Shown: positions 1 to 64,000, numbered from the stretch's first letter. The stretch: DNA of 64,000 bases from Gemmatimonadota bacterium (GCA_039588275.1 JBDHAC010000006.1:58807-122806), one strand, 5' to 3'. Numbers and translations are program-made. The notes: generated by a model not told the origin, from the letters alone.

Positions 1-83
1 AGGAAGGGATCGATCAGCAGCCGCGTGCCGTCGGCGGCCGTGATCTCGGTGCATGCGTGCCCGTGGAAGATCAGTCTACCCAT
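1..83 (-). CDS. Metal-dependent hydrolase, MBL fold (UPF0173-like), N-terminal part only; runs off window
   Basis: Manual translation MGRLIFHGHACTEITAADGTRLLIDPF: GH(A/S)C...LLIDPF start typical of the family; GGAGG RBS upstream; not in ORF track. Confidence 0.75.
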   Translation of the reverse strand, partial: MGRLIFHGHACTEITAADGTRLLIDPF

Positions 84-99
84 CTCTCATATCCTCCGG

Positions 100-1446
100 T
101 CACCCCCCCGATGCTTCGGAGAGGAAGGCCACCAGGCGGTCGATATCCTCTTTGCGGTGCTTCTCCGTGAAGGCGAGCAGGAGCCCGTCCTCCACGCCCA
201 GGTCGGGCATCCTCGACAGGTAAACCCCCGCGAGGAGTCCTTCTTTCAATCCGTCCCGGACCACGTCCTGCCCGGGGCGCCCGGTCTTAATCACGAACTC
301 CCGGAAGAAGGGAGCCTCGGGGAATACGGGCTCGAGCCCGGCATCGGTGAGAGCCTCGTGCGCGTAGTGGGCGTTCTGCACCGAAACGAGCGCGACTTCG
401 CGAAGCCCATCGCGACCGAGCAGCGCGAGGTGTATCGTCGCGGCCAGCGCGTTAAGCCCCTGGTTCGTGCAGATGTTGCTCGTCGCCTTCTCGCGGCGGA
501 TCTGCTGCTCACGGGTCTGTAGGGTCAGCACGTAGCCGCGCCGGCCCTCGACGTCGGTCGTCGCGCCCACGATGCGTCCGGGCATCTTCCGGATCAGCTT
601 CCCGGTGGCGGCGAACAACCCCACCACCGGCCCGCCGAAGTTGGGCGCGTTCCCGAACGGCTGCCCCTCGGCCGCCACCAGGTCGGCTCCGCACTCCCCG
701 GGGGTCCTCAACAGGGCGAGGCTGAGAGGATCGGCCACCACGACGATCACGAGGGCACCGTGCTCGTGCGCCGCGGCCGCGAGCGGCTCCACATCCTCGA
801 TCACGCCGTAGAAGTTCGGATTTTGGACGATCAGAGCGGCCGTCTCATCGTCGATCGCCTCGGCCACCGAGGCCGCGTCGACTCGCCCGTCAGAGCCGAT
901 CGGTACCCGGACGACCTCCATTTCCTGGCCGGCCAGGTAGGTGCGCAACACCCGCCGGTAGTGCTTGTGCAGCCCGCCTGCCGCCACCACGCGGTTCCGG
1001 CGAGTTGCCGACAGCGCCACGAGTACCGCTTCGGCCGCCGCCGAAGCGCCGTCGTACATGGATGCGTTCGCCACCTCCATCCCGGTGAGCTCGCACACCA
1101 TGGTCTGAAACTCGTAGATCGACTGCAGCGTGCCCTGGGCCACTTCGGGCTGGTAGGGCGTGTACGCAGTGTAGAACTCGCTCCGTCGGATCAGATGGTC
1201 GACGGCGGCCGGGACGTGATGGTCGTAGATGCCGGCGCCGGCGAAGCTCAACAGGGGGTGGTTCTCGGAAGCGTACGAATCGAGCAGCCGTACCGCCTCC
1301 GCCTCGGAGAGCGCCGACGGCATGTTCAGCGGCTCGCTGAGGCGGATATCGGCCGGGATGTCCGAGTACAGATCGTCTACGCTCGAAACGCCCGCGGCAG
1401 CGAGCATCTCGGCGCGATCGGCGTCGCTGTGGGGAACGAACGACAT
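100..1446 (-). CDS. gcvPA: Glycine dehydrogenase (decarboxylating) subunit 1
   Basis: FYTAYTPYQPEVAQG, NASMYDGAS, LQTREQQIRREKATSNICTN motifs; next to gcvH. Confidence 0.97.
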   Translation of the reverse strand: MSFVPHSDADRAEMLAAAGVSSVDDLYSDIPADIRLSEPLNMPSALSEAEAVRLLDSYASENHPLLSFAGAGIYDHHVPAAVDHLIRRSEFYTAYTPYQPEVAQGTLQSIYEFQTMVCELTGMEVANASMYDGASAAAEAVLVALSATRRNRVVAAGGLHKHYRRVLRTYLAGQEMEVVRVPIGSDGRVDAASVAEAIDDETAALIVQNPNFYGVIEDVEPLAAAAHEHGALVIVVVADPLSLALLRTPGECGADLVAAEGQPFGNAPNFGGPVVGLFAATGKLIRKMPGRIVGATTDVEGRRGYVLTLQTREQQIRREKATSNICTNQGLNALAATIHLALLGRDGLREVALVSVQNAHYAHEALTDAGLEPVFPEAPFFREFVIKTGRPGQDVVRDGLKEGLLAGVYLSRMPDLGVEDGLLLAFTEKHRKEDIDRLVAFLSEASGG

Positions 1447-1580
1447 TTACGTTTCTCTAGCAGGCCGCTGACGGCCCGCATCTGTAGGAGCCCGGGGGCT
1501 TCGCCACCGCCGGCAGCGAAACCGAGGAGGCCGGTGCGAGCGGGAGTCCGCGCCGGACGCGGGGCTCCGGTTCGCTTGGC

Positions 1581-1979
1581 TCAGGCCTCCTCGTCCCCGA
1601 TGTGTTTGCCGTAATCTTCTGCCGAGAGGAGTTCATCCAGCTGTGTGGCATCGTCCACGCGCAGCCGGATCATCCACCCCTCGCCGTACGGGTCCGTGTT
1701 GACGAGGGCCGGATCGTCTTCGAGCGCGGCGTTGATCTCGACGATCTCGCCGGCCAACGGGCTGTAGAGCTCCGAGACCGCCTTGACGGCCTCGATCGTT
1801 CCGAACGAGTCCATGCGGGCGTACCGGTCACCTGACTCCGGGAGCTCGACATACACGACATCCCCGAGCTCTCCCTGCGCATAGTCGGTGATTCCGACGA
1901 GCACCACACCCTCTTCGTCGGTCTCGCGAACGTACTCGTGCTCCTCGGTATACTTCAGGCTGCTCGGGATTTCGGACAT
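1581..1979 (-). CDS. gcvH: Glycine cleavage system H protein
   Basis: GITDYAQGELGDVVYV, lipoyl-Lys EAVKAVSE, NTDPYGEGW. Confidence 0.98.
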   Translation of the reverse strand: MSEIPSSLKYTEEHEYVRETDEEGVVLVGITDYAQGELGDVVYVELPESGDRYARMDSFGTIEAVKAVSELYSPLAGEIVEINAALEDDPALVNTDPYGEGWMIRLRVDDATQLDELLSAEDYGKHIGDEEA

Positions 1980-2194
1980 CTTCGCCTCGTTCTTTTTCCG
2001 ACCCGCTTTCCGTCATTCAGGAAGGCCGGGGGGTGAGAATATCCGAGCCGTGCAGTGGAGCGTCAAGGAGCGCTGCGGGCGCGATCAGAGCCCGTGGCGG
2101 CAGGCCGCCAGGAGACCCGACACGGGCCCTCCTGGAGGCGCGGCGGCGTGAGGATTCCCGGGCAGTGGCCGACCCGTGTGCCGGCCGCCTCCGA

Positions 2195-2899
2195 TCAGCT
2201 CTCGGTGCCCGGGTCCCCTGCCTGGAGCCGAGCGCGGGCCTGCCGCTCGGCCTTGAGCCTCTTGCGTGCCTGCCGATCGGTCTCGCCGGAGAGTCGTTCC
2301 TTGATGTCCACCCCGGCCATCATCGCGAAGCCGTTCACCTTGATGACCGGTGCGTCAGGGTTGGCGGGCCGGCTCGGCTCCTCGGCCCCGAACCCGCCCA
2401 TGATCGCCACTCCGCTGGACTCGACCCGCACGCCGGGCGGGACGATGATATCGACACCGCCCATCAACGAGATCACGGTCACCCGGGTGACGGGTGAGGC
2501 AAAATCGGCGTCGCGGAAGTCGAGCTCGGCGCCACCCATGATCGCGAGCACGGTGAGCTGCTTGGGCGGCGTCCACATCCCCTTCCGCTCTACTCCCCCC
2601 ATGACCGCGACGAGGAAGTCGCGCTCGCTGACGGGGAGCGTCGGATCTACGACGACCGGAGGAACGGCGGGATGCAGCTCGGACTTGGCGGGAGGCGCGC
2701 CCGGCTCGACCAGCGCGGGGAGGTCCGACTCGAGCGCCACGAGCTCCGTCTTCTCGCGCGCCGCGTAGGCGAGGTCCAGACGGCGTTCGAAGTCATCCAC
2801 GCCGAGGTGATCGCGCGCGAAATGCGTGCACAGCCGCTTGACGACCCGCTCTCGCTCCTGAGGCGTGATCGGCTGGGCCGGAAGATGGTCGTCCGTCAT
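2195..2899 (-). CDS. DUF1707 (SHOCT-like) plus LiaF/DUF2154-like domain protein
   Basis: ERERVVKRLCTHFARDHL..DDFERRLDLAY N-terminus and MGGAELDFRDA/MGGVDIIVP repeats; start moved to MTDDH. Confidence 0.8.
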   Translation of the reverse strand: MTDDHLPAQPITPQERERVVKRLCTHFARDHLGVDDFERRLDLAYAAREKTELVALESDLPALVEPGAPPAKSELHPAVPPVVVDPTLPVSERDFLVAVMGGVERKGMWTPPKQLTVLAIMGGAELDFRDADFASPVTRVTVISLMGGVDIIVPPGVRVESSGVAIMGGFGAEEPSRPANPDAPVIKVNGFAMMAGVDIKERLSGETDRQARKRLKAERQARARLQAGDPGTES

Positions 2900-3005
2900 C
2901 GTTCGTTCGTCATCGGTTGATTCTCTGCAAGCTCCCGTGGTCGGGCAAGCTGGCCCTCTCCGCGTCCGGATCGTGAGCCGAAGTCGGGACGGGGACCGAC
3001 ATCGC

Positions 3006-3034
3006 TTGCCCGGGAGGCGACCGGGCTCCAGAAT
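3006..3034 (+). promoter_or_regulatory. Candidate sigma70 promoter for small transcript/dapF
   Basis: TTGCCC-17 nt-CAGAAT. Confidence 0.4.
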
Positions 3035-3040
3035 ACGCGT

Positions 3041-3298
3041 CATACTACTGGCGCCCTATCGTGAAACCTTGTGAAAGGAGGTGATCCAGTGTCTGATGGG
3101 AGTAGACCGGGTCTAACTCGACACGGGCAAGCGATCGCCTCAGCGCAGGAGTAGCACACCGGACTCGGGAAAGTTGCGTTGAGTTGACCACACGCCGACC
3201 TGATCAGGAGCGAGCCCCGGCTGGGCATCGCGTCGAGTTAGGTCCGAACTGAACACGACGGCCGCAGGCGCGACACGAGCCTGCGGCCGTCGTGTATT
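3041..3298 (+). ncRNA. Putative structured small RNA (or short-peptide mRNA) with 16S-3'-end complement
   Basis: AAAGGAGGTGATCCAG at 3074-3089; 15-bp long-range stem 3108-3122/3232-3246 with 2 G-U pairs; inner stem CTCAGCGCA/TGCGTTGAG; 17-bp 3' hairpin. Confidence 0.55.
3253..3295 (+). terminator. Perfect 17-bp hairpin (terminator-like, weak U tail)
   Basis: ACACGACGGCCGCAGGC (3253-3269) / GCCTGCGGCCGTCGTGT (3279-3295). Confidence 0.65.
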
Positions 3299-3345
3299 CG
3301 ATATCCAGCGGAGCCGTGGTCGAGACCGCGGAAGGTTCAGGGTAC

Positions 3346-4149
3346 ATGCCTCGCTTCAGCAAATACACCGGCGCGGGGAACGACTTCGCCCTCGTGCGCG
3401 CGGAGGAGGTGGGTATGGGCGATCCCTCGGGCCTGTCTCGCAGGATCTGCCCCCGGGAAACCGGTGTCGGCGTCGACGGCTTGATTCTCGTCCGCAGCCT
3501 GTCCGACGACCACATTCGATTGCGCTTCTTCAACCCCGACGGGTCCGAGTTCGGGACGTGCGGCAACGGCAGTCGGTGTGCGGCCCGGTACGCCGTGGAA
3601 CGAGGCCTGGTGCCGGAGCCCGAACTGACGCTCGTGACGGACGACGGTGAGATCGATGCGCGCGTCGGGGAGGAGGTCGTCGCGCTCGACTACCGCATCG
3701 AAGCCGTGCTCGAGCGTGAGGTCCGGGTAGAGGTCGCGGGCTCCGGCCGGAAAGGGTGGCTGGTGCAGATCGGCACGCCCCATCTCGTGGTCCTGCTCGA
3801 CTCCGTCGAGCTCCCGGACTTCGACTCCGCCTGTCGGCCGATCCGGTCCCACGCGGAGCTGGGCTCAGAGGGGGCCAACGTCGACCTGGTCGCCGCCACC
3901 GGTACCGATTCGGTCTCGATCCGCACGTTCGAACGGGGGGTCGAGGGCGAGACCCTGGCCTGTGGTAGCGGCGCAATGGCTACCGCGCTCGCGCTCCGAG
4001 CGGCCGGTCTGTCGAACAAGCGGCTCACCCTCGAGACGCGGAGCGGGGCCGCGCTCACCGTCGAGCTGCGCGACCGCGAATCGCTCATCCGGCTCTCCGG
4101 ACCCGCACGACACGTGTTCGACGGCGTCTACCCCGACACCGCCGAGTGA
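3346..4149 (+). CDS. dapF: Diaminopimelate epimerase
   Basis: KYTGAGNDF, NPDGSEFGTCGNGSRC, FERGVEGETLACGSG. Confidence 0.93.
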   Translation: MPRFSKYTGAGNDFALVRAEEVGMGDPSGLSRRICPRETGVGVDGLILVRSLSDDHIRLRFFNPDGSEFGTCGNGSRCAARYAVERGLVPEPELTLVTDDGEIDARVGEEVVALDYRIEAVLEREVRVEVAGSGRKGWLVQIGTPHLVVLLDSVELPDFDSACRPIRSHAELGSEGANVDLVAATGTDSVSIRTFERGVEGETLACGSGAMATALALRAAGLSNKRLTLETRSGAALTVELRDRESLIRLSGPARHVFDGVYPDTAE

Positions 4150-5249
4150 CCTCCAGGGCTCCGCCCTCCACACATCCGCAGCGGGTGGCCTCTCACCTCC
4201 TCGATTGGTACGAGAGGCACGAGCGTGACGTGCCCTGGAGAGACGAGCGGGATCCGTACCGGATCTGGGTCGCCGAGATCATGGCGCAGCAGACCCGCAT
4301 CGATACCGTCCGTCCGTTTTACCTCCGCTTTCTGAACCGCTTCCCGGACATCTACGCGCTCGCGGAGGCTCGGCTGGACGCCGTGCTCAAGTCCTGGGAA
4401 GGGTTGGGGTACTACGCGCGGGCGAGAAACCTCCACGCTGCCGCGCGGGAGATCGTGGCCGACTATGGAGGCGCGCTCCCTCGAGACCCGGATCGGCTGC
4501 GCCAACTCCCGGGGATCGGACCGTACACGGCGGGGGCGATCGCGAGCATGGCGTTCGAGCGCAGGGAACCGGCGGTCGATGGTAACGCACGCCGTGTGCT
4601 GTCTCGCCTGTTCGATCTCGAGGCGCCCACGGGCGCGGTCCTCGATGCCAGCGCCCGGGAGCTTCTGGCATGGTGTGCGCGCCGACCGGCTCGGCTCAAC
4701 CAGGCGCTCATGGACCTGGGCGGCGCGATCTGCACGCCGAGGCAGCCACGATGCGGTGATTGCCCGCTCGAGAACGATTGCCTGGCGCGGGCGCGCGACA
4801 CGGTCTCGGAGCGCCCCGTCCGACGGCCTCGGGAGCCGCTCCCACACTACGATGTGGCCGTCGGCGTGGTCTCGAAGGACAGTCGTCTCCTGATCGCGCG
4901 CCGACCCGAGGATGCCCTGCTGGGCGGCCTTTGGGAGTTCCCGGGTGGGAAGATCGAGCCGCACGAGACTGCTCCCGCCGCGGTGGAGCGCGAGCTACGC
5001 GAGGAACTGGAAGTGGAGGTTCGGGCTCGGGAGCTCATTGGCCGTGTGCAGCACGCGTACAGCCATTTCCGCGTCACCCTGCACACCTACCATGCGGACT
5101 GGGTGTCCGGTGAGCCGCGGCCCCACGCGGCGACGGCCTGGCTGTGGGTCGAACCGAACCGGCTGGAGGAGTTCGCGTTTCCAAAGGGAAGCCTGCGGAT
5201 TATCGAGCTGGTGCGTCGACGGGCGGAGGTCATCGACCCGGCGGAATAA
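4146..5249 (+). CDS. mutY: A/G-specific adenine glycosylase with C-terminal NUDIX-like domain
   Basis: WEGLGYYARARNLH, LPGIGPYTAGAI (HhH), CTPRQPRCGDCPLENDC Fe-S motif, GLWEFPGG. Confidence 0.97.
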   Translation: MTSRAPPSTHPQRVASHLLDWYERHERDVPWRDERDPYRIWVAEIMAQQTRIDTVRPFYLRFLNRFPDIYALAEARLDAVLKSWEGLGYYARARNLHAAAREIVADYGGALPRDPDRLRQLPGIGPYTAGAIASMAFERREPAVDGNARRVLSRLFDLEAPTGAVLDASARELLAWCARRPARLNQALMDLGGAICTPRQPRCGDCPLENDCLARARDTVSERPVRRPREPLPHYDVAVGVVSKDSRLLIARRPEDALLGGLWEFPGGKIEPHETAPAAVERELREELEVEVRARELIGRVQHAYSHFRVTLHTYHADWVSGEPRPHAATAWLWVEPNRLEEFAFPKGSLRIIELVRRRAEVIDPAE

Positions 5250-5281
5250 CGCGCGGGAGGGGTGTACAACGCCGACTCCGC

Positions 5282-6061
5282 CTACCGACCTCCCCCGAGC
5301 TCGTCCGCGAGCCCCGCACCTAACTCTCTCACGTACTCCAGGTGTGCCCGGACCGAGAGGTCCGCGGCCTCGGCCACGCGCGGATCGGGCAGGTCGCCGT
5401 ACACCGCCGCACGTATCTCCGCCACCGTGCGCGCACCCCGAACCGTGATGGCTTCCACGATCTCGCGCTGCCGTTCCAGGCGATGATCGCGGTACTCCTC
5501 GAGCTTGCCGATGGCGTCTTCCACGGGAGGGCCGTGACCGGGGAAAAGGATCATCGGAGCGAGCTCGATGAGTCGGTTCAGGCTTGCCAGGTAGTCGGCG
5601 ACCGAGCCGTCGGGGTGCGCGACCATGCTGCTCCCCTCACCCAGCACCAGGTCGCCCGTGAACAGCGCCCGCGTGGGGTGCCACAGGTAGCTCAAGCCGT
5701 CGCCGGAATGGCCGGGGGTGTGGAGCGCTTCGAGCGAGGTTTTCCCGGAATCCACCTCGATCACGTCGCCGTCGGCGAGCGATCGGCCGCGAAGGCCCAG
5801 CCGCCGCAGCGTCTCGGCCGACGCGGCTACCGGGGCACCGAGCCGCGCCATCAACTCGCTCGCCGCATCTGCATGGTCCGCGTGCGCGTGTGTGAGGCAG
5901 ATCGTCGTGGGACGCTCCTTCGCCGCGCGTTGGAGCAACGCCAGATGCGGGTCCAGCGCCGGGCCCGGGTCGATCAGCACGAGCTGGCTCTCTCCGAGCA
6001 GGTAAGAGCACGTGCCATCCAGCGTGAGCGGCCCGGGGTTGCTCGCCCGGATGCGCTGCAA
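5282..6061 (-). CDS. MBL-fold metallo-hydrolase (LACTB2-like)
   Basis: NPGPLTLDGT, THAHADH, HTPGHS, FTGD, PGHG. Confidence 0.9.
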   Translation of the reverse strand: MQRIRASNPGPLTLDGTCSYLLGESQLVLIDPGPALDPHLALLQRAAKERPTTICLTHAHADHADAASELMARLGAPVAASAETLRRLGLRGRSLADGDVIEVDSGKTSLEALHTPGHSGDGLSYLWHPTRALFTGDLVLGEGSSMVAHPDGSVADYLASLNRLIELAPMILFPGHGPPVEDAIGKLEEYRDHRLERQREIVEAITVRGARTVAEIRAAVYGDLPDPRVAEAADLSVRAHLEYVRELGAGLADELGGGR

Positions 6062-6093
6062 CTCCGGCCGGAGCCGATCCGACGACGGCGATT

Positions 6094-6918
6094 CTATGGC
6101 GCCTCCTCATAGCCCGGATCCCCGGGCATGAGGGGAAGGAAGCGGTCGCCGCGCACCTCCAGCTTGGCGAGGATGGGCTCGACCTTCCGCCTTCCCAGAG
6201 ACTCCAGCGCCCCGCGGAGGGTGTCGAAGCCGGCCAGGGCCTCGAGCGTCTTCCAGGTCGGGTACAGCATCGGGAGCTCGCCCGCACGAAGCCCCTCGAG
6301 CGCCGCGCACGGAGAGGCCCAGATGTGGGCGGTATGCTCGCCGGTCAGCTCGGGTGGCCCACCCGTGCCCCGCGCCAGAAAGAAGCGCGTGTCGTAGCGG
6401 CGTGTCAGCTGGCGGGGCGTGATCCAGCGGGAGAAGTAGACCGCTTCGAGGTTGCGAAACGTGAGGACCAACTCGGTCACGAGCACGCTGAAGTCGATCT
6501 CGCCCGCCAGCAGTCGTGCGCGGGCTCGCCGCACCGCTGTATCGGCCTGTGCGGCGCTCGCGCCGAGCTGGTCCGCCGGTAGCAGGCCCGTCTCCTCGAA
6601 CAGCTCCCTGAGCGCGGCCACCAGCGCGGCCCGCTCGGCGCCGGCATGGTCGGGCCGGAGCACCTGCTGCAGGGCTGTATCCCCGTCCGCCTCATCGATG
6701 ACGCCTCCGGGGAATACGTAGGCGCCGGCCGCGAAACGCGCGGTGTCGGGTCGACGGAGAAGCAGCACCTCGAACCGGTCGCGGTCCGCCTCGCGCGCGA
6801 GCACGATCGTCGCGGCGGGGCGGGGGTCGACGGGCTGCTCGCCTGGCGCTATGTGGCCGCGTGCGAACTCCTGACGTTCGATTTGCTCGACGCGCGCCGC
6901 TTTGCCGCCGCCGGTCAT
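6094..6918 (-). CDS. NUDIX hydrolase (NUDT19-like)
   Basis: VFPGG...ALRELFEETG Nudix box; RWITP..RRYDTRFF. Confidence 0.9.
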   Translation of the reverse strand: MTGGGKAARVEQIERQEFARGHIAPGEQPVDPRPAATIVLAREADRDRFEVLLLRRPDTARFAAGAYVFPGGVIDEADGDTALQQVLRPDHAGAERAALVAALRELFEETGLLPADQLGASAAQADTAVRRARARLLAGEIDFSVLVTELVLTFRNLEAVYFSRWITPRQLTRRYDTRFFLARGTGGPPELTGEHTAHIWASPCAALEGLRAGELPMLYPTWKTLEALAGFDTLRGALESLGRRKVEPILAKLEVRGDRFLPLMPGDPGYEEAP

Positions 6919-6983
6919 GCGGTGGTCGCCTGCTGCGTCATCCGTGTCATCCGTCGGTCTGGCGACCCGTCACCCGGCCGTGC

Positions 6984-7736
6984 TCACGGAAGGTCCTGGA
7001 GAGGGAGCCCCTCCGCCATCCGCCACACCATGGCCACGATAAGCACCATCAGGGTCAGCAGGAGCCCTACGGGGATGAGGACCACGGCAGCCGCCCGGCC
7101 TCCCGTCGTCCGGTGCGCCTCTCGGATACCGATGATCTCCAGCACCATCCCCCAGACAAACCCTATGAGACCGCCGATGTACGGGACGACCGTGAAGACC
7201 GCCGGACCGGCGCTGTAGCACAGGACGCGGAGCGTGGCACCCAGACCGCGTCGCGTCGGGATGATCATGAGCACGAAGAGCTGCACGATGAGGCACCAGA
7301 TGACGAGGCCCAGCAATCCGGCGAACGGGCTCATGAAGAACTGCGTGAGCGCCGAGGGGCCCCGGAGGCCGTCGGCCGCCTCGTCGAACAGCGGGACGGA
7401 CTCCAGTCCGGCGGCCTGCCACCAGAGTGTGAACAACGCCGCCACGACCGTCAGGATCAGGAAATAGAGCAGCGGTCGGAGAGCGGGGGCTTCGTACGGG
7501 ACGCCTCGGAAGAAACGGCCGGGTTCCAGGATGCTGTCGCGCCACGTCCGCAGGATGTTCCGCGGGAATGGAACGTCGTCCTCCCAGGCTGGGGGGCTGG
7601 GCACCGCGGTGTCGCGCTCAGCGAGGTCGGTGGCGCCTGCCTTCGGCCCCCCAGCCCCTCCGCGCAGCGGGCTGCTGCACAGGGGGCAACTGTCGAGCCC
7701 CGTGCTCTCGTACCCGCAGTGAGGGCAAGTGGTCAT
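6984..7736 (-). CDS. Yip1-family membrane protein with N-terminal zinc ribbon
   Basis: CPHC..CPLC, PGRFFRGV, about 5 hydrophobic segments, TLRVLCYS. Confidence 0.8.
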   Translation of the reverse strand: MTTCPHCGYESTGLDSCPLCSSPLRGGAGGPKAGATDLAERDTAVPSPPAWEDDVPFPRNILRTWRDSILEPGRFFRGVPYEAPALRPLLYFLILTVVAALFTLWWQAAGLESVPLFDEAADGLRGPSALTQFFMSPFAGLLGLVIWCLIVQLFVLMIIPTRRGLGATLRVLCYSAGPAVFTVVPYIGGLIGFVWGMVLEIIGIREAHRTTGGRAAAVVLIPVGLLLTLMVLIVAMVWRMAEGLPLQDLP

Positions 7737-7791
7737 CGCGCGGGTCCTGCAGGCTTCCGGCCCCAGTCCATCCGCGCGCGCACGGACTCGA

Positions 7792-8895
7792 TCAGTCCAA
7801 CAACCGCAGCGGCATCACCAGGCACAGATAATCCGGCTGTCCGCTCGCGGGCGAGAAGGTGGCGGCCCGCTCCGGCGCCTTGAAGGTCATGCGGACATCC
7901 TCGTCCGGCAGGTAGCGAAGAATCTCGAGCAGGTACGTCGCGTTGAACCCGATCTCGAGCGGGTCGCCCCGATACTCCAGCTCCAGCTCGTCTTCCGCTT
8001 CGCCGAGGTCGGGGGTCTGCACTCGGAACTTCAGCACGCCCTCCTCGAAACTGAGACGTACGCGGTGCGTCTGATCGCTGGCTACGACCGCCATCCTCCG
8101 GATGGCCGCCTCGAACCCGGCCCGATTGGCGACCGCTTCCTTATCGTTATCCTTCGGGATGACCTGGTCATAGTTCGGGTACGGGCCCTCGATCAGACGC
8201 GTGTATACGACGCGGTCGGCCGACCGGAACGCCAGGTGGTTCTCCGAGCGCGCCAGCTCCAGCTCGTCCTTGGCGTCGTACAGCCGCTCCACCTGATTGA
8301 GCGCCTTCGGGGGGATGATCAGATCAGCCTCCGGGGCACCGCTACCCTCGAGCGCCTGGCGCATCTTCGCCAACCGATGGCCGTTCGTCGCCACCATCAC
8401 GCTTCCGTCCGGTCCCAGCTGCCACAGCACGCCGTTCAGGATCGGCCGGCTCTCCTCGGTCGAGACCGCGAAGCTCGTGTGCGAAATGAGCTGCTGCAGG
8501 TCACCCGCCGTCATCTTCCACGCCTCCGTGAAGTCGACCTCGGGGAAGCTCGGGAATTCATCCTCCGCCAATCCGTACAGCGTGAAACGGCTACGGCCGC
8601 AAGCGAGCTGTACCTGCGTACCGTCCGCCTCGATGTGGACGGGAGCATCGTCGAGCTCGCGCGCGATCTCGACCAACTTCTTTGCCGGAACCGTAACAGC
8701 ACCTTCGGCCTCGACATCCGCGGGCACCGATAGCGAGACCGAGATGTCCAGATCGGTACCGCTCAGCTGTAGGCTGCCATCGCTCGCCCGCATCAGGATG
8801 TTAGAGAGAACTGGCAGCGTCGTGCGAGTTGGAATTGCCGCGGCTACGGCGCCGAGGCCGCTCCGCAGGTTCTCGCGAGTGATGGCGAATTTCAT
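7792..8895 (-). CDS. dnaN: DNA polymerase III beta sliding clamp
   Basis: ESRPILNGV, VATNGHRLA, IGFNATYL, LVMPLRL; downstream of dnaA. Confidence 0.98.
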   Translation of the reverse strand: MKFAITRENLRSGLGAVAAAIPTRTTLPVLSNILMRASDGSLQLSGTDLDISVSLSVPADVEAEGAVTVPAKKLVEIARELDDAPVHIEADGTQVQLACGRSRFTLYGLAEDEFPSFPEVDFTEAWKMTAGDLQQLISHTSFAVSTEESRPILNGVLWQLGPDGSVMVATNGHRLAKMRQALEGSGAPEADLIIPPKALNQVERLYDAKDELELARSENHLAFRSADRVVYTRLIEGPYPNYDQVIPKDNDKEAVANRAGFEAAIRRMAVVASDQTHRVRLSFEEGVLKFRVQTPDLGEAEDELELEYRGDPLEIGFNATYLLEILRYLPDEDVRMTFKAPERAATFSPASGQPDYLCLVMPLRLLD

Positions 8896-9200
8896 CTGCG
8901 CTCCGGTACCGTCCTACCCGGCCTTCGACCGAGCTCCGGGACGGGCATCAAGGTTTTCAAGGTCGGTGTCTTAGAGGGCTGTATGATATATGTAACCTCG
9001 TCGTAGTAGTAGGGTGTGTGAAGATGTGGATACACCCCGGATCTCGGCCGTACACGAAGGCGGACGAGGAGATGTAGCTGTGGAAACGTTCGGGATCCGC
9101 GTCGAAGGTCCGGGGGATGCCGATACGATCCGGGGGCGAGCCCTCGAATACTCCACACCCTCCACGCGCTCTCAACAAGTTCCCCTACGAACGGTTCCGC
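8896..9200. other. oriC: Chromosomal replication origin oriC (dnaA-dnaN spacer)
   Basis: AT-rich GTATGATATATGTAAC (8981-8996); DnaA-trio-like TAGTAGTAG (9004-9012); DnaA-box-like TGTGGATAC (9025-9033), TGTGGAAAC (9079-9087), TACTCCACA (9149-9157). Confidence 0.8.
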
Positions 9201-10592
9201 TCAGCGCTTGAAGAGCTCCTCCTGAAGGTGACGCACGCGAGAGCGGAAGGCCGCGTCGGCCGCCATGTCCGCTTCCACCTTGTTGACCGAGTGGATGACG
9301 GTGGAGTGGTCCCGTCCCCCGAACAGGTCACCGATGTCGGAGTAGGGCAGGTCCAGGTTCGTCTTGATCAGGTACATGGCGACCTGGCGGGGAATCGTCA
9401 CGGTCCGATTCCGACGCTTCGACGTTAGCGCGTCGACCGAGACACCCCACACCTCGGCCGTCCGGAGCCGCACCTGCTCGGGAGAGGCGAGCACGATGGT
9501 CAGCTCCTCCTCGCGATCCGGACCCAGCGCGTCGCGCGCCATGTCCAGCGTGATGTCACGCCGAGTCAGCGAGCTGAAAGCCAGGAGCTTGATGAGCGCT
9601 CCTTCGAGCTGGCGCACGGATGTCCGCCGATTGCGGGCCACGTACTCGATCACCTCATCGTCGATCTGCAGTCCGTCCTCGGCCGCCTTCTTGCGCAGGA
9701 TGGCGGCACGCGTCTCGAGATCGGGCGGCTGGATATCCGTGACGAGACCCCACTCGAAACGAGACACCAGCCGTTCCTGGAGACCCGGGATCTCGGGCGG
9801 GGGGCGGTCGCTCGTTATGACGATCTGCTTTTGGGCGTCGTACAAGGAGTTGAAGGTGTGGAAGAACTCCTCCTGCGTCCCCTCCTTGTTGCCGATGAAA
9901 TGGACATCGTCCACCAGCAGGACGTCGATGCGGCGATATCGCTCTCGGAAGTCGGCAGTGCGGCCGCTCTGGATGGCCGCGATCATCTCGTTGGTGAACT
10001 GCTCCGATGGGACGTACGCGATCTTCTTCTCCGAGAACCGCTCGCGGATCGCGTGGCCGATCGCGTGCATGAGGTGGGTCTTGCCCAGGCCGGTGCCGCC
10101 CCAGATGAACAGCGGGTTGTAGGCGGTTGCCGGTGCGCTGGCGACGCGCTGACACGCCGCCGCGGCGAGCTGGTTGTTCCCGCCGATGACGAAGCGGTCG
10201 AACTTGTAGCGCTCGTTGAGGGCGGAAGCCGCCGCCGGGGGGCTGACCTCCAGTCGTTCCCGGGCGGGCGTCGGTCCGGCGGATTCGGCCGCGGACGGCT
10301 CGCCCTCGGGTCCGATCTCGGGGAACTCCAGACGCTCGTCGGTGCCGTGGTGCTCGAAGCGGAGCTGGAGCACGCGGCCGAGCTGACGTTCCGAAAGGTC
10401 GCGCAAGAGTTGACCGTACTTATCCTCGATCCACTCGACCGCGAATTTCGTGGGTGCCGCCACGACCAGCGTGTCGTCCGATAGCGACACGGCTTCCGTG
10501 GAGGACAGCCACGTACGGAACGTCTGCTCTGGAAGGACGCTCTTGGCGTCCGCCCGTATCCTGGTCCAGACTTCGCTCGCCGTCAGTTCCAT
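9201..10592 (-). CDS. dnaA: Chromosomal replication initiator DnaA
   Basis: YNPLFIWGGTGLGKTHL, QEEFFHTFN, RQVAMYL, GGRDHSTVIH. Confidence 0.99.
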   Translation of the reverse strand: MELTASEVWTRIRADAKSVLPEQTFRTWLSSTEAVSLSDDTLVVAAPTKFAVEWIEDKYGQLLRDLSERQLGRVLQLRFEHHGTDERLEFPEIGPEGEPSAAESAGPTPARERLEVSPPAAASALNERYKFDRFVIGGNNQLAAAACQRVASAPATAYNPLFIWGGTGLGKTHLMHAIGHAIRERFSEKKIAYVPSEQFTNEMIAAIQSGRTADFRERYRRIDVLLVDDVHFIGNKEGTQEEFFHTFNSLYDAQKQIVITSDRPPPEIPGLQERLVSRFEWGLVTDIQPPDLETRAAILRKKAAEDGLQIDDEVIEYVARNRRTSVRQLEGALIKLLAFSSLTRRDITLDMARDALGPDREEELTIVLASPEQVRLRTAEVWGVSVDALTSKRRNRTVTIPRQVAMYLIKTNLDLPYSDIGDLFGGRDHSTVIHSVNKVEADMAADAAFRSRVRHLQEELFKR

Positions 10593-10634
10593 CGGCCGAG
10601 GTTGAAACGGTGGAAGATCGAGACGGGGGGAATG

Positions 10635-10664
10635 ATCTTAGAGACCGCATCCGGCGACTGTCAA
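10635..10664 (-). promoter_or_regulatory. sigma70 promoter for dnaA
   Basis: Minus strand TTGACA-18 nt-TAAGAT. Confidence 0.65.
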
Positions 10665-10691
10665 ACCACGCGGACAAGCGGCTCGTCTAGA

Positions 10692-10720
10692 TTGACACTT
10701 CACGAGGTTTCGTCTACACT
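10692..10720 (+). promoter_or_regulatory. sigma70 promoter for rpmH operon
   Basis: TTGACA-17 nt-TACACT, back-to-back with the dnaA promoter. Confidence 0.75.
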
Positions 10721-10777
10721 AGTTGGCTCGACCCGGGTATGGGTCCGCGCGTGAGATTGGCGTGAGAAGGAAGCTCG

Positions 10778-10951
10778 ATGGGCAAGCCTACATATCACAA
10801 GCCGACGAACCGGAAACGGATCAAGGACCACGGCTTCCGGGCCCGCATGAAGACCAAGGCGGGGCGAAAGGTTCTGTCGCGACGGCGTCGCAGGGGGCGC
10901 AGCCGTCTAACCGTCAGTGACGAGCTTCACCGCAAACGCCGGAGCCGCTAA
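10778..10951 (+). CDS. rpmH: 50S ribosomal protein L34 (57 aa; below ORF-track cutoff)
   Basis: Manual translation [46 protein letters not shown]...; HGFRARM signature and synteny. Confidence 0.97.
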
Positions 10952-11333
10952 GGCGGAGCCGTCGTCGCGGCCTACCGGGGAACGCTTACCTCGCTCGTCG
11001 CGCGTCCGTCGCTCACGTGAGATCCGACGCGTTCTCCGCGACGGACGACGCCTCCGAGGAAGCCTGGTGGATTTGTATACAGCGACTTCGGAGCGTCACG
11101 GCGCTCGCGTAGGCGTGATCGTGCCGCGCTTCGGCCGATCCGCGGTGGCCCGCAATCGAGTCCGACGTCGGTTGAAGGAAATCGCGCGGAAGGATTGGCT
11201 CCCGCTCGCTCATCGGACGGGCACCGACCTGGACCTCATCTTGAGAGCTCGTCCACCCGCCTACGAGAGCTCGTTCAAGCAGCTTCGAGGCGCGCTCCTG
11301 CCGAGTTTCGAATCGCTATGCTCCGGAGATTGA
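10917..11333 (+). CDS. rnpA: Ribonuclease P protein component
   Basis: [25 protein letters not shown] (RNR motif); synteny; start uncertain. Confidence 0.92.
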
Positions 11334-11590
11334 TCGTCGGCCTGATCCGCGCGTACCAGGCGGGCATCTCACCGCTACTGCCTGCGACGTGCCGGTACAC
11401 CCCGAGTTGTTCCGAATACGCGCGGTTGGCGGTGGAGCGCTTCGGGGCCGGCCGCGGGAGCTGGCTCGCGCTGCGACGGATCCTTCGTTGCCACCCGTTT
11501 GGCGGCGCCGGCCTGGATCCGGTCCCGGGTTCCGCCAGGGGCGATGACGGCGGCCCCGCCGGACATCGTCCCTCGAGAGCCGACGCCTGA
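11318..11590 (+). CDS. yidD: Membrane protein insertion efficiency factor
   Basis: [25 protein letters not shown]. Confidence 0.96.
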
Positions 11591-13434
11591 TGCAGCGGCG
11601 ACTTCTTCTGGCGGTCGCGCTCATGATCGCCGTGATGGTGTTGAGCAACGTGCTGTTCCCTCCGGTGCGCCCACCACCTGCGGCCCCCGGCGACAGCGCA
11701 CGTGTGGAGTCGGGGCCGGCCGCGCCGGAGACGCAGCCGCCCCGGGGGCAAATCGCCCGGCCGGAAGCGATCGATACCACCGCGGATACCACCCTTGCAG
11801 CGGTGCCCGTCGAGGTGCCCGTCGAGGTGACCGCCGCCGCACCCGCGGCCGAGAGCCCGGAGTCGCCCTCGAGCGACACGATCGTCGTTCGCTCGGACCT
11901 GTACGAATACCGGTTCGATACGAGGGGCGCCGAGCTGGTGAGTGCCCGGATGCGCAGCTACCGGAACTACGGTCCTGGTGCGGGCGAAGAGGAGTTGGTG
12001 GAGCTGATCCGCGAGGGCGACGCGATGTTCGGATATCGGCTCGCTGTCGGGGGTGACACGGTCGATCTTCGCGACACCGCCTTCGAGCCCAACGTTCCGG
12101 TTTCGGTGCTCGACATCCATTCGGGCGACGAGGAGCTGGTGTTCACGGGGCGGCTGGGCAACACGGCTCTCACCCTCGAGGTCACGTACCGGTTCGACCC
12201 CGACTCCTACCTGGTGACGGCGGAGGGCCGCTTCGGAGGCATCGGAGATGTCGGGCATACCGTACTGACCTCGCTCGGGCGTGGACTGAGGAGCAACGAG
12301 GCAAACCCGCGCGAGGACGCGGCGCAGAAGGCGCTCGTCTCGCGAGATCGACGCGGCAGAATCTCCTCCGAGCGCCTCGGCGGCGTAGCGGAGAACGACG
12401 TGCGTGCGATCGAGGGCGGACCGTTCAGCTGGGTCGCGTCCAAGTCGAAGTACTTCCTGGCCGCGCTGGTGTCCGAGGAAGCGGGTCCCGGTTTCGGCGG
12501 GTTGCTACTCCGCGGCACGCCGGAGCCCGATGCCGCGCACATGGAAGCCTCGCTTCCGGTGCCGGCCGGCGCGCCCGGGTTCCGCATTCAGGCGTTCATA
12601 GGGCCGCAGGACTTCGGGATGCTGAGCGAGGTCGGGCAGAACCTCCAGAACGTGAACCCGTTCGGGTGGCGCTGGCTCCAGTGGGCGATCAGGCCCCTGG
12701 CCGGCGTGATCGTCGCCGTCATGGTGTGGATGCACAACACGTTCAGCATGGCCTATGGCTGGGTGCTGGTCGTGTTCGGCGTGCTCACCCGCATCCTGTT
12801 CTTTCCGCTATATCAGAAGTCGATGCGGGCCCAAATGAAGCAGATGCAGGTGCAGCCGCTCCTCAAGGAGATCCAGGAGAAGTACAAGGACGAGCCCCAG
12901 AAGCTTCAGCAGGAGATGATGAAGCTGTACAGGGAGCACGGGATCAACCCCGCCGCCGGGTGCCTGCCGATGCTGGCACCGTTCCCGATCCTCATCACCC
13001 TGTTCTTCGTCTTCCAGAACACGATCGAGTTCCGGGGTGTCCCGTTCCTGTGGCTGCCGGACCTGTCACTCAAGGACCCGCTCTACATCGTTCCGTTGTT
13101 CATGGGCGGCTCGATGCTGTTCCTGAACTGGATCGGCCAACGCGGCATGGAGAGCAACGCGCAGATGAAGGTGATGACGTACGTGATCCCGGTCGTCTTC
13201 ACCTTCCTGTTCGCGAACTTCGCGGCCGGCCTGAACCTGTACTACGCCACGAGCAACGTCGCATCGCTCCCCCAGCAGCTGTATCTGTCGAAGGAGCGGC
13301 GCCAAATGCGGGCCAGGGCCGCGACCAAGCCGGCGGCGTCGGATGCGCTCGGCAAGCGCGGTGCGGAGTCGCCGAAGCGCGCCGCCCGGGGGCACCCGAA
13401 GGGCGGCCGCCCGAAGAAACGCAAACGCGGCTAA
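11590..13434 (+). CDS. yidC: Membrane protein insertase YidC
   Basis: QQEMMKLYREHGINPAAGCLP, FLWLPDLS, AGLNLYY; basic C-tail. Confidence 0.97.
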   Translation: MQRRLLLAVALMIAVMVLSNVLFPPVRPPPAAPGDSARVESGPAAPETQPPRGQIARPEAIDTTADTTLAAVPVEVPVEVTAAAPAAESPESPSSDTIVVRSDLYEYRFDTRGAELVSARMRSYRNYGPGAGEEELVELIREGDAMFGYRLAVGGDTVDLRDTAFEPNVPVSVLDIHSGDEELVFTGRLGNTALTLEVTYRFDPDSYLVTAEGRFGGIGDVGHTVLTSLGRGLRSNEANPREDAAQKALVSRDRRGRISSERLGGVAENDVRAIEGGPFSWVASKSKYFLAALVSEEAGPGFGGLLLRGTPEPDAAHMEASLPVPAGAPGFRIQAFIGPQDFGMLSEVGQNLQNVNPFGWRWLQWAIRPLAGVIVAVMVWMHNTFSMAYGWVLVVFGVLTRILFFPLYQKSMRAQMKQMQVQPLLKEIQEKYKDEPQKLQQEMMKLYREHGINPAAGCLPMLAPFPILITLFFVFQNTIEFRGVPFLWLPDLSLKDPLYIVPLFMGGSMLFLNWIGQRGMESNAQMKVMTYVIPVVFTFLFANFAAGLNLYYATSNVASLPQQLYLSKERRQMRARAATKPAASDALGKRGAESPKRAARGHPKGGRPKKRKRG

Positions 13435-13508
13435 CGGGTTTCGGGCGCCGCGAGCGGCTCGCTGCTCGACGGCGGCTCGGCGCTACGCCGGAGCGCGGGG
13501 CGGATCGG

Positions 13509-14372
13509 TCACCGCCGAAAGGAGAACCCGAAGCCGATCAACGTCTCGGTCTCTCGGAGGAACTGCTCCGCGCGTGACGGCCCCGTCCCCAACATGACGC
13601 CGAGGCGGGAATGCTCGCCGAAGGCGGCCCCGGCCTCCGCAGACACCATGGGCTCCCAATCCTGTTCCGCCCACCCTGCCGCCTCCGCAGACAGGTAGAG
13701 ACGGGTCCGCGATCGCGACCTCGACGTCAGCTCGACCCCGACCCGTGCGGAGGGACGCCTGACCGGATCCGAGCTGCGGACGACGACTCCGCCGCCCCCG
13801 TACACGAGCAGCCATGGGAGCGGCGCCGTTTGCAGGAGGAGCTCCAGAGCTTCGCGACTCACATCGAGGGGCTCACGCCCGCTGCTGAGCAGGAACTCAT
13901 CTCCCAGGTGCGAGCTGGAGTGATAGAACTCCGCCCGCGCCGCCACACCTCGGTAGCGAGCCCGGAGCTGAAAGCCCACGCGATAGTGGATCTCGATGAA
14001 CTCGTTGTCGGTGCTCTCCAGGTCGAAGCGCGAGAAGGCACCGGCCGCGAGGGCCCCGGCCAGCTCCAGGTCGTCGCGCGGGCGCCGGCGGATCCAGAAG
14101 GACAGGCGATCGCCCAGATCGGTCAGGGCCACCCAGCGCGCGCGCGAGGCACGCGAGACGTGAGTCACGGCCAGGCGGTGCACGGGTTCCAGAGGTGAGG
14201 AAGCGAGCGACCTGAACGGGTACCCACCCGGGTCCCGCAGGGGAGCGTCCGCGAGCTCGGCGGGTGCCTCCGGCTCCGGCGGCTCCGCAGGCTCTGCGAC
14301 CTGTCCGAGAGCCGCCACCGGAGCCAGGAAGACCAAAGTCGTGGCCGTGTACAGCGCATGTCCGCTTCGCAT
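13509..14372 (-). CDS. Exported DUF1207-like outer-membrane protein
   Basis: Signal-like N-terminus, HSSSHLGDEF motif, C-terminal GFGFSF beta-signal. Confidence 0.7.
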   Translation of the reverse strand: MRSGHALYTATTLVFLAPVAALGQVAEPAEPPEPEAPAELADAPLRDPGGYPFRSLASSPLEPVHRLAVTHVSRASRARWVALTDLGDRLSFWIRRRPRDDLELAGALAAGAFSRFDLESTDNEFIEIHYRVGFQLRARYRGVAARAEFYHSSSHLGDEFLLSSGREPLDVSREALELLLQTAPLPWLLVYGGGGVVVRSSDPVRRPSARVGVELTSRSRSRTRLYLSAEAAGWAEQDWEPMVSAEAGAAFGEHSRLGVMLGTGPSRAEQFLRETETLIGFGFSFRR

Positions 14373-14414
14373 GGAGCACCGATAATACGCGGGCCGCGCG
14401 TGGATCGCCCCTGT

Positions 14415-15833
14415 ATGTTTACCGCCATGCAAGACACCATCGCCGCGATCTCGACCGCTCCAGGTCGCTCAGGGCTCGCGCTTGTCCGCGCGAGCGGCCC
14501 CGCGGTGCCGGCCGTCGCCGCCGCGGTGGGCCTCGCGGATCTGGAGCCGCGAAGCGCGACGTACCGCCAACTGACGCACCCCGAAGACGGGCGCCCCCTC
14601 GATCGCGTTCTTGCCACGAGGTTCGTCGCGCCCGCTTCGTACACGGGCGAAGATGTGCTGGAGGTCGGGTGTCATGGGGGCGCCCTCGTCCCGGCTCTGG
14701 TGCTGGATGCGCTCTGCGCGGCGGGGGCGCGCGTAGCGGAGCCCGGCGAGTTCGCGCGCCGCGCCTACCTGAACGGAAAGCTCGACCTCGTCCAGGTGGA
14801 GGCCACGCTCGACCTCATCGATGCCCGAAGCGATGCTCACCACCGCGCGGCGTTGTTTCAGCTGGACGGCGCGCTGTCACGGCGAGTGGACCGGCTGCGC
14901 GAGGAGCTGTTGCGGTTGCAGGCGATGCTCGCCTACGACATCGACTTCCCCGAGGAGGATGATGGACCTGTTCCGAGGGACCGAATCAAGACGGCCGGCA
15001 GGCGTCTGCGCCGCGCGCTGGATGAGCTGCTCGAGAACGCTCCCGAGGGAGAGCTGCTGCGAGACGGTGCACTTACGGTCATTGCGGGACGGCCCAATGT
15101 TGGTAAGTCAAGTGTTTTCAACGCGTTACTGGGTCGGCAGCGGGCAATCGTCACGGAGATTCCGGGAACGACCCGGGACGCGATCGAGGCCCTGATCTCG
15201 GTGCGCGGGTACCCCTTCCGCTTGGTGGACACGGCGGGCATGCGGGCGGAGGCGGGGCGCGTGGAAGAGATGGGGATAGAGGTGGCTCAGCGGTACGTGG
15301 AGGAAGCGCCGCTGTTGCTCCTGTGCGCCGAGGCGGGGCGCGAGCTCTCCGAGGAGGAGCTATCGATGGCGGCGGCGACCGCGGAGAAAGGGCAGCGTCT
15401 CGTCGTGGTCCGCACGAAGGCGGACCTGCTTTCGCCGCCGGGCGAGGAAGACCGACAGGTACCGGATCCGAACCGACAGGTACCGGATCCGAGCAGACCG
15501 TCGCGACTCGCGGATACCCCGGAGGTCGTCCTCTCGACCGTCACGGGGACGGGTCTGGACGCTCTGCAGGCGGCGATGGTGGAGGCGGTGTTCGCCGGGC
15601 TGAGGGACGCGGGAGAGCCTCCGCTCGTGACGCGAGGTCGACAGATCCGAGCGCTCCGCCGGGCGCGAGACGAGGCGGGAGCTTTCGCCGAGTGCATGGC
15701 GAGAGACCTGCCGCCCGAAGTTGCCGCGACGCATCTGCAGGAGGCGACACTCGCTCTGGAGGAGTTGCTGGGTGTGGTCGAGGTCGAGGAGGTCCTCGAG
15801 GTGCTGTTCTCCTCCTTCTGTGTAGGTAAGTAG
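14415..15833 (+). CDS. mnmE: tRNA modification GTPase MnmE
   Basis: DTIAAISTAPG, SYTGED, GRPNVGKSS, GTTRD, DTAG, C-terminal FCVGK. Confidence 0.98.
   Translation: MFTAMQDTIAAISTAPGRSGLALVRASGPAVPAVAAAVGLADLEPRSATYRQLTHPEDGRPLDRVLATRFVAPASYTGEDVLEVGCHGGALVPALVLDALCAAGARVAEPGEFARRAYLNGKLDLVQVEATLDLIDARSDAHHRAALFQLDGALSRRVDRLREELLRLQAMLAYDIDFPEEDDGPVPRDRIKTAGRRLRRALDELLENAPEGELLRDGALTVIAGRPNVGKSSVFNALLGRQRAIVTEIPGTTRDAIEALISVRGYPFRLVDTAGMRAEAGRVEEMGIEVAQRYVEEAPLLLLCAEAGRELSEEELSMAAATAEKGQRLVVVRTKADLLSPPGEEDRQVPDPNRQVPDPSRPSRLADTPEVVLSTVTGTGLDALQAAMVEAVFAGLRDAGEPPLVTRGRQIRALRRARDEAGAFAECMARDLPPEVAATHLQEATLALEELLGVVEVEEVLEVLFSSFCVGK
15451..15492 (+). repeat. In-frame 21-bp tandem duplication inside mnmE
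   Basis: ACCGACAGGTACCGGATCCGA x2, encoding RQVPDPN/RQVPDPS. Confidence 0.9.
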
Positions 15834-15897
15834 CGGACCCGCATCGCGACCCGCGTCAGAAGGTGGCGGGATAAGACATGCACGAGGGCAAACGTGA

Positions 15898-15924
15898 AGG
15901 GCCCGCCCTCGGTGGGCGGGCCCT
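15898..15924. terminator. Hairpin between convergent mnmE and Fpg-like genes
   Basis: AGGGCCCGCCC-tcggt-GGGCGGGCCCT; no U tail. Confidence 0.5.
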
Positions 15925-15982
15925 CGGAAGGTGAAATGGCGAGCAGGAGCCGTCTAGGTATGCCGGCCGACGGACGCCCTGT

Positions 15983-16780
15983 CTACGCCGCCCGCTGGCA
16001 ACGGGGGCAGATGTAGGTCTTCCGCCCGAGCACCTTGAGCGACTCGAGCTCGTGGCGGCATCTGGGACAGGCACTCCCCGAGCTGCGGTAGTTGATCAGC
16101 CAGCCGGGATCCGCGTGGGCCGCCTCCCAGTGCAGCGTCGCTCGACGCAGCACCCTCTTCAGATACCGGTGCACCCGGTGGAGCTGCTCGGGGCTGATGT
16201 TCCCGACGCGCCCATCGGGGCGGAAGCCGGACTGGAAGCAAATCTCGTCCGCGTAGTCGTTGCCGATGCCCGCGATGATCTCCTGGTTCATGAGGAACCC
16301 CTTCAGAGACGCCCGGGGGTGGGCGGCGGCGAGGTCCACGAATCGTTCCGGCGTGAGGTCCTCGCTGAGCGGATCGATCCCGAGGTTCTCGAGGTTGCCG
16401 AGTCCCGAGAAATCGTCACGCTCGACGATGTGCACGATGCCGCGTACGCCGGAGGAGCTGAATCGCAGCTCCCGGCCGGCGGCGAATTGCAGGCGGATCC
16501 TGGTTCGCTCCGTCGCTGGCGCGGTCTGGGATTCGAGGCGGAGCGCGCCGTCCTCTCCCATGTCGAAGACGAGGCTGTGCTCCGATCGAAAACGGAGAAC
16601 GACATACCTGCCGTGCCGCTCGACGGACTCGATGACGTGGCTCTCGAGCACCTCCTCGGCAAGGTCGATCGGAATGTCTACGAGATCCGGGTCGTCGATG
16701 ATGACTGTGGAGATCGTCTTCCCGGTCGTGTAACCGGCAAAGCTGTCGATCATCCGCTCGACATCGGGAAGTTCTATCAT
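15983..16780 (-). CDS. Fpg/Nei family DNA glycosylase-like protein (atypical N-terminus)
   Basis: xELPDVE start, LGIDPL, H2TH IAGIGNDYADEICF, zinc finger CPRC..CPRCQ. Confidence 0.88.
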   Translation of the reverse strand: MIELPDVERMIDSFAGYTTGKTISTVIIDDPDLVDIPIDLAEEVLESHVIESVERHGRYVVLRFRSEHSLVFDMGEDGALRLESQTAPATERTRIRLQFAAGRELRFSSSGVRGIVHIVERDDFSGLGNLENLGIDPLSEDLTPERFVDLAAAHPRASLKGFLMNQEIIAGIGNDYADEICFQSGFRPDGRVGNISPEQLHRVHRYLKRVLRRATLHWEAAHADPGWLINYRSSGSACPRCRHELESLKVLGRKTYICPRCQRAA

Positions 16781-16939
16781 ACGCGTCGCTCCGGGATCGA
16801 GGCTCGCGGCAAGGGTACACCGATAGTTCTGAAAAGGATCCTTCTTCGGAACGCTCGGAGATCGGGGAAGGTTCCGGGCACAGCGGAGCGTGCGGCTGCG
16901 GAGCTCAGCCGGGGGCGCGGGCGCGGACGGCGTTGTAAG

Positions 16940-17209
16940 TTATTGTAGTATATTAAATTCCGTGGATTCGTCAGACTCTGCCGGGATCTCGGTCAAGGCG
17001 TCGACGCGCGCGGTCCGCGGTCCCCGCCCGAGTCGGGCGTACAATTCCGAAACAGCGTCGGGGTCACCCCGGACGTGCACCTCGACGGCTCCATCCGGCC
17101 GGTTCCGGACGCTTCCGGCCAGGCCCAGCGTCCGCGCCTGCCGAGCGGTCCACCAACGGAATCCCACGCCCTGAACGCGCCCCCGCACCAGAAATCCTTT
17201 GCTCGTCAC
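16940..17209 (-). CDS. acyP: Acylphosphatase
   Basis: VRGRVQGVGFR..GSVRNRPDGAVEV at the 3' end of a long ORF-track frame; GTG start at 17209. Confidence 0.92.
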   Translation of the reverse strand: MTSKGFLVRGRVQGVGFRWWTARQARTLGLAGSVRNRPDGAVEVHVRGDPDAVSELYARLGRGPRTARVDALTEIPAESDESTEFNILQ

Positions 17210-17284
17210 GGCCGTAAGATCCCGAGCCTGCCTGAATCCGGCAAGCTGGCCCGATACCACCCCCGGTGGGTATTCTTGGGCGCC

Positions 17285-19189
17285 ATGAAATACGATGTGA
17301 TCGTGATCGGTGGCGGCCATGCGGGTTGCGAAGCGGCGAACGCCGCGGCGCGGCTCGGGGCGCGAACTGTTCTCGTGACCTCCTTCCTTGCCCGGGTCGG
17401 GCAGATGTCCTGTAACCCCGCCGTCGGCGGGATCGCGAAGGGCACGGTGGCACGGGAGGTAGACGCGTTGGGCGGCGTGATGGGGAGGGCGACCGATCGG
17501 TCGATGTTGCATTTCCGGATGCTCAACCGCTCCAAGGGCCCCGCGGTGTGGGCCCCGCGCGCACAGTGCGATCGCGGCCTGTACCCACGGGCGGTCCGAT
17601 CCCTGCTGGAGCAGAGCCCACGACTCGACCTTTACCAGGGGACGGTGGAGAGTCTGATCGTCGAGGGCGGGAGGGTCACAGGCGTCTGGTGCCGCGATGG
17701 ATCCCGCATGGCCGCGACCCGAGTGGTGTTGACGGCCGGAACCTTCCTGCGCGGGGCCATCCGTATCGGCGTGGACCGCGCGATCGAGGCGGGCCGGGCC
17801 GGAGACGCCCCCGTCGTCGAGTTGGCGGAGCAGCTGCTCGGACTGGGGCTGGAGGCGGATCGGTTCAAGACCGGGACACCGCCGCGGGTTGACGGCCGGA
17901 CGGTGGATTTCTCGCGGCTGGAGCGCCAGGACAGCGACATTGAGGGTGGGCGGTTTTCGCACTGGGAGCGCTCTGAAGGACTGGAGCGCCGGGCATGCTG
18001 GTTGGTCAAGGCGGGATCGGAGGTTCAGGAGATCGTCGCCGAGAACCTGGGTCGCTCGGCGTTGTACGGCGGCGCGGTCGCGTCGCGGGGCCCCCGCTAC
18101 TGCCCGTCGATCGAAGACAAAGTCGTGAAGTTCCCGGAGGCCCCGTCGCACCAGGTGTTTCTCGAGCCTGAAGGGCTGGAGACGGACGAGCTGTACGTCA
18201 ACGGACTCTCGACGTCTCTTCCACCGGATGTGCAGCGCGCGTTCCTGGCAAAGGTCCCCGGCCTCGAGAACGCGCGCATGACGCAGCCGGGGTACGCGAT
18301 AGAGTACGACTACTTTCCGCCGCAGCAACTCCGACCGACGCTCGAGCTGAAGCCGCTTCCCGGTCTTTACCTGGCGGGACAGATCAACGGCACCACGGGG
18401 TACGAGGAGGCAGCGGGTCAGGGCGTCGTCGCCGGAATCAACGCCGCCCTCGCCGCGCTCGAACGCGAACCGTGGATCCCTAAGCGGGACGAAGCGTTCC
18501 TGGGCGTGCTGGTGGACGACCTGATCACCCGGGGCGTCGATGAACCGTACCGATTGTTCACCTCCCGAGCGGAGTTTCGTCTACTGCTACGTCAGGACAA
18601 CTGTCTTCCGCGGCTGGGGCCCACCGCGGAGCGCCTGGGGTTGCTGCGCGACGATGAGCGAGCGGTCCTCGAGCGCCGATTGGAGGAGCGGGAGCGAATC
18701 GGATCCTGGGCGAGCGCGGCGCGAGTGAATCCGGGGGAGGTGAACGATTTCCTGGAGTCCGTTGGGAGCTCGCCCCTGAAGCAGACCGGGCCGCTTCGAC
18801 AGCTCGTGCTTCGCCCGGAAGTCCGGCTCATGGACCTGCTCGGTCCCGGTAAACCGTTGGGGGATCAGGGGTTCGACCGCGATGCCCTCGCGTCGGTCGA
18901 GATGGACCTCAAATACGCCGGCTACATCGAGCGAGACCGACTGCGCGCGCAGGCACTGTCCAGGCGTGAGGAGGTCGCGATTCCTGCCGATCTCCCGTTC
19001 ATGAAGCTCGCGTCGCTCTCATACGAAGCCCGCCAGAAGCTCGACCGCGTGCGCCCGGGCACGATCGGCCAGGCGGGACGCATCCCCGGCGTCTCTCCGG
19101 CGGATCTGCAAAATCTCCTCGTGGAGATCCACAAGCGCGCCGCTGCGGGGGAGACCGCTGCGAGCCCCCTCGCGGCTGACCTGGCCTAG
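17285..19189 (+). CDS. mnmG: tRNA uridine 5-carboxymethylaminomethyl modification enzyme
   Basis: GGGHAGCEAA, MSCNPAVGG, GPRYCPSIEDK, AGQINGTTGYEEAA. Confidence 0.99.
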   Translation: MKYDVIVIGGGHAGCEAANAAARLGARTVLVTSFLARVGQMSCNPAVGGIAKGTVAREVDALGGVMGRATDRSMLHFRMLNRSKGPAVWAPRAQCDRGLYPRAVRSLLEQSPRLDLYQGTVESLIVEGGRVTGVWCRDGSRMAATRVVLTAGTFLRGAIRIGVDRAIEAGRAGDAPVVELAEQLLGLGLEADRFKTGTPPRVDGRTVDFSRLERQDSDIEGGRFSHWERSEGLERRACWLVKAGSEVQEIVAENLGRSALYGGAVASRGPRYCPSIEDKVVKFPEAPSHQVFLEPEGLETDELYVNGLSTSLPPDVQRAFLAKVPGLENARMTQPGYAIEYDYFPPQQLRPTLELKPLPGLYLAGQINGTTGYEEAAGQGVVAGINAALAALEREPWIPKRDEAFLGVLVDDLITRGVDEPYRLFTSRAEFRLLLRQDNCLPRLGPTAERLGLLRDDERAVLERRLEERERIGSWASAARVNPGEVNDFLESVGSSPLKQTGPLRQLVLRPEVRLMDLLGPGKPLGDQGFDRDALASVEMDLKYAGYIERDRLRAQALSRREEVAIPADLPFMKLASLSYEARQKLDRVRPGTIGQAGRIPGVSPADLQNLLVEIHKRAAAGETAASPLAADLA

Positions 19190-19908
19190 GCGGCGAACAC
19201 CGAACGGATGCGGCGCTGGACGTCGCGTGCGGCGGCCGCAGGGTCCGGTGCGTTCCGTATGGGGCGCCCGACGACGATATAATCGGCTCCGGCTTCGAAC
19301 GCCTCCTCTACATCTACGGTTCGTTTCTGGTCGTCCGCGCGGTTGAGTCCCGGGCGAATGCCCGGAACCACGATCAATAGCGCGTCCCCCAGGGCCTCCC
19401 GCAGGAGCGCCGCCTCGCGCCCGGACGCGATGACTCCGGCACACCCCAGCGCGGCCGCGCGCTGCGCGCGCGAGACGACCAGCGAGGGGATGTCGGTCTG
19501 GAAGCCGAGCGCCTTCATGTCAGCCTCATCCAGGCTCGTGAGTGCCGTTACGGCCAGGATCCCCACGTCATGTCCCGCGGCCTGGCACGCCGCATCGAGG
19601 ATCGCATCGTTGCCGTGCACGGTTACGAAGGAAATCCCCCTGCCCTTCAGCTGGCGCACGGCCGAGGCGACGGTCTGCGGGACGTCGAACAGCTTGAGGT
19701 CGGCGAACACCCTCTTCTCGTGGCGCTGCAACCACTCGGAGAGCTCGAAATAGCCGCCGCTCAGGAAGAGCTCGAGCCCGATCTTGTAGAACACGACCTC
19801 GTCCCCCAGCGCTTCGACGAGATCGCGAGCCTCTGACGGATCTGCCACGTCAAGCGCGAGGATCAGACGCTCTCGCGCCGCGATTTCACCTGTCCGTGGT
19901 GTCTGCAT
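19186..19908 (-). CDS. pyrF: Orotidine-5'-phosphate decarboxylase
   Basis: LILALD, FADLKLFDVPQTV, VPGIRP, DDQKR, IVVGRPI. Confidence 0.96.
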   Translation of the reverse strand: MQTPRTGEIAARERLILALDVADPSEARDLVEALGDEVVFYKIGLELFLSGGYFELSEWLQRHEKRVFADLKLFDVPQTVASAVRQLKGRGISFVTVHGNDAILDAACQAAGHDVGILAVTALTSLDEADMKALGFQTDIPSLVVSRAQRAAALGCAGVIASGREAALLREALGDALLIVVPGIRPGLNRADDQKRTVDVEEAFEAGADYIVVGRPIRNAPDPAAAARDVQRRIRSVFAA

Positions 19909-20290
19909 CCTCCCCCTCCGGTGGAGTCGTGCGCTCATGCCCCGCCGTGTCGCCCAGCGCATAGCGCTGTTTCATCTCGATGAAGCGCCGGTAGCTCTTG
20001 GCGTCCAGCTCAACGGTCAGGTGTCGGTCGAGGATCGGCAGGAGCGTTTCTCGCAGGTACGGGCCGCGCGCCATCCATTGAAAGTAGTGGCGCCCGCCGT
20101 GATCATACGGTCCGTATAGGCGCCCGCCCGGAAACGTCTTCTCGATCCAACGAAAGAGCGCCTCGTGATCGGTGTGCATGCGGAGCGTAACCTGTGGCTG
20201 GCGGCCGTCTCCCCCAAAATGGCCCTCGCCCACGAGGACACCGAGCAGGAATCCGATGTCGAACGCTTCGTCGTCGTGTTTCACCGTCAT
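19886..20290 (-). CDS. Single-motif LAGLIDADG-like hypothetical protein
   Basis: FLLGVLVGEGHF helix followed by beta-strand-like segments; overlaps pyrF start. Confidence 0.6.
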   Translation of the reverse strand: MTVKHDDEAFDIGFLLGVLVGEGHFGGDGRQPQVTLRMHTDHEALFRWIEKTFPGGRLYGPYDHGGRHYFQWMARGPYLRETLLPILDRHLTVELDAKSYRRFIEMKQRYALGDTAGHERTTPPEGEDADTTDR

Positions 20291-20305
20291 GTTTCCCGTG
20301 AAACG
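20290..20305. promoter_or_regulatory. parS: parS site 1
   Basis: TGTTTCCCGTGAAACG vs consensus TGTTTCACGTGAAACA; upstream of parA. Confidence 0.8.
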
Positions 20306-20362
20306 CCAGTGTCTCTCCTCCAGCCCTTTCCCGTGCCCGCGGCGCCGGTTGTTTCACCGTCA

Positions 20363-20378
20363 TGTTTCCCGTGAAACA
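20363..20378. promoter_or_regulatory. parS: parS site 2
   Basis: TGTTTCCCGTGAAACA (1 mismatch to consensus). Confidence 0.88.
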
Positions 20379-20742
20379 CTCTCGCGTCAAGGGGGCGGGG
20401 GCCCTCCGGCTCGCGTCATCGCGGGTGAGTTTCTGGTGGCGTCCGTGCGGGCCCGAACGGACCTCGAATCGCCGCCTTCCGGCGCCTTTGGGGGCACGTA
20501 AAGCGCCCGGATCCCCGCGAGTGGTCGCCCGATGTACGCGCGCACCTTATATTCGGCCGCAGCCCGGGCGGTCATCCGCTCTCGCGAACATTCCGGGCAC
20601 CGGGGTCTGTCAACGTAAGTGCTTCATGTATAACAGTTTACGTTGTTTCGAGTCACTCTGTCGTTAGGGCGCCGCGTCACTCGGGCCGGGCGGGCCGGTG
20701 GCACGAGGGTCGGATACCGGTAGATCGATGAGTCGAGGGGGG

Positions 20743-21528
20743 ATGGGCCGCGTCATCACGATCGCGAACCAGAAGGGCGGTGTGGGAAAGACCACGACCG
20801 CGATCAATCTGGGCGCCTCGCTCGCGATCGCCGAGCGCCGCACTCTCGTGATCGACTGTGATCCGCAGGGGAACGCGACGAGCGGCTTCGGACTGAGGAA
20901 GGACAGCTCCCGGCTTTCCGTATACGACTGCCTGGTCAACGGCCGATCACTCGCCGAGGCCGTACGTGACGAAGTGCACTTCCCCTTTCTGAGCGTGATC
21001 CCGGCGAGCCGCGACCTGGCGGGCGCGGAAGTCGAGCTCATCGATCGGCCCAACCGCGAGCGTATCCTCCGGCAGCGGTTGATGCAGCTAAAGGCGGGAT
21101 TCGACTACATCCTGATCGATTCCCCTCCCTCTTTGGGTCTGCTGACCCTGAACGCTCTCGCGGCCGCCGACACCGTGCTGATCCCCATCCAGTGCGAGTT
21201 CTACGCCCTCGAGGGCTTGAGCCAACTGCTCAACACGGTCCGGCTCGTCCAGCGCAACATCAACACGGAGCTGGAGATCGAGGGCGTGTTGCTGACCATG
21301 TACGATTCGCGGCTCAACCTCGCCAAACAGGTGGCGGCCGAGGCGCGCGAGTACTTCGGCGGCAAGGTGTTCGACACGATGATCCCGAGAAACATCCGCC
21401 TGGCCGAGGCCCCGAGCTTCGGGCAACCGATCGCGCTGTACGATGTCCTGTCGACGGGAGCCCGCGGCTACCTCAGCCTGGCGCGCGAGTTGATCGATCG
21501 AGACGAGGGGGTTCGGAAGGTTGGCTAA
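20743..21528 (+). CDS. parA: Chromosome partitioning ATPase ParA/Soj
   Basis: NQKGGVGKTTT, DPQGNAT, IPIQCEFYALEGL, LAEAPSFG. Confidence 0.98.
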   Translation: MGRVITIANQKGGVGKTTTAINLGASLAIAERRTLVIDCDPQGNATSGFGLRKDSSRLSVYDCLVNGRSLAEAVRDEVHFPFLSVIPASRDLAGAEVELIDRPNRERILRQRLMQLKAGFDYILIDSPPSLGLLTLNALAAADTVLIPIQCEFYALEGLSQLLNTVRLVQRNINTELEIEGVLLTMYDSRLNLAKQVAAEAREYFGGKVFDTMIPRNIRLAEAPSFGQPIALYDVLSTGARGYLSLARELIDRDEGVRKVG

Positions 21529-22420
21529 GAGTGACAGACGGCTCGGCAAGGGGCTGGCGGCGCTCATGGGGGAAGAGACGTTCGACGAGTCCGCAGTGAG
21601 GATACCCGAACGAGAGGTGTCCATCGATCGGGTTCGAGCCAATCCGTTCCAGCCGCGCTCGAGTCTCGAGGGCGAGTCGCTGGACGAGTTGACCGAATCG
21701 ATCCGGCACAACGGCCTGCTTCAGCCGCTGGTGGTCCGCCCTGCCGGGGACGGTTACGAGATCGTTGCGGGCGAGCGGCGTTGGCGAGCGCTCATGCGGT
21801 TGGGGTGGGAGACCGCGCCGATCGTGTCACGCGATTTGACGGATGAGCAGATGCTCGTCCTCGCGCTCGTCGAGAACCTGCAGAGAGAGAACCTCTCTCC
21901 GCTCGAAGAGGCCAGGGGGTATCAACAGCTGATCGAGGAGTTCGACCTGACGCAGGAGGACATCGGCCGCCACGTCGGTCGGGACCGCTCTACGGTCGCG
22001 AACAGCCTGAGGCTGCTGAGCCTGCCGGATGAGGTCCGAGAGCTGCTCGCTGCGGGCGGGATCTCGGCCGGCCACGCGAGGGCGATACTCGGTCTTCAGG
22101 ATCCGCGGAGCCAGATCGACCTCGCTCGTGCCGTGGCGAGCGAGGGGCTGTCGGTTCGCCAGACCGAACGCCGGGTGAGGGCCAAGGGGTCCCGCAAGAA
22201 GAAGCGGAAGCGTCGAGCCGTGACCGCCTCCACCGCACGCGATCCCGTTGCCAGGAGAGCGGAGCTCGTACTCCAGCGCGCGCTCGGGACCCAGGTCCGG
22301 ATCCACCAAGCCGCCGACCACACGGGCGAGATCCGCATCCCGTTCCACGATCACGAGGATCTCGCTCGTCTCCTCCACCTGCTCGGAGGCGATGAGGGCG
22401 CAGAGACGCTTTCGACGTGA
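21521..22420 (+). CDS. parB: Chromosome partitioning protein ParB/Spo0J
   Basis: LGKGL, NPFQPR, IVAGERRWRA, ENLQRENL, HTH RSTVANSLRLL. Confidence 0.98.
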   Translation: MAKSDRRLGKGLAALMGEETFDESAVRIPEREVSIDRVRANPFQPRSSLEGESLDELTESIRHNGLLQPLVVRPAGDGYEIVAGERRWRALMRLGWETAPIVSRDLTDEQMLVLALVENLQRENLSPLEEARGYQQLIEEFDLTQEDIGRHVGRDRSTVANSLRLLSLPDEVRELLAAGGISAGHARAILGLQDPRSQIDLARAVASEGLSVRQTERRVRAKGSRKKKRKRRAVTASTARDPVARRAELVLQRALGTQVRIHQAADHTGEIRIPFHDHEDLARLLHLLGGDEGAETLST

Positions 22421-23238
22421 ACGAGAACCACGGCGGGTGGACCGTTCACCTCGTCCGGCAGGATGGAACCGAGACCCACACGCTCAGGCTGAAGCGATCC
22501 GCATGGGTCTGGTCGATCGTGGGCGTCGCGACCGCCCTGCTCTCGGTCGGGGTCCTCCTCGGACGGGCGTGGGCGAGCCGCATCGAGTCGGCGGAAGCGC
22601 GACGGCTGGATGCCACGATCGCCGAGCTGACGGACCGTCAAGCCCAGGTGGCGGAGCTCAACGCCCGCCTCGAGCGCATAGAGTCTGACTATCTCCGCAT
22701 CCAGCGAGCGCTCGGCGCTGAAGCACCGGGCACGGCGGGCGGCGTCGTGCTGCCCGTGCCCACCTCGACGCCGGCGCGCGGCGTTCCCGCCGATCCCGCG
22801 GCGTCCGCCCCCGCCTGGCCCCTCGCGCAACGCGGGTTTCTCACGCGCACGTTCGGTTCGCGTACCGAGGCGTCGAGATCGGGACACCCGGGGATCGATA
22901 TAGCAGTCCCGCTCGGGTCGTACGTCCGTGCCATGCTCGGGGGGATAGTGGAGGAGTCCGGGCGCGACTCCGTGTACGGCTTCTTCGTTCGGATTGCGCA
23001 CGGTGACGGGATCTCATCATTGTATGGGCACAATTCGTGGTTGTTCGCGGCGATGGGGGACAGCGTAGAGAGACTGCAGGTCATCGCTCTGTCCGGGAAC
23101 ACAGGGCAGTCGACGGCCCCACATCTGCACTTCGAGGTCGAGCGAGAAGGTGAGCTCCTCGATCCGCTCACCTACGTGGCGGACGGTGGAAGCGTCGACG
23201 GCGGGGCACGGGGACGGAACGGTGTGGAACCGAGGTAA
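22417..23238 (+). CDS. M23 family metallopeptidase (TM plus coiled coil)
   Basis: HPGID, YGHN, STAPHLHFE. Confidence 0.92.
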   Translation: MNENHGGWTVHLVRQDGTETHTLRLKRSAWVWSIVGVATALLSVGVLLGRAWASRIESAEARRLDATIAELTDRQAQVAELNARLERIESDYLRIQRALGAEAPGTAGGVVLPVPTSTPARGVPADPAASAPAWPLAQRGFLTRTFGSRTEASRSGHPGIDIAVPLGSYVRAMLGGIVEESGRDSVYGFFVRIAHGDGISSLYGHNSWLFAAMGDSVERLQVIALSGNTGQSTAPHLHFEVEREGELLDPLTYVADGGSVDGGARGRNGVEPR

Positions 23239-23242
23239 GGAA

Positions 23243-23713
23243 ATGGCGAAAGAGCAACGGAGCGAGGGTCCGGTTCGAGAGATGAGCGACGTCGTCTCGG
23301 TGGTGGGACCAGGCATGGAGACCGTGGGCGACATCAAGTGCGACGGTACCGTCCGCGTCGAGGGAAAGGTCGAAGGGTCGATACGAGCCACGAAATCCGT
23401 GGTCATCGGCAAGGGTGGCACCGTGGCCGGGGATATCGAGACGCAGGATGTCGTCATCGCTGGCAGCGTGACGGGCACCGTGACGGGAGCGAGCCGCGTC
23501 GAGCTTCAAGAGACGTGCAGCGTCGAGGGCGACATCCGCAGCCGCCGCGTGAAGTTGGACGAGGGAGGCCGTGTGGAGGGCCGTCTGCTGATGGGAACCG
23601 AAGCGGCCCGCCCCGGAGCCAAGGACCGACCCGCACCGGGCGCCGAGAAACGGCCCCCTGTGGCCTCGGAGAGCGCGCCGGCGCCAAACCTGTCCGCGAC
23701 CGGGAGCAAGTAG
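23243..23713 (+). CDS. Bactofilin (polymer-forming cytoskeletal protein)
   Basis: VVGPGMETVGDIKCDGTVRVEGKVEG beta-helix repeats; alternative GTG start at 23222. Confidence 0.92.
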   Translation: MAKEQRSEGPVREMSDVVSVVGPGMETVGDIKCDGTVRVEGKVEGSIRATKSVVIGKGGTVAGDIETQDVVIAGSVTGTVTGASRVELQETCSVEGDIRSRRVKLDEGGRVEGRLLMGTEAARPGAKDRPAPGAEKRPPVASESAPAPNLSATGSK

Positions 23714-23735
23714 CGGTCCCGGCCTCGCCGGTCGG

Positions 23736-23801
23736 TTTTCCACAGTTTTCCACAACCGGCTTGGAATGCGTCTGCCTAGCGGGATCCGACGCTTTTCCAC
23801 A
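23736..23801 (+). promoter_or_regulatory. Cluster of three DnaA boxes
   Basis: TTTTCCACA at 23736, 23746 and 23793 (fits TTWTNCACA). Confidence 0.7.
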
Positions 23802-23917
23802 ACCGGGCCAGCGCCTGGAGCACCCTCGGTGCACATCCGACTCGCGCCCGTCGAGTCACCCATCATCGCCCCCACTGGGCTATTGTTGAACGCTGTACAT
23901 TTGAATGAACACCGCCG

Positions 23918-24904
23918 GTGCTGAGAGAGAGCCTTCTCTTCGCAGCCGGCCTGGTCCTGCTGACGCTGGGCGCCGATTGGCTGGTGCGCGGAGCCGCCGC
24001 CCTCGCGAAGCAACTGGGAGTGAGCCCGTTGCTCGTCGGGCTGACCGTCGTGGCCTTCGGGACCTCGGCCCCGGAATTGGTGGTGAGCGGGGCGGCGGCC
24101 GTCCGGGAGCAGGCGGGCCTCGCGGTGGGCAACGTGATGGGATCGACGGTGGCAAACGTCGGCCTGATCGTAGGGGTGGGCGCGCTCCTTCGGCCGATCG
24201 CCGTGCACAGGCGGCTACTCGTGCGCGAGACGCCACTCGTCATTCTGGTACTGACCATCGTCATGCTCTTGTCGCTGAACGATGCCGTGGGGCGCCCGGA
24301 CGGCCTGGCGCTCATCACGGGCTTCTTCGTCTACCTGTGGTTCCTGATGGCCTGGGCGCGCGGCGAGCGCGAGGGCCGAGGCACGCATGGGGCCGACACC
24401 CTAACGGATCTCGTCACCGTGCCGAGCGCGCCGCCTACCCCCAAGCCGCGTCGGATGGGGAAGGATACGTGGGCGGCGGTGCTGGGCATCGCCTTCGGTC
24501 TACCCGGCTTGCTCATCGGCGCCCAGTGGCTCGTCGAGTCGGCGACCGAGATCGCACGCGCCTTCGATATCCCGGAGGCGGTCATCGGAGCGACCCTCGT
24601 CGCGATCGGTACCTCGCTCCCGGAGCTGGCCTCGGTCATAGCCGCCGCGGTCCGCGGCATGGGAGATATCGCGATCGGAAACGTTATCGGATCGAACGTC
24701 TTCAACCTCGGCCTCGTGCTCGGGACCGCCGCACTCCTGAAGCCCCTCGAGCTCCCCCCGCAGATCGTGGTCCGGCAGGTCCTGCCGGCGCTGGCGTTCT
24801 GCGTGCTCCTGATCCCGTTGTCCCTCACCCGCCAGCGGGTCGGCCGCTGGGAGGGCGCGCTGCTCCTGAGCGGGTACGCCGGTTTCCTGATCTGGACCCT
24901 CTGA
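23918..24904 (+). CDS. Calcium/sodium antiporter (YrbG family)
   Basis: GTSAPE and GTSLPE alpha repeats, GNVIGSNVFN. Confidence 0.95.
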   Translation: MLRESLLFAAGLVLLTLGADWLVRGAAALAKQLGVSPLLVGLTVVAFGTSAPELVVSGAAAVREQAGLAVGNVMGSTVANVGLIVGVGALLRPIAVHRRLLVRETPLVILVLTIVMLLSLNDAVGRPDGLALITGFFVYLWFLMAWARGEREGRGTHGADTLTDLVTVPSAPPTPKPRRMGKDTWAAVLGIAFGLPGLLIGAQWLVESATEIARAFDIPEAVIGATLVAIGTSLPELASVIAAAVRGMGDIAIGNVIGSNVFNLGLVLGTAALLKPLELPPQIVVRQVLPALAFCVLLIPLSLTRQRVGRWEGALLLSGYAGFLIWTL

Positions 24905-25007
24905 GCCTCATCCCGCCCTGCGGGACCCCGCGTTTCTTGTAAAGCGATATCGTAAAGCTTAGGTTGGGAGCCGACTTTTCAGGTCTCCGACAGCCGAGGA
25001 CCGGGCC

Positions 25008-25229
25008 ATGGCCGTCTCCGTCAAGATGAGCCGAAAGCACCAGATCGTCGTACCGAAGATCGCGCGGGACGCGCTGGGGCTCTCACCGGGTGACCGTCTG
25101 ACCGTCATCGTGAGGGACGGCGTGATCGAGATGGAAAAGCAGCCGCCCGATCTGGAGGACAGACTCGCGGGGGCGCTCGGCGACGTCACCGCCGACGCGA
25201 CTCTCTGGGCGGAGCTCGAAGGTGCCTAG
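25008..25229 (+). CDS. AbrB/MazE-family DNA-binding antitoxin-like protein
   Basis: KMSRKHQIVVPKIARDALGLSPGDRL; possible promoter TTGTAA-17-TAGGTT at 24937-24965. Confidence 0.88.
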   Translation: MAVSVKMSRKHQIVVPKIARDALGLSPGDRLTVIVRDGVIEMEKQPPDLEDRLAGALGDVTADATLWAELEGA

Positions 25230-25310
25230 CACCACCCTGCCCGCCCGCGCCGTCGCGACCTTGACCCGGGGCGTCACGCGGCGTGCCCGGATCCGTCGAA
25301 CGGGGACCCG

Positions 25311-25766
25311 GTGAGCCAGAGGGAGGCCCTGCGCTTGCGGCTCGACGCCGCAGAGCTGGTTCACCTCGACCCGAGGGTGTTCGCCTACCACTTGATCGGC
25401 GCGACCATCTACTCCGACCTCACCGGGGTCGTGTTCGAGGGGATGCGAAAACGCTCGTTCCGCACGCAGACATCCTCCTTCGCCCTATATCAGCTCCTCG
25501 TGGAGGTGTATCGCCGTGGCGAGCAGGCGCGAGCCGCGGAGATCTCGAAGATGATCACGGTGCACGCGGGCCTCGAATTGGTCCCCGTGACGTCGGAAGT
25601 GGCCGTACAGGCCGCTCAGGTCCGCGCGCAGTTGGGGGGGCGGCCGGAGCGGGCCGTACAGATCGCGACGGCGCTGCTGGGCGGCGCGGACGTCTATCTC
25701 ACCGAGGGATCCGGGCTCCGCAGGATCGTCGGGATGACGGTGGTCAACCTCGAAGATTACCTGTAG
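25311..25766 (+). CDS. PIN/VapC-like protein, degenerate active site
   Basis: LD..VF.Y start, AA.VRA..., A.QIATAL..GAD.YLT pattern; follows the AbrB gene. Confidence 0.75.
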   Translation: MSQREALRLRLDAAELVHLDPRVFAYHLIGATIYSDLTGVVFEGMRKRSFRTQTSSFALYQLLVEVYRRGEQARAAEISKMITVHAGLELVPVTSEVAVQAAQVRAQLGGRPERAVQIATALLGGADVYLTEGSGLRRIVGMTVVNLEDYL

Positions 25767-25962
25767 CGGCGCCCTCCAAAACCTACCGAAACGAGGTCCG
25801 AAACCGTCTCTGGCGGGCGTGGCAAACCCAGGATAGGCTATGCTGGGAGCTCGGCGCATCACGCGCGAGTTGCCGGCATGGGAGGGGGCCCTGCCGTTCC
25901 GTCTTCCGACCCGCGCCGCGTCCATGATGACGAACACAGCGGTCTTGTAGGATACTCCGAAG

Positions 25963-26640
25963 ATGAAGTGGATACGAGACTTCTACCGGTCGTCGTTGGG
26001 CAAGAAGGCCGTGATGGCGGTGACCGGCGTGCTCCTCTTCGGCTTCGTGTTGCTCCACATGTTGGGGAACCTGAAGCTCTTCCTGGGACCCGATAAGCTC
26101 AACCATTACGCCGAGGGCTTGCGAGCCTTCGGAGAGCCGATACTGGGTCACGGCGATCTGCTGTGGATCCTGCGCGTCGGCCTGCTGGCGGCTGTCGGGC
26201 TGCACATCATCTCCGCCTGGCAGCTGCGGCGGCAGAACGTCCGGGCGCGCCCCATCGGCTACGTTCGCAAGACGCATGAGGCCGCGACCTACGCCTCGCG
26301 CAGCATGTTCTGGGGCGGTGTCCTGATCGTCGCCTTCGTCATTTACCATTTGCTGCACATGACCGTGGGCAACGTGCACGCGGAATTCGTGGTCGGCGAC
26401 GTACGCCACAACATGGTGACCGCCTTCGTGAACCCGTACGTGAGCGGCTTCTACATCGTGGCCGTCCTCGCGCTCGGGCTCCACCTGTACCACGGCTTGT
26501 GGAGCTTCTTTCAATCCATGGGGTGGACGGGTCCCCGTCTCGCCGGGTTTCGCCGGAAGTTCGCCGTCGCGTTCGCCGTGCTGGTATCCGCGGGATTTAT
26601 AGCGGTGCCCGTCGCGATCCTGATCCGCCTCGTGCGCTGA
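25963..26640 (+). CDS. sdhC: Succinate dehydrogenase cytochrome b subunit
   Basis: SSLGKKAVMAVTG, heme His in LLHMLGN/GLHI/YHLLH/HLYHG. Confidence 0.95.
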   Translation: MKWIRDFYRSSLGKKAVMAVTGVLLFGFVLLHMLGNLKLFLGPDKLNHYAEGLRAFGEPILGHGDLLWILRVGLLAAVGLHIISAWQLRRQNVRARPIGYVRKTHEAATYASRSMFWGGVLIVAFVIYHLLHMTVGNVHAEFVVGDVRHNMVTAFVNPYVSGFYIVAVLALGLHLYHGLWSFFQSMGWTGPRLAGFRRKFAVAFAVLVSAGFIAVPVAILIRLVR

Positions 26641-26658
26641 AGATCTGAGGAGCTGGAG

Positions 26659-28571
<1,913 letters not shown>

Positions 28572-28572
<1 letters not shown>

Positions 28573-29336
28573 TGGATCTCGTCCTCCACGTCTGGCGCCA
28601 GCCCGGCCCTGACGCCGAAGGGCGGATGGTGCCTTACGACGCCCCCGGCGTCGATCCCGACATGTCGTTCCTCGAGATGCTGGATGTCGTGAACGAGCGG
28701 CTTCAAACCGAAGGCGAGGAGCCGATCGTCTTCGACCACGATTGTAGAGAGGGTATCTGCGGCACCTGCGGCATGATGATCAACGGGGTCGCACATGGTC
28801 CCCTGGGCGGCACGACCGTATGCCAGCTCCACATGCGTCACTTCTCCGACGGCGACGAGATCTGGATCGAGCCCTGGCGCTCCGCGGCCTTCCCGGTGCT
28901 CAAGGACCTCATGGTGGATCGCTCCGCACTCGACCGGATCATCCAGGCGGGCGGCTATATCTCGGTGAACACCGGCAGCGCCCCCGATGCGAACGAGGTC
29001 CTGGTGCCCAAGTCCGACGCCGATCTGGCGTTCGAGGCGGCGGCGTGCATCGGGTGCGGCGCGTGCGTCGCGCAGTGCCCGAACGGGGCGGCGCACCTGT
29101 TCACAGCCGCCAAGGTCTCTCACCTGGGCCTCCTCCCGCAGGGCCAGCCCGAGCGCCGGATCAGGGTCGAGCGGATGGTGGCGCAGATGGAGGCCGAGGC
29201 GTTCGGCTCCTGCACGAACCACCAGGAGTGCGAGATCGTGTGCCCGCAAGAGATCTCGATCGATTACATCGCACGGATGAACCGGGACTTCCTCGGGACG
29301 CAGCTCCGCGGCCAGGCGCAGGCAAAGGCCGGCTAG
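28572..29336 (+). CDS. sdhB: Succinate dehydrogenase iron-sulfur subunit
   Basis: [36 protein letters not shown] overlaps sdhA stop. Confidence 0.97.
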
Positions 29337-29430
29337 CGGGTAGCCCGAGGGCTTCAGGGCATGCTCCGGCACCCCGGGCGGTCACGCCGGGGCGCGGCGG
29401 GCCACACGGGCTGGCCGGGGCCCGAGCTGG

Positions 29431-31137
29431 CTACCGTTCCAGCCGGATCCGATAGACCACGTTGTCGCGATCGCCCGTCACGAAGATCGTACCGGCCTCG
29501 TCGGCGACTACGTCGCTGAACACCCAGGTCGGGGGGGCGGTCGGCGGGCCTTCCAACCCCACCGCCAGTCCGGTGACGAGCGGCTGAGCCTCCGCGCTTC
29601 CGATGGGGATTCGCACGAGTTGGCGACGCCCGGTCTCGACGACCAGGAGGCTGCCGTCGGGAGCGAGCGTGATTCCCTCGGGCGCCGACAGACCTACCGC
29701 GACGGGTAGCGGAGTCCAGTTCGGCTCTCCCTCCGAGAGGATCTTCAGCACCTGTCCCGCTGCGCGATCCGTGACCCACAGGTCTCCGTCGCTCGCGGCG
29801 ATGCCCGCGGGCAGACCCAGCCCCGCCGCAAGCGTATCGCGTACGGTCGGATCTCCACCGCCGAGCCGGATCACTCGCCCGTCCCCGGGCCCCGCTCCCA
29901 GCTCTGCCACCACCAGGTCCCCACCGACGCTGACCGCGTTGAGGGGCGTCGCGAAGTCGGTGTACGTGGCGAGTGGGACTCGCGCCCGCGGGTCCCACAC
30001 CTGGACCGCGTTCGAGATCCACGACGCGATCACCAGGTTCCCGTCCTCGTCCCGATCGAGCGTCATGGGGGCGGTCACCCCTCCCGATGCGCCGATGACG
30101 TGTGTCTCGACGCCCGTCGCCTCTCCCGTCTGCGCGTCGAAGGCGCGCAACGAAAGGAGATCGGCTACGTACAGCGTGCCACGGGTCTGCCCCGCTCCCA
30201 GCGCGATGCCGCCGGGGGCGATCATCCCGCCGGGGGACACCAATCGCGTCGAATGGGCGTCGGTGATCTCGTAGACGGCCCCGTCGCGGGCATGGGAGAC
30301 GAACAACCGATCCGCGGAGTCGATCGCCAGGTTGTCAGGAGCCGGGGGTACGCGCCCGACGACCTCGCGATCACCGCTGACGAGATCGATGCGCCAGACC
30401 TCGCCGGTTGTGTACTCCGTCGCGTGCAGTCGACCGCGCGAGTCGAACTTCACCGCCGACACGATGTCGAACCCGTCCGCCACGGTCGTCGTGGTCGCGG
30501 TGGCGGGGTCGACCCGCACGATGCTCCCCTGCGTCCAGATGGGACCGTACAGCTGACCATCGGGTCCCCAATCCATGCCGTTCATCCAGCCGGGGGCCTC
30601 CAGGATCCTACGGGGCTCCTCGAGGAGCCCCGGGTCCAGCTCGTACAGACCATCGCCCAGGAAATCGAGCGCCACGAACAGGCGTCCGTCGTCCGAAAAG
30701 GTGATGGGGTTGACGCCGGGCGCGACCATCTGACCCTGCTTCGCCCCGTCCGGCCCGATTCGGCCCACCTCGCCCGTGAAGATGGCCGTCCAGTACACGG
30801 AGCCATCCGCGCCGATCGCGACGTCGTCGGGCGTCTCGACCCCATCCTCGGGCCCGTAGCGCCGCAACACCGATCCGGTCTCGGGATCGAGCGCCAGTAG
30901 CTCCCGCCCGAAGACGCTTCCCACCCAGAGACGTCCTTCGGCGTCGAAGTGGATCCCGTTGGCGCTATGGAAAGGCGCACCGCGAGCCAGCACGCTGACC
31001 GTGCCCCCGTCCGGGGCGGCAGGACGGGATCGCGTGGGATCGGAAGACCGCCTCGTGCGGTCCCCGCACGAGGCCACGGTGAACGCGAGCAGGAACGCCG
31101 TGAGCGCGGTGCTGATCCGTCTCAGGCGGATCACCAT
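29431..31137 (-). CDS. Lipoprotein with tandem beta-propellers (SMP-30/gluconolactonase/NHL-like)
   Basis: Lipobox TVASC; repeated NGI.FD..GRL / PDD / PDN / PEG blade motifs. Confidence 0.75.
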   Translation of the reverse strand: MVIRLRRISTALTAFLLAFTVASCGDRTRRSSDPTRSRPAAPDGGTVSVLARGAPFHSANGIHFDAEGRLWVGSVFGRELLALDPETGSVLRRYGPEDGVETPDDVAIGADGSVYWTAIFTGEVGRIGPDGAKQGQMVAPGVNPITFSDDGRLFVALDFLGDGLYELDPGLLEEPRRILEAPGWMNGMDWGPDGQLYGPIWTQGSIVRVDPATATTTTVADGFDIVSAVKFDSRGRLHATEYTTGEVWRIDLVSGDREVVGRVPPAPDNLAIDSADRLFVSHARDGAVYEITDAHSTRLVSPGGMIAPGGIALGAGQTRGTLYVADLLSLRAFDAQTGEATGVETHVIGASGGVTAPMTLDRDEDGNLVIASWISNAVQVWDPRARVPLATYTDFATPLNAVSVGGDLVVAELGAGPGDGRVIRLGGGDPTVRDTLAAGLGLPAGIAASDGDLWVTDRAAGQVLKILSEGEPNWTPLPVAVGLSAPEGITLAPDGSLLVVETGRRQLVRIPIGSAEAQPLVTGLAVGLEGPPTAPPTWVFSDVVADEAGTIFVTGDRDNVVYRIRLER

Positions 31138-32372
31138 GGACGGAAGAGGAGACCGGTCGGGATCTTGGGTGAGAAATACGTCGTCTTCGCCGGCAACCGT
31201 GTGCCGTCCGAGACGGCGTCCCGCACGGCGTCGACATCGACGGACGGCAGCAGAAAGGTGGCCCCGCCCTCGCCGCACGCGCGCGCGGCCTCCACCGCGT
31301 CGCGATGGTACGTGAGCTGGCCGTCTCGGGCGGCGTCATCGGCCGAGGTTCCGAGCGCGCCTTCCAGGATGAGGTGATCGAAGATGGCCGCCCCGATCCG
31401 GGCACGGGCCGGTGCGATCCCGGCCTCCTCCACCGCGCTCGCGCGCGGCCGGAGCAAATGAGCGCCGTCATCGGTTGCGGTGACGAGGCCGAGGGTGGCC
31501 CCGCCCGCCGTCGCGACCCGCCGCGCCGCGCCCTCGGGATCCTCACCCGGCAGCGGCTCGATCTCGAACAGGCCCGCGAGCGCGTCGATCCAGCTTCCTG
31601 CGGGCGGAGCTACCGCCAGGGCCCGGTGCGTGGGCAACACGGTCAGCCCGGGGTCCCGCTCGCTCACGACGCAACACACCGTCCGCTGCGCGCCTTCCTC
31701 GTCGGGTCGCGCCGCGGCCGCGGCGAGCGCGGTCTCGTATCGGTGGTGCCCATCGGCGATCAATAACGGGCCGCGGCTGGCAAGCGCGCACAGCCCGGCG
31801 GCTGCCGTCTCGTCGGACACGCGCCACAGTGTGTGTGTAATCCCGTCGGGTGTCGCTCCATCCAACTCCGGCGTCTCGTCCGCGATCGACTCGAGCGCCT
31901 CGATCAGTCCCCCGTCGGGGTCTTCACCGATCACGAAGATGGGTGATAACTGCGCTCGACAGGCCAGAGTCAGCGCCAGGCGGTCCTCCTTCGGTCCGCG
32001 GTGCGTTCGCTCGTGCGGGAGTACTTCACCGGCCTCGAACGGGACCAGGCGAAGCGCCGCGAACAGTGCCCTGCGGTGAACCAGGGTCCCGCCGACCTCG
32101 TAGGCCTGGCGGTATACGTAGGCCGAAGGCGTGGGGTCGCGCTCGAGAACGCGATCGGTCTCCCAGTCGGCCAGCCTGCGCGCGGCGAGACCGTACCGCT
32201 CGGGCGCCTCGCCCTCGGGCAGCACGAGCCGCACGCAGTTGAACGGACTCCGCCCTCGAAGCGCCTCGGCCTCCTCAGGGTCGATCACGTCGTACGGCGG
32301 CGCGAGGAGGGCAGCGGGCTGCCCTGCCAGTCGGTCGAAGCGAAGAGCGCGAAAGGGTGCAAGATCCGGCAC
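31131..32372 (-). CDS. DUF1015 family protein
   Basis: PFRALRF, PPYDVI, LPHERT, IADGHHRYETA, KTTYFSPK. Confidence 0.92.
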   Translation of the reverse strand: MPDLAPFRALRFDRLAGQPAALLAPPYDVIDPEEAEALRGRSPFNCVRLVLPEGEAPERYGLAARRLADWETDRVLERDPTPSAYVYRQAYEVGGTLVHRRALFAALRLVPFEAGEVLPHERTHRGPKEDRLALTLACRAQLSPIFVIGEDPDGGLIEALESIADETPELDGATPDGITHTLWRVSDETAAAGLCALASRGPLLIADGHHRYETALAAAAARPDEEGAQRTVCCVVSERDPGLTVLPTHRALAVAPPAGSWIDALAGLFEIEPLPGEDPEGAARRVATAGGATLGLVTATDDGAHLLRPRASAVEEAGIAPARARIGAAIFDHLILEGALGTSADDAARDGQLTYHRDAVEAARACGEGGATFLLPSVDVDAVRDAVSDGTRLPAKTTYFSPKIPTGLLFRPW

Positions 32373-32410
32373 GCTGCCTCCCATGTCCGGAGGGGAGTTG
32401 GACGAATCGG

Positions 32411-33667
32411 TCAACGCAACCGCACCCACCCGTAAAGTGCCACGAGGGCCAGGATGAGGGCCAGTCCAACCAGCTGCACGAGCCGGCGCTGGCGCAGGCC
32501 CCCACCTGCGGACTCGTCGGCGAGGGCCTGCGTGCGCGTGATCGCGCCGGCCCGGATGTCGAACACCCACGCGAGGATGATCGCGACCGGGAAGCCGGCC
32601 AGTACGGTGATGACCACCGCCGGATTGATCCACGATGGGAGGTCGAAGGGCTCGGTCAGATTCTGTACGCCCTCCACGGCGATGAAGGTGGCCGCTGCGT
32701 ACGCCACGGCCACCTTGTATACGTGCCGGCGCTTCAGCTCGGCGAGGAACGCGCCCAGGGCCGTGGTCGGCGGACTCTGGGGCGTCTCATCCGTCTCTGC
32801 GAGCAGCAACCGAGCGACTTCGGCCGCCGCCGGCCGGTGTTCCGGTCGTTTGGCCAGGCAACGGCCGAGGAGGTTGGCCAACGCCGGGTCGGTGCCCGGG
32901 CGCAGCGTCTCGAGCGGGGTTGGCGTCTGTCGCAGGTGGGCGGCGGCCAGCTCCGCGTTCGATGACGCTTCGTAGGGGCTCGTCAGCGTCAGGAGCTCGT
33001 AACCGAGCATGCCCAGCGAGTACACGTCCGCGAGCTCGGTCAGCGGCTCGCCCTGCAGGTGCTCCGGCGATACGTAGCGCATGTCCCCGAGGACCTCACC
33101 CTGCACGGTGAGTCGGGTCGACGTGTCCTCGTGCCCCGTATCGCGGACAGCCGCCACCCCGAAGTCAGTCAGAACGATGCGGCCTGTGTCGTTGTCGCGC
33201 AGCACGTTCGCGGGCTTTACGTCCCGGTGGATGATCTCCTTGGCGTGGGCCGCGGCCAGCGCCGCAGCGATCCCGGCCAACGTCGCTCGCGCGTCCTCCT
33301 CCGACATCGGACCTCCCGCCCGCAGCCCGTCCTCGAGGTTGCGGCCCTCGACGTACTCCATAACGAAATACGGCACGCCCGTGGAGAGCCGGCCAACCTG
33401 ATACACCGACGTCACGTTGGCGTGGGAGATCTTCGCCGCCGAGCGGGCTTCGCGCTCGAACCGGCGCCGCACCTTCTCGTCCCGCGAGGGACCGGGCGAC
33501 AGGACCTTGACCGCGACGGGGCGGTCGAGAGCGGCCTCACGGGCGAGGTACACGCTCGCCACCGACCCGCGACCGAGAAGGCGAATCACGCGCAGGTCGG
33601 GCGCGAGCTCCTCCCGTACCTGCTCGTCGAGGGCGTCGAAGGAGGCGGTTTCGTTCAGCGTGGACAT
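32411..33667 (-). CDS. Hanks-type Ser/Thr protein kinase with C-terminal TM module
   Basis: LGRGSVASV, VAVK, HRDVKPAN, DFG, YVSPE. Confidence 0.93.
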   Translation of the reverse strand: MSTLNETASFDALDEQVREELAPDLRVIRLLGRGSVASVYLAREAALDRPVAVKVLSPGPSRDEKVRRRFEREARSAAKISHANVTSVYQVGRLSTGVPYFVMEYVEGRNLEDGLRAGGPMSEEDARATLAGIAAALAAAHAKEIIHRDVKPANVLRDNDTGRIVLTDFGVAAVRDTGHEDTSTRLTVQGEVLGDMRYVSPEHLQGEPLTELADVYSLGMLGYELLTLTSPYEASSNAELAAAHLRQTPTPLETLRPGTDPALANLLGRCLAKRPEHRPAAAEVARLLLAETDETPQSPPTTALGAFLAELKRRHVYKVAVAYAAATFIAVEGVQNLTEPFDLPSWINPAVVITVLAGFPVAIILAWVFDIRAGAITRTQALADESAGGGLRQRRLVQLVGLALILALVALYGWVRLR

Positions 33668-33903
33668 CCCCTCTCAGAAGGCCACCAGCCGGGGGCTGAG
33701 AATAGCCGCTCGCACCGGGGTCGGCCAGAAACGCTGCACCCGGGCACACGTGGTGCGGAAGCCGACGCGGGCCAGATCCGGGTCCACTCCGCCCGGTGGA
33801 TCGCGAGACCCGGGGCTGCCGGCGACCTGCTAGATTACAGACGGATCTCGACACAAGCCTCGCAGGCCTCGCAGACCGTCGCCAACGCCATGTTGGGAGA
33901 GCG

Positions 33904-34689
33904 ATGACCCAGCCGATCCAGGGACTCCTGATCGATCTGGACGGGACCGCGTACCAGGCGCGCCGCCTGCTCTCCGGGGCCGTCCAGACCACGCAGTGGC
34001 TTCGCCGGCGAGGCGTGCCTTTTCTGTTCACGACCAACACCAGCAGGAAATCGCGGCGCGCCGTAGTCGAGTCGCTCACGAAGCTCGGCATGGAGGTGGA
34101 GCCGGATGAGATCCTGACGGCGCCGCTGGCCGCAGCCCGCTGGCTCGACGGCGCGGGCCTGAAGCGCCTGCGGTTGCTGCTCCCGCGATCCACGCACGAG
34201 GACTTCGGCGGATTCGATCTGGATACCGCCGCGCCGGAGGCGGTCGTCGTGGGCGACCTGGGCCCGGACTTCCGGTTCGATCTCCTGAACGAGGCCTTCC
34301 TGGCACTCCGGAGTGGGGCCCGCCTGGTCGCGATACACAAGAACAGATATTGGCTGCCCGATGCGGGGCCCACCCTCGACGCCGGTCCGTTCGTCGTGGC
34401 GCTCGAGTATGCGGCGCGCACCGAGGCCGTCCTGGTGGGCAAGCCGGCGCCGGAGTTCTTCACCCTCGCGGCCCGCATCCTCGGTGTCGGCGCGCAGCAG
34501 CTGGCCGTCGTGGGGGACGACATCGATTCCGACATTCGAGGCGCACGGGAGGCCGGACTGACCGCGATTCAGGTGCGCACCGGGAAGTTCGATCCGGGGC
34601 AGCTGGAAACCGTCGAACCGGCCCACGCGCCACACCACGTTATCGATTCGATCGCCGAGCTGCCCGGGGTACTGCAGCGCCAGGACTGA
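33904..34689 (+). CDS. HAD-IIA hydrolase (LHPP/HDHD2-like)
   Basis: DLDGT, TTNTS, GKP, GDDIDSD, RTGKF. Confidence 0.92.
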   Translation: MTQPIQGLLIDLDGTAYQARRLLSGAVQTTQWLRRRGVPFLFTTNTSRKSRRAVVESLTKLGMEVEPDEILTAPLAAARWLDGAGLKRLRLLLPRSTHEDFGGFDLDTAAPEAVVVGDLGPDFRFDLLNEAFLALRSGARLVAIHKNRYWLPDAGPTLDAGPFVVALEYAARTEAVLVGKPAPEFFTLAARILGVGAQQLAVVGDDIDSDIRGAREAGLTAIQVRTGKFDPGQLETVEPAHAPHHVIDSIAELPGVLQRQD

Positions 34690-34719
34690 CCGCCCCGCGC
34701 TTGCCCACGCTCCGGTCGA

Positions 34720-35018
34720 GAGACGGGAGACCTGGATTTGGAGGATGCGGTCCTGCTGTATCGCGCCCGCGTGCGCACGGAGGGAGTGGATGGCAACGCA
34801 TACCCGGAGATGTGGGTCCAGGTGGCGGGGGTCGGGAAGCCTTCTCACGGGATCTCCAGTCCCCGCTGAGCGGATCGAACGAATGGTCGACCGAGGAGAC
34901 GCTGTTCTTTCTTCAAGCGGGCCAGAGGCCGGACAACGTCAAGCTCAAGCTGGTGGTCGACGGGCAGGGAACCGTGTGGATCGACGACATTCGTCTGACG
35001 AGCGGGCCGCTGCCCTAG
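34720..35018 (+). pseudogene. Frameshifted, 5'-truncated gene remnant (beta-sandwich-like hypothetical)
   Basis: One frame reads ETGDLDLEDAVLLYRARVRTEGVDGNAYPEMWVQVAGVG and shifts at ~34836 into EAFSRDLQSPLSGSNEWSTEETLFFLQ..VWIDDIRL; no start codon or RBS. Confidence 0.6.
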
Positions 35019-35035
35019 CGCCTCGGAACGACGGA

Positions 35036-35085
35036 GAGACCGAGGCGAATCGAGACCGAAGGCGAATCGAGACCGAAGGTGAATC
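35036..35085 (+). repeat. 3x 16-17 bp tandem repeat
   Basis: GAGACCGA(A)GG(C/T)GAATC x3 immediately before GTG 35087. Confidence 0.85.
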
Positions 35086-35086
35086 G

Positions 35087-35971
35087 GTGAGCCCCATCCA
35101 AGTGGATCCTGCGGTGTCGGTTCAGGTGGCAACGATCGATTTTCACGTGACCTCCGAGTGCAGCCAGTCGTGCCCTTACTGCTGGGGACCACAGGACTTC
35201 GAGACTCCCGTCGATACCACCACCGCCATGCGAATCATCGAGCGAGTCCGACGCGTCGGAGCGACACGGATCGTGTTCACCGGGGGAGATCCGCTGACCC
35301 GCCCGGATGTCGGGCTCCTGATTCGCCACGCCTGTCAGTGTGGATTGGAGACAGCCCTGTCCACCACGGGGGATGAGCTCACCCGTGGCTTCCTGGCGGA
35401 GTACGGTGCGTACCTCGACCTCATCTCCCTTCCGTTGGATGGCCCCACCGAGGAGGTCAACGCGCGCACTAAGGAAAAAGGACACTTCGCCGCGGTAATG
35501 CGCGCCCTGGATCGGCTGCGCGCGCACCCCGGAATCGATGTGAAGGTGTGCACTCCCGTCACGAGGCAGAACCTGAACGAAGTTCCCGCCATCGTGCGGC
35601 TGGTCGAAGAGTACGCCGGCACGACGGACGCTCGAGTCTTCTACAACATCTTTCAGGCCTTCCCCCGCGCCATGTCTCCCGTTGATTGGGACGCGCTGCT
35701 TGTAAGCGACGAGGAGTTCGCTCACCTGATGCGTACGCTCCCACCGCAGCGACGCATCCGAGTCAACCTGCTCGACCACGCGACGCTGGATCGGCTCTAC
35801 GTGATGATCTTCCCCGATGGCAGCCTGGTCGTGCCTAACGGCCCTGACTATCAGGCTTTCGGGCCGTTCCTGGAGATCGAGGACCTGGGGGCGGCCCTGG
35901 AGACCAGCCAGTTCGATGCGCCGAAGCACCGGCGGCACTCGCTGGGGTGGACGAGAACGGTCAGAGCGTGA
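35087..35971 (+). CDS. Radical SAM protein, viperin-like architecture
   Basis: CSQSCPYC, FTGGDP, LDLISLPLDG..EEVN, no SPASM cysteines. Confidence 0.85.
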   Translation: MSPIQVDPAVSVQVATIDFHVTSECSQSCPYCWGPQDFETPVDTTTAMRIIERVRRVGATRIVFTGGDPLTRPDVGLLIRHACQCGLETALSTTGDELTRGFLAEYGAYLDLISLPLDGPTEEVNARTKEKGHFAAVMRALDRLRAHPGIDVKVCTPVTRQNLNEVPAIVRLVEEYAGTTDARVFYNIFQAFPRAMSPVDWDALLVSDEEFAHLMRTLPPQRRIRVNLLDHATLDRLYVMIFPDGSLVVPNGPDYQAFGPFLEIEDLGAALETSQFDAPKHRRHSLGWTRTVRA

Positions 35972-36019
35972 GGTGCGGAGCGCCGATGGAAGCAGCTGCC
36001 GCCGCACTCGCAGCCTTCT

Positions 36020-37060
36020 CTACAGCCTCCCGAAGTGCTTGAGCACGGTCAGCGCGTGCAGCGTGATCCACTTGGACGGCCGTCCCACCCGCTCCACATC
36101 CGCCAGCATCTTGCCGTTCAGGGACACGTCGAGCTTCCAGCGGCCGTCCGGACCCCGCTTGGCCTCGATATGGTCGAGCGCTTCGTCCAGCACGGGCTGA
36201 TACTCCACTCCCACCTCGGCGAGCGCGAGCATCGCCTCCAACAGGTCGGGATTGTAGCTGTGAGGGAACCCGAATCGCAGCCACCCCTTTTTCGGCAACC
36301 AATCCCGGGCGCCGATCGGGTGGTCTCGCAGGTACGCCGCCTTGAACTCCTTGACGGACACGCCCTTCGGCCGCCTTCCCTTGGGCTGGAGCGGTACCAG
36401 CTCCTTGTAGTAGCGGGACGCATCCGGGCGCACGTAGTGATACACGCGCATCTCGAGCAGTTGGCTGACGAGGAGGTCACTCAACCGCTCGCGCGCCTCC
36501 CTCGCCACACCGTCGGGGGCGACGGCCAGCGCTCGGAGCGCCTGTGGCAGGGTCATCCTGCACGAAGGCAACAGGCTGTGGTAGTCGATCACCATACAGG
36601 GGACGCCGCCGTATGGAAGGATACGCTCGGCCAGGCGCTCGTAGCCGCGAACGACCGTTTCGTGCCGGCCGAAACCGAAGTGCACCAGCGCCCGCAGCAT
36701 GTTTCCGGTGAGACACACGATCTCCCAACGCGCCTGCCCGCTGGGACTGAAGCCGCCGCTATCCATTTGCTGCGCGAGCACGTGCTCGGCGAGCCGTCGC
36801 GCTCGCGAATCGCGCCGGTCCGCCTGCATGTCGGCCAGGAAGAGCAGCGTCCAATACGCCCCCGCGTACTTCTGGTAGGCCTTGGCCGCGATGGCCTCGT
36901 CCACGCGTTCAAGCATGCCCGCGACCGGCGGATACGCGCACAGCTGACCGCGCAACACGGTCATGTGCCTCGAGCGCGGCGACTCGCCCAGGAACCGCAG
37001 GCGGGTTAGATAGGCCACGCCGGGCGCGTCTTTCTCGAGCAGCCAATCCACGGGATCCAT
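36020..37060 (-). CDS. Prenyltransferase/squalene-cyclase-repeat-like alpha-barrel hypothetical
   Basis: QMDSGGFS, FGFP.SY..DLLE, KRGPDGRW.L, GRPSKWITL. Confidence 0.7.
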   Translation of the reverse strand: MDPVDWLLEKDAPGVAYLTRLRFLGESPRSRHMTVLRGQLCAYPPVAGMLERVDEAIAAKAYQKYAGAYWTLLFLADMQADRRDSRARRLAEHVLAQQMDSGGFSPSGQARWEIVCLTGNMLRALVHFGFGRHETVVRGYERLAERILPYGGVPCMVIDYHSLLPSCRMTLPQALRALAVAPDGVAREARERLSDLLVSQLLEMRVYHYVRPDASRYYKELVPLQPKGRRPKGVSVKEFKAAYLRDHPIGARDWLPKKGWLRFGFPHSYNPDLLEAMLALAEVGVEYQPVLDEALDHIEAKRGPDGRWKLDVSLNGKMLADVERVGRPSKWITLHALTVLKHFGRL

Positions 37061-37166
37061 GAGTCCAGAATAGCGCAGCCGGCCACCAGAGACGAAGATC
37101 ACGCGGCTTACAAATGAGCCGGATTCCCGCTTTCATGCGCCTTGAGAGGTGAGGAGACGACCGAAC

Positions 37167-37682
37167 ATGAGCCAGGACACGATCAGGAGGGCCTTCGAAC
37201 GGAGCGAGAAGGCGCTGACGCTCAGGCCCTCGATTGGCCGCGGGACCGCGGTAACGACGGTCCGGTTGGACGAAGACCTCGCGTGCGAATCCCGGGACGG
37301 ACGCTGGAGCCTGACCGTCGACATGTCGGAGCAGTCGGGCGGATCCGGAACGGCCCCGGACCCGGGTGTCTTCGGCCGAACCGCGCTCGGGAGCTGCCTG
37401 GCGATCGGGTATACGAAGTGGGCGGCCAAACGAGGCGTTCCAATCCGGGGCCTCGAGGTGGAAGTGCAGGCGGACTACGATGCGGCCCCCGAGTACGGCA
37501 TCGGGGACGGACCCCCTGGTTACTCACGGGTCCGTTACGTGGTGAGGATCGAGAGCGACGCGGGCGAGGACGAGATCGAGCGGCTCCTCGACGAAGCAGA
37601 TTCATGCAGCCCGTGGCTCGACATCTTCCTGCGCCCGATCGAGCTGCGGCGCGAAGTGCGCCTCCTACAACCAGAGGAGTAG
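37167..37682 (+). CDS. OsmC/Ohr family protein
   Basis: GGSGTAPDPG, ALGSCL, second Cys in DSCSP. Confidence 0.88.
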   Translation: MSQDTIRRAFERSEKALTLRPSIGRGTAVTTVRLDEDLACESRDGRWSLTVDMSEQSGGSGTAPDPGVFGRTALGSCLAIGYTKWAAKRGVPIRGLEVEVQADYDAAPEYGIGDGPPGYSRVRYVVRIESDAGEDEIERLLDEADSCSPWLDIFLRPIELRREVRLLQPEE

Positions 37683-37686
37683 CATC

Positions 37687-38508
37687 GTGGACCCGAGGTT
37701 ACAGCGGCGCGTACAGCGCTACGGTTGGGATCGCGCGGTCGATCACTACGAGCGCCACTGGGCGCGGCAACTCGAGCCCGCGCAGCGAAAGCTCCTGGAA
37801 ATGGCTGCCCTCCGTCCGGGGGAGCGGGTGCTGGACATCGCCTGCGGGACGGGATTGGTCACGCTTCCCGCAGCGGAGGACGTGGGCGACGAGGGGACGA
37901 TCCTCGCTACGGACCTCGCCGGGGAGATGGTGGACGCCCTCAGGCTGGATGCGGCTCGTCGTGGGGTCACCAACATCGCCTTCGAGCGCATGGGGGCCGA
38001 GGAGCTGGATGTGGCCGACGGATCCTTCGACGCCGCGCTGAACGCGCTCGGCCTCATGTACGTGCCGGACCCGATGCAGGCGGTGCGCGAGATGCACCGG
38101 GTTCTGGTCGTCGGTGGTCGGGCCGTGGCGGCCGTGTGGGGCGCGCGCGCCAAGTGCGGCTGGGCGGAGATCTTCCCGATCGTGGACTCGCGGGTGAACA
38201 CCGAGGTGTGTCCCCTGTTCTTCCAGCTCGGGACGGGGGCGTCGTTGGAAGGGGCGTTCCAGGGCGCCGGATTCGTCGACATCAGCACCGATCGATTCGC
38301 GACGGGGCTGTACTACGAGTCGGCGGAGGACGCGCTCGGTGCGGCCTTCGCCGGCGGGCCGGTCGCGCTCGCCTACTCACGCTTCGATGAGCGAACGCGC
38401 GACGAGGCGCACGCGGAGTACCTCGCCTCGATCGAGCCGTACCGAAACGGCGACGGCTATCTGATACCGGGCGAGTTCGTCGTCGTCCGTGGCACGAGGG
38501 CGGGCTAG
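37687..38508 (+). CDS. Class I SAM-dependent methyltransferase
   Basis: VLDIACGTG, DGSFDA, LGLMYVPD. Confidence 0.92.
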   Translation: MDPRLQRRVQRYGWDRAVDHYERHWARQLEPAQRKLLEMAALRPGERVLDIACGTGLVTLPAAEDVGDEGTILATDLAGEMVDALRLDAARRGVTNIAFERMGAEELDVADGSFDAALNALGLMYVPDPMQAVREMHRVLVVGGRAVAAVWGARAKCGWAEIFPIVDSRVNTEVCPLFFQLGTGASLEGAFQGAGFVDISTDRFATGLYYESAEDALGAAFAGGPVALAYSRFDERTRDEAHAEYLASIEPYRNGDGYLIPGEFVVVRGTRAG

Positions 38509-38569
38509 CGAGCCGCCGAGAAACTCCAGTGGGTGGCGCCCTCGTCTTCCGGGACGACTCAGCGACCCG

Positions 38570-40135
38570 CTAGACGCTCTCCTCCGGGAAGTTCTCCAGC
38601 ACGCCCTGAATCCTGTTCAGGAAGAACGCGGCCATCGCCCCGTCGACCACCCGGTGGTCGTAGCTGAGCCCGAAGTACGAGCGGTGTCGAATCCCGATGA
38701 CGTCGGCCCCGAGCTCATCCTGCACGACGACCGGCCGCTTCTCGATCACGCCGGTTCCGAGTATCGCGACCTGCGGCTGGTTGATGATCGGGGTGCCGAA
38801 CAGGTTCCCGAATACGCCGACGTTCGTGATCGTGAAGGTCCCGCCCTGAATGTCGTCGAAATCGAGCTCTCTGGATCGTGCTTTCTCCGCGAGCTCGTTG
38901 GCGCCCTGGGCCAGTCCGATCAGGCTGAGTCGATCGGCGTTCTTCAGAACTGGGACGATGAGCTCCGTCCCGTCGTTGATAGCGACCGCGATCCCGAGGT
39001 TCACGTCGGCGTGGTACACGATGCGCGCGCCGTCCACCGAAGCGTTCAGAATCGGGTACTCGCGCAGCGCCTCGATCACGGCGCGATAGATGAACGGGCC
39101 GTACGTGAGCTTCACGCCCTGTTCCGCGAATCTCCCTTTGAGCTTTTGACGCAGCCTGACCACGCGCTCGAAGTCGACTTCCGTCACCGACGTGACGTGC
39201 GCCGAGACACGCTTCGACATGAGCATGTGTTCCATCGTCCGCAGGCGGACGCGGCTCATCTCCTCGATGCGGTCATGCTCCCGGATGGGCACGTTCGGGA
39301 GCTTGATGTCGAGCGTGGCACCGTGTATGGGGACACGCATGACACCGGGCTCGGGTCCGACCGGAGCCTCCGCGGGTGCGGTGGTCGGCGTCGGGACCGC
39401 GGGTGTAGGGGCAGTCGGCGCTGCGGGTGCGGGGGCAGTCGGCGCCGCGGTCGCGGGCGCAGGCGGCGTGACCGTCGGCGCGGGGGTCGGAGCGGTCGTG
39501 CCGGGTGGGGTCGGAGCGGCCCGCACCGGCTCGATCTCGACCGCTGCCGGGCGGCTATCGATGTACGCGACGATGTCGTCCCGCGTGACGCGCCCCGCGA
39601 CACCGGAGCCCGGGACCTGAGCGACGTCGACGCCGTGCTCGGCGGCGATCTTACGCACGAGCGGCGTCGAGCGCGTGCGCAGGCGCTCTTCGCGTGTCGC
39701 CGGACCCTCATCATCTCCGCTTGCCGCCGGGACCCCCGATGTGGCGGTCGGCGGCGCGGCCTGGGGGGAGGGGGTCGGTGTCTCTACCGTCGGGCCCGGT
39801 GTGGGGGCCGCAGGGGCCTCGGGAACCGGAGCCACCGCGGGTGCCGCGGCTGCATCGGGAGTCCCGGCGGGCGGCGCCGCCTCGACGGCGGTCGCTTCCG
39901 TTTCGATGCGCGCGACGACCGTGTTCACCTCGACCGTCTCGCCCTCCTGGACGAGGATCTCGGCCAGCAGGCCGCTCGACGGAGCGGGAATGTCGGCGTC
40001 GACTTTGTCCGTCGAGATCTCGAACAGATCCTCGTCGCGCTCGATCGGATCGCCTACGCTCTTGAGCCACTTCGTGAGCGTGCCTTCCGCGATCGACTCG
40101 CCCATCTGAGGCATGATCACGTCGACTTTGGCCAT
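38570..40135 (-). CDS. 2-oxoacid dehydrogenase E2 (dihydrolipoamide acyltransferase)
   Basis: Lipoyl STDKV, E3-binding TPLVRKIA, GGTFTITN, YDHRVVDG. Confidence 0.95.
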   Translation of the reverse strand: MAKVDVIMPQMGESIAEGTLTKWLKSVGDPIERDEDLFEISTDKVDADIPAPSSGLLAEILVQEGETVEVNTVVARIETEATAVEAAPPAGTPDAAAAPAVAPVPEAPAAPTPGPTVETPTPSPQAAPPTATSGVPAASGDDEGPATREERLRTRSTPLVRKIAAEHGVDVAQVPGSGVAGRVTRDDIVAYIDSRPAAVEIEPVRAAPTPPGTTAPTPAPTVTPPAPATAAPTAPAPAAPTAPTPAVPTPTTAPAEAPVGPEPGVMRVPIHGATLDIKLPNVPIREHDRIEEMSRVRLRTMEHMLMSKRVSAHVTSVTEVDFERVVRLRQKLKGRFAEQGVKLTYGPFIYRAVIEALREYPILNASVDGARIVYHADVNLGIAVAINDGTELIVPVLKNADRLSLIGLAQGANELAEKARSRELDFDDIQGGTFTITNVGVFGNLFGTPIINQPQVAILGTGVIEKRPVVVQDELGADVIGIRHRSYFGLSYDHRVVDGAMAAFFLNRIQGVLENFPEESV

Positions 40136-40181
40136 GTGAACCTTCCCTGGTCAGTTCCGCCGGCGGCGCTCGGCCGCCGGC

Positions 40182-41156
40182 TCAGTAAGCGAGCAGCCAG
40201 CGGGCGGCGGTGACGATGTCCTCCACCTGCGGCAGGTGGTAGTCCTCTAACGGAGGCGAATAGGGCACCGGCGTGTCCAGCGCCGTGACCCGCCGGATCG
40301 GAGCGTCCAGCCACTCGAATCCGCCCTCGCAGATCTGGGCGGTGACCTCGCCGGCGAATCCTCCAAAGCGCGGCGCCTCGTGCGTGATCAGGACGCGCCC
40401 CGTCTTCCGGGTGCTCCCGAGGATCGCGTCGATGTCCAGGGGCCGGAGGGTCCGCAGATCGATGATCTCGATCTCGGCTCCGTCTTCCTCGGCGATTCGC
40501 GTTGCGGCCTCCTCCGCCTTGTACACCATTGCGCCGTACGTCACGATCGTCAGGGCGTCACCGGGGCGATGTAGGCGAGCTGCCCCGAGCGGGACCATGA
40601 TGTCCACTTCCTCGGGCAGGTCCTCTTTCACCCGGCGGTACAGGTACTTGTGCTCGAAATAGAGCACGGGATCCGGGTCACGGATCGCCGCTCTGAGCAG
40701 ACCCTTCGCATCGTACGCGGTCGCAGGTGCCACCATCTTCAGTCCCGCCACGTTGGCGAAGTACGATTCGACGTTCTGCGAATGGAACGGGCCGGCTCTC
40801 GCCCCTCCTCCACACGGTCCGCGAATCACGAGCCCCGCGCCCATGCCGGTGCGGTAGCGGACCTTGGCGGCGAAGTTCACGATCATGTCGAACGCGGGCG
40901 CGATGAAGTCGATGAACTGCATCTCGACCACGGGCCGGAGCCCCATGTGCGCGGCTCCGATGGCGGCGCCGACGATCGCCGCCTCGCTGATCGGCGTGTC
41001 GATCACGCGACCCGCTCCGAACTCCTCCAGGAACCCTTCGGTGATCTTGAACGCGCCGCCGTAGGCGCCCACGTCCTCGCCCATGATGAAGACCGACTCA
41101 TCGGCCAGCATCTCCTCCCACAGCGCCTCGCGGATCGCCTCGAGGTAGGTGGTCAT
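40182..41156 (-). CDS. 2-oxoacid dehydrogenase E1 beta subunit
   Basis: GEDVGAYGG, DTPISE, EMQFIDF, HSQ, DPVLYFEHK. Confidence 0.95.
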   Translation of the reverse strand: MTTYLEAIREALWEEMLADESVFIMGEDVGAYGGAFKITEGFLEEFGAGRVIDTPISEAAIVGAAIGAAHMGLRPVVEMQFIDFIAPAFDMIVNFAAKVRYRTGMGAGLVIRGPCGGGARAGPFHSQNVESYFANVAGLKMVAPATAYDAKGLLRAAIRDPDPVLYFEHKYLYRRVKEDLPEEVDIMVPLGAARLHRPGDALTIVTYGAMVYKAEEAATRIAEEDGAEIEIIDLRTLRPLDIDAILGSTRKTGRVLITHEAPRFGGFAGEVTAQICEGGFEWLDAPIRRVTALDTPVPYSPPLEDYHLPQVEDIVTAARWLLAY

Positions 41157-42253
41157 CTCAGGAATCCGTCGCTTTGGTCGGCGCCGGCGGCCGCGCCCGG
41201 CGTGGGGGTAGCGGGAGGTCGTTGGGCCAGATCCGTATAGCCGATCGGGTCGGTCCTGGTCCACGGGGGAATCCCGGACTCCGGTTCCGCATACACGCGG
41301 GTGGATGCGTCGGCGGGTGCGGGCAACGGCTGAGCCAGCGCGTCCTCCAGGGCGCGATCCAGCTCCCGATTCACCTCGTCCCGGAGCGCCGTCAGACCCG
41401 TCTCGGTCTCGAAATCGTGCTCGCGCAGGTAGCGCTCGAATCCGTCGATCGGATCCCGCTTGCGCCAGCGCTCGAGCTCCGCCTCCGGCACGTAGGCTCG
41501 AGCGTCGTGCTGGGCATGCCCCAGCATGCGGAACGTCTCGGCGACGAGTATGGTCGGTCCGCCGCCGGCGCGGGCTCGGACGACCGCCTCCACCGCGGCA
41601 TCGTACACGGCAAGGACGTCGTTCCCGTCCACGCTGATCGCCGGTACTCCATACGCCTTTGCCACGTCGGACCAACTCTCGACCGCTGCCTGGGCGGATG
41701 AGCGCGTGGAAAAGGACCACCGGTTGTGCTCCAGTACGACCACCATCGGGAGGCGCTGCACGGCGGCGAACGCGAACCCCTCGTGCGATGCGCCGGTTCG
41801 GGTGGCTCCCTCCCCCTGGTACGTCATGCAAACGCGCGGCTCCCCGCGCATCCGGAAGGCGAGCGCGACGCCGTTCAGGGCGCAGAGCTGAGTGCCCAGG
41901 GAGCTGACCGGCCCGAGCAGTCCGAGGTGCGGTACGGTCGGCGGGTTGGTGCCGTCCCTCCCCTCTCCCGCGTAGCCGGTCCGACCCATGTACTGGAGGA
42001 AGGCATCGCGGAGGGGGAGCCCGCGCACGAGGAGAGCCCCGAGGTCCCGAAACGAAGGTGCGAGCCAATCTCCTTCCTGCAACGCGAACGCGCTGCCGAC
42101 GGGCGTGGCCTCCTGGCCGAGGCTGCGGTACAGGCTTCCGAACACCTCGCCCTGCTTCAGCAGGCGCTCGAGCCGTTCCTCGAGCCCTCGCGTGAGCAGC
42201 ATGAAGCGAAGAAGGCTTCGCAGATCGTCTGCCGTCAGAGACCCGTCAGGCAT
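41153..42253 (-). CDS. 2-oxoacid dehydrogenase E1 alpha subunit
   Basis: GQEA, TPP motif GEGAT..HN, VDGND, RMLGHAQHD. Confidence 0.92.
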   Translation of the reverse strand: MPDGSLTADDLRSLLRFMLLTRGLEERLERLLKQGEVFGSLYRSLGQEATPVGSAFALQEGDWLAPSFRDLGALLVRGLPLRDAFLQYMGRTGYAGEGRDGTNPPTVPHLGLLGPVSSLGTQLCALNGVALAFRMRGEPRVCMTYQGEGATRTGASHEGFAFAAVQRLPMVVVLEHNRWSFSTRSSAQAAVESWSDVAKAYGVPAISVDGNDVLAVYDAAVEAVVRARAGGGPTILVAETFRMLGHAQHDARAYVPEAELERWRKRDPIDGFERYLREHDFETETGLTALRDEVNRELDRALEDALAQPLPAPADASTRVYAEPESGIPPWTRTDPIGYTDLAQRPPATPTPGAAAGADQSDGFLR

Positions 42254-42388
42254 CCCGTACCCGCATAGAGCTTGTACTCCGAGTGCCAACGAGAACAGGG
42301 GACCCACCGATGCCGGCCCGGCCGGCATCTTCGAACGGCAAGAATAGAGGCGGCTGGTGATCGCAGCAACTAGCGCGGCTCTATCGCT

Positions 42389-43522
42389 TTACGTTGATGT
42401 AAAGGGGAGCGCGCAGGGGCGGACATCCGCGGGCGCGCCCGCCTCGCGGGAGAGCGTCTGGCCGAGGTCGACCTCTCGTCGGGCGTAGCCGAGCGCGATC
42501 GGTCCGAAGCGCGGGGAGACTACGGCCGTGCAAACCTCCGCCACCTTTCGCTCGCGCAGAAACAATGGGGAGTCGGTAGCCAGGGGCGCGGCGGGGTCGT
42601 CGCTCGCGAAGCCCACGAGCCGACGGTTCACGTGCCCCCGGTAGTGTATGCGCGCCACCACCTCCTGTCCCGTGTAACAGCCCTTCTCGAAGTTGATCGC
42701 CCGCTCGGTCTGTCCGGTCTCCTGCGGGAGGGTGTCCGCCGTGATCTCCTGACCGTAAACCGGCACTCCACGTTCCACGCGCAGGATCTCCCAGGCCGGA
42801 CGGCTCGCCGGACCCCCGCCGAGCGACCGAACCGCGTCCAACAGCGCCGATTGCACGGATGCCGCGCTCGAGGCGGGCGCGTACACATCGAACCCCGGGC
42901 CCTCGACGGCCTCGCGTCGTAGGAGCAACAACGGCGCGTGGGCCGATCCATCGGCGTCGGCGGATGGGTCGCTCGCCGGGCCGACGCGGGCAACCTGCAG
43001 ATCTTCGAGATCCTCCGCCGGGACGCCTTCGATCCGCCATTCCGGCGCCTCCGCGAGGCGCTCTATCGCGCGCGGGGCCAGTGGCCCGACGACGCTGAGC
43101 CGAGTCACGTCCGTCGCCTCGAAGCGGGCGTACAGGGGCGGCAGGTACTTGGTCAGATGCGTGATGAGCGCGTCCGCGGACGCCACGGGAACGTCCAGCC
43201 ACAGGTCACCCGTCCAGGACTCGGTGTCTGCGAGGCCCTCGGGGAGAGCAGTGGACACGGGTTTGGGGATAATCCGCATCTCGGACACGACCCGGCCCTT
43301 GGCCGTCAGCATGAACGCGTAGGCGCTCCTGCCCTCCGCGAGAGGCTCGAGCACGTTCGTGACGAGACCGTTGATCATGTCGCGGGCGCGATCTCCCGAC
43401 ACCTCGACGATAGCCCGATCGGAGTCATCGACCAGCGCGACGCGCTCGGTCAGCGCCTCGTACTCGGCCGCCTCGCCCCCGGTCTCGATTCGAGCTCCGC
43501 CCTGTGTCCGGTCCTCATCCAA
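42389..43522 (-). CDS. ygfZ: Folate-binding YgfZ/GcvT-like protein
   Basis: KGCYTGQE signature; TTG start with AGGAG RBS. Confidence 0.88.
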   Translation of the reverse strand: MDEDRTQGGARIETGGEAAEYEALTERVALVDDSDRAIVEVSGDRARDMINGLVTNVLEPLAEGRSAYAFMLTAKGRVVSEMRIIPKPVSTALPEGLADTESWTGDLWLDVPVASADALITHLTKYLPPLYARFEATDVTRLSVVGPLAPRAIERLAEAPEWRIEGVPAEDLEDLQVARVGPASDPSADADGSAHAPLLLLRREAVEGPGFDVYAPASSAASVQSALLDAVRSLGGGPASRPAWEILRVERGVPVYGQEITADTLPQETGQTERAINFEKGCYTGQEVVARIHYRGHVNRRLVGFASDDPAAPLATDSPLFLRERKVAEVCTAVVSPRFGPIALGYARREVDLGQTLSREAGAPADVRPCALPFTST

Positions 43523-43581
43523 CGTGCCTCTCCTACGGCTCCGCCGCGCCTGGCACCTGCGCTCTACACCTCCAAACAATG

Positions 43582-43616
43582 AAAAGGCCCCCGGGGTACG
43601 CGTCCCCGGGGGCCTT
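43582..43616 (-). terminator. Rho-independent terminator after OmpA lipoprotein gene
   Basis: GGCCCCCGGGG/CCCCGGGGGCC stem plus TTTT on minus strand. Confidence 0.8.
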
Positions 43617-43695
43617 CTCCGCTCGATGAAGCGGCGAGTTGGCCTGATGTCACTTCATCGACTCGCGCCCTCGCTAGCGCGAGCCGCGCTGCGCC

Positions 43696-44349
43696 CTAGT
43701 TGCCGGAGCCGTCGTCGATCCCGGCCCACTCGAGGACGAAGGTCACACGGCGATTCTCGATGCCGCTCTGGGCGTCCACGGCGCCGGTCTCGCCGGGCTT
43801 GACCTGACGGGCTTCACCGAAGGCCGCAACATCGATGTTGTCCTCGGTCATGCCCTGGTCGACCAGGTAGGACCTGACGTTCTGCGCGCGCCGGCGCGAG
43901 AGCCCGACGTTGTAGTCCTGGCTCCCTGCCGCGTCCGCGAACCCTTCGACCGTGACCTTGGCGTTGGGGAAGTTGCCCATCACCGAAGCCGCGAACCCGT
44001 CAAGGATTCCGTGGTCGACCGGTCGCACGGCATCGCTGTTGAAGTCGAAGTGCACCGGCAGCGACACCTCGAGACCGCAGGGGCAGTGGAGGCTCTCGTC
44101 ATTGATGTGGCTGTTGACGGTTCCTCCGAGCTGACTGACGGTCTGCTCGAGCTGACCGAGCCGGCTCTGCAGGCTGGCGACATCGGACTCGAGAGTCGTG
44201 ATCCGAGTGTTGTGATCCGCGAGCTCCGCGTTCACCGGGTCCAGCAGCCCGTCAAGCTCCCACTGATGGACGAGGTGCGTGCAACCTCCCATGGTGCCCG
44301 CGAGGAACGCAGTCACCACGGCCACCGACCAACATCTCGTCTTAACCAT
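43696..44349 (-). CDS. OmpA-C domain lipoprotein with coiled coil
   Basis: Lipobox MGGC, HFDFNS, EGFAD, YN..LSRRRA, NRRV. Confidence 0.9.
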   Translation of the reverse strand: MVKTRCWSVAVVTAFLAGTMGGCTHLVHQWELDGLLDPVNAELADHNTRITTLESDVASLQSRLGQLEQTVSQLGGTVNSHINDESLHCPCGLEVSLPVHFDFNSDAVRPVDHGILDGFAASVMGNFPNAKVTVEGFADAAGSQDYNVGLSRRRAQNVRSYLVDQGMTEDNIDVAAFGEARQVKPGETGAVDAQSGIENRRVTFVLEWAGIDDGSGN

Positions 44350-44601
44350 CAGGCCTCTCCTTCTCGGTTCACAGGGCGGGACAACCTCAGGGCTTTTCCC
44401 TTGTCCAGTTTTCGACCCCGGCCGGACTGTACGCCGCGAGATGAACGGCGTCGAGCGACCGGCGTCCACACCAGGAGCCTGCGGCTCCGCTCTGTCATCA
44501 TCGCCCCCGTCAGCCGGAGCTCTGCCCCCGGCAACGGGACCGAAACGTTAATAGATCCAACCCACATTTGCGAGGCGCCGTCGGCCTTTCCGACCGAGGC
44601 G

Positions 44602-44634
44602 AAAACGGGAGAGGCGTGTGCTCACACCTCTCCC
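44602..44634 (-). terminator. Terminator after outer-membrane beta-barrel gene
   Basis: GGGAGAGG/CCTCTCCC stem plus minus-strand TTTT. Confidence 0.6.
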
Positions 44635-44666
44635 ATTGCGCCCGCAAATCGATCTCGTGCGACCGC

Positions 44667-45377
44667 CTACGGGATGTTGAGCCGTAGGCCGCCCGTGATC
44701 GGGATCGCGTACACGGTGCCGAACCCCGCCGACTGGCCGTACAGCGCCGAGATCAGGGACGAGTCGATTTCGTCGGCGAAGATGAGCGTGATGTCGGCGC
44801 CGATGAAGATCGTCCCCATGGGCGTCCCCGTCTGGCCGTGCGGGGCAAAGTTGTATCCGACCTGTAGCCCGCCGTTCAACGCGAAGTACGTGTTATCGAA
44901 GTTCCCCGTGCTTCGCGCGCCGGTCGATGAGCTGCACCTCGGGTCGCACACCACGCCGTTGACCGAGAACACGTCGGTATCGAACGTGGCACCACCGGCC
45001 CCCAAATCGAACGTGAAGAACGTGCTCGACGTCGGATCGGTGATGTGGTATTCGAACCCGCCGGTGAACGACCACAGGCTCAGGTCCGGGTCGACTCCTC
45101 CCTGGGCTCCGTCCGCCGCCCCGAGGAAGCTGAGGCCACCCTCCACGCGCAGGGCGAAGCGGGGGTTCAGGAAGTAGGAACCGGCCAGGCCGAGCGTGAG
45201 GCCCGGGTCGGCCACGTCCCCCAAGTCACCCACCGGGAGCGTGATGCCGCCGCCGCCCTCGACAGCCCAGAAGACCGGCGAGTACCGCACGAATTGAGCA
45301 TCGGCCCTCGTGGGCAGGAGAGCGAGTACCGCCACCGCCCCGAGTACCATTCCCAACTTCTTGTACCCCACCATCAT
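44667..45377 (-). CDS. Outer-membrane beta-barrel protein (OmpA/OmpW-like)
   Basis: Signal peptide ending ADA, alternating G/aromatic strands, AGGAGG RBS. Confidence 0.75.
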   Translation of the reverse strand: MMVGYKKLGMVLGAVAVLALLPTRADAQFVRYSPVFWAVEGGGGITLPVGDLGDVADPGLTLGLAGSYFLNPRFALRVEGGLSFLGAADGAQGGVDPDLSLWSFTGGFEYHITDPTSSTFFTFDLGAGGATFDTDVFSVNGVVCDPRCSSSTGARSTGNFDNTYFALNGGLQVGYNFAPHGQTGTPMGTIFIGADITLIFADEIDSSLISALYGQSAGFGTVYAIPITGGLRLNIP

Positions 45378-45605
45378 CGCTTACCTCCTGGGTTTTTTCG
45401 CTGACCGCAGGGAACACCACGGTCGTGATAGGTGTCCGCAGCCCAATATGGTACTAATCGTCGCGCAAGTGAAGCCCCTGCCGCACGATCCATGCGCAGC
45501 CGTCAAGTGGGATCTTGTACACCTAACTCGAATTGCGCAAGAAGTTGCAAGAAGGATGCCCCGTACTGACCCCTGGGCCGCCCGGGCACCTGGCCGTGTC
45601 TTTGT

Positions 45606-46568
45606 CTAGCCGGATCCCCGCTTCGTCAGGTAGCTCGTGAGCGCCTCCTCCATCTCCCGGAGCTCGAAAGCCGGAAACCGTCGCAGGAGTTCGGAATTGT
45701 CGGCCACTGCCGACTGAACCACGAAGTCCACCGCGTCGCGAGACAGCAGCTGTCCCGGTAGCGGCTCGAGGAGGAGACCGCCGAGTCTCGCCAACTCCAG
45801 GGGCACGTGCAGGATCGGCTTTTTGCGCTCGATGACGCGCATTACGATCCGGAGGACCTCGTCCATGCTGAGGACCGCTGGCCCCCCGATCTCGAGGGTA
45901 GCGCCGTCGGCAGCCGATCCGTCAACGACCTCGGCGATGAGCCGCGCGACATCCGAGATGAACACCGGGTTGATCTTCTGGTCGCCCGCCCCGAGTTGTG
46001 GAAACGGTCCGGGCACGGTCCGCATCAGGCAGACGAAGCGATTCAAGCTGGCATCCGCCGGGCCGTAGACCCACGACGGTCGAACGATGACGTGCACCAG
46101 CCCGGACTCGACGACCGCCTGCTCGGCGAGCCCCTTCGCCCGATACCAGCTTCGCGCCGATGCGGGATCGGCTCCCACCCCCGACAGGTAGATGACCTTC
46201 CGCGCGCCGGCTGTGACGGCGGCCCGAACGAGCGCCGACGTCCCGGCCGCGTCCACGCCCAGGAACGTGCGCCCCGCGCGCGCGTCCTCGACGGGGAACC
46301 CCGGGAATTGCACGCATTGAACGAGTTGCTCGATCCCTTCCAGCGCGGGGCCGAGCGACTCGGGCCGGGTGACATCACCCACGCGGTGATCGATGACACC
46401 GGGCTCGGCCCCAGGCGGACGCGGCCGCCTGGAGAGGACTGCCACGCCCCGGCCTCTCCGGACGAGCTCGCGGGCAATGGCCGACCCGAGGAACCCCGTC
46501 CCGCCGGCGACCAGCGTGCGCGCAGGTCGCGGCTGGTCGAGGTCCGGCTCTCTGGCGTCCGCGGACAT
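45606..46568 (-). CDS. NAD(P)-binding SDR (NDUFA9-like epimerase)
   Basis: GGTGFLG, YRAK, RPSWVYGP. Confidence 0.88.
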   Translation of the reverse strand: MSADAREPDLDQPRPARTLVAGGTGFLGSAIARELVRRGRGVAVLSRRPRPPGAEPGVIDHRVGDVTRPESLGPALEGIEQLVQCVQFPGFPVEDARAGRTFLGVDAAGTSALVRAAVTAGARKVIYLSGVGADPASARSWYRAKGLAEQAVVESGLVHVIVRPSWVYGPADASLNRFVCLMRTVPGPFPQLGAGDQKINPVFISDVARLIAEVVDGSAADGATLEIGGPAVLSMDEVLRIVMRVIERKKPILHVPLELARLGGLLLEPLPGQLLSRDAVDFVVQSAVADNSELLRRFPAFELREMEEALTSYLTKRGSG

Positions 46569-46587
46569 TTCGCTCGAAGATGCGTAC

Positions 46588-48366
46588 ATGACGTTCGAAA
46601 TCGGGTTCGTATTCGCCGTTACGCTGCTCGCGCTCATCCTGTTCGCATGGGAACGCGTGCGGCTGGATCAGATCGCGCTCGCGGTCCCTGTGGCGCTCCT
46701 GTTGAGCGGTGTGCTCACGCCCGAAGAGGCGGTCTCGGGGCTGAGCAGCAGAGCGACGGTAACCGTGGCAGCGATGCTCGTGCTTGGACTGGGGCTCCGC
46801 AAGACGGGGGCGGTCGCGGCGATCGGACGTTGGGCACAGACGGCCCCCCTGGGGGGACCTACGCTGCGCCTGTTCGCGCTCTGCGTGGTCGTCGCGGTTC
46901 TGTCGCCGTTCCTGAACAACACCGCGGTAGTCGTGGTCTTTCTCCCGGTCTTTCTCGCGCTGGCCGAGCACGCGGAGGAGCCGGCGTCGGTGTACCTGAT
47001 ACCGCTCTCGTTCGTGGCGATCCTCGCCGGCACCGTCACCCTGATCGGGACGTCGACCAACCTCGTCGTCTACGGGATGGCGACCACGCGAGGACTCACC
47101 GAGCTGACCATGTTCTCGATCGCTCCGCTGGGGTTTATCTACCTCGCCGTCGGCTTCCTCTATCTGTTCACGGTCGCGCGTCCCCTGTTGCCTCGCAGGG
47201 ACCGCCCGCCCGACCTGTCCGGCAAGTATGACGTCCGGCGCTTCGTGACGGAGCTGGAGGTGAGGCCGGACTCCCCCGCGACGGGCCGCACGCTCGAAGA
47301 CCTGGGTTGGGGGGCGCGATACGGCCTTACGGTCCTGGGTATCGAGCGGGGTGAGCGCGTGATTCCCGCTCCAGGCGCCCGGCGCTACATTCAGCCCGGT
47401 GATGTGCTGTACGTCCAGGGGTCGGCGGACCGCTTACTCATGCTCGCGCGGCAGCAACGGCTCGTCACCCCGACAGAGAAGACCCAGCGCGAGCTGAACG
47501 TGGTGCGCCACGGCGGAAGAATGGTCGAGATGATGGTCGCGCCGGGCTCGTTGCTGGTGGGCCGCCGGCTGCGCGACATCCGCTTCCTTCAGCGCTACGA
47601 CGCCACCGTGCTGGCCGTGCAACACCACGATGTGACGGTGCACGAGCGGCTGGCGGACATCCCGTTCCACGTCGGTGACCTGCTCCTGGTTCACGGCCCC
47701 GCCTCGGCCCTGGCCCGGCTCGCGGATGAGCCGGGCTTCATCCCGATGGGGGAGGTGGCGCATCCGCCTGCCGCCCGGCCCAGGGCTCCCGTCGCGATCG
47801 GGATCATGGCGGCCGTCGTGCTCGCCGCCGGGACCGGGCTGACGTCGATCCTGGCGGCCGCGTTGGCGGGCGTGGCTCTGATGGTATTCTCGCGCTGCGT
47901 TCACCTCGATGAGGTGTACGCCGAGCTCGATTGGCTGGTGATCTTTCTGCTGGCCGGTCTCATCCCGCTTGGTGTGGCGATGGACAAGACGGGGGCCGCG
48001 GCGCTGATCGGGCGGGGCGTGGCGGACCTGGCGGGCGGGCTCGGCGTGACGGGTGTCGTCGCCGTCTTCTACGTGGTGACATCGCTCCTCACATCGATCA
48101 TCTCGAACACCGCCGCCGCGGTCGTGCTCACGCCCATCGCGCTCCTGGCCGCGGAGGACTTGGCCATGAATCCGTATGCGCTAATCGTGGCGGTGATGTT
48201 CGGCGCCTCTGCCTCGTTCATGACGCCCTTCGGCTATCAGACCAACGTGATGATCTACACGCCGGGCGGGTACCGATTCATGGACTTCGTGAAGGTCGGA
48301 GCGCCCCTCAACCTCTTGCTGGTGATCACGGCGGCCATCTTCATACCGATCTTCTGGCCCAGCTGA
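46588..48366 (+). CDS. SLC13/DASS permease with two TrkA-C domains
   Basis: FLNNT, TLIGTSTNL, ISNTA, FMTPFGYQTN, GGYRFMDF. Confidence 0.92.
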   Translation: MTFEIGFVFAVTLLALILFAWERVRLDQIALAVPVALLLSGVLTPEEAVSGLSSRATVTVAAMLVLGLGLRKTGAVAAIGRWAQTAPLGGPTLRLFALCVVVAVLSPFLNNTAVVVVFLPVFLALAEHAEEPASVYLIPLSFVAILAGTVTLIGTSTNLVVYGMATTRGLTELTMFSIAPLGFIYLAVGFLYLFTVARPLLPRRDRPPDLSGKYDVRRFVTELEVRPDSPATGRTLEDLGWGARYGLTVLGIERGERVIPAPGARRYIQPGDVLYVQGSADRLLMLARQQRLVTPTEKTQRELNVVRHGGRMVEMMVAPGSLLVGRRLRDIRFLQRYDATVLAVQHHDVTVHERLADIPFHVGDLLLVHGPASALARLADEPGFIPMGEVAHPPAARPRAPVAIGIMAAVVLAAGTGLTSILAAALAGVALMVFSRCVHLDEVYAELDWLVIFLLAGLIPLGVAMDKTGAAALIGRGVADLAGGLGVTGVVAVFYVVTSLLTSIISNTAAAVVLTPIALLAAEDLAMNPYALIVAVMFGASASFMTPFGYQTNVMIYTPGGYRFMDFVKVGAPLNLLLVITAAIFIPIFWPS

Positions 48367-48413
48367 TCCACGATCGCTCGCCCCCCCACCCGATCAACCG
48401 TATCATCTCGACG

Positions 48414-48452
48414 CCGAATCGCACCGAATCGCACCGAATCGCACCGAATCGC
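48414..48452 (+). repeat. About 4x 10-bp tandem repeat
   Basis: CCGAATCGCA repeated just upstream of the AGGAG RBS. Confidence 0.9.
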
Positions 48453-48470
48453 GCAGGAGAGCGACGGTTC

Positions 48471-50486
48471 ATGTTAGATCGATTGCTCGAGCAGAAAGTC
48501 CGCAAGCGTCCACCGACGGTCCGGCTGAAAGGTCGGATCCTGTTTCTTACCGAGGACCCGGAGCTCATCCGGCGTCAGCTGGCGGGCGAAGACCTCGAAT
48601 GGGATCCCTCGATCCCGCTGCGGGATGACATCAGCACCGACGAGATCACCCCCGGCTGGGTGTGTTATCACTACGACGAGACGCTGGGCCAGTATCCGTA
48701 CGTGGGGCTCCAGTGCGCTGGAGAGCGCCCGATCGGGAAGGGCGACGTCGCCGAGGGTGGCTTCGTGGCGTCCGTGTCCGGTTTGCGCCGCGGAAAGGGC
48801 TCCAGCCGGGAGGCCGCGCCGTACGCGGAGCGGGCGGCCGGGATCCGCGTCGTGATCGCGGAGAACATCGAGCGAATCTACGGCGAGAACTGCGCGAACC
48901 TCGGCCTCCTGGCTTGCACGGACTTCTCCCTCATCGACGCGATCCGAAGCGGGGACGAGATCCCCCTCGAGGCGTTCATCGGTGACGCCAGCCCGATTCA
49001 GAGGGACATCATCGAGTACGGCGGTCTGCTCGAATACGCCGTCGCCCGGATGCAGGGTCTGGTTCGCGAGCCCGAGATCGCGACGTCGGCGGATCGCCCA
49101 CAGACGATCGCCGAGAAGATCCTCGCGAAGCATTGGGTACGGAAGCTGGCCGGAGACGAGATCGGTGTCTCCGCCGTCGCGCCGGGGGACAGCGGCTTCG
49201 TGAGGACGGACCTGCGCTTCTCGCACGAGTACGTCACCCCGATGGCCTCCACCTTCTGGGAAGAGTTCGCCGGCGACGCGGGTCTCAACGACCCGGACAG
49301 CATCCTCTTCTTCCGCGACCACCTCGCGTTTCTGGATCAGGTGATCACGGAGGAGCGCGTCCGCCTCGGGTTGCTGGATGCGGCCCACGCGCTGGACGAC
49401 CGGCAGCGGGAGTTCGCGGGGGCCAAGGGGATCACCCTGCACGGCGAGCTGGCCGACCGGGTCGGCAGCGAGGCGATCTGCCACGTGATGATGCAGGACC
49501 GTTACGCGTTGCCCGGCCAGGTCATCGTTGGGAGCGACTCACACACGCCGCACTCCGGCTCGCTCGGGTGCATGGCGTTCGGCGTGGGCACCTCCGCGAT
49601 CGTGAACGCGTGGGCCACCAAGGACGTGCGGCTCGAGGTACCGCAGTCGATCCTCGTCCACGTGACGGGGCGTCTGCGCGAGAGCGTTACGGCCAAGGAC
49701 CTAATGCTGGACGTGCTGCGGCACCCCGTGGTGAAGAGCGGAGAGGCGATCGCCCGTATCATCGAGTACGCCGGTGAAGGCGTGAGGGCGCTGGGGATAG
49801 ACGAGCGCGCGACGCTGACGAACATGGCGGCCGAGGTGGGAGGGTTCACGGGGATCGTCGCCCCCGACGAAACGACGGTCGCGTGGCTGGCGGCGCGCAG
49901 GGACCTGGACCCGGACGGGCTCCGGGCCATGATCGAAGGCCTGGAGAGCGACGAGGGGGCGCAATACGCCGCCAGGCTCGAGATCGATGCTTCCGAGATC
50001 GAGCCGATGGTCGCGACGCCCGGTGATCCGGGCAACGGCATCCGGATCTCGCAGCTCGAGGGCGACGTTCCGCTCGACATCGTGTTTATCGGATCGTGTA
50101 CCGGAGCCAAGCGCACCGATTTCGATCTGTACGCGCGCGTCGCCGCCGAGGCCGTCGCTCAGGGGAGGCGCGTTGCCGAGGGGGTACGGTGCATCGCCCA
50201 ATACGGCTCGATAGACGTGGAGGCGTACTGCCGGGAGCGCGGGTACGAGCGGCTGCTCGAGGATGCAGGGTTCGAGGTCCTTGCGCCCGGCTGCGGCGCT
50301 TGCATCAACGCGGGACCCGGGGTCAGCACCTCACCCGATCAGGTGACCATCAGCTCGATCAACCGGAATTTCCCCGGTCGGAGCGGTCCCGGGAAGGTGT
50401 ACCTGGCGAGCCCGCTGACGTGCATGGCGTCGGCGTTCGCGGGGCGAATCGTCGAGTATCGCGCGGCCACCCCGGTGACGGCGTAG
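48471..50486 (+). CDS. Aconitase-family hydro-lyase: fused LeuD-like (N) and LeuC-like (C)
   Basis: ISTDEITP, GSSREAA, then DH, GSDSHT, RATLTNM, IGSCT, PGCGAC, NRNFPGR. Confidence 0.88.
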   Translation: MLDRLLEQKVRKRPPTVRLKGRILFLTEDPELIRRQLAGEDLEWDPSIPLRDDISTDEITPGWVCYHYDETLGQYPYVGLQCAGERPIGKGDVAEGGFVASVSGLRRGKGSSREAAPYAERAAGIRVVIAENIERIYGENCANLGLLACTDFSLIDAIRSGDEIPLEAFIGDASPIQRDIIEYGGLLEYAVARMQGLVREPEIATSADRPQTIAEKILAKHWVRKLAGDEIGVSAVAPGDSGFVRTDLRFSHEYVTPMASTFWEEFAGDAGLNDPDSILFFRDHLAFLDQVITEERVRLGLLDAAHALDDRQREFAGAKGITLHGELADRVGSEAICHVMMQDRYALPGQVIVGSDSHTPHSGSLGCMAFGVGTSAIVNAWATKDVRLEVPQSILVHVTGRLRESVTAKDLMLDVLRHPVVKSGEAIARIIEYAGEGVRALGIDERATLTNMAAEVGGFTGIVAPDETTVAWLAARRDLDPDGLRAMIEGLESDEGAQYAARLEIDASEIEPMVATPGDPGNGIRISQLEGDVPLDIVFIGSCTGAKRTDFDLYARVAAEAVAQGRRVAEGVRCIAQYGSIDVEAYCRERGYERLLEDAGFEVLAPGCGACINAGPGVSTSPDQVTISSINRNFPGRSGPGKVYLASPLTCMASAFAGRIVEYRAATPVTA

Positions 50487-50537
50487 GACGGGCGGCGCCA
50501 GTACGCTACGACGGCGCGTAGCCGGCGGCCATCCTGA

Positions 50538-51989
50538 CTACGCCTCCGCGCCGTGGCGTTTGCGGCGCTCGAAGTGGCGGGGACTGGAGAAACCGTGTCT
50601 CTGCATCTCGCCCCAGTGGGTGAGCCCGCGAAACGCGTTCAGGAAGCCGCGCAACCGCCAGAAGACCGTGAGCTGCCGATACCCGAACGGCTCGGCGAAG
50701 GCGTACAGAAGCAGGCGCGCGAAGTCGCGGGGCCGCTCGTAGACGCGGAACGTCGCCTCCTCGAGTATCACCGCCCATATGCTCAGCATCATCTGGTAAC
50801 CGAGAGCCACGGCCAGAAACAGCAGCGCGAACCGCGAGTCCAGCGTCCCCGCCCACAGCCCGGCCGCCGTAAAGACGTACCCGAAGACCTCCACGACGGG
50901 CGCGAGCATCTCTCCGAAGAAGAAGAATGGGAGAGTGACGAGGCCGATCCGGCCGTATCGCGGGTTGAGCAGCATCCTCCAGTGCGTGAGCATGGTGCGC
51001 ACCAGGCCTCGGTGCCACCGCTCACGCTGGCGTCCCAGCGTCCGAAGGTCCGACGGCACCTCGGTCCATGCAAGAGGGTCGGGTATGAAGACCACCCGGT
51101 ACCCCTTGCCGCTTTCGCGCATGTGCTTGTGCAGCCTGACCACCAGGTCGAGGTCTTCGACGACGTTGCCGGTCGAGTAGCCGCCGACCCGAAGCAGGTA
51201 CTTGCGCTGGAACAAGCCGAAAGCGCCCGAGACGATCAGGTTGCCGCCGAGTCGGTTCCACCCCAGGCGTCCGAACATGAAGGCCCGCAGGTACTCCGGC
51301 ACCTGGACGGCGGCGAGGAACCTCTTGGAAAGCCCCGGTCGAGTCACGCGAGCGTGCTCGATCTCGCACCCGTTTGCGACCCGAATCGTGCCCCCGGCGG
51401 CGACGATGGTCTCATCCAGCACGAACGTCCGGGCCAGACGGATCAACGCATCCGGCATCATGATGGTGTCCGCGTCTACCGCCACGACGAGGGGATAACG
51501 GGCCGCGTTGATGGCGGCGTTCAGGGCGTCGGCCTTCCCGCCGTTTTCCTTGTCGACCACCAGCAGGGTCGGAGCTCTCCGCGAGCGGTAGTACGCGTGC
51601 ACCGGTTTGGTGTGGATCCGACGGGGAATCGCAGGGGGCACCTCGTACAGCTCGAACGCCTCGTGCAGTCGCGCGAGCGTGCCGTCGGTCGATCCGTCGT
51701 TGACGACGATGACCTCGTGCACCGGATACTTGAGGGTCAGCTGAGCCCAAATGCTGTCCGCGATGCCGGCATGCATGTTGTAGGCGGGAACCAGGACGGA
51801 GATGGGTGGCAAGGCCTCCGACGACAGATAGCGACCGATGTTGTCGCTGTGAGTGATCTTCCAGTGGTTCCACAACTCGGGAATTGATAACAGGATGAGC
51901 AGCGCGTAGAAGGAATTGAGGATGAGGAAGTACCAGATGATCAGATCATCGCCCGCACCAATGATCCACGTGAGCGGGTCCATGTCCAC
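50538..51989 (-). CDS. Processive GT2 glycosyltransferase (PgaC/IcaA-like)
   Basis: NDGSTD, GGKADALN, VDAD, EDLD, QRERW; TM segments. Confidence 0.92.
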   Translation of the reverse strand: MDMDPLTWIIGAGDDLIIWYFLILNSFYALLILLSIPELWNHWKITHSDNIGRYLSSEALPPISVLVPAYNMHAGIADSIWAQLTLKYPVHEVIVVNDGSTDGTLARLHEAFELYEVPPAIPRRIHTKPVHAYYRSRRAPTLLVVDKENGGKADALNAAINAARYPLVVAVDADTIMMPDALIRLARTFVLDETIVAAGGTIRVANGCEIEHARVTRPGLSKRFLAAVQVPEYLRAFMFGRLGWNRLGGNLIVSGAFGLFQRKYLLRVGGYSTGNVVEDLDLVVRLHKHMRESGKGYRVVFIPDPLAWTEVPSDLRTLGRQRERWHRGLVRTMLTHWRMLLNPRYGRIGLVTLPFFFFGEMLAPVVEVFGYVFTAAGLWAGTLDSRFALLFLAVALGYQMMLSIWAVILEEATFRVYERPRDFARLLLYAFAEPFGYRQLTVFWRLRGFLNAFRGLTHWGEMQRHGFSSPRHFERRKRHGAEA

Positions 51990-51997
51990 TTTCCCCC

Positions 51998-53107
51998 CTA
52001 CGCCGCCAGCGGGGTGAGGGCGACCTCGGTGAAGTCGACCACGCTCGGGCCGCTGTACTCGGCAATCGCCGCGTCATCCAGTCCGAGGACATACTGCGCC
52101 ATCTCGTACGCATACCGGTCATCTTCCGCCTGCGCGCCGCGCAACGCCCGCAGCCCGGGCTCGCCCAGCCGCCGGAGCGAAAGCGCGGCGCGCAACCTCA
52201 CCCACCAGCTCGGATCGCGCAGCGCAGCCCCCAACACGGCCGCCGCATCGCGGTCCCCGATCGCCCCGATGCCGGCCGCCGCCTGCGCTCGTACCTGCCA
52301 ATCCGGGTCGGCGAGGAAGGACAACAGGGCCGCGTTGCTGCTCGGGTGCGGGAAGTGACCCAGCGTGCGAGCAACGGCGATCCTCACCTCGAGGTCCGAG
52401 CTCCCCGCGTGCGGGAGCACGTAGTCCAGAAAACCGGGCACGGCCAGCTCGCCGACCAGGTCAAGGAGCATCCGGAGCTCGACCGGCCCGCGCGGTGACG
52501 TGAGCCGTTCGGAGAGGATGCGGAGATCGAGACCCGGGGCGGTGGCGAGAACTTCGAGTGGACAGCGGCGGGCGACGGAGCGGGAGGTCTCCGCGATCTC
52601 GAGCGTGTGTTCCACCAGCCGTGCGCTTTGCAGGCGTCTGAGCACCCCCACGGTGGCCAGCCGGACCATTCGGTTCGGATCGGTGATCAGCAGCTCCAGG
52701 GCCGGCAGATCCTCAGGCACGGCCACGATGACGAGCGCGTTGGCAGCCGCGAGCCTTCGCCACCAAAATGATGATGTCGCCCGTGCCATCACGCCGCGGA
52801 ACCACGACGTGTCGCGCAGGTCGCTCAGGAGGAACTCCCACCGGTCGCCGGCCACCTGAGAGCTCAGTCTCTGAAGCGTCTCGACGACCACGCCGAATTC
52901 CGACGCGTCGACGGCGTCGGGGAAGCCGTGCCCGTCGTCCTCGCGCACCAACCACCGGTGGGCGGCGCGAATCAGGTCGTCGCTGTCTCTTCGCGCCCTC
53001 TCGCGGTGCCAGGCGCGAAACGCCCGTCCCAGCATCAGCGTCACGAGCAGGAGCGCGATGAAGACGGCTTGCCCGATGGCCAGGAGGCCGAGCGCGACGA
53101 GGCTCAT
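51998..53107 (-). CDS. Membrane-anchored HEAT-repeat protein
   Basis: N-terminal TM; repeated DP.W.VR..AA.LG units. Confidence 0.88.
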   Translation of the reverse strand: MSLVALGLLAIGQAVFIALLLVTLMLGRAFRAWHRERARRDSDDLIRAAHRWLVREDDGHGFPDAVDASEFGVVVETLQRLSSQVAGDRWEFLLSDLRDTSWFRGVMARATSSFWWRRLAAANALVIVAVPEDLPALELLITDPNRMVRLATVGVLRRLQSARLVEHTLEIAETSRSVARRCPLEVLATAPGLDLRILSERLTSPRGPVELRMLLDLVGELAVPGFLDYVLPHAGSSDLEVRIAVARTLGHFPHPSSNAALLSFLADPDWQVRAQAAAGIGAIGDRDAAAVLGAALRDPSWWVRLRAALSLRRLGEPGLRALRGAQAEDDRYAYEMAQYVLGLDDAAIAEYSGPSVVDFTEVALTPLAA

Positions 53108-54291
53108 GCGCTCGACTCGATCAGGCGCTGGACTCGCGCGAGTAGAATCGGCATGCGGACGGGCTTCACCACGTAGTCGACCGCGCCACTCTGGAAGGCC
53201 AGGACCTGCGCCGCTTCGGAGGCGTCCACGCTGAGAAACACGAATTGAAGGTCGTCCGCTCCGTACCGCCCCCGCTCGCGCACGAGATGGATCCCGTCCA
53301 ACCCGGGGAGCTGGGGCTCCAGGAGGACGACAGGCCGCTGGTCACCCGTCTGTAGCGCCGAAAGGCGGGCCGACGCCTCCCATCCATCCGCATAACCGAG
53401 CACCCGCATGCCCTGGTTGGTCAGCGCGTATGCCAGCATCTCCAGAAACAACGGATCGTCCTGGAGGATGATCACGTTTGGCACCTCGCCGACGACCGCT
53501 CGCGGGCCCGCCGTCGGCCCGCGAGAGGCGCCACGCTCACTCATTTCGCGTGGTCCGTTTCCGCGAGCCAGCAGACCGGGGAGTCGCGCGCGCAGCGGCT
53601 CGCCGAACTCGCTCTTCAACAGGACGGCATCGGCCCCGGCGTGGAGCGCCTCGAGCTCGAAGGGCTCATCCTTGCGGCCCACGAAGAGGAGCACCGGGAG
53701 CGTGCTCCAGCGCTCGGAGGCGCGCAGCGCACGCACCAACGGCAACGGCCCGGAACCCGGCAGGTTACGGCCCAACAGCAGCACCCGGGGAGAGAGCTCA
53801 TCCAGCTTGTCGAACAGGCTGGCGGGGTTCGACAGGGAGTACACGTCGCACCCCACCTGCAGCAGCACCGTCCGGATCTCATCGCGGAACGCCATGTCCC
53901 GCTCGACGACAAGGACGCGTGGATCGTCGGCGAGCGAGCGGCTCCGCGCGTCGCCCCAGAGCTCGATGAGCTCGGTGGCCCCGGGTCGACCTGTCACGTA
54001 CAGCGTGGCCCCTGCGCGCGCCGCCCCCACGCGACCGGCCGTCGAACCGCTGGCTGAGAACACCACCAGCGGGACTCCCGGCGCCAGCTCCGCAAAGCGG
54101 CTCACCATCTCCGACGTGCGCGCGGCGGTCCCAAGGCCCTCGAGCGAGATCAGCTCGAACGGGTGGGAGGCGAGACGCTCGAGCGCCTCGTTCGGCGTAT
54201 CGAACGTCTCCACTTCCCAGTGCTCCAACCGCGCACGGGTCGCCACACGTTGGGCGAACTCCGAATCGCGATCGACCATGAGGGTGCGCAC
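53104..54291 (-). CDS. Triple receiver-domain protein (pseudo-receivers)
   Basis: Three REC-like repeats ending GA.DY/AV..K(P); no output domain. Confidence 0.8.
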   Translation of the reverse strand: MRTLMVDRDSEFAQRVATRARLEHWEVETFDTPNEALERLASHPFELISLEGLGTAARTSEMVSRFAELAPGVPLVVFSASGSTAGRVGAARAGATLYVTGRPGATELIELWGDARSRSLADDPRVLVVERDMAFRDEIRTVLLQVGCDVYSLSNPASLFDKLDELSPRVLLLGRNLPGSGPLPLVRALRASERWSTLPVLLFVGRKDEPFELEALHAGADAVLLKSEFGEPLRARLPGLLARGNGPREMSERGASRGPTAGPRAVVGEVPNVIILQDDPLFLEMLAYALTNQGMRVLGYADGWEASARLSALQTGDQRPVVLLEPQLPGLDGIHLVRERGRYGADDLQFVFLSVDASEAAQVLAFQSGAVDYVVKPVRMPILLARVQRLIESSA

Positions 54292-54568
54292 GTGTCCCGA
54301 TCCAGTTCCGCTTCCACGGCCGATATCGTTCGGCCGACCCAGGTTCCGTTTGTGGTGCTCCTCACCGTTGGAGCAAGGGCGGGGCCGGGGTGGTGTGGGA
54401 CGGCTGACGACTCCCCGTAAGGTGTAATCACCTACCCTACAACGAGTTGACCCCGATGCATCGCTCTGGCGCGTCCCACCCGAGATGCGACGGGGGTTGG
54501 GTGACCTTGCAAATCGCGGAAAGCGGGACGGTACAGGGGGCTGACGGGATTATTGGGTGACGCGCGCG

Positions 54569-55678
54569 CTACCCGTGAATATCCAGGCACGGATCGCCCA
54601 GCACGTCCGGGCGGGGCTCGATTCCGAGGCCGGGCTGGGCAGAGGCCGACATGCGCCCGTTCCGCCTTCGAGGGGCACCTTCGGCCGTGCTCACGCTCAC
54701 GTAGCTGTTGAAGTCGGTGGCCGTGAACAGAAACTCCACCGGCGTGCTGTGCGCGAGGTGCGCGATGGCGGCCGTCGTTACGTCGCCGCCCCAGGAGTCC
54801 TCAAGAGTCATCGCGATTCCGAGCGAGACGCACAGATCACGCGCCTGCCGCGCCTTCGTGAGCCCGCCGAACTTGCTGATCTTGATGTTGACGACGTCCA
54901 TGGCCAGGTCGGCGTGGGCCCGCAGAAGGGAGCGTACGTCGACGATGGTCTCATCGAGTACGAACGGGTGGTCAGAATGGTGCCGGCGGATGGACAGGCA
55001 TTCCTCGTAGCTCGAGCAAGGCTGCTCGATGTAAACGTCGAGGTCTCGTATCGCGCGCACGACACGCGCCGCCTCGTGCCGTAGCCACCCGGTGTTGGCG
55101 TCCGCCACGAGAACATCACCCGGCTTCAGCACCCGTGAGGCCGCCCGAACCCGCTCGACGTCCTCAGCCGGGTCCGACCCGACCTTGAGCTGGAACCGGC
55201 CGTAGCCCTCCTCCCGGTAGGCGGCGACCCTGGCCGCCATGTCGTCCGGCGACTCCTGTGAGATAGCGCGATAGAGGACGAAGTCATCGCCGAATCGTCC
55301 GCCCATCAGGGTGCAAACGGGGAGCCCCGCCACCTTCCCGAGGATGTCCCAGGCAGCCATGTCGAGGGGCGACTTCACGTACGGGTGGCCCTTGAGGGCC
55401 GCATCCATCCGCCGGTTCAGTCGTGAGAGGTGCGTGGGGTCTGCGCCGATAAGGTGCGGGGCGAGCTCCTGCAGGCCGGCACGCACGCCCCCGCCGTACG
55501 CCGGCAGATAGAATGGCCCGAGGGGACAGACCTCGCCCCAGCCCTCGATGCCCGCGTCCGTCTGGACCCGCACGATCGTGCTGTCGAATACGGACACGGA
55601 CTTGCCGCCGGACCAGTTGTAGCTGCCCTCGTGCAAGGGCAGGTCGACCTGATAAGCGGTAATGCGCGAGATCTTCAT
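54569..55678 (-). CDS. Enolase superfamily (MR/MLE) enzyme, cis-3-hydroxyproline dehydratase/Hyp-betaine epimerase-like
   Basis: [39 protein letters not shown]. Confidence 0.85.
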
Positions 55679-55743
55679 CCGGTCGCCAGTCGACGCACCC
55701 TCACTGCCCGGACATTCGCGTCCGACGTGTGCTCAGCGGCCTG

Positions 55744-58464
55744 CTAACGGTGCGGCTCCACGCTTACTGGGCAGACCTTGAGCTCGGCCGTGTGCGTGAT
55801 CGGGTCGTATCCGCCCCCCGTGAGGACGTTCACCGGCACATCCGCGAAGCTGAAGCTGGCGAACACGGTCCCCCGGGGTGAGCGGTCGGTGGACAGGACT
55901 CGAATTCGCACCGCGCCGCGCGGGCTCTTCACGGTCGCCAGCCCGCCATCTTCGAGCCCCCATGCGTCGACGTCCGCCGGGTTCACCTCGAGGTGTTCTT
56001 CGGACAGCAGGTAGTCGATCCCTTTCGCGCGACCGGTCTGCGTGCGCGTGTGGTAGGACGCCAGGCGGCGCCCGGTCGTGAGCCACACGGGAAACTCGTC
56101 GCTGATCGTCTCTGCGGGATCCCGGTAGCGGATCAGCTTGAACAGCCCGCGGCCGTTCGGGAAGTCCTCTTCGTGCAGCCGGGGGGTTCCCGGGTGATCC
56201 GCGGTCGGCACCGGCCACTGGTACTCGCTGCCCTCGATGCGGTCCCAGTCCAGCCCGTGATAGATGGGCGAAAGCTCGCACAGTTCGTTGAACACGCCCT
56301 CGGCGGACCCGAACTCGAAGCCCTCGAAGCCCATCCGCTGCGCGATCTCGGACACGATCCACCAGTCGGGCTTGGCCAGTCCCGCTGGTGGGACCGCGGC
56401 GCGGAGGCGCTGTACCCGGCGCTCGGTGTTGGTGCACACGCCGTCCGTCTCGCCCCAGGCGGTCGCGGGAAGGACCACGTCCGCGAGCTCCGCCGTCTCG
56501 GTCAGGAAGATGTCGATCACGACGAGGTGGTCGAGGGCCTCGAGCGCGCGCTCGCAGTGCTCGCGGTCGGGATCCGAGACGACCGTATTCTCGCCGTTGA
56601 TGACCATGGCACGGATACGATCGCCGCACATCTCGAGCGCCTGGACCTTGGTGGGTCCTTTCTCGAGATCGGTCTTACGGCCGTACGCCGCCTCGAACTT
56701 GGCCTGGTGCGTCGGATCTTCGACCGACTGGAAGCCGGGGTAGTTGTTGGGGAGCGCGCCACAGTCGCCGGCCCCCTGGATGTTGTTCTGACCGCGCATC
56801 GGATTGATGCCGGTGCCCTCGCGGCCGATGTTGCCCGTCAGCAGTGCCAGGTTGCACAGACCCTGCACGTTCTCCACACCGCATATGTGCTCGGTCACGC
56901 CCAGCGTGTAGTAGATCGCCCCGCGATCCGCCCCCCCGTACCATAGCGCCGCCTGCTCGATCAGCCGCGCGTCCACGCCGGTGATTGACTCCGCCCACTC
57001 CGGGGGGTACTCGCGCACGTGCTCGAGGAAGTCCTCGCCCTCGGCGGTGCGCTCGAGCATGAACGACTCATCCACCAGCCCCTCGCGCTCGATGACGTGC
57101 GCCATGGCCAGAAGCAGCGCGGAATCGGATCCCACTCGTATCGGGAGGTAGACATCGGCGATGTCGGCTAGCGGGATGCGGCGCGGATCCGCCACGATCA
57201 GCTTCGACCCGCGCGCGAGCGCCCGCTTGATGCGGGTCGCGGCGACCGGGTGGCACTCGGTCATGTTGGTCCCGATGCAAAAGATCACATCGGGCTTGTC
57301 CATGTCCGCCAGTGGATTCGACATCGCTCCCCGTCCGATAGAGGCCGCCAGACCGGCGACCGTGGGGGCGTGTCAGGCACGGCTACAGTTGTCGATGTGG
57401 TTCGTCCCCAGCCCGGCGCGCATGAGCCGCTGCATCATGTACGCGGCCTCGTGCGGCGCGCGCCCCGAAGCCACCCCGTAGACGCTGTGCCTGCCGTGAT
57501 CGTCCACCACCTTCTTGAGGCCGTCGGCCGCTCGGTTGAGGGCGGTATCCCAATCCGTCTCGTGGAAGTGCCCATCCTCCCCGCGCACCAGCGGGGCCGC
57601 GAGCCGGTCGGGGTGCTGCACGAAGTCGAACGCGAACTGTCCTTTCACGCACAGAGCGCCGTGGTTCGCGGGTCCGTCCATCGCGGGGAGGACCCCGATC
57701 ATGCGGTCGCCCCTGGTCATCACGTCGACGGAGCACCCGACACCGCAGTACGGGCAGATCGTGCGCGTGGTCTCGGTCTCGCCTGGCACGTCGGCGTTGG
57801 CGAGCGCCTTCAGGTCACCGAGCGCACCCGTCGGACACGTCTGGATGCACTGGCCGCAGAACGTGCACGCCGAATCCTTCAGAAGCCCGTTGAACTCCGT
57901 CGTGATCTGGGTGTGAAACCCCCGATTCATGATCGAGATCGCGTAGTCGCCTTCCTGCTCCGCGCACACGCGGACGCACCGGTAGCAGGAGATGCAGTTC
58001 TCGTAGTCGCGCAGGATGAACGGGTTGTCGTCGTCCGGGCGGCTCGTCCCCGATCGCGCCCCCTCGAATCGACCGCTTCGCGCTCCGTACTCGTCGACCA
58101 GCTCGCGCATCTGTTGCGAGGCGTAGCCGGACAGCGGGTCCACATCGACCTCGCGGTTCTCGGACACGACCATCTCGAGCAGCACGCGGCGGTGCATCTC
58201 GAGCCTCGTGCTCCTGGTGGTGACGGCCATGCCAGGCTCCGCCCGCGTCGTGCACGAAGCGACCGGTACCCGGCTCCCTTCCAGCTCGACGATGCACAAC
58301 CGGCAGCCGCCGAACGGCTCGAGCCGCGGATCGTAGCACAGGTTGGGGATCTCCTTCTTGTGACGCTCCGCGACCTCGAAGACCGTCTCGCCCCGGTTGA
58401 CCGCGACCGTCTCCCCATCGAGCCTGATCGTGAAGTCCATCGAGTCGTTCCCCTTCGGACTCAT
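55744..58464 (-). CDS. fdhF: Selenocysteine-containing formate dehydrogenase alpha subunit (about 906 aa)
   Basis: Two ORF-track pieces are in one frame, joined by TGA 57373-57375 in NCSRA-U-HAPTVAGL; N-terminal 2Fe-2S/4Fe-4S, CPYCGVGC, RGQNN, TTGR. Confidence 0.93.
57343..57361 (-). promoter_or_regulatory. Bacterial SECIS element
   Basis: Hairpin GGTCGCC-GGTCT-GGCGGCC starting 11 nt after UGA, same geometry as E. coli fdhF SECIS. Confidence 0.85.
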
Positions 58465-58466
58465 GG

Positions 58467-60128
58467 TCAATTCTCTACGTGCCGAGCGACCTGCTCCGAG
58501 AAGTGCTCGAGCAGGCTCTCGGTGATGAGCGGTGCGGCCATTCCCAGGCCGCAGGCGCTCGTCTCCTTCATCGTCCGGGACAGGTCCGCGACCTCCTCGG
58601 TCCAGCCGGCCAGATCGTCGGGTCCGCCGCTTTCGAGCCGCTCGACGAGGCGACGGGTGCCGATTCGACACGGGAAGCACTTTCCACACGATTCCTCGGC
58701 GAAGAACTCCATCGCCGTGCGCGCGACCTCGATCATGTCCCGCGAGTCATCGAACACCATTATCCCCCCGGCACCGAGGAACGATCCGTGCGCGCGGATA
58801 CCGGGCTCGTCGAGGGTCACCTCGAGCCCGTCACCGGCGAGAAACCCGCCCGACAGACCCGCCATCGTCACCGCCTGGATCGCCCGCCCCTCCGTCGGCC
58901 CGCCCGCCCAGTCGTACAGCAGGGTCCCGAGGGGGAGCCCCATCGGCACCTCGTAGTTGCCCGGACGCCGGATATCTCCGGAGAGGCTGATCACCTTTGT
59001 CCCGGCGTGCTCGCCGACGCCCAGCGCCCGGTACCATTCCGCTCCGTGACCCAGGATTGGAGGCACGGACACGAGCGTTTCCACGTTGTTGACCACGGTC
59101 GGGAGGTTCTCGTACCCGTGCGTGACGGGGAACGGCGGGCGATTGCGCGGGAAGGGGTGCGCGCCCTCGAGGCTGTTGAGGAGCGACGTCTCCTCGCCGC
59201 AGATGTACGCCCCCGCTCCGCGACGGAGGTAAACGCGGAACGACAGGCCGCGTCCGAGGATGTCGTCCCCCAGGAAGCCGGCCGCCTCTGCCTCGTCGAT
59301 AGCCCGCTGCAGCGTGCGCGCCGTGTCGGGGTACTCGTACCGAAGGTAGATGAACCCTCGCGTCGCGCCCGTGGCGTATGCTGCCAGGATCATCCCTTCC
59401 AGCACCGCGTGCGGGTCGTAGTCCATGATCGCCCGGTCCTTGAAGCAACCGGGCTCCCCTTCATCCGCGTTGCACACGATGGTCTTCGGACCACCCACGG
59501 CATCCGCCACCGCGCTCCATTTCCGCCCGGTCGGGAACCCGGCGCCGCCGCGGCCGGCCAAGCCGCTCTCGGATACGAGCTCGACGACCCGGGCCGGGGT
59601 CAGCTCGCCGAATGCGCGCTCGACGGCGTCGTAGCCGCCGGTCACCCGGTAACCGGCGATGCCGGCACGCCCCCGCGCGCGAATGTGACGGAATACGCAC
59701 TCCTCGATGCCTGCGGGGGGATCGGGCGGTAAAGGCGATCGGCCCGCAGCGGGCGCCGATCCGGGTCGCGCGATCAGGACCCGGTCCTTCTCGAGAACGG
59801 GCACGGGCTCATCGCAACGTCCCGGGCAGGGCATCGGTCGGGCGCCGTCCAACTCGGCCAGCAGCGCCGAGGCACCGCGAAAATGGCAGACCGGCCCCGT
59901 GCAGACGCGCGGTGCGCCGCGCCCACCGGGCTCGCGCGACAGGTGGTGATAGAACGTCACCGTCCCGAACAAATCGGCGATGGGGATGCGCAACTCTCGC
60001 GAGATCTCGTTGAGCGCGGGCTCGGAAAGATATCCATCGCGCTCGTGGAAGGCGTGCAGGAGGGGGAGCAGGGGAGCCGGCTCTCCACGCCACGCGTCGA
60101 AAAGCTCCTGATCCGACGGAGCGCTCAT
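58467..60128 (-). CDS. NuoE-NuoF fused diaphorase subunit of NAD-linked FDH
   Basis: CTGPVC..CPGRC 2Fe-2S, GRGGAGFPTG, NADEGEPG, YICGEET, ESCGKCFPCR..C. Confidence 0.92.
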   Translation of the reverse strand: MSAPSDQELFDAWRGEPAPLLPLLHAFHERDGYLSEPALNEISRELRIPIADLFGTVTFYHHLSREPGGRGAPRVCTGPVCHFRGASALLAELDGARPMPCPGRCDEPVPVLEKDRVLIARPGSAPAAGRSPLPPDPPAGIEECVFRHIRARGRAGIAGYRVTGGYDAVERAFGELTPARVVELVSESGLAGRGGAGFPTGRKWSAVADAVGGPKTIVCNADEGEPGCFKDRAIMDYDPHAVLEGMILAAYATGATRGFIYLRYEYPDTARTLQRAIDEAEAAGFLGDDILGRGLSFRVYLRRGAGAYICGEETSLLNSLEGAHPFPRNRPPFPVTHGYENLPTVVNNVETLVSVPPILGHGAEWYRALGVGEHAGTKVISLSGDIRRPGNYEVPMGLPLGTLLYDWAGGPTEGRAIQAVTMAGLSGGFLAGDGLEVTLDEPGIRAHGSFLGAGGIMVFDDSRDMIEVARTAMEFFAEESCGKCFPCRIGTRRLVERLESGGPDDLAGWTEEVADLSRTMKETSACGLGMAAPLITESLLEHFSEQVARHVEN

Positions 60129-60319
60129 CCGGGTTCCTCCACGGCTTAGCAGGCCGTTTGTCAGCGGCCTGCTTGACCGGCCTGCCGGGGCGGGATCATC
60201 GGGTGCCCCGGCGCTCTATCTCGCGAGGTTGAACACTAACCCGCCTTCGCTCGGAGCGGCAACGATGTAAGTTGCGCACATGCCGGCTCCTATTCGCGCC
60301 CTGCCACGCTGAAAGCGGG

Positions 60320-61177
60320 ATGATCTCTCCAAGGCGAAACATCGCGTCCGTCGACATCCGCCGGGTACGCGAGGGGCGGGACCAGTCCCGTCGTGACACG
60401 GTGGCCGTCGAGGAGCCAATGGAGATCCGAGTCGCCCTGCCCGAGGGGACGGATGTCGTCGAGCATTCGGTCTCGGTGACGATGCGGACGCCCGGCGACG
60501 ACTTCGAGCTCGCGGCGGGCTTCCTGTTCACCGAAGGAATCCTGTCGGACAGGAGTGAGGTGGCGGAGCTGCGCTACTGCACCGATGTCGAGCCGCAGGA
60601 ATACAACATCGTGACCGTCCGCCTGCGCGATCCCGAGTCGTTCGATCCCGCTCTCCTCACCCGGAACTTCTATACGACCTCGAGCTGCGGCGTGTGCGGG
60701 AAGGCCTCGTTGGAGGCCGTGGAGGTGCGAGGGTGCTCACCCTTGCCCGACGGGCGGCTGCGCGTCGAGCCCGAGACCCTGCGCGCCGTTCCCGAGGCGC
60801 TGCTGACGCGGCAGTCGGTGTTCGAACGAACCGGGGGAATCCACGCCGCCGGGCTGTTCGACGGGGACGGCGAGCTGGCTCTGCTGCGCGAAGACGTGGG
60901 GCGGCACAATGCAGTGGACAAAGTGATCGGGCACGCGTTCCTGGAGGAAGCCCTCCCGCTCGGCGCCCGCTTCCTCGCCGTGAGCGGTCGCTCCTCGTTC
61001 GAGATCATGCAAAAGGCGCTCGCGGCGGGGATCGCGATCGTGGTAGCCGTGGGCGCGCCATCCAGCCTCGCCGTGGATGTGGCGAAGCGGTTCAACATGA
61101 CCCTCGTCGGCTTCTCGAAGGCGAGCGGGTTCAACGTCTATGCAGGCGGTCAGCGGATCGCCGGCGGAGCCACCTGA
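60320..61177 (+). CDS. fdhD: Formate dehydrogenase accessory sulfurtransferase
   Basis: TMRTPG, SSCGVCG, TGGIHAA, EDVGRHNAVDK. Confidence 0.97.
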   Translation: MISPRRNIASVDIRRVREGRDQSRRDTVAVEEPMEIRVALPEGTDVVEHSVSVTMRTPGDDFELAAGFLFTEGILSDRSEVAELRYCTDVEPQEYNIVTVRLRDPESFDPALLTRNFYTTSSCGVCGKASLEAVEVRGCSPLPDGRLRVEPETLRAVPEALLTRQSVFERTGGIHAAGLFDGDGELALLREDVGRHNAVDKVIGHAFLEEALPLGARFLAVSGRSSFEIMQKALAAGIAIVVAVGAPSSLAVDVAKRFNMTLVGFSKASGFNVYAGGQRIAGGAT

Positions 61178-61251
61178 CGCCCTTGCAGGGGCGCCGGCCA
61201 GACCGGCGCCCCTCCGCGACGCATTGCTAGTCGAGCTGTGCCAGCTGCCTG

Positions 61252-61818
61252 CTAGAAGAGCTGCTGCTGCGGCACGGGCACGCCGTGCGCGTGGAAGTAA
61301 GGTACGAGCTGTCCACGCGTCCACATCGCGTGCTCGAGCGCGAACGTGCACACCCGCCACCGGGGCCGGGTGCCGCCGAAGAACGTCACCTCTTCAGCCA
61401 GCGACTCGGCGGAAAGCCCCTTCATACGCTCGATGATCCAATCGTACGCGCCGGCCACGGCGTCGGCCAAAGCCTGTTTGTCGGCCAGGATCACCTCCGG
61501 GTCGCCGAACGTTGGCGGTTGCTCGCCGAACATCGCGGTCGCCGCGAACAAGTTGTTGGCGGCGTGCACCACCTGTTCCCCGAAGTCGCGCACGTCCGGG
61601 TTGGGGGCCCACCGGAGGGCCGAGTCGGGGATCGCCAGGGCGATCGACACGTCCCAGGTCTTGAAACGCTCGAACGCGTTGACGAGGTACTCCTGCATCG
61701 CGCCCAACTGTGCCTCGTCAGCGGCGTCCTGAGCGACGGTCGGCCGAGGAGCCGTGCCGATCGTGGCGATCAGGGCAAGGAGACCGATACGTCCGAGTGT
61801 GCGGGAAAACGACATCAT
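61252..61818 (-). CDS. Exported DinB-family protein
   Basis: Signal peptide, W.P.P.VR.FGEQVVH, EH...RGQLV.Y. Confidence 0.8.
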   Translation of the reverse strand: MMSFSRTLGRIGLLALIATIGTAPRPTVAQDAADEAQLGAMQEYLVNAFERFKTWDVSIALAIPDSALRWAPNPDVRDFGEQVVHAANNLFAATAMFGEQPPTFGDPEVILADKQALADAVAGAYDWIIERMKGLSAESLAEEVTFFGGTRPRWRVCTFALEHAMWTRGQLVPYFHAHGVPVPQQQLF

Positions 61819-61906
61819 TCGTGCCTCCGTTCTCGTTGTGATCACTGTGTCCCGTCCGCTGCAGTCACGACGCGTCGTCGTCGCGCGTGCGCCGGAACCT
61901 CTTCGA

Positions 61907-62983
61907 CTACCTTTGAGCGCCGCCCGCCGCACTGACGGCGGGCCGTTCAGACTCGAGCCCGAGCTCCAGGCCGATCAGGCTGGCGGGATCCACGTTGTGC
62001 CCGCCCACATATGCCGACCAATGGAGGTGGGGGGCCGTGGAGCGACCCGTGGACCCGACCTGGCCGAGTAGTTGGCCGGGCTCGACCACGTCTCCCTCTC
62101 GCACCTCGAGCCGCGACAGGTGGAAGTACGCGGTCACGAGCCCGAGCCCGTGGTCCAGATACACCGCGTTGCCCTGATAGAAAAAATCACCTACCAGGGC
62201 GACGCGCGCGGCGGCCGGCGCTCGAACGGGCGTCCCCCTGCTCCCCCTCAGATCAAGTCCGAGGTGCCGGCTGCGGGTCGCGCCGTTGAACACTCGGCGC
62301 TGACCGAAGGGGCTCGTGAACTCGGGTGGTCGCGGCCATTGGAACGACTCGCGCGGCAGCCACTCCGGGCTCGTGGCGTTGAGCGCCGCCCGTATTCGCT
62401 CCTGGTCGTCGCGGATGCGCGCCTGCACTTCGGGCCGGTCCTCGCCACGGGGCGCGACCCTCAGCTGCGTGGATGCATACCGCCGGCCGCGAGCGAGGAC
62501 GACGAGCTCGTGAGGAGCGCCCCGCCTCCCGCCGCTGTACCGCGCCACCAGCTCGAGCGGGCCGGAGCTGTCGAGCGGGAGCGCCACGAGGCCGATCCAG
62601 CCGTCCTCGGTGCGGGCGAGGTTCACCTCGCGCCCCGCCAGCTGGATGCGCAACGACCCCGGCTCGTGCCCGCCGCCCCCTCGGACCCGGATCGCGAGTG
62701 CGGTTCCCTGTAGCGGTCTGAGCGGGCTCCACGTGATCCGGGGTCCGCTGAGGGGAAGTGGCGGCGGGGTGAGGGCGCGGGCGTGGAATGGTAGGGTCGC
62801 GACCGCCGAATGGGGCGAGCGCGCGGCGGCGACGCTCGAAGCCAGGTCGAGGGTGATAAGTGGAGGAGGGTCGGGGATCGCGAGCGCGCACCCGCCCAGC
62901 ATCGTGACCATGGCCATCGTCACCGCAGCCGAGCAGGCGAGTGAAGCAACACGCCCGTTGTCCCACCGTGGACACCCCCTCAA
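61907..62983 (-). CDS. M23 family metallopeptidase (possible lipoprotein; start uncertain)
   Basis: HLGLD, YFHLS, STAPHLHW; LGGC lipobox. Confidence 0.9.
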   Translation of the reverse strand: MRGCPRWDNGRVASLACSAAVTMAMVTMLGGCALAIPDPPPLITLDLASSVAAARSPHSAVATLPFHARALTPPPLPLSGPRITWSPLRPLQGTALAIRVRGGGGHEPGSLRIQLAGREVNLARTEDGWIGLVALPLDSSGPLELVARYSGGRRGAPHELVVLARGRRYASTQLRVAPRGEDRPEVQARIRDDQERIRAALNATSPEWLPRESFQWPRPPEFTSPFGQRRVFNGATRSRHLGLDLRGSRGTPVRAPAAARVALVGDFFYQGNAVYLDHGLGLVTAYFHLSRLEVREGDVVEPGQLLGQVGSTGRSTAPHLHWSAYVGGHNVDPASLIGLELGLESERPAVSAAGGAQR

Positions 62984-63043
62984 CCCGACGACCTCCTCTT
63001 TGCGGTTTGCTGCGGGTCCCAGCCGGACCCAGCTTCAGGCGCC

Positions 63044-64000
63044 ATGAACGAGCCTCGCTTGATTGCGCCCTTACCCCGGGAAGCCTCGGGAGATTCGCAC
63101 CCGGAACGCGCCGTCGCACCCCCCTCCGACCGAATCTCCGGGCGTCGCGGATCATCGACCCTACCGATGCTGGCCGCCTGTCTTCTGGTGGTGGCGTGCG
63201 CAGGCCGAGCCCCGGAATCCGGTGCGGCGGAGCAAGCGTTTCCGGAGCTCATCACCGCCCTCTCCGAGCCCGGCGGGTACTTCGACACGGACAATCTGAT
63301 CTCGAACGAGCGCTCGTATCTTCACGTCGTAACGGACCTCCGGGACGCCGGGGTCACCGGGGGAGCGTACGTTGGGGTCGGGCCCGAACAGAACTTCTCC
63401 TACATCGCGGCGATCGACCCCGAGGTCGCGTTCATCGTAGACATCCGGCGCGACAACGCACTGGAACATCTGATCTTCAAGGCGCTGTTCGCGGAGTCGA
63501 CCAACCGTTTCGAGTACGCGTGCCTCCTGTTCGGACGCCCGCTGCCGGCTGACCTCGAGGCCCGGACCGTCGCCACGATCGACGAGCTGGTCGCCTTCCT
63601 GGACGGGACCCCCGCTTCCCCGGCGTCGCGCCAGACTGCACGCGAGCGGGTGGATCGCGCGATCCGCGGCTTCGGACTCCAGCTGAATGATTCGGACTTC
63701 GACACGATCGACCGTTTCCACGGCGAGTTCATCGACGCCGGGCTGGACCTGCAGTTCCGCAGCTACGGGCGCTCTCCCCGCTTCTATTATCCGACGTACC
63801 GGGACCTGATGCTGGAGCGCGATCGGACCGGCCGACGAGTCAATTACCTTGCCTCCGAGACGCGATTCCAGAGACTTCGGGCCCTCCAGCGCGAGGACCG
63901 CATCATCCCGGTGATCGGGGATCTTGCCGGCGATCACGCGCTCCGGGCCATCGGCGAATACCTCTCGCGCCGTGGCTCGAGAGTGTCCGCTATCTACACG
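63044..64000 (+). CDS. Conserved hypothetical lipoprotein, partial (runs off window; start 63044 or 63167)
   Basis: Manual translation MLAACLLVVAC...LSEPGGYFDTDNLISNE..YVGVGPEQNFSYIA..DIRRDN; frame appears open to window end. Confidence 0.8.
   Translation, partial: MNEPRLIAPLPREASGDSHPERAVAPPSDRISGRRGSSTLPMLAACLLVVACAGRAPESGAAEQAFPELITALSEPGGYFDTDNLISNERSYLHVVTDLRDAGVTGGAYVGVGPEQNFSYIAAIDPEVAFIVDIRRDNALEHLIFKALFAESTNRFEYACLLFGRPLPADLEARTVATIDELVAFLDGTPASPASRQTARERVDRAIRGFGLQLNDSDFDTIDRFHGEFIDAGLDLQFRSYGRSPRFYYPTYRDLMLERDRTGRRVNYLASETRFQRLRALQREDRIIPVIGDLAGDHALRAIGEYLSRRGSRVSAIYT

Follow-up and report, generated by a model that had tools for sequence, protein, structure and literature searches.

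We suggest that positions 3041 to 3300 on the plus strand of the window, by which we mean the whole stretch of 64,000 nucleotides that was analyzed, probably specify a stand-alone small mRNA of about 260 bases that is of the rre type, is predicted to dock on the tail of the 16S rRNA, and carries a reading frame of 21 codons that is likely to be weakly translated. For this lineage, the ends of the transcript, its binding to the 30S subunit, its translation, and the structural switch proposed below are deduced from the sequence and from the analogy with the rre RNAs. An earlier note on this DNA had described the transcript as an orphan of no recognized family, but its hallmarks match those of the rre small mRNAs rreB and rreR, and through the same 5′ module it also gives a sub-threshold match to the CC2171 family. 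The promoter, 16S complement, frame, stems, and hairpin that were listed in that note are all present where it had placed them.

The rre RNAs were described by Hahn et al. (RNA Biol 2017;14:1353, PMC5711450). According to the available portions of that paper, rreB of the Bradyrhizobiaceae is an mRNA of 165 bases with a frame of 14 codons, and 17 of its bases, the G of the GTG start codon among them, are complementary to the 16S end, whereas rreR of the Rhodobacter/Roseobacter clade has 18 codons, and a form with ATG was noted in Azospirillum. In the same portions, rreB is reported to co-sediment with the 30S subunit and to be weakly translated, its translation being impeded by the long Shine-Dalgarno stretch together with the GTG, and replacing the GUG by UAG prolongs its half-life from 10 to 37 min. 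In the predicted fold, a hairpin leaves only 5 upstream bases of the rreB complement free. Analogues such as rreR were reported from four alphaproteobacterial orders, and their function was described as elusive (PMC5711450).

Distribution, boundaries, and genomic setting

Comparison of the related genomes indicates that the unit is a genuine conserved single-copy gene of one Gemmatimonadota order. A DNA search gave matches in 27 of 41 related genomes, a few of them short and spurious, and the 5′ 100 bases are 80 to 90% identical across genera. The exact pattern of the 5′ module occurred in 92 of the 145 genomes of the order and its reversed control in none; these exact-pattern counts include a few unrelated sites (L176, L177, L180, L183, and L187), and the count obtained with the covariance model R1 is the better one. 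R1, which was built from 56 distinct units (alignment A2) and the rod structure, gave exactly one match in 112 of the 145 genomes, with scores of 49 to 174 bits, and in 68 of the 75 genomes of good quality. R1 found no match in some genera of the order (g9, 0/5; g10, 0/3; g11, 0/8; g4, 0/1). Outside the order, the exact module was rare: among 401 sampled genomes of the phylum, it occurred in 4 of 166 genomes of family f3, in 1 of 4 of family f8, and in none of the other families. Two of these five sites are unrelated, and three are short units of a different build.

The unit lies between a DUF1707 gene on the minus strand (2195-2899) and dapF on the plus strand (3346-4149), both identified with Pfam, while the open reading frames at 3040-3228 (minus strand) and 2865-3074 (plus strand) gave no Pfam match. 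The 261-base stretch has a fold energy of −121.6 kcal/mol, compared with −95.8 ± 5.2 kcal/mol in 200 shuffles (z = −4.97). The minus strand was considered as the RNA strand and ruled out because the many G-U pairs of the rod would become C-A pairs on it, and the plus strand is therefore taken as the RNA strand.

A sigma-70-like promoter, composed of TTGCCC (3006-3011), a 17-base spacer, and CAGAAT (3029-3034), lies on the plus strand at 3006-3034, and we infer an RNA start near 3041. The arrangement TTGNNN-16..18-NANNNT, ending 8 to 32 bases before a conserved GCCC, was found in 30 of 58 distinct upstream regions and in 3 of 58 control windows, and this conservation of position supports the promoter of the earlier note. 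In a scan for consensus promoters and terminators, the promoter of the unit went uncalled, as did its terminator. The conserved GCCC of the leader is at 3053-3056; in the 15 sequences of alignment A1, its C23 and C24 are invariant and its G22 and C25 are at least 90% conserved, and by eye it is also present in 18 further members that were found by the model alone. At the other end, a hairpin of 17 pairs (3253-3269 with 3279-3295) and a 9-base top forms the putative terminator (3253-3295, plus strand). RNAalifold on A1 finds compensatory changes in its pairs. All 15 relatives examined have a strong terminal hairpin of differing sequence, after which a T-rich run stands in most cases; relatives show a clearer U-tail than this genome, where it is weak. 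The microRNA-like Rfam matches of an E-value scan fall on this hairpin. With its own predicted promoter and terminator, the conserved position of the promoter, and the covarying rod described below, the unit is in agreement with the earlier view of a self-contained structured transcript on the plus strand.

Public sequencing data were also considered. Of the words sampled from the stretch, no sequencing run contains as many as half. One short contig each, of 181, 179, and 199 bases, came from three metatranscriptome runs that belong to two studies; these contigs cover 3065-3243, 3072-3242, and 3065-3254, respectively, none of them reaching beyond the unit. In four other runs, DNA contigs extend into unlike flanks, and a 647-base contig from a fourth RNA run extends past the unit both ways. 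The short RNA contigs are a weak hint of a discrete transcript, as contigs of this kind give no strand, ends, or level, and the parts of the stretch that they leave uncovered are uninformative.

It had also been proposed that the RNA is a leader or attenuator that controls the downstream dapF-mutY genes in cis. In this genome, dapF starts 51 bases 3′ of the terminator hairpin on the same strand, and the 647-base contig is longer than the unit on both sides, as would be expected under this proposal. However, among the loci of the order, dapF lies downstream in 27 of 73, that is, in 27 of the 48 own-family loci and in 0 of the 25 sister-family loci, so that it is missing after 21 loci even within the own family; gcvH is divergent and upstream of the unit in 60 of the 73. 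Because the linkage to dapF is variable, control of dapF by attenuation is unlikely as a general role. In addition, the terminator hairpin is self-contained, stands about 7 bases past the rod, does not overlap with it, and has no evident alternative pairing, and the peptide is without a run of one regulatory amino acid. We consider the attenuator proposal to be highly improbable.

The extended Shine-Dalgarno stretch and its short frame

The earlier note had reported a perfect 16-base complement of the 16S tail, AAAGGAGGTGATCCAG (3074-3089), and had it reach into helix 45. The 16S 3′ end of this genome, which is on another contig, reads ...GCGGCTGGATCACCTCCTTTC and pairs with G3073 too, so that the perfect complement is 17 bases, not 16 (GAAAGGAGGTGATCCAG, 3073-3089, plus strand). 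Its final base, G3089, is the one with which the GTG start codon begins. On both strands of the 4,107,552-base assembly, the longest stretches that match the 17-mer exactly measure 17 bases at two places (this site and the rRNA gene), 13 bases at two, and 12 bases at seven, and the 17-base complement thus exceeds chance in this genome. The complement itself is real, but the extension into helix 45 is less secure, as the end that faces the helix, CCAG, is variable among relatives, which have CTAG, CAAG, CTCG, or one base missing. The conserved core is about 14 bases, GAAAGGAGGTGATC, and faces the single-stranded part of the 16S tail.

The Shine-Dalgarno stretch is conserved across the order, and its variants are all wobble-compatible. 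The selection pattern of A2 demanded the Shine-Dalgarno stretch and GTGTC, and the invariance of both in A2 is by construction. In the 18 units that were found by model R1 and missed by the pattern, the Shine-Dalgarno variants keep wobble pairing, and the spacers are 6 to 7 bases. The proposal that the leader is built for pairing with the 16S tail is supported by the 17-base complement and by the 30S binding that was demonstrated at the bench for the rre relatives, as far as the available portions of the rre paper describe it (PMC5711450).

The frame runs from the GTG at 3089-3091 to the TAG at 3152-3154 (3089-3154, plus strand) and encodes 21 codons, MSDGSRPGLTRHGQAIASAQE. All 56 distinct units have an open frame of 18 to 24 codons that starts at the GTG, and its stop lies 0 to 18 bases, mostly 9 to 12, past an internal look-alike of the 16S tail (3131-3141; 10 bases in this genome). 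Of the 18 model-only members fetched, 17 were resolved; they start with GTG (15) or ATG (2) and have frames of 19 to 22 codons. Seven of the 56 units are frameshifted, yet their stops are 10 to 14 bases past the look-alike. In this genus, a 1-base deletion after codon 7 replaces the last 14 residues, and in five members of the sister family a 1-base insertion replaces the last 9; the frameshifted units keep the RNA features and a near-identical stop position. A start triplet that is only GTG or ATG, together with a length kept through frameshifts, suggests that ribosomes start here, and we infer that selection acts on the translation of the frame and its end point rather than on this part of the peptide.

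An ordinary small-protein gene, in which the peptide of 21 to 22 residues is the effector and the RNA structure merely tunes its synthesis, would agree with several of these observations. The look-alike is read in one frame in 49 of the 56 units, giving the peptide ...S(T/A)RAS(D/G)(R/C)L..., the larger in-frame length differences are 3, 6, or about 9 bases, and the start codon varies solely between GTG and ATG. The available portions of the rre paper also report that the RreB and RreR peptides are conserved within their own clades (PMC5711450). When the same criterion is applied here, the peptide is alike in 49 of 56 units and is frameshifted in this genus and in the five sister-family members, in which the last 14 or 9 residues were replaced with the RNA features and the stop kept. 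Moreover, the conserved codons lie in base-paired RNA, so that conservation of the peptide may be a by-product, and the peptides are not alike between lineages. Synthetic RreB and RreR were unstructured, and the predicted overproduction of RreB was without growth effect, according to the same portions (PMC5711450). We therefore regard a small-protein gene as unlikely. The peptide is fairly conserved, being read in one frame in 49 of 56 relatives, and this leaves room for a peptide function.

The RNA might also be a sponge, which would titrate free 30S subunits or mask the anti-Shine-Dalgarno tail without productive translation. A complement of 14 to 17 bases far exceeds the needs of initiation, and rreB was found on the 30S subunit in gradients, both of which a sponge would explain. 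On the other hand, there is a single gene copy per genome, a pure sponge would have no need of a conserved start codon and frame length, and, in the available portions of the rre paper, overproduction of rreB left growth unchanged and, in the judgment of its authors, ribosomes greatly outnumber the RNA (PMC5711450). By this analogy, the simple titration of 30S subunits that the earlier note had considered is quite improbable. We retain an rre-type small mRNA as the preferred reading.

The predicted rod and the alternative closed helix

The structure of the RNA was analyzed with two alignments, A1 of 15 units and A2 of 56 distinct units. RNAalifold on the 15 units gave a long rod, a variable middle part that differs in length and sequence between genera, and the terminator hairpin. 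The lower stem of the rod pairs 3108-3122 with 3232-3246 on the plus strand in 15 pairs, 2 of them G-U, with changes on both sides in 9 of 13 counted pairs. Between the lower and the upper rod, there is a conserved one-sided bulge, ACGGGCAA (3123-3130), in both alignments; in A2, its GGGC (3125-3128) has one invariant G, and conservation is 90% or more at each of the remaining three positions. The GCCC of the leader may pair with this GGGC, and both sides barely vary. In the upper rod, GCGATCGCCT (3131-3140), which belongs to the look-alike of the 16S tail, GCGATCGCCTC (3131-3141), pairs with GGGCATCGC (3223-3231). This 3′ partner, which resembles a Shine-Dalgarno stretch, reads GAGGC-ATCGC in most relatives. 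The helices between the look-alike and the 3′ partner are 98.9% and 88.8% paired, and an A-U pair is exchanged for G-C in 8 sequences. The variable middle part contains an apical hairpin (3139-3183), in which, in this genome, CTCAGCGCA (3139-3147) pairs with TGCGTTGAG (3175-3183) and which has 5 covarying pairs in A1.

In A2, the rod comprises 22 pairs, with 85.8% of the cells paired; the unpaired cells are mostly those of the sister family, whose lower stem is set out of register by the alignment. Ten rod pairs are changed on both sides, compared with 6.0 in shuffles, of which 1 in 500 reaches this number, and with 1 to 7 in slid controls. The earlier note had looked to related genomes for conservation and covariation, and both were found, in the 112 of 145 genomes with a match and in these 10 pairs, respectively.

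A rod of this kind recalls 6S RNA, and the earlier note had named a 6S-like rod as a possibility, in which case the RNA would bind a protein and the 16S complement would be incidental. The 6S family RF00013 was found neither in the window nor in this genome nor in 25 relatives, which is in keeping with this possibility; however, of 14 control genomes, 5 gave a signal with the 6S model, and its silence therefore says little. At the gathering score, the unit matches neither 6S nor any other Rfam model. A 6S RNA is a rod that both of its ends close and that has a central bubble, and here about 65 bases at the 5′ end, with the start site among them, are not part of the rod. The relatives also conserve the complement, the spacing, and the start codon. 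We accordingly find a protein-binding rod, whether 6S-like or other, hardly credible.

The look-alike has a second candidate partner in the Shine-Dalgarno stretch itself. In this closed helix, 3078-3086 would pair with 3133-3141 in 9 pairs, and only GAAAG (3073-3077) of the complement would remain single-stranded. In A2, 503 of 504 cells of this helix are paired, as against 29 to 60% when it is slid. One pair is A-U in 36 sequences and G-C in 20, which is the difference between the two families; in the sister family, the strands read GGAGGTGGTCC, GCGACTGCCTC, and GGCGTCGC, all three having changed together. One 16S tail of the sister family was readable (L226) and is still GGATCACC, with the U kept, whereas no 16S 3′ motif was found in three single-contig genomes and most others of that family. 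A candidate tail in L227 was discarded as a false match. Since the sister 16S tail retains the U, the changed Shine-Dalgarno base would form G-U with the rRNA and G-C with the internal look-alike. The A-U to G-C exchange is probably one evolutionary event that separates family 1 from family 2, and for this reason it is suggestive for the closed form and no proof of it. Because the other partner constrains the look-alike as well, the two pairings do not count as separate lines of evidence.

The closed and open forms are near each other in predicted energy. When each was forced, the energies differed by a median of −2.9 kcal/mol, with a range of −11.7 to +0.7 kcal/mol (n = 15). In folds of single sequences, the partner of the Shine-Dalgarno stretch is inconsistent, with some using the look-alike and many the leader; in the single-sequence folds with the Shine-Dalgarno stretch forced open, 15 sequences were excluded because the 3′ anchor pattern failed on them.

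The look-alike might instead act on other transcripts, with the anti-Shine-Dalgarno-like segment 3131-3141 blocking the ribosome binding sites of other mRNAs and the 5′ stretch serving as its lid. At 112 distinct loci that hold the module in other lineages, the pairing of the RNA body with the Shine-Dalgarno 13-mer is better than that of an upstream control in 80 and than that of its reverse complement in 90 (median pairing energies of −13.6, −10.7, and −11.55 kcal/mol, respectively), and an internal look-alike of the 16S tail may therefore be common among module-bearing RNAs, as a base-pairing regulator would have it. However, the segment is inside a helix in both predicted forms, and such a regulator leaves the conserved start codon and frame length unexplained. 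We consider this role to be very unlikely and prefer the reading in which the look-alike pairs with the Shine-Dalgarno stretch of its own RNA.

Relation to known RNAs and proposed mechanism

The unit shares with the rre RNAs a perfect 16S complement of 16 to 17 bases, here 17, whose last base is the G of the GTG, a very short frame, and a transcript that is small and stand-alone, its RpoD-like promoter and its terminator being predicted here from the sequence. It also shares with them a predicted hairpin in which the complement is concealed apart from 5 upstream bases, as well as the presence of one copy per genome. It differs in being found in Gemmatimonadota, in the length of the RNA (about 260 versus 165 bases), and in its frame of 21 codons rather than 14 or 18, which is without peptide likeness to them. 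Further differences are that the middle part, which is variable, is enclosed by a long covarying rod, that an alternative second partner exists for the hiding helix, and that the frame is frameshifted in this genus. Beyond the 5′ module of 35 bases, no sequence likeness to rreB, rreR, or CC2171 was detectable, and common descent with the rre RNAs is thus not established. The matches listed reproduce the published rre forms, with 14 codons in Bradyrhizobium-type loci and 18 in Rhodobacterales. A tRNA adjoins one of the Bradyrhizobium-type loci (L096).

When the whole window was compared with Rfam, no family matched at its gathering score, and the check suggested in the earlier note thus gave no known family at threshold. 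It did give a sub-threshold match to RF01867 (CC2171) of 27.0 bits (E = 8.7e-4), compared with a gathering score of 75, which spans model positions 1 to 159. By the family's own threshold, the unit is not a member of RF01867. It resembles CC2171 in having the same 5′ module, GAAAGGAGGUGAUCCAGUGUCU, followed by a stem that closes a branched middle and then by a terminator. RF01867 scores are 91 to 120 bits for Caulobacter-type loci, 40 to 63 for other alphaproteobacterial loci, 38.9 for a Planctomycete, and 26.6 to 37.4 for this order. R1 in turn scores all those loci at 35.8 bits or less, mostly for the module alone, and it gives 27.5 bits to a chance ribosome binding site of Streptomyces, so that scores at such a level reflect the module alone. 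In our own reading of the listed loci, the RF01867 members appear to be rre-type RNAs. The rre paper was not among the results of a full-text literature search on CC2171. The CC2171 sRNA of Caulobacter was validated by Northern blotting in Methylorubrum, according to the available part of a preprint (bioRxiv 10.1101/2022.01.24.477521).

With one genome taken per species, the loci among the matches listed are mostly from Alphaproteobacteria, together with Gemmatimonadales and a Planctomycete. In the order of this Planctomycete, 16 of 81 sampled genomes have one copy of the module, and by eye 9 of 12 loci are units of about 120 bases with a frame of 10 to 11 codons.

Hairpins that sequester the Shine-Dalgarno stretch are known from the expression platforms of riboswitches and from RNA thermometers. 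As in those, an anti-Shine-Dalgarno-like strand would hide the ribosome binding site here and has an alternative partner. Unlike in riboswitch platforms, no ligand-binding fold was recognized with Rfam, the regulated frame would be the RNA's own mini-frame, and the hidden site is 14 to 17 bases long. Another comparison is offered by rnTrpL/peTrpL of Sinorhizobium, an attenuator RNA that also encodes a leader peptide of 14 residues, as described in the available text (PMC10117765). It is likewise a small RNA ended by a terminator, with a mini-frame and alternative pairings, and the unit is, like it, a candidate for dual function. In contrast to the unit, rnTrpL is described there as a leaderless RNA that lacks an extended Shine-Dalgarno stretch, acts as a sensor of tryptophan codons, and includes the terminator in its pairings. 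Full-text literature searches for the motif letters returned synthetic oligonucleotides only, and searches for sponge, decoy, or mimic RNAs returned nothing bacterial. A Caulobacter sponge paper was set aside as a precedent, as it concerns other sRNAs.

Taking these results together with the rre precedent, we propose the following mechanism. The free RNA would rest in the closed form, with 3078-3086 paired to 3133-3141 and GAAAG (3073-3077) exposed as a seed. A 30S subunit would grip the seed and displace the look-alike, which, once freed, would take 3223-3231 as its new partner, and the long rod would form as the RNA refolds. Initiation at the GTG would be slow, and a ribosome that starts there would need to melt the rod along its 5′ strand and would end 10 bases past the look-alike. 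By analogy with rreB, which in the available portions of its paper is 30S-bound, impeded in translation, and dependent on its start codon for decay (PMC5711450), the engagement of the ribosome, rather than the peptide, may be the point.

It is also possible, although we hold this extension to be speculative and rather doubtful, that the rre module marks an old class of ribosome-gated switches across Alphaproteobacteria, Gemmatimonadota, and Planctomycetota, in which an internal copy of the 16S tail competes with the 30S subunit and the fold reports the pool of free subunits. If this were true, the fold, and hence the decay or activity of the RNA, would be a direct sensor of ribosome availability.

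The rre RNAs in print come from Alphaproteobacteria only and combine the longest natural Shine-Dalgarno stretch on record with tight 30S binding and poor translation. To these, the present analysis adds what appears to be an rre-type unit in Gemmatimonadota and a related unit in a Planctomycete order. It also adds a look-alike that is predicted to pair and co-vary with the Shine-Dalgarno stretch or, alternatively, to pair with a downstream partner in the rod, and a mini-frame whose length is kept through frameshifts. The presence of the design as a near-universal single-copy gene in a Gemmatimonadota order, and its presence in a Planctomycete order, suggest that it is of great age or else arose anew several times, and both possibilities would argue for a general role at the ribosome. 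The family provides what the alphaproteobacterial rre RNAs did not, namely a hiding helix at the docking site that comparison supports, and an alternative rod fold, and its natural frameshifts point to selection on the translation and length of the frame rather than on this part of the peptide. With the helix, the rod, and the frameshifts taken together, a function that was described as elusive may become a testable switch model.

Genes divergent from the unit

In the window, the genes next to the rre-type unit, a small mRNA gene, are gcvP (100-1446), gcvH (1581-1979) and a DUF1707/LiaF-like gene (2195-2899), which together occupy 100-2899, all lie on the minus strand and are divergent to the unit. 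A gcvH gene is the divergent neighbor in 60 of the 73 loci surveyed, and this holds for both families of the order.

Structural RNAs in genomes of the order

A whole-genome search with the 6S RNA model (RF00013) found no match in 26 genomes of the order, namely the window's own genome and 25 relatives, 25 of the 26 being of good quality. When its sensitivity was checked on named control genomes, the same model was positive in just 5 of 14. Because so few of the controls were detected, the silence of RF00013 across the 26 genomes may reflect a blind spot of the model instead of a true absence of 6S RNA. We also looked for three conserved motifs of the 16S rRNA 3' domain in the single-contig assemblies G030, G043 and G028 of the sister family, and none was found; since all three motifs are absent, the rRNA operons seem to be missing from these assemblies.

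The module in other bacterial groups

A match to the 18-base module (the extended Shine-Dalgarno stretch and GTG start in the 5' part of the unit) in a Streptomyces sp. chromosome (L093) is attributed to chance. Near position 400 of this locus, two short ORFs lie in tandem, each preceded by a strong ribosome binding site; the product of the upstream one has 51 residues and is Cys-rich close to its C-terminal end, and the pair look like modified-peptide precursors.

At the end of a 7.6-kb contig labeled Cytophagales (L045), the frame after the module starts MSRKVLE, as Rhodobacterales frames of rreR, a published small mRNA, typically do. The contig may be mis-binned.

Five Gemmatimonadales loci (L184, L185, L186, L038 and L049) share the module with the window's unit, but their unit is shorter and differently built, and has CATGACC/GGTCATG as its closing stem; in L038 and L049 the frame has 14 codons (MS.D..KARIAGS.). 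The exact module is rare in that family, occurring in 4 of 166 sampled genomes, one of them at an unrelated site. A single copy of the same 5' module is present in 16 of the 81 genomes sampled from a Planctomycete order. Of 12 such loci inspected (L211 and L213-L223), nine were judged by eye to be units about 120 bases long that end in a terminator and whose frame spans 10-11 codons; in six of the nine this frame begins with MSDC.
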